In this document: piece by piece, positions 1 through 64,000 of the stretch
How the letters are laid out: every line of letters begins with the position of its first letter
Position numbering within the stretch: position 1 is the first letter of the stretch
From: Hyphochytrium catenoides
Taxonomy: Eukaryota; Protista; Hyphochytriomycota
DNA length: 64,000 nucleotides
Assembly (NCBI GenBank): GCA_900088475.1
Contig: FLMG01003914.1
Span: forward strand, 1-64,000
Reading direction: 5' to 3'
Notes under the pieces: generated by a model
Told to the model about the DNA's origin: nothing
Seen by the model: only the letters and a program-made list of their open reading frames with translations
The model's database searches: none
Translations under genes and position numbers: made by a program

Positions 1-247
1 CGCGGTGATCCTAACTATGACAGTGCGGAGGTAAGGCCCATGCGCAGGAGAAGAACGAAAGAGAGAGAGAAAAAGAGAGAGAGAAGGAGAAAAAAGTAGG
101 GGACTGTCTCTGAAAGATAGCCCACTATGGCTTATCTCATATCTCTCTGTATCTCTCTTTCTCTCTCTCCTCTACCCTAAACTTAACTATGAACAGCATC
201 TAACTCTCACGCTCTTCCCTGCCTTCTCCCGCTCCCTCGTTTTTCTC

Positions 248-282
<35 letters not shown>

Positions 283-2362
283 GTCTAGGAGGCAAACACC
301 ATCCTGGTGAGCCATGATCCCTCTGGTTACGCCTATAACACGAGCTGGAGCGGCCCGGCTCCTGCTCTTTCTCTTCAGGAATATAAGCAGAGAATCGCCA
401 CCATCATCGACGAATATTTTACCAGCGAGGACATTGACGAAGTCTCCAGGTAGAGAAACGAGAAAGGCGAATGAGAGAAGGGAAAGAGCTGCTGGGAGGG
501 GCGGGAGAGAGAGACAGAGAGAAAGAGAGAGAGACGAGAGGGAGAGAGAGAGCGATGGGGTCGAGTTTTATAGGCATCTCTCTCTTTCACTGAGGAATTG
601 GCGATTCTGTCTAGATAAGAGCCTCTAAGTTAGCTAACATTCTCATTTCTTTTCTCTTCCCATCCCATGTCCTCTCTCTCTCTCTCTCTCTCGCTCGCTC
701 GCTCTTGTCTCTCCTAGGGCTGTCCGAGAGCTGAACTCTGCGTCTTTCAGCTACGAGTTGATCAAGCGCGCCATCACTTTCTCTCTGGACAGGAAGGAGA
801 GAGAGAGAGAGCTTGTCTCCCGAATGATCTCAGGACTCTACCCTGTAGGTCGCACATGGGGGTCTTGAAATATAACGTCTCTCTCTCTCTAACTCCCTGG
901 CCTCTTTTCCTGCCTTTTTCTTTCTCTCTCTTTTACTCTTCCTTTTTTCTCTCTCTCTGTTATCTTCTCGCGGTCTTTCTCCCGTCGTCTCCCCTTTTTT
1001 CTCTCTCTCTCTCTCTCGGTCTCTCTCCTCGGTGCTATCTTTTGTTATCAGGACCTCATCACTAGCAATGACGTCGCTAAAGCCTTTGAGCGGCTCCTGG
1101 AGTATGCGGACGACTTGCAGGTCGATGCCCCTCGGTAAGACAGAGAGAGACGGCAGCCAGCAGAAAAAAACTGGTCTCTTACACTTCCTTCTCTTACCTC
1201 TCTCTCTCTCTCTCGCTCTATACTCTTCAATCCATCCATTTTTCACTTTCAGCGCTCGAGAAGATCTCGCGACCTTCCTGGCCCGCGCAGTCGCAGATGA
1301 GGTTCTCTCTCCTGCTTATCTCTCTCACCCCGTCGTCCAGCGTCTGGCTGGAGACATTGTGGAACAGGCGAAGCTGAAGCTGAGTATCAAGCACGGCATC
1401 GCGAGGATAGAGAAAGGATGGGGACCAGGAGACGGAAGACCCGTAGAAGAGTTGAAAGCAGCTGTCGATCAGCTCATGCAGGTTCGTTTCTCTCTCTCTC
1501 GTGTCTCTCTCTCCCTTTCTGCCTTAAAAAGGTATAGCTTGTTCGTTGCTGTCCTTTCATCCGCCAGCTTCTCTCCTCTCTTTCTGCCTCGCTCTCTTCC
1601 TTTCCCTCATCTCACTCTATCTCCCTTCAAGCGTGTTAAAGCTTCCGTTTGACTCTAACCTCCACTCTTCTAAATGTTTCTTTCCGCACCATCTCTCTCT
1701 TCTCTCTCCGTCTTCTCCTTCCAGGAATACCTTCTCTCCCGCGATCTGAGTGAGGCTGCGCGCTGTGTACGCGAGCTTAACTCTCCTTCCTTCCACCCTG
1801 AGGTTGTCAAGCGTGGCGTGGTAGCTGCGCTGGACAAGGCAGAGGATGACAGGCAGGCCATGAGCTCTCTTCTGGCCTACCTCGTCACGGCTGAGCAGGT
1901 AATCTTTCCTTCTGTCCCTGTCTCTCTCTGTCTCTCCCGCTCCTATCACACCCTCTCTCTCTCTTCTTTTCCAATCTCTCTCTTCCTATCATCTAGTCCT
2001 ATTGGTCTGAAGCCCGGCTCACTTTTTCAGTCGTGGTCTTCTCTCCCTTTTTTCCAACAGAAATCTGTTCTACGCCCTATTAAATTACTCTTTTGTTTCC
2101 AATAAACACTCTGGCTTGGCTGTATGGTCTCTCACTATCTCCGACTCTCTCTTTCTCTCTCTCTGTCTCTCTTCTTCTTCTCCATCGTTTCTCTTTGACG
2201 ACTTTGCGTTACTGACGGAATGTGCGCTATAGCTTGTCAGTCCGGGTCATATCAGCCAAGGGTTCAACCGTCTCTACGGGGTAAGATCTCTAAGCCACGT
2301 AGCACAGAAGAATTGCAGCCTGACTGTGACAGAGAGAGAGAGAGATCAAAATGGAGAAAATG

Positions 2363-2397
<35 letters not shown>

Positions 2398-2699
2398 CAC
2401 GGAAGGGCGTCCTGTACGCGGTCGCGAGGGGTGTGAAAGACTAACAAATAATCGGGAAAGTTGGCCAGAAAATTACGAGGGAGACCTTCTTAGTTCACAC
2501 AGTTCCTTGTCTATATGGGTGACCTCCTTTGTCTCTTTCTTTCTCTCTCTTCACTCACACACACTCTTTTCTCTCCCCTTTCAAGATTGTGGACGACCTG
2601 AAGTTGGATGTACCTCGTGCCAACGAGCTCTTGGATGAGTTCAAGGATAGAGCCATTGCTGATGGATGCCTCGCTGAGTCCTATCAGCAAAAGCAGTAA
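1..2699 (+). CDS. PDCD4: MA3-domain protein, programmed cell death 4 (PDCD4)-like translation regulator; 5'-partial, 8 exons in window
   Basis: Exons about 1-30, 289-449, 718-844, 1052-1134, 1253-1481, 1725-1898, 2233-2280 and 2586-2699 join in frame: GDPNYDS..YKQRIATIIDEYFTSEDIDEV..ELIKRAITFSLDRKERERELVSRMIS..AFERLLEYADDLQVDAP..FLARAVADEVLSPAYL..GWGPGDGRPVEELK..EYLLSRDLSEAARCVRELNSPSFHPEVVKR..GFNRLY..DDLKLDVP. This is two MA3 domains. Stop TAA at 2697-2699. Confidence 0.9.
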
Positions 2700-3211
2700 A
2701 GATGCCCTTCTTCTAGGTCCTAACTCCATTTCTTCTCTCCCTCTCTTTCTCTCAGTTGTAAGGTTCTTTCCCTTGTTCCTCTGTCTTTCTGACTCTCTTT
2801 CCTCTCTTTTCTTTTGCCTTCGGGTACCGCTCTGTTTACTCTAATAAAGCCAAAAACATAGCAAGGAACCAGAGATGCGCAGAGGTCCAGCTGCTGAGAG
2901 ACGTAATCCGATCTCTACTCTCTCTGCAGCTCTCTCTTCTTTCTTCAATATGTATGACCATTCTGTACCTTCCTCGAGAGGTGCCGATGTTTATTGATTC
3001 TTCTTCAGGGAGAGAAAACGCCCGCAATGAAGGAGCATTTAGAGCGTTTCTCCTTTATAACAGTGAGAAAGAGAAGAGTGCAACCGGAAGATGTGGGGTG
3101 CAGTCAATGCTTGTGACTGGAGGTTGAGGTGGCAAAGGAAAGAAGAGGGAGGGGTAAGAGAACGACGGTGTAGCTAAGGGCATCAGCGTAGAGATACATG
3201 TGTAGAGAGCG

Positions 3212-10441
<7,230 letters not shown>

Positions 10442-10682
10442 GGTCAGATCTTGCTCCTTCTAGGCTCCTTGACACAAACAGCTTCTGATAGAACTTCACG
10501 GACCCAATGAAGCTTCAAGTACTGTGTCATGTGGAAGTAAGACCCTCTCCGCGAGGTCCAATCACCACAAACAAGCTTCAGAAATGCACCTCGAATCTTC
10601 ATTCTGCAGGCCGCGGACTACTCTCCTCGAACTATTTGGAGCTCCAAAAGGCAATAACTAATTGCATTCTAGCAAAATTCAT

Positions 10683-10715
10683 GTTCCCGCCAAAACTCCC
10701 CTCTCTTCCCGCCAA
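10683..10715. promoter_or_regulatory. Two E2F/DP-type sites (TTCCCGCCAA) upstream of MCM4
   Basis: TTCCCGCCAAAA at 10684-10695 and TTCCCGCCAA at 10706-10715, about 245-275 bp upstream of the MCM4 ATG. MCM genes are classic E2F targets. Confidence 0.7.
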
Positions 10716-11599
10716 TCTAATCCGGATCCTGCCATGTCTTATCAAGAATTAGAATCAAGTAAAGTCCCATGTACCAATTCGGAATTAGTTACTCTACTCT
10801 CAAACTTACTGTGAAACAGTTGAGGATAAGCGTCCGTTACTATAGTGCACTCACTAGAGCCCTCTACTCCTATGAGAAAGAAGGGGAGCTCCTTTCTCTC
10901 CGCTGATGATCTTATGATCTTCTTCGTTCTTCTTTCGGTCGGTCGCTTGGTTGCTCGCGTCCTCTTCTTCAGTCTTTCCTCTCGTTGCGCCTTGTTGTTT
11001 GTCTCCATCGTCACCCAGTGCTTGCTGCATACTCTTCTCAGTCTCATCATCAATTTCAAGAAGCATAAACCTCCTTGCCACTACTACTCCTTCTCCTTCT
11101 TTTCCTCGTCCTCGGGTTGCTGGGTAAATATAAAGGTATTACCCTTTTGTCTACCGTCGTCAGTATCCCGTCTAGTCTACTCGCCAGCACCCACCTGAGC
11201 ACCCAGAAGAATTGAGAATCACCATCCTCTAAAAAGTATTCATTGACCGCCAGAGAAAAGTTATGTGCCGCCAACTTTCAGGCGGCGATTTGTCAATGCT
11301 CCTTCGCCAACAATACAAAGAAGATTAGAGAGTTTTCTGGTCGATCAGTCACCGGATAGGCTGCCCACTCATGAGCTTCTAGTCACCGAAGAAACACACA
11401 GAGTTGATGAGGATACTGAGGAGCAGCAAGAGAGGCGTCAGATGGCAAAGGAGGACGACCCCTGCTGGCAAACAATTGCTCCGAGACGAGACCCGCCTGG
11501 TGGCACGTCGTACTTGTAACAGGACACCCCCAGCTCAAGCAGCTGACTGAGATGTCCTACTATATATAGAGGTTCTGGCCCAACTTTTTCACGTCGTAA

Positions 11600-14050
11600 C
11601 ACGGGAAGGTCCGGGGTTTTCGGTGCTAATCGGAGATGCTGGGAGCCTTACAGAGCGTCAGCGAGATCGCAGAACACTTAGCGTAGTAAGAAGATGAGGA
11701 AGAAAAAAAAGGGGGAGGAGGTTGAAAAGCAATCAAAGAGAGATGATGATGGTCGGAAGGAGGCAATCTTGTGGGTGGAACAGCCGACGAGTGATAATGC
11801 GGACCCAGAGTAGTAGTCTCAAGAAAGGTAGAAGGAGACCAATAATGGTCTGCAGCAGAAAATAGCTCAGATCGGACAAAGCTGCCAACCTGTTTGAGCA
11901 TTATTATCATCACTTCCTTTCATGTGTCCCCTACCACTGCGATTCATACCAAACTCCTCGCTCAACCGAGGAGGAAGATGATGAAATTTATATTAAGGCT
12001 GAGGTAATGAGCAACCCCTTCTGGCATTTCTCCTAGACCTCCGCCACGTTCTCCAATATTGAACAAGCTCTTGCTTCTCCCCTCGTCCTTCGCACTACTC
12101 AGCAGCTTCTTTTTCCTTCTTCTCTCTACTACCTTTTGCCGACCAGTGCCGTCGACGATAAGCATTCCAATCGTAGGAGCCTAGTGCTCCCTTCCCGCTG
12201 TATCGTGGCTTCCTGTTGCATAATAGATTACAGCTCCAGCGGCCCAGGCCCAGTACCTCCGTCATTTCTCACGTTCATCATTAATTTCAATGCGACCCCT
12301 ACGCACATTATGCCAATAACTAGCAGTTTCATTATGAGACCTCAAGAAGAAGCAGGACTTCTGCTCTTCTACTGCTGAAGTGAAGCCATCATGTCGCTAA
12401 GTCCATCCATTGGAGAAAAGTGAGTCTCTTGTTCATCAGCCTATGTAGTCTGGAGTGTATCTTATAGGCTGATGAGTGAGCGACATCTTGCCTTCTTCCT
12501 GCTGGCCAGGCTTTGGTCGTCCAAAGAAAAAGATCATCGCAGAGGGAAACTTCTACACTGTAGTTATCTTGCGCAGTAACTTTCTTATTGAGATAAGTGA
12601 ATGTTTATTCGATAAAAAAAACCGTAAGACCGACCAATGACCAATCAAGGATGCGGAGAAGCATCAAGTGACAAACTACTATTTTATGTTGAAGCATTTT
12701 CGCAACCCCCCCTCATACAGTGAAGTACACAGGCACAATAGTCCTCCGACCCCAAGACTCCCAACCTACGAATTGTATAAAACAAAGTAGTACTACGAAG
12801 CTCACTCCTCATTGGTGTTGTATGGGCAGTTGTTAGAGGGCTACTGCGATTGTTCCCGCTCGTAGAAAACTAAAACGTTGCGACAGGATGGCGTCACACA
12901 TTGCTGTTGAACCTTTTTATAATAAATTTAGGTTTATTACATTATCAAGGGCCATGGTCGCATGATGGGCATCCGCAATGGCTGTTAAAATGCAATCAAG
13001 AGGAGAGGAAGAGACTGAAGGTTTGTTGATGGCGATGGTAGAAATACAGATACTGTAACTACACTAATAATAATACTACGGTATTTTTATGATGAGGGTT
13101 TCAGACGGTTTTAGCCTTGCTGTGGGACAAGACTATGAACAAACAAATAGTTCTATGCTGCCACCAAGAGATATTGAGCGGATTGTGGATAAGGTTACAA
13201 GTACAGTAGTGTGAAAACTTCTTTATAAAAATTAAGGAAGTAAATAAAAGTAGTGTGAAAAAGACTTTAATCTCTTTATATTGCCTTTTTATGGATTTCT
13301 GTAAGAAAGGTATCACAAAATAGCTATCCAGAATACATAAAGCTCATAACAGGGCAAAACAGTAATGTAATGTAGACACATAGAGCCAGAGAAAGAGCAG
13401 GAGATGGGAGAAGAGAGACGGAAGAGAGACGGAAGAAAAGAGAAAGGAGGGGCACCACGAAGCACCAGACACCATCACACATAACAGGCACGACAATTGC
13501 AAGAAGCAAGGAACGACGACCTCCTACCAGCACCGCTTATACCAGCACCAGCAGACATTATATGAACCTACTGCTATTATAATAACAGTTAGTTAGTACT
13601 ACCGCGCGTCGCCTTCTCTTATAAGCTACACTGCCGGTCTGCCGGAACTGAAGAAGAAGAAGAAGAAGACGAGGCGGCGACGCTCGGGAAGGGAAAAGAA
13701 GGAGGGATCACAACCACCTGCTGCTGCTGCTGCAAGGAGAGACGGAGCAAAGAGCAAAGCAGCAGTAGAGAGCAAGAGAATAATAGGACCAACTCTTCGG
13801 ATGGAACTACTCTACTGCAGGAGTACGACGACAGCAGGAAAAGAAGAAGGGAACAACGAAAAGGCTAAAGAGGTTAGAAGGAGACATGAGGAAGAAGTAA
13901 TGGAAGACGTCTTGGATACGTCAGAAGAGTAGTTGTTATTAATGAGCTAAGGGAGAAGAGGAACCGCGAGAGGGATCGAATGTGGTAAGGACTAGTAGAC
14001 AGTGATGGACGGAGGAAAAGAACCGAGATACAGGTTGTTATTAGCTAATA
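11600..14050. other. Low-complexity, partly AT-rich intergenic patch (mixed GAA/CAG/CTA triplets); possibly decayed coding or mobile sequence
   Basis: No coherent ORF or exon chain. Triplet runs at 13650-13735 and an AT-rich block at 12900-13330 differ in composition from the flanking genes. Confidence 0.4.
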
Positions 14051-14623
14051 ATGAAAGCGGAAGTGATGACGTTTCTCGAGCATGTGTAGGTAGTGAATCC
14101 GAAGGAGGAGAAATGTCGGGAAAAAAGAAAGATCACGGAAAGGAGTGATGAGAAAGAAGGCAGCAGACTGTTGAAAACAGAGATAATAAGACCAGGCGGT
14201 GAATGTTCTAATACAAGAGAGTGGTCGCGTAGTATGTCGGGCTCTCTGTCTCTATCTCTCTTCTTCTGTATGTTGTCTTTCTCTCTGTCTCTCTCTTTTC
14301 TTGTGTCTCCCTTCTTTTTGCTATTTTCTGGTCTCCTCTGGACCAACAACGGTTTGGCTCCTGACTTGGCTGCAGTATCACAACAACCTTGGTTCCCTCT
14401 GATCACTTATTATTTAGCCACCTCCTCAAGAGAACAACAGCTACTACCGCAGCTGTCGCGTTCCTCCAAGTTCTCTTTATAACTCTTCTGCTCTCTATCT
14501 TCTCATTGTCAGAAGCACTCTCTCCTCTCCCTGATCTGATCACATAGAGCTTTAATTTGAGGTAGAATCAAGTAGGTAGTAAGGGGAATAGGGGCGTTGC
14601 GTCCCGAACCAGCGTCTTCTTTC

Positions 14624-15922
14624 ATGATGACGTTGATCAAGCTTGACGGACGAGACGACGATAGAATAAGCGTCAGAAAGGGAAGAGCTACCACTAGCTG
14701 TCGGAGGCCTCGGTCTTCCTTGGGAATTTTGCTCTTGCTTGCGTTTTCTCTCTTCTCTCTGGACCTCCTCATCAAGAGCGGAGAGGCCGCTCTTTCCTTC
14801 CGACGAGGTCCACCGACAAAGCGCTTGAAGCAGCCCCCCGCATTGGAGGAGGAACGTACTGAATATTCGAGGAGGAAAGCACCTGCTGCTGTCGCTATGT
14901 TAAAGCTTCGAACAGGAGAAGTTTCCATAGGATCACTAAAAAAGGGAGAGCAGTTTACAGCCATTGAAAGGCATGATCTTGATAACAGTCGAAACAAGGC
15001 TATAGAGGCTCTTGAATTGTCAGAAAACAAAATGAGCGAAACCCTAGAGCCGAAGAGTGTTAAAGAGTTGAAGGCACGGAAAGAGATAGCCAACAGAGCA
15101 AGAAGAGCCATCCAGGAATACCAGAACGCCGCGATTGCGCTACAAAGGCTTGCTGATGATCTGCCACTCTCGCAGAAGAAGGAGACTGTCACCAGCCATG
15201 CAAATAAGGCTGCTAAAGATGCTGCAGGATGGATGGCTAAGATAGAAGCGCATGAGCTTCAGATCTCGAGATTGAGCTCCGAGAACTTCCTTGAAGATGT
15301 ATGGAAACGTTTTAACGGTAAAGCGCATGCGGCCATTGAGGCGTTGAAGACTGCAGAAGATAGAACGGGTGGACAGGATCTGGGTCAAATGCGGGAGGAG
15401 GAGCTAATTGCATTGGACGAGGCATTCAACAAAGCTGGAAGCAGACTCGAAGAATATGAGGAGGCTGCAAATACTTTAGAAGACCTCAGCGATCTGCTAC
15501 CCTTGCAGCAGAAGGAGAATGCCAAACCTCATGTCACCGCGGCCATGAAGAACATTGAATTATGGAAGGCTAAGACCAAGGCGGACAGTAGTCAGATTAT
15601 ATGGTCTATCGCTTTGAACAGACTGGATGACCTTACGCACGCGCGGATAGAGGCGGAAGATGCCCTATATCCTTTGGTTCGGGAGGAGGAGGACGGCCAA
15701 CGCGTCGTACCGTTGCAGAGTATGCAGTCGCTTAAGGAGAGGATGGAGACGGTCAAGAAAGCAGTGGGTGCAGTAAGAAGATACGAACAGGCTGCACAGA
15801 GGCTTCTTGAAGTTGCCCCTCGGTTGCCTCCAGAGAAGATGGAGATAGCGAAGGTCAAAGCCGACGTGGCCTTTAGGAAGATCCCAGAATGGAGGAATCT
15901 GATAGCTGAAGCCCTTGTTTGA
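14624..15922 (+). CDS. Intronless hypothetical protein: N-terminal hydrophobic segment plus three ~110-aa alpha-helical repeats
   Basis: 1.3-kb open frame (first ATG 14624). Hydrophobic segment LGILLLLAFSLFSLDLLI. Repeats: AIEAL..EYQNAAIALQRLADDLP..W / AIEAL..EYEEAANTLEDLSDLLP..W / AEDAL..RYEQAAQRLLEVAPRLP..W. Confidence 0.8.
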   Translation: MMTLIKLDGRDDDRISVRKGRATTSCRRPRSSLGILLLLAFSLFSLDLLIKSGEAALSFRRGPPTKRLKQPPALEEERTEYSRRKAPAAVAMLKLRTGEVSIGSLKKGEQFTAIERHDLDNSRNKAIEALELSENKMSETLEPKSVKELKARKEIANRARRAIQEYQNAAIALQRLADDLPLSQKKETVTSHANKAAKDAAGWMAKIEAHELQISRLSSENFLEDVWKRFNGKAHAAIEALKTAEDRTGGQDLGQMREEELIALDEAFNKAGSRLEEYEEAANTLEDLSDLLPLQQKENAKPHVTAAMKNIELWKAKTKADSSQIIWSIALNRLDDLTHARIEAEDALYPLVREEEDGQRVVPLQSMQSLKERMETVKKAVGAVRRYEQAAQRLLEVAPRLPPEKMEIAKVKADVAFRKIPEWRNLIAEALV

Positions 15923-17143
15923 CCGATGTGATCTCAAACAAGCGGCGCTGGCAATGGCGGCAGGTACAACGATTTGATACACTCCATACTATAAAGAGAA
16001 CTGGATATGATGATGAAGAAGGAAGGAAAGGGATTGACTGCATAGTAGTCACAAAAAGATTAGACAATTTTTTTGTTTATTCCTCTGCTGCATGCTTTTC
16101 GCCTACTAAGGACTGCACCTCGGTGTGGTCAATTCCTCGATCGGCAGCACAATGGTTATTGCTTCCATTTTTGAAGTCCTTCTTCCCTTGCTGCTGACCT
16201 CAAGAGTAGTGGCGAAGAAGCGAATTGATTCCAAGAATCTATAATAGACGGATTGCTGCTCCATCATCCGCGTTGACATACATCTTGGAATTCCAGAGAG
16301 ACAGTGAGAAAGAGAAAAAGACATGTTGGTAGGGAAAGAAGAAAATTAAGACCTAGGAAGAGAAAAAGAGAAAGGCAAAGCCTACCCGATGAATTGCAGA
16401 GGGCTACGACACACAAGGGACGGGTACATAGGCGGGAGAGAGAGAGAGAGAGAGAGAGAGAAAGGGCAAGGAGGGGAAGCTCTCGACGATGTAACGCCGT
16501 GCAACAACAACAAAGTGAACTAATGGCACTTCATTTTGGAATAAATGGCAGACTGTTCCATAGACGTATTATGGAATGACGGCAGGCTACCATCTCACTC
16601 GCGGACTTCATTATGCCATGGGTGGCCTCACGGCGTTTGCAGCAGACTGACCCACTGATTATGTCGGAAGAGGAGACAATAATGCGGCTGCTCACACTCA
16701 TTAACAGTTCTTCCTACCAAGGCCTCGGTCGCTCATCCACAAAGCTTTGCTTCTCTTCTTCTTCTTCTTTCTTTCTTCACTGAGTATCGTCTAATGCAAC
16801 AAGCCTTACATGTTGAACAACGGAGATAGGAGGCCACGGTAATATAGAAAGGCAGGAAAATGAGTACATGGATGTAGGGCACATAACTATCTCCAACTTA
16901 CTGATGACCGTGTCATCTCGGACACTTGTGAGCAGTCATCGTCAAATGGCTGAGGACATCGCCAACTCAAGCAAATAGGGGCCCAGTATTATTGGAGTAG
17001 GAGAAGATTATTGTGTTGACGGAAGTCGAGTTCAATGGAGGCACATAATGCGGAATAGGGTGGTGGTTATCACTGCCGTCGTCGTTGTCGTACAAGGTCT
17101 TGGTCATCATAAACGCGCATCAAACAATATTCTCTCCAAAGCC

Positions 17144-18368
17144 TCAAACATCGCTGTGCGCTTGCGCTTTCACCACTGCCTGATCTCCTCTCAGTGCCAG
17201 TACTTGGTAAAGTTCCCCTTTGGCCCGATGATAGGCGGAGTCAAGAGCCTCAACTACATCATCAGGTAGCGGACCCTTCTCGAGGTCAGATAAGTTCTGC
17301 TCAAGCTGCCTCGCGCTACTGGCACCGATGATAATGGCATCGCCGTACTCTTTCTTAAGCATCGAATGGTGTGATACCCATCGAAGCGCACACTCTATCT
17401 CGGTCAAGTCGTGTTTGTTACAGGCAGCACGAATGATATCCAGGGCGTCAAAGGTAGCATCGTTCCAGTAGCGTGCATGATAGAGCTTTCCCTGATTCCT
17501 ATTGGGGTCAAACCGAGAGCCCTCTTCGAAGTCCTTGATATCACGGTTGTACCGACCTGTTAAAAGACCGCCAGCCAGGGGCTGGAACGCGTACCACGAG
17601 ATGCCATAGTGACGCAGACAAGGTGCCAGTTCGCCCTCAGCGGCCCGGTGAAGGACATTGTAGACTCCTTGGTAGACGCCAGGTTTGATCCAGTCATTCT
17701 TTTTACAGAGTTCGCACATTTTGGCCACTTCCCAAGCCATAAAGTTGCTGATGCCAAACCTTGTGAAGTATCCCTCCTTGTGCAGTCTGTCTACCTCCGC
17801 CAGAGTGGTCTCCAAGGGTGTGCTGCGATCGGGACCATGGAGGTAGAACATGTCAATCTTGTCCGTCTGAAGCGCCTTCAGGCTATTCATAAGACCTCGT
17901 CGTACATCTTCCGCTCTAAAGGAATACTCCTCCTTGGTTAGCCAGCCTAACGACTTGCCCGCCGTAGGGTACAGCTTCGTCTGCATGACCAGACTGAACT
18001 TTTGCCAGCCAAGCTTGCCCAGGTACTCTTCGCTTGATCCATCACCGTATACTCGCGCGGAGTCAATTTCGGTGTGGGCATGGCGTTGGAAGACGTCAAG
18101 GATTGCTTTGATGTCCTGTTCATCATCAGATACGCGGATACCTTCTGCCCCTGTGATCATACCCGAGACAGATTCGGCGACGGAGAGAGTAAGAGGGCGC
18201 GCCTAGCAAGAATGATGGCAGCAGCGGTAGTCACCATGGAAAGAAGCATCCTGTCTCGTTAGGGCAACAGAGCGAGACGATTTCTTTATATTTTTTGATG
18301 GGAAACTCGCCTTCTCTCCCAATAGTCATACTTCCAAAGACGATCTTGAGGTTTGTCTTCGGCGTCAT
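17144..18368 (-). CDS. Aldo-keto reductase, AKR7 / aflatoxin B1 aldehyde reductase-like, fungal type; 2 exons; apparent +1 frameshift near the C-terminus
   Basis: Exon 1 18368-18311 (MTPKTNLKIVFGSMTIGRE-G), GC-AG intron 18310-18151, exon 2 from 18150. Catalytic tetrad motifs IDSARVY, TKLYP and FYLHGPD are present, plus FGISNFMAWEV, YQGVYN, FQPLAGG, IIIGASSARQLEQNL and GPLPDDVVEALD. The family-typical ending KYWH* (stop 17191-17193) is one base out of frame; as assembled the ORF runs to 17144. Confidence 0.92.
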
Positions 18369-20047
18369 GATGAGAAACCAATTTGATCTACTGGCTTATG
18401 CTAAACGCCTTGCAACTCTTGCCTTGTGACCGAGCGGAAAGAATAGAGGAGACTGCTCTTCGGATCAATCACTGTCCTGGGTACAGTCAACTTTGCTTGA
18501 CTTTTAGCAGGCAATTTGGATAATGACGAGGGAGACTGGTGATTGACGAGAAGAACAAGACCAATGTCCCCTAAGATAGAAAGAATAATAGCACTAGTCG
18601 TGGTGCCACTGCCGGATCCTCTCTCGCAGGCCGCGACCTCTGCCTCTATGACCGACTATTGTTCCGTTTGGACGTTGGATGGGTTGCCTGAGAGGGACAT
18701 CAAAGATTGTAGAAGATCAAAAGGCTGCTTCGCATCTTCCTGTCAAGATGACGGGACTGCGAGGGTGACTCTTTCCCTTCCAACCTTCTAGGAGAGCTGG
18801 CAGCAGCAGCGAGCGCGAGGATCAGAGGAGAAAGCAGCAGCAGCAGCAGCATAAGAGGGCTCACGCTGCATGATGGACCTGGCTGACTGATGATTGAGAT
18901 AGCAAGGGGAAAAGCTAATGATAGCCTTGGTTGGTGACAACCCTGCCGCTTTCTCATGAGGGTTGGTGACGGTCGTGGCGGCGCCGTATATCATGCATTG
19001 GAGGGGTGGAGTGAAGGGGTAGGGGACTTTAGAACAAGCTTGCTGCTTCGATCATCATGATTCTTCGCTTCTCGGCGCTCCTCCTCCATGTTCCTCCTAC
19101 TCGCCCTGCACCTTGTTTGTCCTCGTACAGAACAAATAAATTGTTATTTTACGTCTCAAGAACAAAAAAGAAGATCTGGCCCTGTGCCAGGGAGCGGGCA
19201 GCAGGAAGAATCTTAGGTCTGCTGCTGCATAATGGAGGAGAGGGTGGTGGGCGGAGGAGGAGGAGGAAGATGAGAAACGACGTTGGCTGGAGGGCTTCGG
19301 TGCAAGGGCTTTAGGACGACAACAACAATGAAGCCACAGAGATCCGACAGCTGTTGGCCGCTGTGTGAGCGGTACCTGGAGCAGCAAGCAAGCAACAACA
19401 GCAGTGGCAGCAGCAGCAGCAGCAGGAACAGAGTGTTGGTCCCAGAAAAGAACAAAGAAGAAGAATCATCGTGGACTCATCACCAGGTCGAAACGCCACA
19501 CACCCCACTCCGCCTCCCCACCTTCCTTCTCTAGTTCTCTAGTTGGCCTTCTCTATATCATTGCGGGAACTGAGAATTAGTTACCAGACACTTACCAATA
19601 CTATGATAACTAGGACAGGGGCGGCGTTTAGTGTTCGCCAAGTTGCCGTGTTCGGCGCTGTGTGACCTTCATGACATCGTGTCTTGGTCTTCCCTAATCT
19701 CAGTATTTTGAGACTATGTGAAGCTGTTATCTTGGCATGGAGGAAGATCATGCGTCACTGTGGGGCCACTCTGTGCAGGATCATAAGTCGCTGATCGCTA
19801 AAGATTTCCCATGCGCAACAGACGTATAGTAAGGCTTATTCGCTGATAATGAATGGCGAGCTGCCTGGCTGCTGTGGGTCCAAGCTATAGCATAGCCCTT
19901 ACGGGTAACGTTTGCCTATCCTCGCCGGCAATGTCATCGCAGCCAGCTTAGCTCCGGCTGCGGACCATTCAAGCAGACGCCAGTGGGTTCAGCACTGTCT
20001 GACAACTAAGTGACTACGAACTTGGGCACAGCAGGGGCTGGTAAACC

Positions 20048-23000
20048 ATGGAAGACTCATCTGACAAGAGTGATGGTACCGTCATATATCGCGTCACCCT
20101 ACCAGAAAAAGGGAAAGTACTTCATCGACGATCTCTCGAGCTTGAGAACAGACAGCTTCTCAATGACAGAGACTGGCTGTCCAGAGTCCCCGGCGGTAAG
20201 GAGCAAGTCCTTTCTCCCGTTTCTTTTGGTCCTATTTGTTTTATTTGTTGCATGCAGCTCTGCTTGTCATTGCCTCTTCCGATCTGGTATGTCTGACCTC
20301 GTTCTCTCTCCTCAGGGCTCTTTTATGCCTTACTCTCAACTGGCACTGCAGCCACCATCCTGGGAGGAATGTTTCTCTATTACTTGTGCGTTCTTCTCTT
20401 TGCGGAGCTACTTTACACCTGCGAAAAGGACAGGTATGTGCTCATGGTTAGCCTTCAGCTTCTACTAAGGATGTGTATCTGCTCGGCTCAAGATGGATAC
20501 TGTGGCCTAACAATTGGGGATCCCTTGCAGTTCATCAGGTTATAGCTTTTTAGACAGCTTTCGCCTGAGCATTCAGAGCTTTGCCACCATTGGTAAGGCA
20601 CAAAGTTTAGCATTGTCAATCATAAAACTACGATTCATCGCGCGCTCTTGTCCCATGAGTTTTCCATAATCTACGAACCACTCCTCTCTAATCGCAATCC
20701 TTGCCCATCCACCCACTGCGATGATGTTCCCCTCATAGGCTCCTGTCTATACCTACCACTTTTCGCTTCTGGACTTCCAATCGTCCTCTCCCTCCATCCC
20801 TTTGAGTGACTCTGATTCTTGCTATCTAAGCGATCACATGGTGATCTCTGTCCCTGCATTGCTCTTCGTGGTTCTAGGCTTTGGATATTTGTATCCCACG
20901 AACATGTGCAGCAACTTTGTGATCATGGGAGGGGTAGTGGTACAAATTCTGTTGGTTTCCTTCGTCCTGGGCATCATCTTCGCCAAGGTCACGCGTCCCG
21001 AGGCGCACATAGAGTTCAGCTCGGTAAGTACGGGAAGGTAGACGTTTTGCTCTGAGCGCTGAAGATAGACTGCCAAGAGAAGAAGATAGATAGTGCTACA
21101 TGCGGAAAGCGTCAATTGACCAAGAGGAGGATCCGGGCACTTTGTAGGTCGTTGGTCCCTCAAGAGTCAAGAGTAAAAGAGGGAACTTATTAGTAAAGTG
21201 AGGGTGCCAGATGTCATTCATTTTGAGCCGAACGCTGTTACAAATAGCTTTGCACAGTCCTTATCCATCTGTCTCTCTCTTTCAGGTGATGGCTCTCGGT
21301 CTTGTGGACAGCAGACCTCAGCTGAGCTGTCGGCTGGTCTGCACTTTCCCTTCGAGAAAGGTGGCCTTCGGAGAAATCCTTCATCTCAACTGCATGGCGA
21401 TTCTCTATAGACTGGAGGTGAGGCAATGGATGTAGTGTCTCAACTTAGTTCCAATATCTCTCTATACGCAATCTATGCGTTGTCGACTTTCGGGCTGTGG
21501 TTCATGTTAACGATTACTCCTTACTCGAACTGCAGAAAGATGATCTTGAGATGCCAGTAGTGAAGGAGTATCGGCTGGAGTTGGAGGAGGATAACTTCAC
21601 TAGCTTCAGGTGCGCCCTACGAAGTGCCCCATTCTCGTACCATTTCTTGGCGTTTGGCTTCCATCCTTAAACCTGAATCACGCCGCAGTTTTGGTACATC
21701 TTGCTCTTGAATCTACTGTCTTTGCCAAAACAAGTGTTCGGCGGTCCATGGTCATCTAAGCTAAGCTGAGCTGATTCCAGGTTTGCTCTTACTCTATCCC
21801 ACATCATACGGAGGACGTCTCCCTTCTATAAAATGAGTCAAGAGGTGAGAGAGTAAGCAGTGGGCCCATGCTCATTCAGTCGCTTGCGGTCCACCGCGTC
21901 GTGTCCAATTCTATGTACCTCTCCTTTGGGCATGTTTTCCGGGCAGTGTGAACCTAGGCAAAGGCTTCCAAGTACTTCCGGGATTGCGGCTAAGCATATC
22001 TTTCTAGGAGTTTTTTGCCCAAGACGCGGTTATAGAGGTGTTCGCCTCTGGAATTGATACCGCCTCTCAGAAAGCCGTAAACATCAAGACGACTTACTCC
22101 ATTGGAGATGTGCGCTGGGGAAAGGCATTTGAGCGAATGGTGAATGAGACAATTCTTATCAGTACTTGTCCGTCCACTCTTCATCTCAAGTGTACCTAAC
22201 TTTCATACAACTATACACCTTCGGCATCTTCCTGTTACTCGATGCTGCCTCGAGCTCCGCAGAACTCTCCTCCGCTAACGACAATGACTTCTCGTCTTTT
22301 AGCTCAGTCTAATACTCCGCTGTCGTGCCTATGACCTGCACGTTCTTCTCCTTCAATCACTAGGTCACATTGCAAAAGGACAGGGCTGAGATTGTGCAGG
22401 ACTTTGACTTATTAGACGCTCTGAAAGATGCACCGCTGTCCCCGGGTGCGTCGCCTCCCTCGGTTGTCATAGAACGAAGGTAAGGAGGTTGAGGCTCCGC
22501 TTAGCATAAATGCAAAGAGAGCTAGCTCCTGTTGTGCCTAAAAGGAGGAATGTCAGTCTCTCGCCTCTCTATCTCCTCCCTAGCGAATCTCCTCTTTAGG
22601 AACTTAGAATCACTTTGAAGAGTTTTGACTTCTACCTCGGCTGCACTTTGACTCAACCTCTCGTTGCGCTGTGCCACTAGCTTTCCCAATCTCAGGCCTG
22701 CTCTTCCTCATTGGAAAAGCGACAGCGCTCTAGGCCATCTTGAATATAGGTGGGACCAACAGTTGCACGAAGGGCATTGAAAGCTTGCTCAGTCCGGGGC
22801 CATGTCTTCTTCCGGGTCTTTGTTGTTTGAAGTCCATGTTCCCCAATGCAACTCTACAGATGATGATGCAGTGGTTCCCCTATCTCTCCCTCTGATGGAT
22901 CTTTATGAGACTCTATGTCCTTGGCCTTTGCCCTATAAAATGCCTCTGCGAGGTCGATGGCCTACCGCACGAATGTGCACTGGTCTCCGCCAGACTGGCC

Positions 23001-25463
23001 CTTACTGTTCACTTTGCCATTGACATGCTAATGGAGTTGAACGTCTACCAACTAACCTGTTCTCCACACCAGTGCAATGTCAACGCCGATTCGCAAGCCT
23101 GAATCTCCTCTAACTCTTTCCACTCGAGTCGGTTATTCTACCTTCGAACCAGTAAGAGAGTGTCCAGAGGAGAACGGAAGCTTGAAGAATGACGAACAAG
23201 AGACAGCTGCCTCAAGCCCGTCGCAAGAACCCCTTAACCTGCAACTGGGTGAGGAAGAAGAGCATAAAGAAAGTGCGAAAGAAGCAAGAAAGAAGAGGGT
23301 TCTACGCCGCATCCGCCATCCTTTCTTGCTGCTCTCAACGGGAGTCGGGGTAAGATGTGAAGCGACGGAAAATCCACTTAGCGCTGCTAGTCTGAGAGAG
23401 CAAGCACTTTAATTCTTTCTCAAATATCCCCCATAGCGTCCATCCTGCAGGTCCTTTCGGGTCCTCTTAGCTTATCCCACTGTTGCTCTTTCCCACTCTA
23501 CCGTAGGAGCGCGTCGAGGGCCGCCCATACCTCTGGTATACACGGGTTCAGCTCAAGAACAAACGGTTTCTGTCACGGACACGATTCTACTACTGGCTCC
23601 TCTCTCTTCGCTTCTACCAGCACCTCCTGGCAATGACCCTGCTCATCCTCTTTGTCATTTTCATCTTCGGACTCCTCTTTTACGCACAGGTTTGAGCAAG
23701 ACCTTTATTAAAGCCACTATCTGCGCTAATCCTCTCTTTCTTCTTCTCTATCGACATTTTTCGCCTGCTTGGCGGGTCTATAGCCTGAGTCGGTGACAGC
23801 GTATGAGATCTTACAGCAGAATTTGACCCGCTTCTGGCGGTGTGTTTTCATGAGCCTTCAAGTCATGTCGACAATAGGGTGCGCATTCAGACTCTCCCAT
23901 TATGTCATTTAGCGTGACGTTACTCAGGTTCTGCGATGTCTTAGGATGTTGATCCACCCCTGACAACCACTTCCTCCTGCCCGATTAACCATATCACTCT
24001 ATATTCATTTTTCTTTTGGACTGATCGCAGAGACAACTTTATCTCATCTCTATCTCAACCTCACACTCGCGGATCTTGTCTTCCTTTCGGTCATCGATAG
24101 AGGGCTCCCGTGTGCCTCTTAACTTGTCCACATACAACGTATTTACTCGTGCTCTGACTCTGCTCTCATCTCATTTATCACTCCCTTATCACTAGATATG
24201 GGGCAATGTATTCTGAGACAAACTGGGGTAACTTCCTCATCGCCATGGAGACGATGTCTGGGCTTTTCACGACTGCTATTGTGACAGGTAAGACACATGG
24301 GAAGGCCGAATTGGTCTCCGTCAAGGCTAGAAGAGAGCGATCGGCAGGCAGCTTTGCATAGTGACTGACTGCCTTTTCCGTCCATGTGTCCCCATTGTCT
24401 GGCAACCAGGCCTAACCTGGAGCAGTGCCTCTACTCCGAATGCTCGCCTGAGGTGGAGCAATCAGGTGGCTCTCCTAGAGGGCAAGAAGGGAGAGCGATT
24501 TCTTGCTTTCCGCTGCATGAACCTAAGACGACGGGGTGGGCTCACCCATTGCTCCTTCAGGTACTCCCTTAATAAGGAAGATTGAACTGCTCTGCGGCAC
24601 CGGTCGTGTCGCCTTCTCACTCTATTGACCTTTATGTGGTCAGGGTTGGCGTTTCTAGAGATGCGTCGTCATGTGCCTCCCATTATTGTCTCACTTTTAG
24701 CTGAGCTCCAGTGTTGGACCTCTGCAACAGCTCCGCAATCAAGACTTCTGTCTCTTTTTCTGCTCATGAGTTTGTCCTCTCTCTGTCGCGTCTTCCTCAC
24801 CTCTTACTTCCCTCTTAGAGTCTGTATCGTCACCGAGAAGGGTAACCTGGGACAGCGTGAGCTGGAGCTAGAGCGGTCAGAATTCGAAAGCTTCGCTACC
24901 CCACTTGTCCTTCTGCATCGAATTAACCGCAAGAGTCCTCTGTCCCGACTGGACCTTGAAGAGCTAACACGACTTAGAGATGGAGGTGAGCGAAGAGGCA
25001 ATATAGACCCAAGTTTAAGAAGCGATTGAGGTTGGGAAGAGTTCCTTGCAGCACCCGCGAGGAGCGGCAACTAAATTGGTCAAGGGAAGGATATTAAGGA
25101 AGGAGGGATGTGTGGAGAAAAGATGGGACATGGAAGAGATAACTCATTTACATTAGATCCTAACCGCCTCTCTCGCTCCTTCTGCCTTCTCCCTCTTTCT
25201 TCATCTTCTGCATGGCCCGTCCTGTCATCTTACATTCTCTCCGCGTAGCATTCCTGATGCGAGTCCTGTTCACTGCTTTTGACTCCATCTACAACGACAA
25301 TGTCTATGAAGTGCATACGTACCGGTTGGAGGACATCATGATGGGATCCTGCTTCGTCCCTTGCGCGCATCTGAAGTCAAGTGGCTTAGAGGTAGATATG
25401 GACAAGTTTGATCCGCTGCCAGACAAGGAGTGTACCTCCCATGACAGAATAAGAGTTGTATAG
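20048..25463 (+). CDS. Inward-rectifier K+ channel (Kir) with two complete Kir units in tandem (about 16 exons)
   Basis: Unit 1: TM1 LFYALL..YYLCVLLFAELLY, pore SFRLSIQSFATIG|FGYLYP, TM2 ..VLGIIFAKVTRPEAHIEFSS, cytoplasmic domain ..LSHIIRRTSPFY..IEVFASGIDTASQKAVNIKTTYSIGDVRWGKAF. Unit 2: FYYWLLSLRFYQHLLAMTLLILFVIFIFGLLFY, VFMSLQVMSTIG|YGAMYS, NARLRWSNQVAL..LAFRCMNLR, LLHRINRKSPL, VLFTAFDSIYNDNVYEVHTYRLEDIMMGSCF..VDMDKFD. An in-frame TAA precedes ATG 20048; stop TAG ends at 25463. Confidence 0.85.
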
Positions 25464-25668
25464 GCGCGGAGACCAACCATGTGCAGCTCTTACCAACGTT
25501 CTTGGCAGTCAATATGGCGCTAGAAGTAAGGCATGCCATATAACGAGGTATAGGACGAGGATGCAATGCAAAAGTGGTCTAATCTTTCTTTACAATGTGT
25601 ATGTACAGCTATCAATAGAAAAGGGAGGGTCACATGACTCTTCTGGGAGTTACACATTTGGTCTCTAA

Positions 25669-28600
25669 CTAACTGTTGAGATCCAGACAGTTTCTGACGG
25701 CTTGAACAAGGTCTGTGGGCTCTAATAGCGTGAACTCCGTCACCTCTTTCATTGCCGTTGGGTCATAACGCTGGCTGCGCTGCCAAGAGTCGAACGACTT
25801 TGACAACACAAAGCATAAGTAGGGGGAGAAGCGGAGGAAAATGACCTCAGTACAAGGATATTCAATGGGAAACCAGTATAAGACTTATGGGAACTCTTTG
25901 ACCCTATGTCTGGCAAGACAAAGCCCTTGGAATTCATAAGAGAGGAAGAAAAGACTTCGAGGAAGAGAGACCCTAAGGACAGCAGAAGGCTGAACATATT
26001 ACCTTGAATAGAATCTCCATCTCCTTGAAGAAGTACGACTGCAGCTCTCCTGCACGGTGATCGATCCCGTCGATGCCAGTCCCTCCTCCACTACCTAAGA
26101 GTCATCAGGAAGTTAGCAGCTAGAGGGGAGGAACGTAGAGAGCAAGGACGGCTAGAGGGAGTGCCGTAGGAAACAGGGATAGAGGTCTGCAGGGTAAAGT
26201 TCGCGGAAGTCTTATTCGCTTTCGACCACATGTGAGTCAATTAAGCCCTCAAGTGAAGTACCGCCCAGGTTAAAGGGGCTAAAAACGTCAACGAAGCGCT
26301 CCATAGACATGAAGCGACAGCTAATGCTAGAGCTATGACATGAGGGACGAAGGGTATCTCCAAGACGCTTCTGGAGTTACCTCACGCGCAGAAGGAACTA
26401 GACGGGATAGGAGACAAAGGGGGTCAAACGCACCTCCAGATTGGTTACCAGCCGTCTGCGGAGAGGAAACAAAGGATCCAATGGGTGACGCGCTAACCGA
26501 GAGAGAAGGAGGAGGAGACGCAGCGTCAGGCGTAGGGTTGTTTGGGCTTTTGGAGGTCTGCGAGAGGGACTTGAGGCGCATAGAGCCTTGCTCCGTCCGC
26601 AATTCAACCAAAATGTGGTGAAGCTTGCTCCTCTGAAGCTGGAAGTAGCGCATGTAGAGTACCGCAGAGCACTTGTAGCTACCGCGCAACACAGAGGGCG
26701 AACGTAAGAAAAGGAAGGATTAGGCCCAATAGCATGTCGCCTGTCATCCATAGCCCGAGTGCCGTCCACCGACCGCTAATCCGTAACTCTTAACGCGCAG
26801 GGAGCCTAAGACGTGACCCATACCTCTTCCACACTCTCTCTCCCTTCTTCTCTTTTCTCTCTTTCCTTCTTTCTTGGCCTGCGCATGTACCTAATGGCGG
26901 CCTTTGTTTTGTCCTGGACCTCTAAGAACTGGTGTGCACAGAAGTTGAAGAGGTCGGCAGTGGTAGAGAAAGTGCCCAGAGCCGTGCTGATCATATGCTT
27001 GGCCTTTAAGCTATCTCCTGCAGATTTGTAGGCCGTGGAGCAGTTCTAGACATCGCGAAGAGTGAGTAGTGAGACAAGAAACATAAGGCAAACCAGAGCA
27101 CATCAAGTATGGCTCTTATGCGAACGTATTATAACGCAAGTCAGGTGGGAAGGGTGCGCCCAGCGAGAAATGAGACCAAGGACGGACATGGCGGGACATA
27201 CCCCGAGCTCCACAGCATGTTCCACAAACTTCAATCCCGCCTGGAGATAGAGAAGCGCTCGCTTTGCTTTGTCTTCTCTCTGTCGTGCGGAAACGTGGAA
27301 GATGAGGAGAGAAGGACAATCCTATCTGAGACAGAAGGTATGCGAACAGAACAGTGAAGATATAGCAGCTACTTGCATCGCTTACCCTTTTGTCAGCTTC
27401 GTGCTTCAATGATATTGCATCAGCTTTGAGTCTTTCCGCCGCCTCCTTCAGCTCCCTCTATATAAGGCAAGATATGGATTGGTGGGTCAGAACGGCCGTG
27501 TTAGCAAACTCCAGATGAGCTCAAAGGACGGCTTTCAGGGACACAAAGCTGGAGATGGACAACAGAAAACATTGGCAAGACATCGAGGATAATAACGACT
27601 AAGGAGTAGGCCCAAAATGTAGAAGGCGACACTGACGGAATCCTCGTGTTATTCGAGGCTAATAGTGAGGAACTCAAGGCCAGAGAACAGGAGACAACTT
27701 TGTCTTATCGTTTCCTCTATCTGGCCACAACAGATGTATCTTACACAGATCGAAGAGAAGGGGCCCCACATAAAGGCCTATGTCTTACCAGGCTACGCTC
27801 GGTTGCAGGCTTTGACCTCTTGCTCTCCACCTTAGAAGGATACTCGGTCAGAAAGACTCGCAAGGCTTGATGAGAAATCACCTCCACAAGACCGTCTGTC
27901 ATACCTGACCAACAGCGGCCGTGTCCTCATTCTTCCTCTTTCTTCTGTCTGCTGAGGCCTCAACGGATTTGACTCGAATATTGACCTTATCTAAGTCCTT
28001 AGCGGGCGCCGCAGGGGCCGCGGAGGAGCGTGAAGATGCTGTGGAGTCCCTTCTCTTCTTTTCCGACCTATCACCCTCCTTTGCTCTCTCTGTCATCCTA
28101 TCCCTGACCCGTTCTCGACCCCTTTCTTCATCGTTGCTTGTGGTAGTACTCCCTTTCCACTGAGGCTTCGAGGCTCTGCTCGCAGATTTCTCGTCTCTTG
28201 AGAAAGAGGACGATCTGGCAGGCCTCTCTCCATCTTTCTCTCTCTTCGCTGAAGAAACAGAACGAGATGACTTCTGTTCCTTTTCTTCTTCTCTTTCCCT
28301 CGGGCCAAGATCCTCTCTCGATCCTCTTCGATCTGAAGACCGGGAATCCTTGTCCCCAGCTTTCACCTTTTCATCAGCGTAAGAGCTCCGTCGCCGTCTC
28401 TCCTGAGATGCTGCCATGTCGCTACTGTCTTTTCGCTCCACTTTCGTTTCCTTTGTCCGTTCTCTCTTTTTCCCGTTCTCAACGTCTACGCTATGCGGCA
28501 ATGCTTTTACCGGAGCTGACGCTTTACGGTTGTCCTCATGCTCAACTTTCTTCCCTCTTGTTTGCCTTGACAAAGCTTCCAGGGAGCTCGTAAGCTCTCT

Positions 28601-29948
28601 GGCAAACTCTCTTTCTTTGGGGCTCAAAGCGCTACCTGGCTTCTCCCGGTCTCTGAAAGGAGGATACATGCGACATGAGATATAGAAAGGAGTAGGAAAA
28701 AGGAGAGGGAGAGGGAGCAAAATGGACAGACACGAGAGAAGATAGGTTAAGTTAGGCGCCAGCACGAGAAAGTCCACAAAGGGCACTCACAAAAAGGAAG
28801 AGCTATCATTAGAGGAACTGTGCGTGGAACATGATCAGAGAGAGGAACAGGAGACTGACTGCCTTACTTTTTTTCCCGTTCCTCTCTCTTGGTTCTCTCC
28901 GGCGCCGCAATAGGTGCAACTTCACTCTTCCTCTCTCTTTGTAAGCTTGTCTCTTTGTCCATCTCCATTCTACCAGCGTCTCTTCTGCCAGACGACGACT
29001 TTGATTCTTTATTCGTGTCCTCTCGTTTCACAGCTAAACGAAGAAGCTTGTTCTTCATTGGTTCAGAGAGCTGCCGAGAGGAGAGGAAAGGAAGACATCA
29101 GCATAGGGAGAAAGAGAGAGAACTTATTGAGAGTCTGGGCGGTAATAGCTTGGGTGACCAAGAAGACAAGCAAAAGAAGGAATGCCACAAGAGAGTGAAA
29201 AGAGAACAGGTGACGTTGTAGGGAGAAGACTTGGGCGGGAAAGGGAGATATGAGGAGGGAGAGAGAGAGATGCCTTGAGGTGGCCAAAAGGCGAAAATAA
29301 GAGTAGCGAGAAAGAGAGACGTGTATGCAAGAGAAGGACAGAGAAGTCGGGCGAGGGCGTGGGAAGTGGTGTGAGAAGACGAGTTGGGCGCACCTTGTAC
29401 TCCGTTGAGCGCACTTCTTCTGGCGTCACCGCCACTATCTCCAGGGCATCTAGCTTCTGTCTTTCATCTGCAGGCTGCTCCTCCTCCTTCACTCTCTCTC
29501 TCTCTTCCAAGTCTTTCATTTCCACGTCGTCATCGTCATCCTCCAGGAGGGAGGAGGACAGCGCTAGGAAGATAGGTTTGTTATCCTCTTCATCTTCCTC
29601 TGGATGAAGCTCCTGTACGAGCGCCTCAGCTGGCTTCTCCTCTGATGCCTCATCCTTCTCATCAACAGGGCCATTGGCACTGCTGTTAGCTTGCTCCTTT
29701 TCCTCTCTAACCTTTCTCTCTTCTTCCTCGGGAGCCGGCTGGGTCGTCTCTACTGCCTCCGAGGTCTTCTCTACCTCCTCCTCTTCTTCGCCCTCAGATG
29801 AGTCGGACACCGAGCTCCTGTCACTTTCTCCGGAGGAAGAGGAAGAGGAGCTCTGGCTGTCTTTCTCTGTCCGCTGAACGTAGTGCTGAGCTGTCTTCCC
29901 TGCAGGCTTGATGGCCTTACGGCTTGAAACAAGGAGCTTTCTGGCCAT
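25669..29948 (-). CDS. AFF/AF4-FMR2-like protein: long charged S/K/E/R-rich region plus C-terminal TPR-like (CHD/THD) domain; 11 exons
   Basis: All junction phases were checked from ATG 29948. C-terminal domain: ELKEAAERLKADAISLKHEADKR|REDKAKRALLYLQAGLKFVEHA..FSTTADLFNFCAHQF..KAAISYKCSAVLYMRYFQLQR..SP-rich linker..LFKSFDSWQRS..TDLVQAVRNCL*. This follows the pattern of the AFF1-4 C-terminal homology domain and the C-terminus of plant CW-zinc-finger proteins, recognised from memory. Confidence 0.7.
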
Positions 29949-30040
29949 AGCTGTGTATATATGTACGCAAGCCTAACGATGCGCTTCCATGAGAACAGAA
30001 TGGGAGGGGAGAGAGAGGAGGAGAGAGAGAGAGAGAGGGG

Positions 30041-30072
<32 letters not shown>

Positions 30073-30639
30073 CAGAACAGAAAATGAAGGGGGAAGTGAA
30101 GATTCTTGGTCTCTCCAGAGTCAGTTCGCCTTGAACAGCTCGCAACCACTCAGGCCCTTCTAGCTTAATGCTACTTCTCTTTCAGGCAGACACCGAGAGG
30201 TCCAAATGCTTCAGAACTGAGTCTCCGTTCCTCCCCTGACCGTCTTGGGTCTCTTCCCCGTGTCGAAGAGAGGCGGGAATGAAGGACAAAAGCAAGGAGA
30301 CGATCCTTTCTCTCACGGAGGATGGTCAACAAGGCTCGCTCTCTTCGGTTTCGTCCTTACTTCTAACCTTCAAACGGTACCACGCAGCCTGGATGATGCA
30401 GACAGCTCTTTGGTGATAAGTGCGCTGCCTCCTCTCCTTGGCTTCTTATGAAGGGGTCTCTTTCTTGAGGACTGTCTCTTCCTTCTGTACGTGGGAGGGA
30501 GAGAGTGTGGGACAGGCAGGCGCTGTCTGTCTGCTGGATGAAAAGCAAGGAAGAGAGAGGGGGCAAATAGGAACCGAGAGAGAGAGAGAAAAGGGTAGAA
30601 GTTAGAAGAAAGGAGGCAGACAAGGAAGGGGATTACGTG

Positions 30640-30647
30640 AGCAGAGG

Positions 30648-30698
<51 letters not shown>

Positions 30699-30742
30699 AG
30701 AGCGAGAGAGAGAGAGAGCGAGAGCGAGCGAGGGAGGGAGAG

Positions 30743-30778
<36 letters not shown>

Positions 30779-30858
30779 GCCTAACGATCGGACAACACAG
30801 AAGGCTGAGAGACAGAGTGCGACAGACAGTCAAAGGAAAAGGAGTGTGGAAGTTATGG

Positions 30859-30886
<28 letters not shown>
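30640..30886. repeat. Long (GA)n / (GAGC)n microsatellite upstream of the AFF-like gene
   Basis: Near-continuous GA repeats at 30645-30775 and 30858-30886; another run at 30005-30070. Confidence 0.92.
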
Positions 30887-30891
<5 letters not shown>

Positions 30892-33218
30892 ATGGTGTAA
30901 CGCTAGCTCAAAAACAAACTGTAGCATACATTGGCCCTACGATCTGTTTCACGATTGTTTTCGGGTTGCAAGAGTACTTCATTGGCTTCATGGTAATTGA
31001 AAAGTAAGGAGTAGCGCTTATTTTCAGAGTGGGAGTTTCCATCAAAATCGGACGTGGATGGCGGCTTCGGATGCGAAAAGTGGCCGTAGGTGAAATCTGG
31101 CAGCCATAGGAAAAAACACACGAATTTAACGTAATATCGGTCGATTATCGGAGAGTAGTTCTTGATTGATTTAGGGCTGATTTGATCTTACTGATACAGC
31201 ACGCTTCCTGTATATTGTGAAACGGCGTCTTGGCTCTGGTCACTGTAGCAGAACAGTAGATCTATGTAGACGTGACCGGCGCTGGTGCCGGCGGCAGAAG
31301 CGGTGGGTCCTCCTCGATGATCTGGCAGCCCAGCAGGGTTAAGTGGTCATGAAGATTGGACGAAGAAGAGGTTGATGAGTGATGAGGTTCATCATCATAT
31401 GGCCGGTGCTGAGCTCGAACATCGATGGTCTCTTACACAATAAAGCTGTTGAAGAGGGTTGGTGGGATCAAGATGTACCTACAACGGCCGTGCAGCGGCC
31501 GAGGGCTAGCTGTTGTTTGCCAGGGAGCGGAAGGGGTCAACAACTCAGTTGTGTTGGTGTGAAGTCCATATCATTCTGTTAGCAATAGTTGACGTCTTCG
31601 GATCGTTGAGGACAGAAACTAATTGATCAACATCTCTCTTTTCCTCGCTCTCTCGTTCTCTCTCTTCCTCTTTATCTCTCTCTCTCTCTCTCTCTTTCTT
31701 CTTTGCTTTCTTTTTTGGACTTCTTATTAATGGAACGACAAGAGCTGAGGTATTTGGTTGTAAGTAGCTGATGGGTAAGGGAATGACCGCAATGCCGAGC
31801 ACATGCGTATGGCTTGGCTTCTTAGTAGGCTGTTCCATTTGCTGGCATTGTTGACTCGTCAACTGTCTAGTCCTTGACGTATAACCATTAATGTTATTAT
31901 AAACTATCGAGTGCTCCAAGCGATGGGCTCAAGAATGGCTCGCCAATGAGCAGTGACATGAGACGTTCTCATATCACGACAGTGGTCCATTACATAGCCA
32001 TGTCGCGCGACCGCTGATCACACCTGGGCATAAGGACTGGAGCGATGTTCTAACAGATAATGGACGCGTCAAATAACAGAGGAGACAACAGCAAGATCTC
32101 CCTCTGCCTTGCAAGCTTACTCTTTTATAGAGCCCCGCTGGTCTCTGCTTTCTCGGAAGCATCACCACCATCGCCTCTCACGGGAATGCACTATGCCGTG
32201 GCTGAACTCGCAAAAAGCGCTTGGAGAGTAAGGACAGCCTGTTCCCAACCCAGCACGTCACGAATAGATATGCCAGCCTGGACGGACACCAACAGCAAAC
32301 GAGCCTGGCTGCCATAGAGGAGAGATACTATCTGGTGCTCTGTGCTCTGGATACGACATGTTCGTCCAGTCCAAACTTCCAGAAGGATACACCGATCTAT
32401 ATAGGACTGTTCCTACAGCAACGCTATTGGCCTGACCTTTGGCCCGGCCCGGCTCCACTTCATTCAGCACCGCTGCCTAGCCATGCTCTCAGTAATAAGG
32501 GCGCACTCTTTATTACGACTAGGAGAATCGCATCAACTCTGCTAAGTCTGTCTGCTATGCGTTTTTCAAATCTGAGACCTCGGCGTTCCTGTCAAGCAGT
32601 CAAAGTACTGGCTAAGAGGATCTTCGTGCGTACTCTGAAAAATATAGCTATCACTTAACTTAAATAGGCTCTCTTGACTGCCAAGCCGCGTTTTACTTGC
32701 CTGCTCTTGAGTACTTTATTATAGCTAACTAGCTCGTCGCGGGCATCATCCAAAGAGGGATGGGCAGTCATCACCAGTCAATATATGCCACCAGCGTGAT
32801 GACTGCCATGGCTCTGCTTCTACCCACGGATCAACAGTCAACAGTTATGGACCCAGTAGTGGTGCCAAAGTGGGGTGCAGATGTACATGAAAGACTAGTG
32901 CCACCAAGTCAAAGGGAACGATATATGGCCTGAAAGCCCGACAATAATGCGGCGGAGTTTGGCGCAAAGCCATCACCCATGCTTGCAACACTTAGCTCAA
33001 CTGTTGACCATGTTTAAGAGTTGGATGGAGGACAAGTTTCTTCCCAGATGCAAAGTAGGTCCCCGTATCAGATGAAGAATCCACCATTGACAGAGGTGAT
33101 CGCTTCCATACAGTCTCGACTCCAAACAGTCCAAAATTGTGAGACCACTACCCTAAAGCTCTCTAGTAGTGAACAACAACTCTATCAAGCCCACGACGAC
33201 GGAGACTTACGCCTTGGA

Positions 33219-35624
33219 TCACAGTTCCATAGGGTGCTTAATAGGATTGAAGGGTACCTTTGGAACTTGAAGGAGAGTGACAAGAGTGTCCTCCGTGTTT
33301 CCCCCTACGCTGGCGTCCTGGTAGAAGGTGGGCCGGATCTGACTATAGACATTGTAGGTGTCCATGGCTGCAGCAATCTCCAGATCCCAATGCACCTTTT
33401 TCCGTATACTGCTATCGAGTGCCCGGATGAGAAACTCCAAATACCTTGGAGATATTATAACCACAGCGTGATGACCAAGCATGTTATAGACCCGGGCTAT
33501 ATTTGGAACAGTTGTGAACTCATAGGCCACCCCGAGGGAATGCCAGTAATGGTCCTCCAACCTCCGGTACTTTGAAAGACCAAGATAGACGGCATCAGCA
33601 TCTGCCGGAACATTGATTACATTGCGGTAGTGCCAAGCAGTGAGCGATGCGTCATCCTCTAGCAAAAGCAACGGTACAGATGAAGCTTCGTCTAGCACAG
33701 TTCGATGTTGTCTAAGCATGTTGACCATACTCCGAGCGCCTGAGGTAGGATAATCTCCTACCTCACCAATTTTGAGAGTGAAATGTGATATGCCCACCAT
33801 CTGCAACTGACTGGTGATATGAGTAAGTCGATACTGCTGAGTTGGATTGTGCAGCACGGCAACGTGCATAAGTCTGGTGAGGTTGAGAGACGATACAGCC
33901 ATGGATCTGCTCTGCGAAGGTGTACTCACATCCGATGTGTCCCAATTCAGGAGGGAGACCCGCATCGGATTTATTCGTAGCAGGGTCTGGCTTGGACCAC
34001 AAATTTTGTGCAATGAAGGCACGCTAAGGTCTATACCATCCCATTGGGGAGACCTATCCACCGCTCGAAGAGTTATGTGGAACCGATGGAGACACATCAA
34101 GGTGGCTTGGTTCTGGATCGCACCATCCTCCAGTCGGAAGAAGCCTCTAAGTGGATGAGGTTCACATGCCGTTGACAGTATCAGCGTCCTCGCCTGGTTT
34201 TCTCCTGCTTGTTCCTGGGCCTGTAAGCACTTTCCTGTCTCTAGATGTTGAAGGACACCACCAGGTAGCCATCGAAACCATGAAAAGGAATCCCTTGCGG
34301 AGCACATAGGACTTAGAATGACAAGAGCATTGTCCTGGACGCTGTCTGGGAGTATACATTCTGAGCCATCTAACACCTGCAAGAGAAAGGCCCCTTCCAG
34401 GTCCAGAGAAGACAGTGGATTCCCTTTGCGATAATCGGCTTGGGGAAGCTTTGGGCTTCCTCGTTCAGCAAACGTACCCCTCTCGATGGTAGGGGAAGCT
34501 TCGGGAATGGACCCATTTCCGCAGTGAGATCTACCAGAACTATCAAGGGGATTAGCCTTATTCAGGTGAACGATGTAGTAAGCCCTAAGTTCCTCGTCTG
34601 ACTCTGCTTCTCCGTATTCAGGTCTCAAAATCTTGTTAAAAAGGGGTTGACCCTCTCTCCAAATCCGTCCCTTCGTCTGAGACTCTGGATTATCAAGCCA
34701 CTCGTGGATAACGTGGTTGTGTGTAAGCATGTCGCAGACGCCGCTGATGTAGGTGCCGGACTGCCTGTTGGGCTGAATCCGCCTATACGCATCCTCGATG
34801 AGGTGCTTCATATCTGTCAGGTGAGAAATAAGGGCTTCCCGTCGACCGCCAAACATACCGACAGCGTAGAGCCTGTTGAAAATGCTTCTAGGTGGGATCA
34901 CTTCCTCAAAGCAGCCTTTCCAATTATGCTCTACCCAGTCCATCTTAGGCTTCGCTTCGTATGAGTAGAACAAGTCCTCTTGCCGAGTGCGGACCCATGA
35001 GAACGGGTTCTTCTGGTACACCACATCCGATATGTCTGTTAAGAAAGCATACTCTATGCTGGGGTTTCGCATAAGATAATGCAGGAACCCTAGTATTCTG
35101 TACTCCGTAGGCCAAAGAGCATCTAGCGATTCAGCAGAACAGAAGCCCGAGTGGATTAGATCTTGTCTATCAACTTTAACGAATTGAACATTGGGGCTCT
35201 GAAAGCTTGTCACGAAGTGGTCTGACAGGTCATCGTATAGCACAATGCCAAACAGCCCTTGTGCATGTACTGACTCATACCAACCCTGCATGTAGGTGTA
35301 TTGATCTTTGTAGCTTGGTAGTGTAAGGCGTTGAGGGTCTGCTTTATGAGTAAAAAATCCTGCCATGACAATGTCATGACGAGCGGCCATCGATGGAGTA
35401 GAAAGCCCGCCATCCACAGGGCGGTCCGCTCTTGCTCTTTCCTGGAAGTGTCCGTTCTGCAAGGAAGCGCACACAGCCGTGCCTGGTGGTCCACATGATA
35501 AATTTGTTGACCCCGGGTAGGAGAGCTCAAGGTGGTGCTTCCCTGGAGAAGATAGAGATTCTCCGCCACAGCGTCCGGCGGCCACTACGGCGAGACTAAT
35601 AAGATAGTACAGCGGAGCCATCAT
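33219..35624 (-). CDS. Intronless 801-aa secretory-pathway protein: glycosyltransferase-like domain + ricin-B lectin + GT25-like domain
   Basis: Signal peptide/anchor MMAPLYYLISLAVVAAG. Domain 1: FFTHKADPQR..GIVLYDDLSDHFV..YAFLTDISDVVYQKNPF. Ricin-like: ECILP..LSPMC..FRWLPGGVLQHLETGKCLQ..GAIQNQATLMCL. Domain 3: LLLLEDDA..VPADADAVYLGLS..RVYNMLGHHAVVIISPRY..HWDLEIA..PTFYQD. Confidence 0.8.
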   Translation of the reverse strand: MMAPLYYLISLAVVAAGRCGGESLSSPGKHHLELSYPGSTNLSCGPPGTAVCASLQNGHFQERARADRPVDGGLSTPSMAARHDIVMAGFFTHKADPQRLTLPSYKDQYTYMQGWYESVHAQGLFGIVLYDDLSDHFVTSFQSPNVQFVKVDRQDLIHSGFCSAESLDALWPTEYRILGFLHYLMRNPSIEYAFLTDISDVVYQKNPFSWVRTRQEDLFYSYEAKPKMDWVEHNWKGCFEEVIPPRSIFNRLYAVGMFGGRREALISHLTDMKHLIEDAYRRIQPNRQSGTYISGVCDMLTHNHVIHEWLDNPESQTKGRIWREGQPLFNKILRPEYGEAESDEELRAYYIVHLNKANPLDSSGRSHCGNGSIPEASPTIERGTFAERGSPKLPQADYRKGNPLSSLDLEGAFLLQVLDGSECILPDSVQDNALVILSPMCSARDSFSWFRWLPGGVLQHLETGKCLQAQEQAGENQARTLILSTACEPHPLRGFFRLEDGAIQNQATLMCLHRFHITLRAVDRSPQWDGIDLSVPSLHKICGPSQTLLRINPMRVSLLNWDTSDVSTPSQSRSMAVSSLNLTRLMHVAVLHNPTQQYRLTHITSQLQMVGISHFTLKIGEVGDYPTSGARSMVNMLRQHRTVLDEASSVPLLLLEDDASLTAWHYRNVINVPADADAVYLGLSKYRRLEDHYWHSLGVAYEFTTVPNIARVYNMLGHHAVVIISPRYLEFLIRALDSSIRKKVHWDLEIAAAMDTYNVYSQIRPTFYQDASVGGNTEDTLVTLLQVPKVPFNPIKHPMEL

Positions 35625-36300
35625 AGGATGATAGGAGTTATACTGAAAGACCGGTCATCTGCTTCTGCAGCACAAACACCCCGTCGAGGACGTAGTATCC
35701 GTTACCTTGACCTGCTGCTGCTGCTGCTGGTGCTGCTGCGCTTTTGCAAGCTGCCTCGCTCTTCCAGGAAGCAGAAAAAAAAACTTCAAGCAGAAACTTC
35801 AGACTTCAAGGAGAGAACGAAGTTCAGAAAGAGAGAGAACGACGGCGTTGTCTAATAAAAGACAGAGGAACATCGGATAGAACATCGCAGCTATCGTATA
35901 AACAGTAGAAAAGGTGAAATCCTAAACTACTGTTTTGTGACGAGAGAGATTGTAGTTGTACATGGTAGTGTTAGTGTGTTTGACGTACACGCAGTGCAGA
36001 TCCAGGGGGAGATCTGTAGTAGGCTAGCTGCTTGTATAGGTTGGTCCGTTGATTGAAGCTCCAAGTCCAAGATAAAATCTTCATCTGCCTTGTAACAATC
36101 TTCATCATTCACAGAGCTTGTCTGAAGATTCTCTAGCACTGTTTGTGTCTCGACAGCCTGGCCTTCTATAGCCCAATAGCGGTGGCTGCTCTGTGGCTTG
36201 CGGGTTGGCACTGGAGTCTTCAACCGTCTAGCGAGAACCAAGAAGATAGAAGAAAAGAAGCTGCGTTAATATTGGGTCTGCTAGCTTGTCGAGAGGGATA

Positions 36301-39170
36301 ATGGTCGGGGCTCGTATTGCCCTTATGCGTAAGGAGATACCCCACTAACTTCCTTCTATTTTGTAGACCTGGGTGCCCTTCGCGACCAGGCCGGAGTGGT
36401 CCGACGTTAGACCCGTCCCTCAGGATGATGGACCTGATCCTGTTGTTGCCATCCAATATTCGCCGCAATGTAAGGCTATTTCTAGTCCTTCCATCGTCAC
36501 TCATATAACTGAATGTCCAGTCATTGTCAAGCCTAATGAAGACACGTTCGACTTCTAAATGTCTTCCTCCTTTTCACTTCCCACCGTTCCGTATCGTCTT
36601 GTCTCTCTGTCTCACTCAATGACAGTCCGGGAGTCCATGGACTACTTCCGAGCGGTATTGCTGGCTGATGAAAGGAGTGAAAGAGCCCTGGGCCTCACTG
36701 CTGAGGTGATACAACTAAACTCCGCCAACTATACTGTCTGGTGAGACAACATCTCTTTCTCCTCCCTCTCGCCTGTCTCTCACCTGTTTGTCTTTCCATG
36801 CACTCCTCGCTCATTCTTCAGTAGACAAGAGAATGCTCTTTCTGCTCAAAGTTTGGCTCTGCCAATCCGCTCATCAGCATAAGAACTCTGCTCCAGCTTA
36901 CCTCCCATCTCTCCGATCATCAGTCGTTTGGGTTGTTGATTATCCAGTCCTCCATCTTTTTTTTGTTCGCTGCTCCAAGTGATCTTGTCCTTGTACAGCT
37001 GCGCAACGCGACGTCTGGACCGGAAAATTCACCGATTGCCACTGAGTGATATCCCTTCTTTATTCCAGGCATTTCCGCCGCTTGTGCCTTGAGCGGCTAA
37101 ACTCTGACCTGTACCGAGAACTTGATTACATAGAACGTCTTGTGGAAGAAAATCCTAAGAACTACCAGATCTGGTACCTATTCTCTAGCGTATAACCTCA
37201 AAGTTTGCTTGCTTGGTGATCCTCTCGTTATCAAATGTCCTTAGCTGTGACTCTTTACCTCAGTAACTCATTCGCCCTTCTACATCCTCAACCTTGGCCA
37301 CTCTCACTCGCTAATTTGAATTTATGGTACCACGCCCGTTCTTTCCTTACCCCGCTCGCTGGGCACATTTGGGGTCTTCACTTTTTGAAGGTACCACCGC
37401 AGAGCGATCGTCGACCGGCTGGGAGATGGTTCTCGAGAGCTAAAGTTTGTAGTGAGCGCCCTTGAAGATGATGCCAAGAACTATCACGCCTGGGCACATA
37501 GGTCACAATCGTCAGAGTGTTTCTAACTTCGTCTTATATCTCTTAGTGCACCTGTTCGCCTCTGGCTTTTGGATCTTATCTTACGCTTGCCTCTTATCTC
37601 TGACTCTCGCCCGATACTGATACTCTTCTGCAGACAGTGGGTCCTTATAAGATTCGGCAACTGGGTTGACGAACTGAACTTCATTGAAGGTATTCTTATT
37701 GCTTCACTCCTGAATCTGATGCTGCTGTCCTCATCTATTGAGTGGCATTGCTCTTCTTCTTTCGTCACTGGACTTAGTAAGGGGTATAGTGGGCAGGAGC
37801 GCAAAAAACGGTCACGGGTCTGGACTTATTATAAAGAGCACCTCATCCGACCATTGTTGGAGACTCATCCCTATCCCAAAATATTGTAGAGCTTCTGCAT
37901 GAAGACCTGAGGAACAATTCAGCCTGGAACCACCGCTGGTTTGTTGTCACGCACCTTAACCAGGTCAGCGACTTCTAGACCCAGGCCACCCACAATCCGC
38001 TATCCGCTCTGCTTCCCATTCCGCTTCCACCACTGGCAGAGCCTCTTTTCTTCTTAGTTGCCACAGCCTTTCGTAGAGTGTCCTCTTCCATTGCGCTTGT
38101 AAAAACCTGGTATGGCCCGCCGCCCCCATTCCCGCATCATCTACCTCCAAGACCGAGTTTTCTCTGTCCTACTAATCTTGTGCCTATACCGCTCCAGCCC
38201 ATAACCATAGAGGTAGTGCGACAGGAAGTGGCCTACGCGCTTAGCTATCTTGAAAAAGCTCCCAAAAATGAAAGCGCTTGGAACTATTTGAGAGGGTAAA
38301 GCTTTATAATTCGTTGCTTCTTTTCCTCGGACGTCGGCTGTGGCTTGTCATCCTCTTCTAAGCCATTGACTCTAAACCTCAATGTGTTCTTCCATTTTTC
38401 TCTTTGTACTCTCCTAGTACCTGCGACTCGTTTTATGCTCACTACCGCCCCGAGTCGCTCTCAACGCCCCCCCTGATGTACCGCAATCAGTACGGCCACT
38501 AACCCTTATTTCTTATGTATGGCCGTTGATCTCTATGGCAGGTGGTATCGGCATCCAATTAGCCCTGGAATAACAGCATTTCCAGACATCTTGGCGTTCT
38601 GCCAGCGGATAGACGTAAGAAACCTACTCTTTATTATACGGTGTCTTTAGCTCTTTGGAATCCCTAAACTCCAAGCAGGACTCGCTTAGTCCCATCCCTG
38701 ACCTAATGAGTCCTTCCATTATGAAGCTCTTACATCTTCTGCGCTCATCTTGGTACCTGTCTTGCCTTTGAATGCCTGCAGAACACGGTTACTCCTCGCA
38801 ATAGATTTGTCTTATCCACGCTTTGCGACTGGCACGTAGCCCAGAACACCGAGGAGGGCAACTTGAAGGCCCTGGAGGTAATATGGGACCTGGTTCTGGC
38901 ATCCCTTAGACTAAATTTCCTTTTGATCCAGTAAGAGCTGCTCTGTTCGTGAATCATGAGCCTTTTAGGTTCCTGCTGAGGATACTGTCAAAGTCCTATC
39001 TCAATGCGTGCCATTATATTTTATGATACAATTGCTCTTTCCTCTGCGTTTTTCATCTCATGCTGCACCCTCATGGTTTGTCTCAGTTATGCGACGAGTT
39101 GGCGACCAAGGTGGACCCCACGAGAGTGAAGTTCTGGCGCTATAAGGCCCACCAACTTAGGAGTGGCTGA
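36301..39170 (+). CDS. FNTA: Protein farnesyltransferase / geranylgeranyltransferase type-1 subunit alpha
   Basis: [56 protein letters not shown], and PPTA repeats [51 protein letters not shown]. Ends [11 protein letters not shown] at 39170. The start is uncertain: an ATG-only exon at 36301-36303 spliced to 36367 is assumed. Confidence 0.93.
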
Positions 39171-39380
39171 CGACCCAGATTGTACAAGAGAAGGCAGTTC
39201 TTGGATTGCCCTTTGTATAAAGTAAGACCTGCATCAGTTCACAGTCTCAAATCTAGACGTTGCCCCCAGCACTTTTAGTCGCTCTCGTTAGTGTCTGTTG
39301 AAAGATTCGACAACTCTTCTGGGTATGGCTAGCCCTGTCTTCTCTCTCTGCCACCGCATCTTCGAAGTAGGACTTTTAAC

Positions 39381-42300
39381 TTATGCGGTGATCTTCTGCC
39401 TCTTCCTGCTGGCCTCTTTAGATCTGGAGTCCTGATCTTCAACGTACACGTTCTGCTCGCTTGCTAGCTGTGTCTTCAAGAATTTGAGGCCTGCGATTGG
39501 AGGCGAGATGACGAGTGTAGGAAAGTCCACAGTAGGAGAACAATTAGGAAGGGACGTACACAGAGACAGGGCAAACAGAGCGCTCAAACAGAGAGTCTCG
39601 ATGGAGAAGCATGGGAGATAAACGCTGTCATCACAACACGTTATTCTCAATCTTTACCTGCTATATTATACCCTATGGTGTCCTGCTGTTGTCTGAGCTT
39701 CTCCCTAGTGAGCTTCCAGAGTGAAGTCAGGACGGGCAGCAGCGAGTTGTCACCGACGATCTGCAAAAGCAGGGACATTTAAATAAAGTCAACAGCACCG
39801 TGCCTCTGGATGAAGAGACAGACCTCATGATAACGTCTAAGGAGTACTTAGATATAAGCAGTAGCAGCTTTCCAATTTGGAAGACAAAGAACACTGGCAG
39901 GAGAGTGTATCAAGTTCTCTAGCCACAATTATTCTGAAAGAGTANNNNNNNNNNNNNNNNNNNNNNNNNNNNNNNNNNNNNNNNNNNNNNNNNNNNNNNN
40001 NNNNNNNNNNNNNNNNNNNNNNNNNNNNNNNCACTATGGCCAGTGTCACTTTAGCGCAGACTTCTACTCCCGTCACATTTTCACTCTGAAGTAGCTGGAG
40101 AAGAAGAGAGCAGATGGCTTGCACGGCGCTATAGGGGAGGAGAAGGAGAGCTTCCTCAATGTCTTGTGCTCGGATCTGGCGCAAAGTGTAGAGGATATAC
40201 TCTGACGGACTATGCCCAAGTAGTAGTACATTGGGAACGAAGCCTTCTCCCGCTTGGTCTGTTCCATGATCTTCTCTGGTCCCATCCTCGCCGGTGCTAC
40301 CCTTCTTCTGAGCTGAATAAGCTTGGAAGCGCTTTTGCTCATCCACAGCCATCTGTATCGCCTCCAACAGCCTCTCACCAGCCTTCAAAGTCTCTAGGCT
40401 CTGGAGGCTGGCTTTAGCAGACTCTCCTTCTTCTCCCGCAAGTTTTCCCTTCTCTGGAGCTGCGGCGTCCTTCTCAAACATCTCTTCCAGCTTCCGCTCT
40501 CTCTCTTCCTCAATGAAGACAAGCTCTCCATCAGGGCTTCTCTCCCAAATGCGCAGAGAGCGATCGTGAGAAGAGGAAACCACGTAGTCTCCTAACTCGC
40601 TGACGGCTAAGCTCCAGACCTCTCCCTTGTGGCCGTCAAGTTTCAAGATCTAGCAACACATAGCCATCAAACAACAGGGGTGTTGGTGAAAGAGGAACAG
40701 GCAAAGCGGTGTGAGAGCCGGCGTAACGGTAGACTCGGAGATATGACCCCTTGCCGCAGCACAAGGTCGGTCTGGTAAATAGACTTTCCCTCTACAGATT
40801 GGGTTTACTGGGAGCGAAGAGAAGAGAGATGAGCTGAAAGATAAAGGCTTGCAGTGAGAGAGAGCGATAAAGAATGGATCTCTGCTTTCTTTGATACCTC
40901 GTCATAGGTATCCCCATCCCAGTACTTGACGGAGTGATCCTTAGATGCTGTGAAGAAGTGATGGGTCCCTGGTACGAATGAGATGGCCATGACACTGTCG
41001 TCATGGGCAAAGATTGACTTATGGCAATCTCCAAAGTCCAAGCCCCTGGTGGAGGCTAACGTGAGATTTGAACGAAAGGGACAACCAAAGAGACATAACA
41101 GGCTATTCTTTGAGACGATGTGGGAATTAGAGAACAAATGACAGAGCAGAATGAGGGAAAAGCGTTAGGTAAGCCGTGGGAGGAGTGAGGATGCTATGTG
41201 AGCACTGTCTCATAAAACCCTACCAAAGCTTTACATTCTTGTCCGCTGAAGCTGTGGCCAACAGCTGGTTATCAGAGGAGATGGCCATGGCCATGACAGG
41301 CAGCTTGTGACCGTAAAGAGAAAGGAAGAATTTCAGAGAGTCTTCATAGAAGACCTTAACCGTGCAGTCTAGGAGAGAGACCGCCAGAAGAAGTGGAGAA
41401 GAGGATGAGGAGGTGGGAGAGGAATGGCTGTAGCAAACGCTAAGAACGTCATCCGCCATCTTGAGGGTCCGGGTGTGTACAAGGCCCAAAACCCTGAAGA
41501 GAGAGAAAATATGCAGAGTGGGATTATCAGGGCAGCGATGTACCAAGGCTTGGGAGAACGGAAGAAACAAGAGAGAAGAACACGACGATGGACGAGAGGA
41601 CGGGCGTGTCTGCATAGGTGCTCCAGCGGGGATAGACGTAAGGAGTTCGCACACAAAGATCCTCTACCTCTTGTTTGTCTGCTCGTCCTCTATCATCTCA
41701 AAGTCCCAGAACTTTACGTCTTGGTCTGCGCTCCCTGAAGCTATGCCGCGGCCGTCAGGGCGTTTAGCTATACTCCAAACTGCTCCACTGTGAGCGTCAT
41801 AAGAGGCAGAGAGCTCCCCAGAACCGAGGTCAAACACCTGGGGCGAAATGGCGAAATGGGCGCTCTCAACAACTGAATGGCCAATGGGCGATTAAAGAGA
41901 AATAAAGGTCTGCAGCACAAGGTAGGGTCATCAGTAGAGGCTGCACACGACAACTCAAACTTTAGGTGAACCCAGCAAGGAAGAAAGGAAGATGAAGGCT
42001 TGGCTACAGTGAATTGACGTCTTCCACCGCAAGCGCGATCGCTGGTTGAAAGCCCACTATTAGTTCACCTGTATCAGCCCGTTCTTGGTGCCAACGAGTA
42101 CATGTCGGTCTCCTGGTACAAAGACGGCAACCAGAGCGAGAGAGGTTGCAAGGGTGCGGACACACTGCTGATTGTGGGCGTTCCAAAGCTTCACCTGTAA
42201 GCCAGATAACGAGTTAGGGATGATGAGAAGAAAGACCGAAAGATTCTTAGCCAGTGCACCAGACTCTATACTCTGATCTCCTCAACAATCCGTATATAGT

Positions 42301-44603
42301 TCCGTTGTGGTCGCGACTAAACCTTAACTTTCAACTCTTAACGCCTTGGAAATGCCTCACCTCGCCGGTAGAAACCGACAGAATCAGCTCTCCATTGCTG
42401 CTTATGGAAACGAAGCGAACGTCGGATCGGTGGCCTGGGAGCGATAGCGTGTGCAGCCGTTGTGTCTCTGTCTCCTGAAGGTTTCAATGTGAGAAAAAGC
42501 TGGTTCTAAAGCCGAGAAGTGACGATGAGCAAGCTCAGGTCCCACCTTCTCCGCGGTCTCCTCTCCAGCAGCTCCTGGTATTCGGTAGACCTCCAGCGAG
42601 TTATTATGCAGTCCAAGAAGGACACTAGTCGACCCGTCCTAACAGAGCGAAGTATTAAGAGTTCTGAAGATATCATCTACCGGAGGACTGAGGAGATAAG
42701 CCGTGGCAGCCATGGCGACCAAGCAAATGTCAAACGGGGACAGAATGGTAAAGAAAATGGGAGAGGACAGTCGGCATTGGGGGAAGGACAATGTGTGTGC
42801 AGCGAGGTAGGGTTCGAAGGACGGAGAGAGAGATGCTCGCGAAAAGCAAAGAGCAGCGAGACAGAGAAAGAATGAGGAAATGGTGACACTTCAAGCTATT
42901 TCGATCAAAGGGGAAAGAGAAGGAAAAAGACTTAAGCGATATACCTTGGCAACGTCAGGAGAGAACGCAAATGATCTTATCTTGTGGCTCAACCTCAGCT
43001 GAGTCACGAGCTCCATCTCATCTTGTGCCTGAGGACCCGTGGGCTCCGACTCTGCCTCCTGGCTTTCCGCCTTTCCGTTACCTTCAACCCCTCCATCTTT
43101 GCCTCTCTGCTTCTCTCTTGCCCTCTTTTGCCTTCTTTGGATCTTCTTCTTGATCTCCGCATCAGTGCGGAAGCGGTAGATCTCCAACACCTTTCCAATG
43201 CTCTATGGCAGCGTTTGAGGCCAATGTAAGAAGCAAACGGCACAGCATCAGCTACCGATAGAATTGCCAACTGAGGATAAAACAGAGCTCGACAAGATGG
43301 ATGAAAGGTAGCCAACAAGAAGTAATAGCGCAACCGTGTCTCACCAGTACTCCTATGAGGGGTCTACTCTCGTGGAAACGGATCAACGTCGTCCTGTCGT
43401 TAGATCCTGTCTTGATGATAGAGCCGAGAGGAACGACGTATTCGCCCTCCTCTTCCTCTTCTCCTCCCTCCTTCTTGGCTTGGCCATCCCCTCTCAGCTC
43501 CCACAACCTCAAGACATTGTCTGAAGAACCAGAGAGGAGGCGCCTGCGCGACTCATCGTAGTCTAATGTCCAGATCTCACATCGGTGCCCTACACAGGTC
43601 TGCACGCAGTGCTGGGTCTGCAGATCCCAGACCTGGATAAGGTAAGCAACATACAGCAAAACAGTCAGGTCAGAACAAACTCTTGGGTTGGGGGGCACGG
43701 ATAGTAGTCGAAGAAACATTAGCGCTAACGAGGGACATCCACTAGGGAAAGAAACAGGAAGGCAAATATTAACGACAAATTGCACAGAGACTCTACGTGG
43801 CACAGAGAGTGATGCTACCTTCATCAGTGTGTCCTTCGAGACAGAAATAATGAGCTTTCTCTGTGAGAGGAAGACAAGATCTGTCACTGCATCCTTGTGA
43901 CCCCGCAGCCTAAGAGATAATGAGAACGAGTGAGTGACCATGGAGCAACCGGGAACGGTTAGGAAAGTCCAGAAAGAGAAGAACGTTCGCTGCCACTAGG
44001 CTCCAACATCGGAGCTCAGCCCGTTCTTGGCAGCCAGGAAGAAGAGGAATGATTGGAACAGTAGCATAATAGCGCCCTCGGTCACCTGAAGAGCCCTGTT
44101 TGTCCTATGAGGTCCCACAAGATGACGTCGGTGTCCGCCGCGCCAGATGCCAATTGAGTGCCATCCTCACTAAATCTTAGGCATGTGACTGCCGCTGAGT
44201 GTCCGTTCAAGGTTACAAGGAGAGAGTTCTTAGTAATGTTAAGCAACCGAACGCTGCCATCCGCGTATCTGTCGATGGAGACGAAGTGTCAGGCATCGTG
44301 ATAAGAACAAGGGGGAGATTAAAAAGTGAACAAAGCGAGAGACGCAGTGGAGTAGCAGGGCAAGAAGAAAAAGCCTTAGGCAGAGACATAGCGAGCGAGG
44401 GGGAGAGTGAAAGGTGCAACGGCGGAGGTGGGGAAGTGCGGAGGTTGCTTAACGTAGAGAGGCGTGTTTCTCAAATCCAAGCAGATTCAGCGCATGCCGC
44501 AAAGAAGCTAAGAGAATGTAAAGTTCGAAGAAGAAGAGAAAGGAAAGGCAACAGAAGGGAAAGTTGAGAAGAATAAGAGAGAGACAGACAGAGAGAGAGA
44601 CAC

Positions 44604-44634
<31 letters not shown>

Positions 44635-45054
44635 CAGAAAGAGAAAGACAGAGAGAGAAGAAGAGAGAGAGAGAGAGAGTCCGCGTACCCAACCGCTAGG
44701 TTGGTCCCGTCAGGGCTAGCAGCCAAGCACGTAGCGTTGGATTGCTCTCCACCCTCGAACTGCGAGACCTGCCAGAAAGGAACAAGAGAGAGTGGTGAAG
44801 GAGCAGCGCATACCGAGAGAGAGTAGAAGAATAATAACGGGAGAGAGATCCTGAAAAGAGACGTTTGGAGCTAGCTTGACAAGAGAGGAACATCGTCACA
44901 CCTTCACGCCTTGTCGCACATTCCAGACAACGACATTCTCCAACGCAGGGCATAGTGCCAGCTTGCCTGAGCGGTCATAAATAACGTTCCCGGTGGGCGA
45001 GTAGATGACGCCAAATGTGGTCTTTAAGGAGTAGCGAAGATAGGACTGCGCCAT
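39381..45054 (-). CDS. WDR3: WD40 SSU processome subunit WDR3/UTP12/DIP2
   Basis: [125 protein letters not shown], and a Utp12 C-domain ([24 protein letters not shown]). An N gap lies inside the gene. Confidence 0.96.
39945..40031. other. Assembly gap (N run) inside WDR3
   Basis: Run of N. Confidence 0.99.
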
Positions 45055-45300
45055 TATGTCTGTGTCCTAATGCTCCTCCGCCGCTGCTTCACCTGCACAC
45101 AGCCAGGGTGCGGATGTCAGGTCCTAGAGAGATATTTTGTGACAGACGGGTCCTCTTCCTTTCTCTCCTGGCAGCAGGATGAGCTAGGTCTCCATGCATA
45201 CACAGGGGAGACAGCGATGAAAGGGCGGAACGACGATCAAAGACACCAATGAAGACAGCCCGAGAGGAGGACAAGAGAGAGAATGAGAGAGAGGGAGAGG

Positions 45301-45331
<31 letters not shown>

Positions 45332-46481
45332 CACGAGAGACAGGAAGGGAGAGAAGCGAGAGCCCAGATCTCTACTGGGCGAGGGAAGAGGAAAGGTTAC
45401 CCTCCCGTGCCGCCGATGATGGTTCTGATTCCTGGTCAGCACCAACCACAGCCAGACATCCCCCGGGATGACATGACCGTTAGCCCCCGATACCGAAAAT
45501 AATGCCCACTCCGTTTTGGTTGTCTGAGGGGCAATGGTGAGGGATGACTGCAGATTGAGATTCATAACGGAAATCTGAGACTATCATCGAGCTGTACAGA
45601 GGAAGCATGAGAGGATGGCAAACGGGAAGGAAGAAGATTACATTGCGTGAGGACAAGGTTTGGCGCGCTGCAGATCCACCAGCCTCTTCATCCACTGGTA
45701 GAGATGGTGCGGAGGCAGCGAGGCGGACGGGCTTTATGGGGGCGATTCCTCTTCAGTTAGCGAGCGGGAGCGCGCGTGCAGTGTGCCGGATCCTGACCAA
45801 GGGTTAGAGATGGCCCTTGCTTATATGAGATGCTGGACTGTGAGGCTCTGAAAATCATCAGAGGCTAAGATCCCGCGGACCTCGCTTCGGACAATCAATG
45901 GTCGAGCTACTGTTGGATTTGCCAATGCATCTCGAGGCTACTCATGTTATAGCCATCGGAGGGGTACCCTTCTGCGCAATAAAAGATCATCATCAGGTGT
46001 ATGTTGATTTAATCGCAGCGTGTGTCAAGGAACTCTCTTGTCATAGAAAAAGGGTATATTTGGCTGCGACAGCCACTGCTAGAGCGCTCGATATTTCAGC
46101 AGCCAGACGTGAGATGTGTATGGCGAACTTCTATGCACCTCTTGAGGATGATAAGCAGCTACAGTGCCACAATGGGCGAATCTGAGCGAATGGGAGTCAT
46201 AGTGAGATGAGCGGAGAAATTAGGAGTTCTGAGCTTAAGAAGTCTCTGGAACATTGACCCGCGCTTGCTTGAGAGACGAAGTGAGTCAAAGCGGGGAGCT
46301 AACTTTCATGGAAGATCTCTTTGTATGGGTTATGGCAATGTACAGGAGCTTAGTCTACCACTGATTAGCTGTATCAGGAAAGAATAGACGAGAGTTTCGA
46401 AAGAATAAAGCAGAGCGTGAAGTGGACATCAATAGAGGGAGAGAGAAGAGAGAGCTTTGTGTTAATGGCACTTTAGACCAT

Positions 46482-49400
46482 TCAAAGGTCAGAGAAGTCG
46501 ACCGCGGGGGCGCTGGGAGCACCTGGCGGCAGGATAAGAGGTTCTGATGGTTTGTCATCTGACAGAGTGAGTTCGTCCAACAGCTCTTCAACGGGGATCA
46601 GTCCTACAGCCCCTTGCTCATCCTCCTCTCCATCCACCTCATCGTTCAACGTCATCGCCTGTGCCTTCTCAAGCACTGCAACCACAGGAGACAGGAGGTT
46701 AATCGCATAGCTCTCCAGACACATAAGGAATAAAACGAGGCGAAAGCAGCTCGCATTCGCATGGACAGAAACAGTAAGGAAGGAGCATCCCTTGCTAGCA
46801 GAAGTGAGAGAACATTGGAAGGAGGCCAGCCACAGCCGGTGATAGCCTTCTTACCCTTGTACAGGTCAAACTGGGCCCGCATCTCCTTATCCTCTTCAAC
46901 TTCTTTAAGGAATTCCTCGTAGTCTTCTTCCTCCTTTGACTTGTCCTCCTTTTTCAGTCCCTTTTCTTCCACGCCTTCCATCTTCTTTAGCTTCCAGTTG
47001 CGCTTGTATGTCCCCTGTGTGAAGAAAGCATATGTAAGCACCTTCGCGGGCCTACCTTCGGGGGCCCCTTTCTTCACTTTTTGTCTGCAGGTGAGTCTCT
47101 CGCACCCTATAAGGCCGAACAACCATTGTTTCCATCTCCCCTTCTTTCAGGTTCTCCACTACTTTTCCTTTAGGCCTCAGGTTTTCTCCAGAGATAGAGA
47201 GAGGAAGTCGCAGGCTTTCGGAAGAAGACCCCCTTAAGTCCCCTAGTGCTCGCTTACCTTGCTTCGCCTCGGGAACTTCTTTCTCACGAGAAGGACATCT
47301 GGTAGATGTCCTCCTCTCTTTTGCAGAGGCTCCAGGTCATGGTCGTTGCAGTTCATTGTGCTCAGGTCATAGCCGGCCGCTGTATCTCCGGGCTTTAGGA
47401 GATGTCCCAAATGTGTGATTACACGGAAGCGGGTGTCGTTCACACCTATCAGCAGTAAGAAGATTAAGAACCACGACCAACTAGTTGCAGAGAGTATAAG
47501 TAGGGTGAATATCGAGAGAAAGGCAAATTGCTATAGGTATGCCATGGAGCAGCAGCATGACAAGAAGCCTAAGATAGAGCGACTATCAAGATAAAAGAGA
47601 GAGGGGAGGATACAAGCACAGATTGTTCCTGGCTCCGAAAACATCTTCCCTACCAAAGTCCGAACTCCTGGCCACCTCAACCTCAGCGAGCAAGTACTTT
47701 CCGTGACGATGAGGGACCGAAGGACAGTCTCGCTCTCTTAGTATGTCCACATCAAGGACAATGAAGTCCATCAAACTCTGAAAGACCGCGATACCGTGAG
47801 GATAAAGGTTGGAGATAATAAAAGAAAAATCATTTGGGCCTAGAGGAACTAGGACGTTCATGTGGCTCACCTTATAGCTCTGCACACCTCGAAAGTTGTA
47901 GCGCCAATACCGCTCCTTATCTATCTCAGCTCTACAGCGTAGCCACGTAAAGAAAGTGAGTAGAGGGGCCACTAACTTGCCACCAGATTGAACACTAGTA
48001 CCGCAGAGCGGCGAAGGACGTAGCGTGTGAGACAACCATCCTTGCGACCTAATATCTCACCTTTGCAGAGTTAATGGGTCTATAACATGTATAGTTGACG
48101 TGACCTGGGTCACAAGACAGAGCGGAGAAATGTTTCCCATTTGGGCCGCCAATTTGTTTGGCAAGACAACCATGTCATCCTTACAAACTGGTGCGATCTC
48201 AGAAGAGAATGTGAACTGTCAAGAGCAGAAGTAGGAAGGGCACAGTGAACATTCAAAAGGATGTTAGTCGCAGCTGTTTGAAATAAAGAGCTGGCTGATT
48301 CCTTCTCCTCCTCTTACCTTATAGTTGTATGTGTTGCTCTGGAGGTCTGCGGAGATAAGCTTCTTGGCCGCTTTCACTCTGAAGATAATAAGACAGTCAG
48401 TGGGAAGGAAATGTTCAATGGTGAGCATGCTCAATAACCAAGAGACATCTGGAAGCCAGGTGAACGAGGAGAAGCAGTTACACGGATCCGAAAGTAAGTA
48501 GAGAGTAAGCAGCTGATTTCAGAAGGTAGCAAGCGCCCGCTTATCGCAGACTCTCCTACCTGATGGGCACGCATTCCTCTAAGAAGTCTGTGAACCGCAG
48601 CGCATGGCTCCTCTCCCCAAAATAGAAGTCAATGCCGTCGGGGAAAGACTCGATGTTGGTACTTTTTTCGTGCGCGCGGTGCTTCAGTAGCAATTGCTCC
48701 AGGTAGAAGAATGTCTTCTTATGATCAACTTTTTGACGAACCTGGGAGACAAACAACCGCTTAGAAAGGTTTAAGGCGCAAGAGAGAGATTCAACTCAAC
48801 AGTCAGTAGATGCATATATATGCATATCGAGTATAAGAGGGATAGGGAAGAGGGAAAGGAGGAAGAGAAAGAACATAAGGCAGGCAAACTAAGCTAACAG
48901 ACCCAGCACGCTAGAAAGAGGGAGGGTGTAGAACAAGCCACTGTCCTATCCGTTAAGCATAGTAAGGCAGGAGAATCGGCCCCTCTTCCATACCTGCACA
49001 ACTGCCTTCCAGTTACCCGAGCAGTAAGAGGCCAGGCACTCATCGCACTGCTGATTCTTTACAATGAAGACGACGAGGAAGGACTGTTGAAGGATAGCTC
49101 CGTTCATTACTTCTTTCTGCACTGTCAGCTTGAGTTTCAACCGCCGCGAGTGCGGCTCAGTCCAGATCCAACCAGCATCGACCAGCTTCACCTAGAGAAA
49201 TGACGAAGAATCACAATTCCCACAGGAGTTAGTAGTAGAATGGCAAGAGAAGGATCTAGTTTCGACCAGAGGAAGGGTCAAAGATAAAAGGACAAAGATG
49301 TGGAATACCCGCCACCGGATTGTGGTCATCTCAGAGAGGTGCGGCTCTCTTGAAAATCGAAATAAAAGCTTAGAAAGGTACATAGGAGTTAACCGTGGCG

Positions 49401-49904
49401 GGCCGGACGCTAGAGACAAGAAAGGATCATTACTTTGTTCAGCCCTCCAATCTTCTTAAGGCAGACCGCAAGTAGCTCAGCACTCTCTAACTCTGCGGCC
49501 ACCCACGGGGGTCTTTGCCATCTGCATCACGGCAGGAGAAATGAGTTAGATGAAGCTCATTGCTGCGCGCTCTCTCTCTTCTTCTGCTGCTCCCACGAGT
49601 TCTTACCGCTTGCAACCCCGGCACTGATAAATGGTTACTTCTTTCGATACGCCATCTGTGATATCCACCTGAGAACGCACGCAGTCCACGCACATACTCG
49701 CAGGATTGGCGAGGATCGGCGTACCACAAAGACAACATGCACTAAAGCATAATGGAGGAGGGGCAGAACGGAGGACGACAGGTTAGAGCAGATGGACGTG
49801 TCGACGTGTCGACTGAAGAAGTGAAGGTAGAGAAGGAAGTTAATGTTGGTCCCTTACATGTACGCTGCAGTGCCCTGCCCAAAGGCGGTGGGATTGGACT
49901 CCAT
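46482..49904 (-). CDS. NMD3: 60S ribosomal export adaptor NMD3
   Basis: IACCLCGTPILANPASMCVDCVRSQVDITDG, CRGCKR, LESAELLAVCLKKI, KLVDAGWIWTEPHSRRLKLKLTVQKEV, QQCDEC, WKAVVQVRQKVDHKKTFFYLEQL, APVCKDDMVVLP, ARSSDFG, THLGHLLKPGD, DYEEFLKEVEEDKEMR and a Leu-rich NES IPVEELLDELTL. Confidence 0.96.
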
Positions 49905-50469
49905 AACTGTCACTTGCATGATTGTCCTCAGCGTGATCGCAGGACCACCTCCAACAATCTCTCGAGGAGCAGACAATTAACAAGGGAAAGTGAAACAAAG
50001 CAGCCACTCCGACGCCGCCAAGCTTCTTCGAGACGACTTGCCCGCGGATGAGGTTAACAGGCGATGCGTTCTACGTAGCTTGCGCCCGACCTAAACGAGC
50101 GAAAGAGAAATGGAGAGCGTGAGGAGAGAGAGAGAGGAGAGAGAAAGAGAGACAGGGGAGAGCGGGCATCGCTTTGGTTGTCCCTTGTCTCCTTTTCTCC
50201 CGCTGCTCCTGCTGTCTCATCATCAGTGCCTTTGCGGAGGCGAGGCGATGGAGATGTTGGCGCTTCGACTCACACCCAATCAACTGGAAGGGCAAGAAAG
50301 TCGAGTATCGTAAATAACAAGCCTCTATTTGGCACATATTCCAGAAACCATAGCTGATCTATATGGGGATAAAGAAGGAGGTAGTTCTGATATAGTTTAG
50401 AATAAGACTGTTCTGATTAAGGGATACAACTCATAAAAGCAGTCACTATTCTGGCACGGCCCCCACTCC

Positions 50470-51344
50470 TAAAGCATATGGCACAAACAAGCTCCACCTC
50501 AGCAGCAGCAGCAGCAGCGGCGGAGGAGGAAGAGCAGGAGCAGCAGTAGCAGGAGCCGCCTCCTTCTTCCTCTTCCCCCGCTGCTCCTGCTTCGCCTTCT
50601 TCTTAGGCTTCTCCACTGCTTATGCGCTACGGGCCGTTATCTTTCCATGCCATACTCACCATCATCATCACATTATCAGGGTCTTCTTCCTTCTTCGTTC
50701 GCTACCATTATTATGAGTCAGAAGAGGAGTAGCAGCAGGAGCCTTCTTCTTCCTCTTCCTCCTCTGCTCCTGCTTCGCTTTTCCTTAGGCTTCTCCTCTG
50801 CTTCACACAGCAGTGGCGGTGGCATGTTTACTTCTACCGAATAATAAGAACGAGCTAGCCCAAGCCGGTCATCTTTCTTCTTCCTCATCAATAGTATAGT
50901 ATAGTCCAAGAAGCACGTCCACTGCCTATACGATGACATTCTCCCCCGGTCATTCGTCGATAGAAACGACTATGTCGTTCGTCAACGTAGGGTGCGCTGC
51001 AGGTGGTGCCAAAAGAGCAACAAGAACGAGGAAAAGCTTTGCAGCCTGCTACGGTGGTGTTCCGATGATGATGATATCCTTTTTTTCAACGTCGCCGTAC
51101 CATCCAATCCGTCGTCTCTCGTCCACTTGCTGCTAATACTACTTATAGCTGACTGCTTTCTTCGGGAACTTGATGAATGATTAGTTGTGAGCTAGCGCTC
51201 TTAACTGACATCTCTACCTAGCTACTCCACGAAGCCTCATTGACAAGTGCCATATCATCTACATCACCAGTAGTAAGCCTATCCAAGCTCATTACTGAGC
51301 TTCTCTAAGTCTTTATTCTTAAAAAGGTCTTCCATAGTGAGAGT

Positions 51345-51377
<33 letters not shown>

Positions 51378-54300
51378 GAGGAGAGCAGGAGGACAAGTAA
51401 GAAAGGGCCCTAAGAGAACCTATCTCCCATCCTCCACCTCAGTCAGGCAGAAAGACAATTCCTCTATCGTCGTGTTCACGAGCTTACAGTCACAGGTGTC
51501 CAAGAGATGCTGCTGCAATAAGTTCATCACCACAACTCCTACCACTGCTACATACTCGTGACCCTCACTCTCGCAACACTACCAGGAACTACCGACCGAC
51601 CGAGATAGGTTTTTCATCATCATCAGATCGATCAGTTCTTCTGCCGTCTGTGGGCGTTGTGTTATGAGAATGAAGAGGCGACCAGTTTTGATGACAAGTT
51701 ATTGTTAAGCCCAGCGAAGAAAAAGCACGGCGCACAGCAGGTCGATTCTTCTTCGTCCTTCCTGCCTCTCTCCTCCTCTCTTCTCTACTCTAGCCCTCTG
51801 CTTAAGACATGGAGTCTCCAGCGACATCTCGTAAAGAAGATAACCTTCATCATGAATAACATCATTGGAAGAAATCATCATCATCGTGGCGGCTGGCGTT
51901 GTCACCACTACTCTTCACCACCTTCCAGGGACCAAAACATTGCTACTAATAGGCGGAGGGAGGCCGTTGATAAGAAAATGATCTATTGCCATCATGACGA
52001 CCTCAGGAAAAGACGGAGACCGTCGACTTTGTTGGTCCTACTAGTCGTGAAGCTGCCTTCTCTGGAACCAGTATAAAGTTCTACGGCCAATAACACTCGG
52101 TGATGGAATGCTGAAGATAATATCAATAACCGTGGATCATTATATTATTATCTTCTACTACCGCTGTCGTTCCGGCTGATGACGGTAATGATCGACATTA
52201 ACAAACAGTGAAGTTGCTGGTGTCGTTGCTCTTGTTCCTGATTGATGGCTGTCAGAAGGGTGGTGGTGAAGCCTCCGCCGCCACTGAGGTTACGTTACAT
52301 GGACACCCACCACCGCTACCTTTTTGTTGTTGTTGGGGAATCAACGCCTTATTCACCACCGCTTGCCCTGCCCATAGGGAGGCAGCAGCAGCAGCAGTAG
52401 TAGGAGTGGTGTTGGGTCATGCATCATGATGATGTGCTAGTAGGCTACTAGGAGGCTCTTCAGGGCAGGGTGGCGCTACTAGTAGTAGTAGTGCGTCAGC
52501 AGACTCCTCCTGCTCATTTTCAGCTGTCGTCGTCGGTCCCAGATCTATGTGAACTCGTCTCTTCTCGCCACCAATTATGCTCGTCTTCTCCTCTTCTTTC
52601 TCTTGTTGTTGTTGTCGTCGTTTGGGCCTTTTACTTACTACTTACTAGGGCATGATTGATGATGATGCTTTCTTCCTTGGCGGACCTCCCTCCTCGTCGT
52701 CGCCAATCGTCTACCGTGTATATCATCAGCCACTGTGCTGGTGGTGGTGGGAGATGATTATTCTGCTTGCTGTGTCGAGGAACCGCAGCAGAAGATGATG
52801 TTATATTTCCTCCCGCTGCTGCTGCTGCTTGGTGCTGCAGCAGCTGAAGAAGAGGTTACTACCGTTCGTCGTCGTCGGATCGTACCGCGTAGTATGTCTT
52901 ATTATCTATAACATCGTCACTATCATTCATTGCCGTCCTCATCAATAATTATCATCATCCTTCTTCTTCTTACTAAAATATAATAAGAGAATCCACCACC
53001 ACTACTACCAGTTAGTGGTAGTCAATCAGTCTGCCATTGTGCGTGTTGGAGGGTGGTAATACTAGGAGCCCTCCTCCTGCAGATGATGGCGTGGTCCGGT
53101 GGTGCTGCTGCGCGGCAACTATCCTGCCTGCTTCAACTATCCTGCCTGCTTGCGGTCGTGCCGTGGGGCAAACGAAAGGCCGTTAATGATGAGAAGAATA
53201 ATAAAACCACGACCAACAAGAAGAAGCACCACCAAGGAATGAGGACGGAGGAAGCGGCGGCGGGGGATGGAGGATAGGAGGAGGAGGAGGACGGACGACG
53301 GCGGAGGACGACGGAGAGAAGAATGAAGATCTTCAACAAACAACCAAGCAGCAGCAGCCACGACGACGACGACACCACCAACAAGAAGAAGGAGGAAGAA
53401 GAAGGTGGTAGTAGTTCTTCTATATCTTTATTATTATTGTTGGTAATGATGGAGGAGGAAGCTTTCCGTCAGCAATGCAGGGAGCGCTGGGTATGCGGCA
53501 TAGGATTAGCGCACGGGGCACAAGAATGTCAGCAATAATAATCTGATGCGGCACTGCTTCGAAACCAGTGAGGGCAGTGTGGGTACCACAGACAGAGGCC
53601 CTCCTTCTCAGCCTTACCACCACTACACTACTACCACTTCTTCCAAGGGAATAATAGAATCAAGATCTTTTCCTGCTGCTCACCACTGCAGCTGCTGCCG
53701 CGCCACCACCTGCAGCGAGCGAGCTGCGCCTTGAATGTTGTTGGGTCGGTCGTCGTGGTGGTGTTGCTCCGGGTGTGGCGCCGCCGCGGTGTGGTGGGGT
53801 TAGTTGTTGTTGCTGCTTGTTGTCGAGGCCGCGGCAAAAAAAAAAACACAACAGAAGAGATATTTCTTCGCTCTTCTATCTTTACTTCTTACTTACTTCC
53901 TCTTCTTCATCTTCTTCTGCGGTTGCTATTATAATTATCTCTGCGTCGTCGTGGTCGTTGATTGTTGCTTCTTCGTCTTGTTGGTGGTGGTCGTGGCTGC
54001 CGCCGTGCGCTGCCTCCTGCGGCACCGACCGCCCCCTCCTCCGCCGCCGCCGCCACCCAGCCGCCGCTACCAACAACCACCACCAACACCCCGGGCCACC
54101 GCCGGATGCTACTACTGTTGGTTGCTGCTGCTGCTGCGTCGTCTGCTGGTGGGTGGGTTCTTCTTCTTCTTTTCTTCCACGCTCCTCCTTGTCGACGTCC
54201 GGCGAAGAAAGAGCCTTCCATAACGCACCTCTGCTGCCTCTTCTTCTTCTTCAATCGTTGACGACGAAAAACTTCTCCTGTTGTTGTCTTCGTTCCGTCT

Positions 54301-54900
54301 ACTGGTAGCTACTATTATCTGCTGCTGTCCGTGTCGTCGTACACTCTCTCTTTTTTCTTTCTTCTTCTCATTCTTCTCCTCATCATCTCGGGTCAGCCAT
54401 CATTCCCCGTCCTGCTTCTCCTCCCATCCCCAAAAAAAGCCTCCTTGTCTTCTTTCGTCCGTCTCATTAACAACATCTGCAGCTACGACGCACTACCTAC
54501 TCCTACCCCACCAGCCCCCGCCTACTGCTGCTACCCTTCTCTCTCGGTCTTCGTTTCCTCGTGGCCTCCTCCTCGCCGCCGCCGCTCATTGTTATTATCA
54601 TCTTACCTTTCATTACCATCTTCCATTCCCCACCAGTAGTACTCTACCCGTTTTTCCTTTGTGCTTCTCAACCTTCTTCTTCTTCCGTTTAGCCCCTCTT
54701 CTTCCTATCTTTCCCACATCTGTCCACGAGTTCAGCCGCACGGAGGGATTGCCGTCCCGTGTCGCCCTCGCCTCCGATCCACTCATCCAAGACGCCCTTC
54801 CCTCTAACTCTGAGACTCATTCGCAACTTCCCACATTCTCTCCTTCTCTTCACTTTGCACTGCTATAACTCTTCAGCCACTTCTGTCAAACAGCAAGGTC
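50470..54900. other. About 4.4-kb mosaic of trinucleotide microsatellites (CAG, CTT, CTA, GTC, ACC, TTG, GCC); possible decayed coding sequence
   Basis: Only low-complexity ORFs. Contains a diverged direct repeat (50524-50621 / 50720-50803) and an exact 18-bp tandem duplication CAACTATCCTGCCTGCTT at 53116-53151. Confidence 0.6.
50524..50803. repeat. Diverged direct repeat, two copies of about 85-100 bp
   Basis: GCAGGAGCC..CTTCTTCCTCTTCC..CTGCTCCTGCTTCGC..CTTAGGCTTCTCC.CTGCTT occurs twice. Confidence 0.8.
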
Positions 54901-55240
54901 TGACTCTGCATCCGTGTTACCGCTTAGGTCCTGCGCTCGCGGTCAACCTTTGTCCCATAGTCCGCTGCTGATTGTACTAGTACGCGACACGACTACTTAC
55001 CAAGCCGTAACTTTTAAAGAAGAGGAGTTTAGCAAAAGAAGGGGCAAGCAATCAGGAAAAGGTTGCGCAGTACGGCGGTTGAGCGGTATGTAGCCCTGAT
55101 TCCCTCTAAGGGGTTCATCTGGCGCTTATTGACTCTCTTCTTGGACGACAACAAGGGTGCTAGGAAGTGAGGCTCACCCTCTTACGGTCAACAACGTGGG
55201 TGGCCTAAGTGCGGCCACCAACGTCTTCACAGCAGGAGAG

Positions 55241-55297
55241 GAGGGCAAGAAGAAAACCAGAGGGCAAGAAGAGAGCCAGAGGGCAAGTAGACAGGAC
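55241..55297 (+). repeat. Three imperfect copies of a 19-bp unit (GAGGGCAAGAAGARARCCA) just upstream of the zinc-finger gene ATG
   Basis: Copies start at 55241, 55260 and 55279. Confidence 0.75.
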
Positions 55298-55311
55298 AAG
55301 CGGACTCTAGA

Positions 55312-58300
55312 ATGGAGACTGTGCCGCCCAGCGTAGTAGGCGGTACACGGCCCAAAAGGAAGCCTAAGCCAATCTCACGCTACATCGAGGACGAGGAGCT
55401 CTATGATAGCGGAATACTTCTCTTCTCTCCTTTCCCCAGTACTATTCTACGGCGCAAGGACAAAGCACGAGCAGTGCCTACATCAGTATCCTCTCCCTCT
55501 GTTTTTTTTTATGAACCCCCGCCCCCGGAAGAACTATCAAAAGATTCTCAAGGACAGATCTGCGGCAGGTTAGACAATGTCGAAGAGGAAGATGAAGCTT
55601 ATCGATCTAAGTCTTGGCAATCTAACAAAAGACAGAGGCAAGAAATGCAGAGCCAGCAGGCCAGCAGTAGTCAACTAGCTCAGCCACTAGGGAAGAAGAA
55701 AAGCAGTAGGCTCTGCAAAATCCCTAAGTGTCCCAAGTATGCGAAAGGCCAGGGTTTTTGCTTGGCGCATGGTGGAATTTTGAAGCGCTGTGCCGTCCAA
55801 GGCTGTGAGAAGTATCCCAAGCTACAACGCTTGTGTCGCGCTCATTGGTCGGAGCTGGTGCGTTCCAAGAGCCACCTTGATGCTGCCTGTAAGAATAAGG
55901 AGGAAGAGAAGAACGTTGCAATGTTACCTGGCACACCAGGGGTTGGGGAGGAGAGCAGAGGAGAAAAGCTGCAGGTCACAAGCGTTGCGACACAAGGACG
56001 AGGGGAGAAGAAGAAGACAGGAGAGGTTAGCAAGGATAAGAAGAAAGGCAAGAAAGAAAAACAGAAAAAGATGTGCTCCGAGCCTGGAGGATGCAGCAAC
56101 CAAGCACACACCAGTGGACTCTGCAAGAGGCATTTTCGCGCTCTTCAAAATGCTTTCGATGTTGAGCAAGCCTCTGCAACAAGCAAGCCACCCCGACTGA
56201 TCACTCATGGCAATGAGGCAACCATTGAAGAAGGATTCACAGGAAAGCATGCTGACAAAGCAGGCAGTTTCTTTCACTCAGAGCAAGAAGGAAGAGCTGC
56301 TGCGGCTGACGAAAAGGGAAGAGAGAAGAAGCCTTCTTTGGACAAAGAGAGCCGTCAGTGCTCTGCCCCTGACTGCCAGGAGCTGGCTGTAATTGGCAGA
56401 GGACTTTGCCGTGCCCACGGCGGAGGCGCCAGGGTCAGAAGGAGGTGCACAGCTCCTGGAGGCTGCGGCAGAGAAGCACAGCGGGATAAGCTTTGTCTTT
56501 ATCATTTCAATCTTCTAAGAAACGGGAGGGAGACAGATCAGTGCTCACCCACTGTTGGAACGTCCACCGGTTCCAGCCAAGACAGTGCTCTGAAGGAGGA
56601 CTATTCAGAGCACGATATCCAAGGAGACCACACCGAAGTGGCAGCCGTTGAGCTCGAGACGAGAGAAGACCCTATAGAACGTAAGGTGGAGAGTGAGAAA
56701 GGCCCTGAAGAACCTAGCCAACAGCTCATAGTGACTATGGGGGCGGAAGGCACAGCTTTCACTAAGGAGGAAGTGACAATGGGAGGGTCTGCTGCGACGG
56801 GAAGAACCAACGGTGAGGAGCAGGTGGAGAAAACTGCCAAAGTGGACCAGGAGTCACGGACAGAAAGCGGTGGAGGCGAGGATGAGAGAGTGGAAGATGA
56901 GAGAAAGGAAGAGGCTCGGTGGTGCTCAGTCCCCGGTTGCGACGACCCTCCAGAGTGCCGGGGTCTCTGTCTCGGCCATGCCAACAGGCGTAAGAAGGAC
57001 AGAGTGAAGTGCAGGGCTCTCGAAGGATGTCTGAACCAGGCACAGAAGGACGGACTCTGTAAGTCTCATCGCACCGCCCTAATCCGTGAAGCTTCTCGCG
57101 CTCTTTCTGCCACCGACGTCCTTCCTCTGATGGACGGGAGCAAAAGGACTGCAGTTAGAGGTGAAACAGAAGAGAATGAGACATTGAAGGATAAAGTTCC
57201 AGAGCAGCAGGGAGAGACATTGTCCACTGCGGCAGCCGGGAGTGAGGCACACGGAATATCGAAGCTTAAAGAAGAGAAAGCAAGCAGTGCAAAAGATAAA
57301 GACATGGAGGAACGAACGGGAGACAGACTATACATGGAGGAGGAGGGCGCCAGAGAGACAAGAGAACCGTGCTCAGTCCCTGGCTGCCTTCACCCTAGAA
57401 GCGATGGCAGTGAAGTCTGCATAAGCCACCGTCTAAGAAGTGAGAAAAGAGCTAGAAGAGGCTGTGGTGCCCCTGGAGGCTGCGAGAAGCAAGCGAAGGT
57501 AAAGGGACTGTGCATGTCACATTTTAAGCAGCAAAAGCGAGAGAAACGAGCGGCCCAGCGCCTCTCACGAAGCTCACAGCAAAAACTAGAAGCGACAGCA
57601 AACGCGAAAGAAGGCAGAGGAAAGGACGAGAGTGAGGTCANNNNNNNNNNNNNNNNNNNNNNNNNNNNNNNNNNNNNNNNNNNNNNNNNNNNNNNGCGGC
57701 AAAAAGAAGATCAAGAAGTTTTGCACCGCTCCTGAAGGGTGCAATCGGCAAGTACACAGTCAAGGGCTGTGCCAGTCTCACAAGGCGGCATTGAAGAGAC
57801 AAATAGTGCCTCCCACTAGACCGCAACAATTAGGGTTTCCAATCCAGAGAAAGAGTGACACCGTAAGAGACGAGACCAAACAGAAGCGGAAGAGAGGGAT
57901 ATGCCGGGCTCCTGGCGGTTGTGGGACATTCGCGAAAGTCAAGGGCTTTTGTCGGGCACATCACACCTTCTTCATCAAGACCCAAGGCTATCTTCCTGAG
58001 ACTACATGGCCCGCAAAAGTAAAAGGAGAGAAGGAGATGGGTCAACCAGTTCAGAGGGTCCTACCGGAGAACAAGAAAGCGATGGCAGAACAACTGGCCT
58101 GCTCAGCTCCTGGCTGCTCTGGCCAAGCTCTAGCTTCTGGGACCCTCTGCGGGCCTCACAAGAGAGGGATCAAGAAGATCAAAAGGAAATGTCAGCATCA
58201 TAACGGATGTGAGAAGCAAGCTCAAAGGCGAGGACTCTGCCTTCGGCACTTTAGAAGCTTCCAGGAAACGAGTGAGACCACTCGTCTGGGGACGGAGGAG

Positions 58301-58558
58301 CGTTGCTCCTTTTCCCTCTGTAAAGAAAGAGCAATGTTGGAAGGCCGCTGTTCAAGGCACAGTTCTGAACCCGTTGTGACGGCAAAGCCCAGTGAAGACA
58401 GCAGGTATAAAGCGACCTCAAGAGTTGGTTCATCTAGACCGCAGAAGACCGTGCAAGGTACCGCCGTTGAGCCAGGAACCGGCCACTCCTCTGGTTATGG
58501 TTCTGAAGACTCTGAATGGGAGATCGTCGCTTTTGCCGCAAGACCAGCGAAGCGCTAA
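55312..58558 (+). CDS. Intronless protein of about 1080 aa with 14 C-x4/5-C-x9/10-C-x2-H (WRKY19-like) zinc fingers
   Basis: ORFs 55312-gap and gap-58558 carry the same motif, for example CKIPKCPKYAKGQGFCLAHGG, CSAPDCQELAVIGRGLCRAHGGG and CRAPGGCGTFAKVKGFCRAH (9 before and 5 after the gap). The frame change falls on the N gap, whose length is only an estimate. Confidence 0.85.
57641..57695. other. Assembly gap (N run) inside the zinc-finger gene
   Basis: Run of N. Confidence 0.99.
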
Positions 58559-59731
58559 CAGGATCGCCCACACCGTCATCAATGTCTATCATAGGCCCCA
58601 AGGCTGGTAAGAGACCTTGTACGTGAAGTAGAGAACTAGCTCTCCTCTCTTTGTTCTCCATTGCGGCCAGGTCCTTCTTCGTCTCTTCTGCGATAGCGTT
58701 GATAGGAGGACTATGAAGGAGGGAAGAGACATCTTTGCAGGTTAAAGAGTAGGTTCACCTATTAGTCAACAGCGTAATATGGATAAGTCTAATGAAGCTT
58801 CGAAGAGGGCAATGGCATCTATAGGAAGGATTAGACGCAGATCTGTCCTGCAGAGACACAGGTCTTCACTCCGCTGTGCTATCCGGCAAGCAGCGGGAAA
58901 GATAAAGAAGCATAAAGTGGAAGACAGGCAGTACCGATTGCTAGAGGAATCGCAGGCTCGGAGAATGGGTGGACTCAGCAAGGCAGGCAAAAAGAAAGAC
59001 GAGCAAGTGGCTGTGTGTGACTAGCGGTAGTCTTCTCCCAGAGTTGGAGAAGAAGACGTGATTCCAGGGCCAACATCATACGGCTCACTGTGTGCTGTCA
59101 TACCAACGATCACTGTGTCTGGTTGGCCTGTGTGTCTCAGGGGCAGTAGAGTGGGCTCATCCATGCCCTAGCAGATGTGGATTGTGACTCTCAGCTGCCC
59201 TGTAGCAGCGCACAGACAGCGACGGAGAAGAGGGCGGATCACGAGGGTGGAAGACTCGACTATGTGATCTCAGAGATATATCAGCAGCATCCCAAGGGAG
59301 CAGCTCTGAGAGTGCTAGACTGGAGGCAAAATCCTGGATGCTGCATGGGCACGCATAGCTGATGCAGTAGGTGTCCCCAGGAGACTGTTAGTGCTTGCGA
59401 CGCCTCGTACGGCAAGCTTCGGACCTGAAGACGGGAGACTAAGGACTGACACCCTAGTGTTTGCCAATCTAAGAAACAAGGTGCTAGCTATTGCTTCGGC
59501 TCTGCTGCACCATGATACTTCGCCTGAGGCCGCGGCGTCGAGTGTCTAGTATAGTTGCACGCTAATGACGACGGTAGGCAAACTTTCTAGTACCAGAGAC
59601 CTGTCCGACTGCAGCCTCACCTTCATCCTCTTTCGTTCCTCTGCTGCCATACCGTCCAGCTCCACGTCCAAGCTCTCAATTGATGAGCTCACTCCTCATC
59701 CCGAGCTCATGACGGCCGCTAACGGCGCTGG

Positions 59732-59746
59732 GTTCCCGCCAAAACT
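59732..59746. promoter_or_regulatory. E2F/DP-type site upstream of the RAD51D-like gene
   Basis: GTTCCCGCCAAAACT, identical over 15 bp to the MCM4 element at 10683-10697. A weaker TTTGGCGG occurs at 60061-60068. Confidence 0.6.
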
Positions 59747-60129
59747 GCGAAATTGCGAAAGAATTGTTAGTCTTCCGCTACAGCAAGGGAAGAGATGCAG
59801 ATGCCTTTGGAGACGGAGCAGGTTGGGTCTCCCCGCCGGCATTGGCCCTTGAGAACTCCGTCATTGAAGAAGATGAGACAGTCTGGAGTTTCATAGACGG
59901 AGTTGGCATAACCTGGGGCTTAGCATTATAGAGCATGCCTGTCAGTGACTGGCCTTAAAGCCAAACATCAAGGCTGTAGACGTGAAGGCCTATCATCGTT
60001 CAGACTACCTCGCTTCGGGAGCTCATATGGTCATCTACTATGTAAGCACAACGAAGGTTTTTTGGCGGACTCCGACGACGTCAAAAGGGCGAGACTTAGA
60101 AAGAGGCATTTCTTATGAGCTGAGGAGCT

Positions 60130-62440
60130 ATGCCTCTGCTTAGAGCCTTTCAAGGGCTAGACGGTGGACTCCTGGAAGCTTTGGAGAAGGCGACACCTCC
60201 TGTGACTACCGGTTAGCTACTTGTTTGAACTGCAGTGCCATAGTGTCAACTCATTCCGATCTCCTCTGGGTTGTCTAGCTGAGCAGCTATTAACCAGAGA
60301 CGCTCGCCAAATCCTCGGAGAGATCAATGCCTATAAAGAAGCCTTGGCCGAGGGTAGCACCGCAGAAATAAGAACTCCTGCTTGTGCGAATCACATTCTC
60401 TACTCTATGGAGGACCTTCTATCCCTCATCGGGCAGGTGGCTGCACGCGTAGCGCCGGAGATGGTGACAGGGCTTGAGGTAGCTCTTCAAAGCGAAAGGC
60501 AAACGCTCTACATATCAACCGGTTCTATGAGGTAAATGTCCGATCGTAAAGTACGCGACTGATCAAACAGCACTTCCAAGCCGTCCTTACCTTCGTTTCT
60601 GCCTCTGACTGACTAGAGTGGACGAGCTGCTGGTTCGAGGCCTTGCTACGAAAGAGGTGACCGAGATCATTGGGCCCAGCCCCTCCGGAAAGACACAGGT
60701 GTGGACCAAACTAAAGCCGGAGGAGCTCTATACTGAGGGTACTATTTGTGTCCCTCTGTCTTGCTTCCCTTTGGATCCCTTTCTCCTTTCTCTAGCTCTG
60801 TGTTACGGCGGCTATTAATGCTGCTAGACAAGGGATGTCAGTCCTCTACCTTTGCGCTTCTCCTTTGGCGCTGAGCCGCAGAATGGTGGCCGTTGCAACG
60901 TCCAGGTATCCTCAGGTAGAGTGCATAGCTGGCAGAGTGACCGCTAATTTCTACTTTAGATCAACTCCATGTCCGCATTTCTTCTCTTCTCTTGCACTGC
61001 TTTCTAATCCAGACGTCCAATGAATGTCAGTAGATGCTAACACCCCGTATATGGCCAGGCAACAGAGACACAGCTCAAAGAAATTTTCTCTAGAATATCG
61101 CTGCAGCATGTTGGCTCAGTCTATGACCTCATGGGAGTCCTAGAAAAGACTGAAACCTCCATTGCAAGGAGCGGTCAGCAGGTAATGGCCAGGCTCGGCG
61201 ATAACAGCGTTGGCGGAAATGCCGTACTCTGATCTGCCTCCGTCGCCCCATCCGCTCGGACCTCTTCGCACCGTGTCCTTCCTTTCTCTGAGTTGGAACA
61301 ATCAAATCGCTGCTTAGCACTTCATACATTCTTTCCATGTGTCCTCCCCCTGAGGGCTAACGGCCTTTGCTGTTTACAGCCAGGCCAGGATGATGAATTT
61401 TTCGCATCTCTGCAGCTTCTCATTGTCGATCCTATTACCTTGCTATTGGTGGATCCGCTAAGTGGAGGCAGAGAGCATAAGACTTACGGTCAGTACACGG
61501 CAGGTCTTCTGGTCCCTTATAAATTGACCTGTGTCTTTCTATGCTGACGTGGGATCGCCCTAAAGTTTCCTGGACTCCTATTCTCCCTCTTTGTCCACCT
61601 GGATTGCTTGCCTAGATCCCCTTCTGTGTGCGGTGACTGCGTAAGCAGAAGTAACGGGTGGTTGACTCATTGCTGTCATCCGCATAGGTAAAGGACTGAT
61701 GCACAGTCTTGCGACTACCCTACGAAGACTGGCGGCTTTTTACTACATCGCAGTGCTTGTAAGAAGCTTTCCTTTCGTTCGTGCCCCTTCTTTCTTATGA
61801 CATCAACCTCCCCTCTCATTGAACCGCGCAGGTGACAAATAACACTGTTCTAGATAGAGAGATGAAAACTGTCAAACCCGCCCTAGGAAAAGGTTGGTCG
61901 CAGGTTGCTCACCTGCAGGTAGGGCCTCTCATAGCTTATGCCATAGGAGCTGAGTGATGATCAGCGGAGACTCCTTTTCATTATTTAAGGGCCCTCTTGT
62001 TCTCTTGTCAGCTCTTTTTACATAGCGACATCCACGGTGATCAGGGACAAGACAGACTGAGGTAATAGACAAAGTGAACTTCTTCCTGCTTTTTGCACTC
62101 GTTTAACGGGGTCCCGCAGCATTGACCCACTGACTTCACTACCCATGGGAACAGAAGAGAGAGTAGCAGAACTTTTGAGGTCCAATCGGCAGGTAGGTCG
62201 GATCAGGCTTACTACCTAGCGCTGCGAGCGCTGAATGGATGGGGAGAAAGTGGCTATGTAGTGTAGAAAGTGGGAAGACTATTGTCAAGCTATGGAATAG
62301 GACAAAAGGGAATCTTTTACATTATACCAAGAAGAAAACTAAAACGGGACTTCCCTTTCTGTCAGCGAGGTGAAAGGACAAAGGCCCCCTTTCGCATAGG
62401 CAAGTCAGGACTTCTGGACATCGATGGGGAGGAGCGCTAG
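60130..62440 (+). CDS. RAD51D: RAD51 paralog, most similar to RAD51D
   Basis: MPLLRAFQGL.., ISTGSMR|VDELLVRGLATKEVTEIIGPSPSGKTQ|LC (Walker A), LQLLIVDPIT (Walker B), GKGLMHSLATTLRRLA..IAVL|VTN, KPALGKGWSQVAHLQ and C-terminal FRIGKSGL. Stop TAG 62438-62440. The paralog identity rests on the G-LM-L and KPALG-W motifs. Confidence 0.8.
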
Positions 62441-63365
62441 GAGAGAGGCTGGAATATAGGCTAGGAGGGGTCTAAGGTCACGATTGTCGAACATTATTCA
62501 CATCTCCTATACTGAAGCAGCACAGTCTTGCTTTTACTGGCCCTATCATAGCCCTAGAATGACACCCAGGTTGACTCCTTCCTGACCTTGCTCCGTGCGT
62601 TGTCCGCTACTAGAGCCCATGTGTTCCCTGGAACATAACAAATGATCTTGGTGACTGGTGCAATATCACGCAGACATCTGCCAGCTTCTCTAAGCGAAGG
62701 GAAGGCCCCAGACACCTTGACTACCATGCGTGGTAAGAGGCTATATCCAGAGATCGAAGAAGGCGCGTGCGCTGAACGCGCCGTCAGGATCTGCTTTGTT
62801 TCTCTTCAGCATTTGCCTCCCAAAGATCCGTTACAGAGCCCCTAAGATCTGCTACTGATTATCACACGGACTGATAATCAAATTGACCTCTGTCAGAACC
62901 CTTTCCTATGGGCGGAATATGATTGAGTAGCTATTGTCCTTCTCAAGTGTCATTCCCGCTGTCATGCGGTTTATTATTGGGGCAGCGTAGGTCAGGTCTG
63001 AAAGCTGATGGATCGATCGTGACCTTGGGCTGTCTGACCGCCGCAGCTCTGACAACAGACATGAGCGCCTTCGAAGTCTGAAGACTCAGACAGAGAGCCT
63101 TTGAGGCCTAACCGAGCAAAACGACAGAGACGTAGACAGAGAGTGAGGGTGATGAAGGTAGAGAGACGATGAGACGATAAGGAGACACAGAGAGAAAGGC
63201 AGAGCAAAGTTGTTCGCATCCATTCTGGGGTTTGTCTTCGTCGACGCCAGGAACGTCTCGAAAAGTAATTTTATACTGAGTCTTCTGCTCTGGAAGCGCT
63301 GCCTGCACAAGCGCCTATGAAATAGACTGAGCATAGCAATAAGTGAAGATAAGCCTGAGGTCGGG

Positions 63366-64000
63366 ATGTGGAGACGAGTGTCTGTTCGGGCCGTTGGCGA
63401 GGCGCGTGGAAGGTCGCGACGTCAGGCGGTGCACCTCTTTCGGCCAATCGTCGTCCTCCCGAGCATAAAAAGGAAAAGAGACAAAGAGTACCCTGCAGTG
63501 CAGCTTATAAGTGGCTTCAGCACGCTGGGTGAGGTGAATGCCGAAGGCAGCTATGGACTCCCGTACGGCGGGCTTAGTGACGAAGAGAGGCTGCGGCTTC
63601 AGGAGGAGGAGAGGCGAGTTATGTTGCTGATTCGCGCGTTCAAGCAGGTATTATGAGGCTAAAGAACACGGGAAAAGAACGGAGAGTGGAGATAATAGGA
63701 GGACAAGGGCTGTATGGCTTTCTCTTCAAGGAAGCTTTCAGTTGAGGAGAAAGCTAGCTAAGCACTCGCACAAGGGAGGCAGAGAGCGACAGGAGACAGA
63801 AAAAGAAGAGGCAGATGGAGGGAGAGACTCTCCTGAAAGATCAATAAGGCTAGAGGGGTGGGAGACGCATTTATGGCGGGGGCCAGCTTAAGGTCAGTCC
63901 AAGATGTTCTAACTTTTTGCCGCAGCATGGCCATCTCGTGGCTGATTTGGATCCGCTCCGTATCCGTAAGTACGATAAAGAGTAGTAGAGGAGAGGATGC
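63366..64000 (+). CDS. 2-oxoglutarate (or 2-oxoadipate) dehydrogenase E1 component, 5' part; continues beyond the window
   Basis: Arg-rich presequence-like N-terminus. Exon 63366-63647 spliced to 63927 gives RVMLLIRAFKQ|HGHLVADLDPL, the SucA/OGDH/DHTKD1 motif LIRAY..RGH..A.LDPL. Confidence 0.75.

Follow-up and report, generated by a model that had tools for sequence, protein, structure and literature searches.

Two divergent Kir-type potassium channel units in tandem in Hyphochytrium catenoides and a candidate intron that may join them in one polypeptide

The plus strand of the window, as we call the whole 64,000-nt stretch of Hyphochytrium catenoides DNA analyzed here, carries two Kir/KirBac-like units arranged head to tail with 593 bases between them. 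Judged by its sequence features, the locus encodes a pair of Kir/KirBac-type potassium channel units that are old and have diverged widely. Each is predicted to consist of TM1, a pore helix, the filter and TM2, with a beta-rich cytoplasmic domain after them. In the textbook view of Kir channels, a single pore is built from four separate subunits. A splice donor at the end of the upstream unit and an acceptor just before the downstream one would join the two in frame, and we put at about even the chance that they are made as a single 723-residue polypeptide upon removal of the candidate intron 22480-23072.

Two Kir-like units

Unit 1 (20048-22483, plus strand) has nine exons encoding 331 aa with the filter TIGFG, and unit 2 (23077-25463, plus strand) has seven exons encoding 391 aa with the filter TIGYG and a TAG stop. 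This agrees with an earlier note on this DNA, which had claimed two Kir-like units with these filters at the same place. In the exon models, which were built by hand, both reading frames are intact over 16 exons, and all 14 introns within the units are GT-AG, with lengths of 94-317 nt:

20048-20195, plus strand: unit 1 exon 1, ATG in ACCATGG context, cytoplasmic N-terminus
20316-20433, plus strand: unit 1 exon 2, TM1
20531-20592, plus strand: unit 1 exon 3, pore helix, with T-I-G of TIGFG at the exon end (phase 1)
20878-21023, plus strand: unit 1 exon 4, filter F-G, TM2 and the start of the cytoplasmic domain (AKVTRP...), IRK and Kir2.2 matches
21286-21417, plus strand: unit 1 exon 5, cytoplasmic domain
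21536-21609, plus strand: unit 1 exon 6, cytoplasmic domain
21781-21844, plus strand: unit 1 exon 7, cytoplasmic domain, IRK_C match
22008-22139, plus strand: unit 1 exon 8, cytoplasmic domain, weak donor GTGAAT (22140)
22364-22483, plus strand: unit 1 exon 9, ending with TAA (22481-22483) when unspliced, or at 22479 upon use of the linking donor
23077-23349, plus strand: unit 2 exon 1, sole ATG of the exon, followed by an E/S/P-rich stretch of about 70 aa (linker or extension of the N-terminus) and by KKRVLRRIRHPF
23507-23689, plus strand: unit 2 exon 2, slide-helix-like segment, TM1
23784-23878, plus strand: unit 2 exon 3, pore helix, with T-I-G of TIGYG at the exon end (phase 2), Ion_trans_2 match
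24196-24287, plus strand: unit 2 exon 4, filter Y-G, TM2
24410-24560, plus strand: unit 2 exon 5, cytoplasmic domain
24819-24985, plus strand: unit 2 exon 6, cytoplasmic domain, IRK_C match
25249-25463, plus strand: unit 2 exon 7, end of the cytoplasmic domain, TAG stop, aligning with unit 1 exons 8-9, KirBac3.1 match

Both units contain the K+ signature filter T-x-G-Y/F-G in a 2TM pore module. The TIGFG of unit 1 (20586-20592 plus 20878-20885) is flanked by two hydrophobic helices, and the TIGYG of unit 2 (23871-23878 plus 24196-24202) is likewise set between hydrophobic helices. An intron interrupts the Gly codon of TIG in each filter, in phase 1 in unit 1 and in phase 2 in unit 2. Beyond the last conserved motif the tails are short, at 17 and 12 aa in the two units. 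For unit 1 exon 8 the weak GTGAAT donor was picked because it preserves the alignment with unit 2; donor 22162 was rejected for this exon, as a stop follows immediately, and acceptor 22302 was rejected for exon 9, as homology with unit 2 is lost. A third Kir unit in the window was also rejected, there being no additional filter motif in any frame. The locus is neighbored by an intronless ORF of 801 aa.

The two units share 25% identity over 291 aa (blastp, E 2e-17) and one or two intron positions at most. They are old paralogs by this comparison, the low identity indicating that the duplication is old. Pfam and PDB comparisons were run exon by exon, and each Pfam score from these single exons is below threshold (cut-offs 22.7 bits for IRK and 22.5 bits for IRK_C), with the matches in an order collinear with the family models. 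In unit 1, exon 4 matches IRK at 15.2 bits (profile 100-141) as well as residues 124-155 of Kir2.2, and exon 7 matches IRK_C at 12.6 bits (profile 75-92). In unit 2, exon 3 matches Ion_trans_2 at 13.3 bits, exon 6 matches IRK_C at 18.9 bits (E 0.0012, profile 54-97) and exon 7 matches residues 241-293 of KirBac3.1 (E 0.5).

Word-based protein searches with single exons, in which a length filter keeps proteins of 700-900 aa out of reach, returned no relatives of unit 2 exon 1, the linker exon, or of unit 1 exon 4, and the single-exon protein searches returned no transcript-derived protein either. An exhaustive search of representative proteins with unit 2 exon 7 turned up nothing except a spurious repeat protein; an exon carrying TM2 or the filter would perhaps be a better query. 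Two scans of metagenome contigs, one querying unit 1 exon 4 and the other unit 2 exon 2, found no relatives. In a protein atlas, one query hit weak clusters of short proteins that carry the IRK name; a second query hit nothing. A scan against Rfam produced only a sub-threshold miRNA-like match, and a scan for bacterial-type promoters and terminators yielded nothing useful.

The spacer as a candidate intron

The sites that could link the units, and the spacer between them, are as follows:

22477-22487, plus strand: candidate linking donor AAG/GTAAGGAG, GT at 22480-22481, phase 2, overlapping the TAA stop (22481-22483)
23051-23072, plus strand: candidate linking acceptor, ACTAAC at 23051-23056, AG-free pyrimidine tract, AG at 23071-23072, phase 2
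22480-23072, plus strand: spacer of 593 nt, candidate intron or intergenic region

The earlier note had reported the splice sites, the branch point and the match in phase 2, all of which we recovered with one slip corrected: the donor GT occupies 22480-22481 and the exon ends at 22479. The donor fits the consensus AAG/GTAAGG and scores 8.6 (PWM), within the top 1.2% of 3242 GT sites, with splice matrices trained on just 14 introns modelled by hand. No donor in the region other than 22480 keeps the frame, and the combination of donor 22446 with acceptor 23072 was rejected as out of frame. A perfect ACTAAC lies 17 nt upstream of acceptor 23072, the AG of which ends 4 nt before ATG 23077. The combination of a PWM score of at least 6.4, a CTRAY motif and an AG-free zone occurs at 13 of the 5686 AG sites in the window (0.23%), and these include several acceptors of the hand-built exon model. 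Joined at 22479/23073, the two units form one open frame of 723 aa that reads ...VVIER-S-A-MSTPIRK... across the junction. Only 21 bases upstream of ATG 23077 are free of stops, and the acceptor falls within them.

The spacer has a pyrimidine fraction of 0.571, compared with 0.588 in the 14 introns, and both of its flanks differ. At 593 nt it is 1.9 times as long as the longest of the other 14 introns and three times their mean. With eight ATGs, the 200 nt that precede ATG 23077 would make a poor long 5'UTR. The spacer also holds rival acceptors at 22583 and 22695, both lacking a branch motif. No acceptor in the spacer outscores the former by the matrix (12.5, top 0.23%), and it lies 104 nt from the linking donor; in the other introns, decoys that outrank the true acceptor are frequent. 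Further features are a weak donor at 22750 (score 5.8), an ATG-free stretch from about 22552 to 22801 and a TATAAA at 22934.

One chain or two genes

If the 593-nt intron (22480-23072) were spliced out in at least part of the transcripts, unit 1 with TIGFG would be tied to unit 2 with TIGYG by about 90 acidic, Ser/Pro-rich residues that are probably disordered. Two such 723-aa chains would assemble into a pseudo-tetrameric pore in which the filter types alternate in a fixed 2:2 arrangement, and the four cytoplasmic domains would form a gating ring. We infer use of the 22479/23073 junction, and likewise dimer assembly, K+ selectivity and gating. The earlier note had proposed a fused Kir acting as a dimer with a fixed 2:2 filter. 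Its units and its in-frame, statistically unusual donor/acceptor pair stand, whereas the dimer with the fixed 2:2 filter is plausible only and two-gene models stay coherent, given that neither unit lacks an ATG or a stop of its own and that a 5'UTR intron could use the same acceptor.

Two neighboring genes, whose 331- and 391-aa products would form ordinary tetramers, either homomeric or heteromeric like Kir4.1/Kir5.1, have in our estimate a little less than an even chance. Unit 1 would then stop at TAA 22481-22483, or five codons later (...IERSESPL, then stop) by way of an acceptor such as 22583, and unit 2 would begin at ATG 23077, on a transcript that may start at about 22560-22749 and lose a 5'UTR intron at 22750-23072. 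Such an arrangement follows the rule of single-unit architecture in the Kir family and accords with each unit being a complete subunit, with start and stop in natural positions and a short tail. ATG 23077 is the sole ATG of its exon and the first codon available past the upstream stop, and its place two codons past the acceptor, which has a chance expectation of about 6%, is unexpected for a purely internal exon. We also counted against fusion the outlier length of the intron, the TATAAA at 22934, the blank single-exon and metagenome searches, and the 5'UTR-intron model, whose donor at 22750 and ATG-free stretch suit acceptor 23072 too; the top-scoring acceptor at 22583 likewise favors separate genes. 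On the other hand, separate genes would need two coincidences: a consensus donor exactly on the stop codon, where a 60-nt tail is expected to contain such a donor no more than about 4% of the time, and an acceptor of the rare class that happens to match the phase of this donor and to fall within the 21 stop-free nucleotides. The acceptors at 22583 and 22695 lack a branch motif, donor 22750 is weak, and for old paralogs at 25% identity still to lie 593 nt apart on one strand calls for some constraint. These points were counted for fusion together with the intact frames, the shared phase 2, the open 723-aa frame, the intron-like pyrimidine content of the spacer and the eight upstream ATGs.

It is conceivable, though unlikely, that the locus yields both forms, with read-through and splicing producing the 723-aa chain, and termination after unit 1 plus an internal start producing single units; this probability is counted within those of the fused chain and of the separate genes. 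Production of both would account for the stop inside the donor and the ATG right behind the acceptor, and conjoined read-through genes are an established phenomenon, but it is the least economical model. A locus that makes no working channel, with at least one unit a decaying copy or an artefact of the hand-built exon models, we regard as very improbable. The sub-threshold exon-wise family scores, the failure of single-exon searches to find relatives and the one weak donor (GTGAAT, 22140) would fit decay or artefact, but all 16 exons stay in frame, the splice sites and both filters are canonical, the units align from end to end (E 2e-17) and the family matches are collinear.

Relation to known potassium channels

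The units resemble KirBac1.1, KirBac3.1 and animal Kir channels such as Kir2.2 in having two TM helices round a pore helix, a T-I-G-Y/F-G filter and a predicted beta-rich cytoplasmic domain. In our own reading the motifs following the filter and TM2 (GYGAMY..., AKVTRP...) are closer to KirBac than to animal Kir. Compared with both, the units here are very divergent, with exon-wise scores all under the family cut-offs, and they lie in a eukaryotic, intron-rich gene as two unlike units in tandem, possibly in one chain. To our knowledge, every Kir or KirBac subunit described so far has one unit and assembles into tetramers. No natural tandem Kir channels were found in the literature searched, and a search of paper supplements for IRK genes of P. 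infestans found nothing.

Engineered Kir tandem dimers (Kir4.1-Kir5.1, Kir6.2) are laboratory constructs in which the C-terminus is joined to the next N-terminus, fixing stoichiometry and arrangement. They indicate that the C- to N-terminal topology is workable in Kir channels, and we know of no other route by which a fixed Kir stoichiometry has so far been reached. The H. catenoides locus would differ from them as a natural gene, if fused. It is about as likely as not that the locus encodes two whole Kir subunits in one natural concatemer, forming a dimeric pseudo-tetramer with alternating TIGFG and TIGYG filters, within an old two-repeat Kir lineage of pseudofungi (hyphochytrids and oomycetes). 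Should the fusion be real, such a two-repeat lineage would be one not described in the searchable literature, and to this reading as a whole we give belief and doubt in equal measure. If true, it would mean that the Kir family, too, went from a tetramer to a dimer of doubles, as in K2P, TOK and TPC channels; it would provide a system from nature in which the asymmetry of filters and gating domains is hard-wired, and would bear on the origin of tandem K+ channel architectures. Separate units would make the locus an ordinary case: two highly divergent protist Kir genes in tight linkage, whose products probably form heteromers.

Outside the pore, no sequence relationship between these units and the tandem-pore K+ channels is known to us. 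The tandem-pore architecture, found in K2P, plant TPK, yeast TOK1 and viral Kpov channels, has been reviewed (PMC13715775). If fused, the units described here would be like these channels: each chain would carry two pore domains, a pore would take two chains, and filters that are not identical would sit in fixed positions. Tandem-pore repeats, however, are bare pore modules without the Kir cytoplasmic domain, whereas here each repeat would be a whole Kir subunit, and the linkage would run from cytoplasm to cytoplasm by a long linker, unlike that in tandem-pore channels. TbIRK of Trypanosoma brucei is a divergent protist channel of the Kir family with a single unit and without the signature filter (PMC5429665); in contrast, both units in H. 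catenoides retain that filter.

Two Kir-like units

The multi-exon frames at 20048-25463 were rebuilt by hand from the three-frame translation of the forward strand, and the reconstruction confirms the two Kir units with filters TIGFG and TIGYG that the earlier note had described:

20048-22483, + strand: unit 1, 9 exons, 331 aa, filter TIGFG
23077-25463, + strand: unit 2, 7 exons, 391 aa, filter TIGYG

In each unit a hydrophobic TM1 is followed by a pore helix, a canonical K+ filter and a TM2, and the cytoplasmic domain covers ~160 residues; from the filters we infer that both would be K+ selective. All 14 introns within the units are GT-AG and range from 94 to 317 nt. Introns average 189 nt and exons 136 nt at this locus; mean lengths in the published genome of Hyphochytrium catenoides are 208 bp for introns and 228 bp for exons (PMC5795050). 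In both units the filter is split by an intron in the Gly codon of T-I-G, in phase 1 in unit 1 (20592/20878) and in phase 2 in unit 2 (23878/24196), suggesting intron sliding or independent gain at one spot. The remaining intron positions are mostly unlike between the units. No third Kir unit was found elsewhere in the 64-kb window.

Single exons were used as queries against Pfam, the PDB, and protein collections. The matches are each weak, yet they fall in one family at collinear positions. Unit 1 exon 4 matches Pfam IRK (profile 100-141, 15.2 bits) and residues 124-155 of Kir2.2, and unit 1 exon 7 matches IRK_C (profile 75-92, 12.6 bits). In unit 2, exon 6 matches IRK_C (profile 54-97, 18.9 bits, E 0.0012), the pore exon is matched by Ion_trans_2, and the last exon matches residues 241-293 of KirBac3.1. 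Because of this collinearity and the alignment of the two spliced models with each other (25% identity over 291 residues, E 2e-17), we regard the units as genuine, highly divergent members of the Kir/KirBac kind, an assignment made from exon-wise matches that each score below the curated family thresholds.

A word search of protein collections with the linker exon and unit 1 exon 4 returned nothing within its range of 0.55-1.75 times the query length; the queries being 48-91 residues long, this blank is uninformative on relatives of 330-900 aa. An exhaustive protein search with the last exon of unit 2 gave a repeat-protein artefact only and, having no length limit, indicates that no protein at least ~40% identical to this exon is represented. 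Two metagenome scans gave no match. Annotated IRK genes are present in Phytophthora infestans, with five-fold induction in spores (PMC5322657). No description of a natural tandem Kir was found in the literature searched; how tandem K+ channel architectures arose is a question that a 2026 viral K2P channel paper (PMC13715775) regards as still open. A fused Kir, if true, would be a variant of a known channel kind.

Candidate splice sites between the units

The junction proposed in the earlier note, phase 2 at both ends, is present as splice motifs after a one-base correction. The upstream exon ends in AAG at 22479, after which the sequence reads GTAAGGAG; the donor GT lies at 22480-22481, and the donor consensus includes the TAA stop of unit 1 (22481-22483). 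At the other end, the acceptor AG occupies 23071-23072; upstream of it are ACTAAC (23051-23056) and a pyrimidine stretch free of AG, and ATG 23077 comes four bases after it. Joining them would give the frame ...VVIER-S-A-MSTPIRK..., open for 723 codons. Donor 22480 is the only frame-keeping donor in the region, and the sole 21 stop-free bases upstream of ATG 23077 contain acceptor 23072.

Site scores come from matrices built on a small, self-made training set, the 14 introns within the two units, and are indicative only. The donor scores 8.6 (top 1.2% of 3242 GT sites in the window) and the acceptor 6.4 (top 2.9% of window AG sites). A score at the level of this acceptor, together with a CTRAY motif 10-45 nt before the site and an AG-free zone, is found at 13 of 5686 AG sites (0.23%), three of which are acceptors in the hand-built models. 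Two acceptor-like sites in the spacer between the units outscore 23072, namely 22583 (12.5) and 22695 (8.7), both without a branch motif. Of the eight longer introns in the two units, five likewise contain decoys that score above the real acceptor.

Between 22695 and a weak donor at 22750 (5.8) lies a 54-nt segment (22696-22749) that would keep the frame if included between donor 22480 and acceptor 23072; formally, this could be a micro-exon of the linker, or else a piece of a unit 2 5'UTR exon.

One chain or two genes

The interpretation as a tandem Kir is partly supported; we put at even chances the proposal, drawn from sequence features, that a fused chain would be made, maybe alongside single units. 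Splicing across the spacer (593 nt, 22480-23072) is favored by the quality and phase agreement of its donor and acceptor, by the frame that donor 22480 alone keeps, and by the absence of a branch motif at rival acceptors of a type frequent as decoys in these genes' introns. The pyrimidine content of the spacer (0.571) is intron-like (introns 0.588 ± 0.094; exons ~0.50; flanks outside the locus 0.33-0.55). Eight ATGs within the 200 nt before ATG 23077 (22877-23076) would make a poor 5'UTR unless it were short or spliced. Fusion is also favored by the position of the units, old paralogs at 25% identity with almost no common intron positions and yet only 593 nt apart on one strand.

That unit 1 and unit 2 are two separate genes only has somewhat less than an even chance. 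Each is self-contained, with its own start codon (in unit 1 within ACCATGG) and a stop that falls 12-17 residues past the final conserved motif. The sole ATG in the first exon of unit 2, at 23077, stands two codons past the acceptor, as expected of a start codon; in an internal exon, this placement would be a coincidence of ~6%. As an intron, the spacer would exceed the longest of the other 14 by a factor of 1.9 and would be three times as long as their average. In a coherent model with two genes, acceptor 23072 could serve a 5'UTR intron from the weak donor at 22750, with an ATG-free stretch of ~250 nt (22552-22801) upstream; a TATAAA is present at 22934, and the donor at the stop codon could instead pair with 22583, 104 nt off, so that unit 1 would terminate in ...IERSESPL*. 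That the locus is non-functional or the model faulty is very improbable.

Predicted channel and neighboring genes

If fused, two 723-residue chains would assemble into a pseudo-tetramer, with pore loops of the TIGFG and the TIGYG type in alternating positions around the axis and four cytoplasmic domains forming a gating ring. The linker in the joined model is ~89 residues long; charged residues make up 29% of it and P/S/T/G/Q/N/E/K 66%. By analogy with engineered Kir tandem dimers, the predicted linker is of sufficient length to span to the neighboring position. Separate units could assemble with each other into heterotetramers whose stoichiometry varies, or give two distinct homotetramers.

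Upstream, a 338-aa ORF on the minus strand (17144-18160) resembles an aldo-keto reductase gene; its 5' end lies ~1.7 kb from unit 1 and it is oriented away, and the two may have a common divergent promoter region. A 441-aa open frame on the plus strand (14597-15922) is rich in Glu, Lys, and Ala and has a coiled-coil look. No gene for the exact product of an intronless 801-aa ORF on the minus strand (33219-35624), previously read as a glycosyltransferase/ricin fusion, was found in the public assemblies index. Runs of N at 39945-40031 and 57641-57695 (142 in total) are scaffold assembly gaps.
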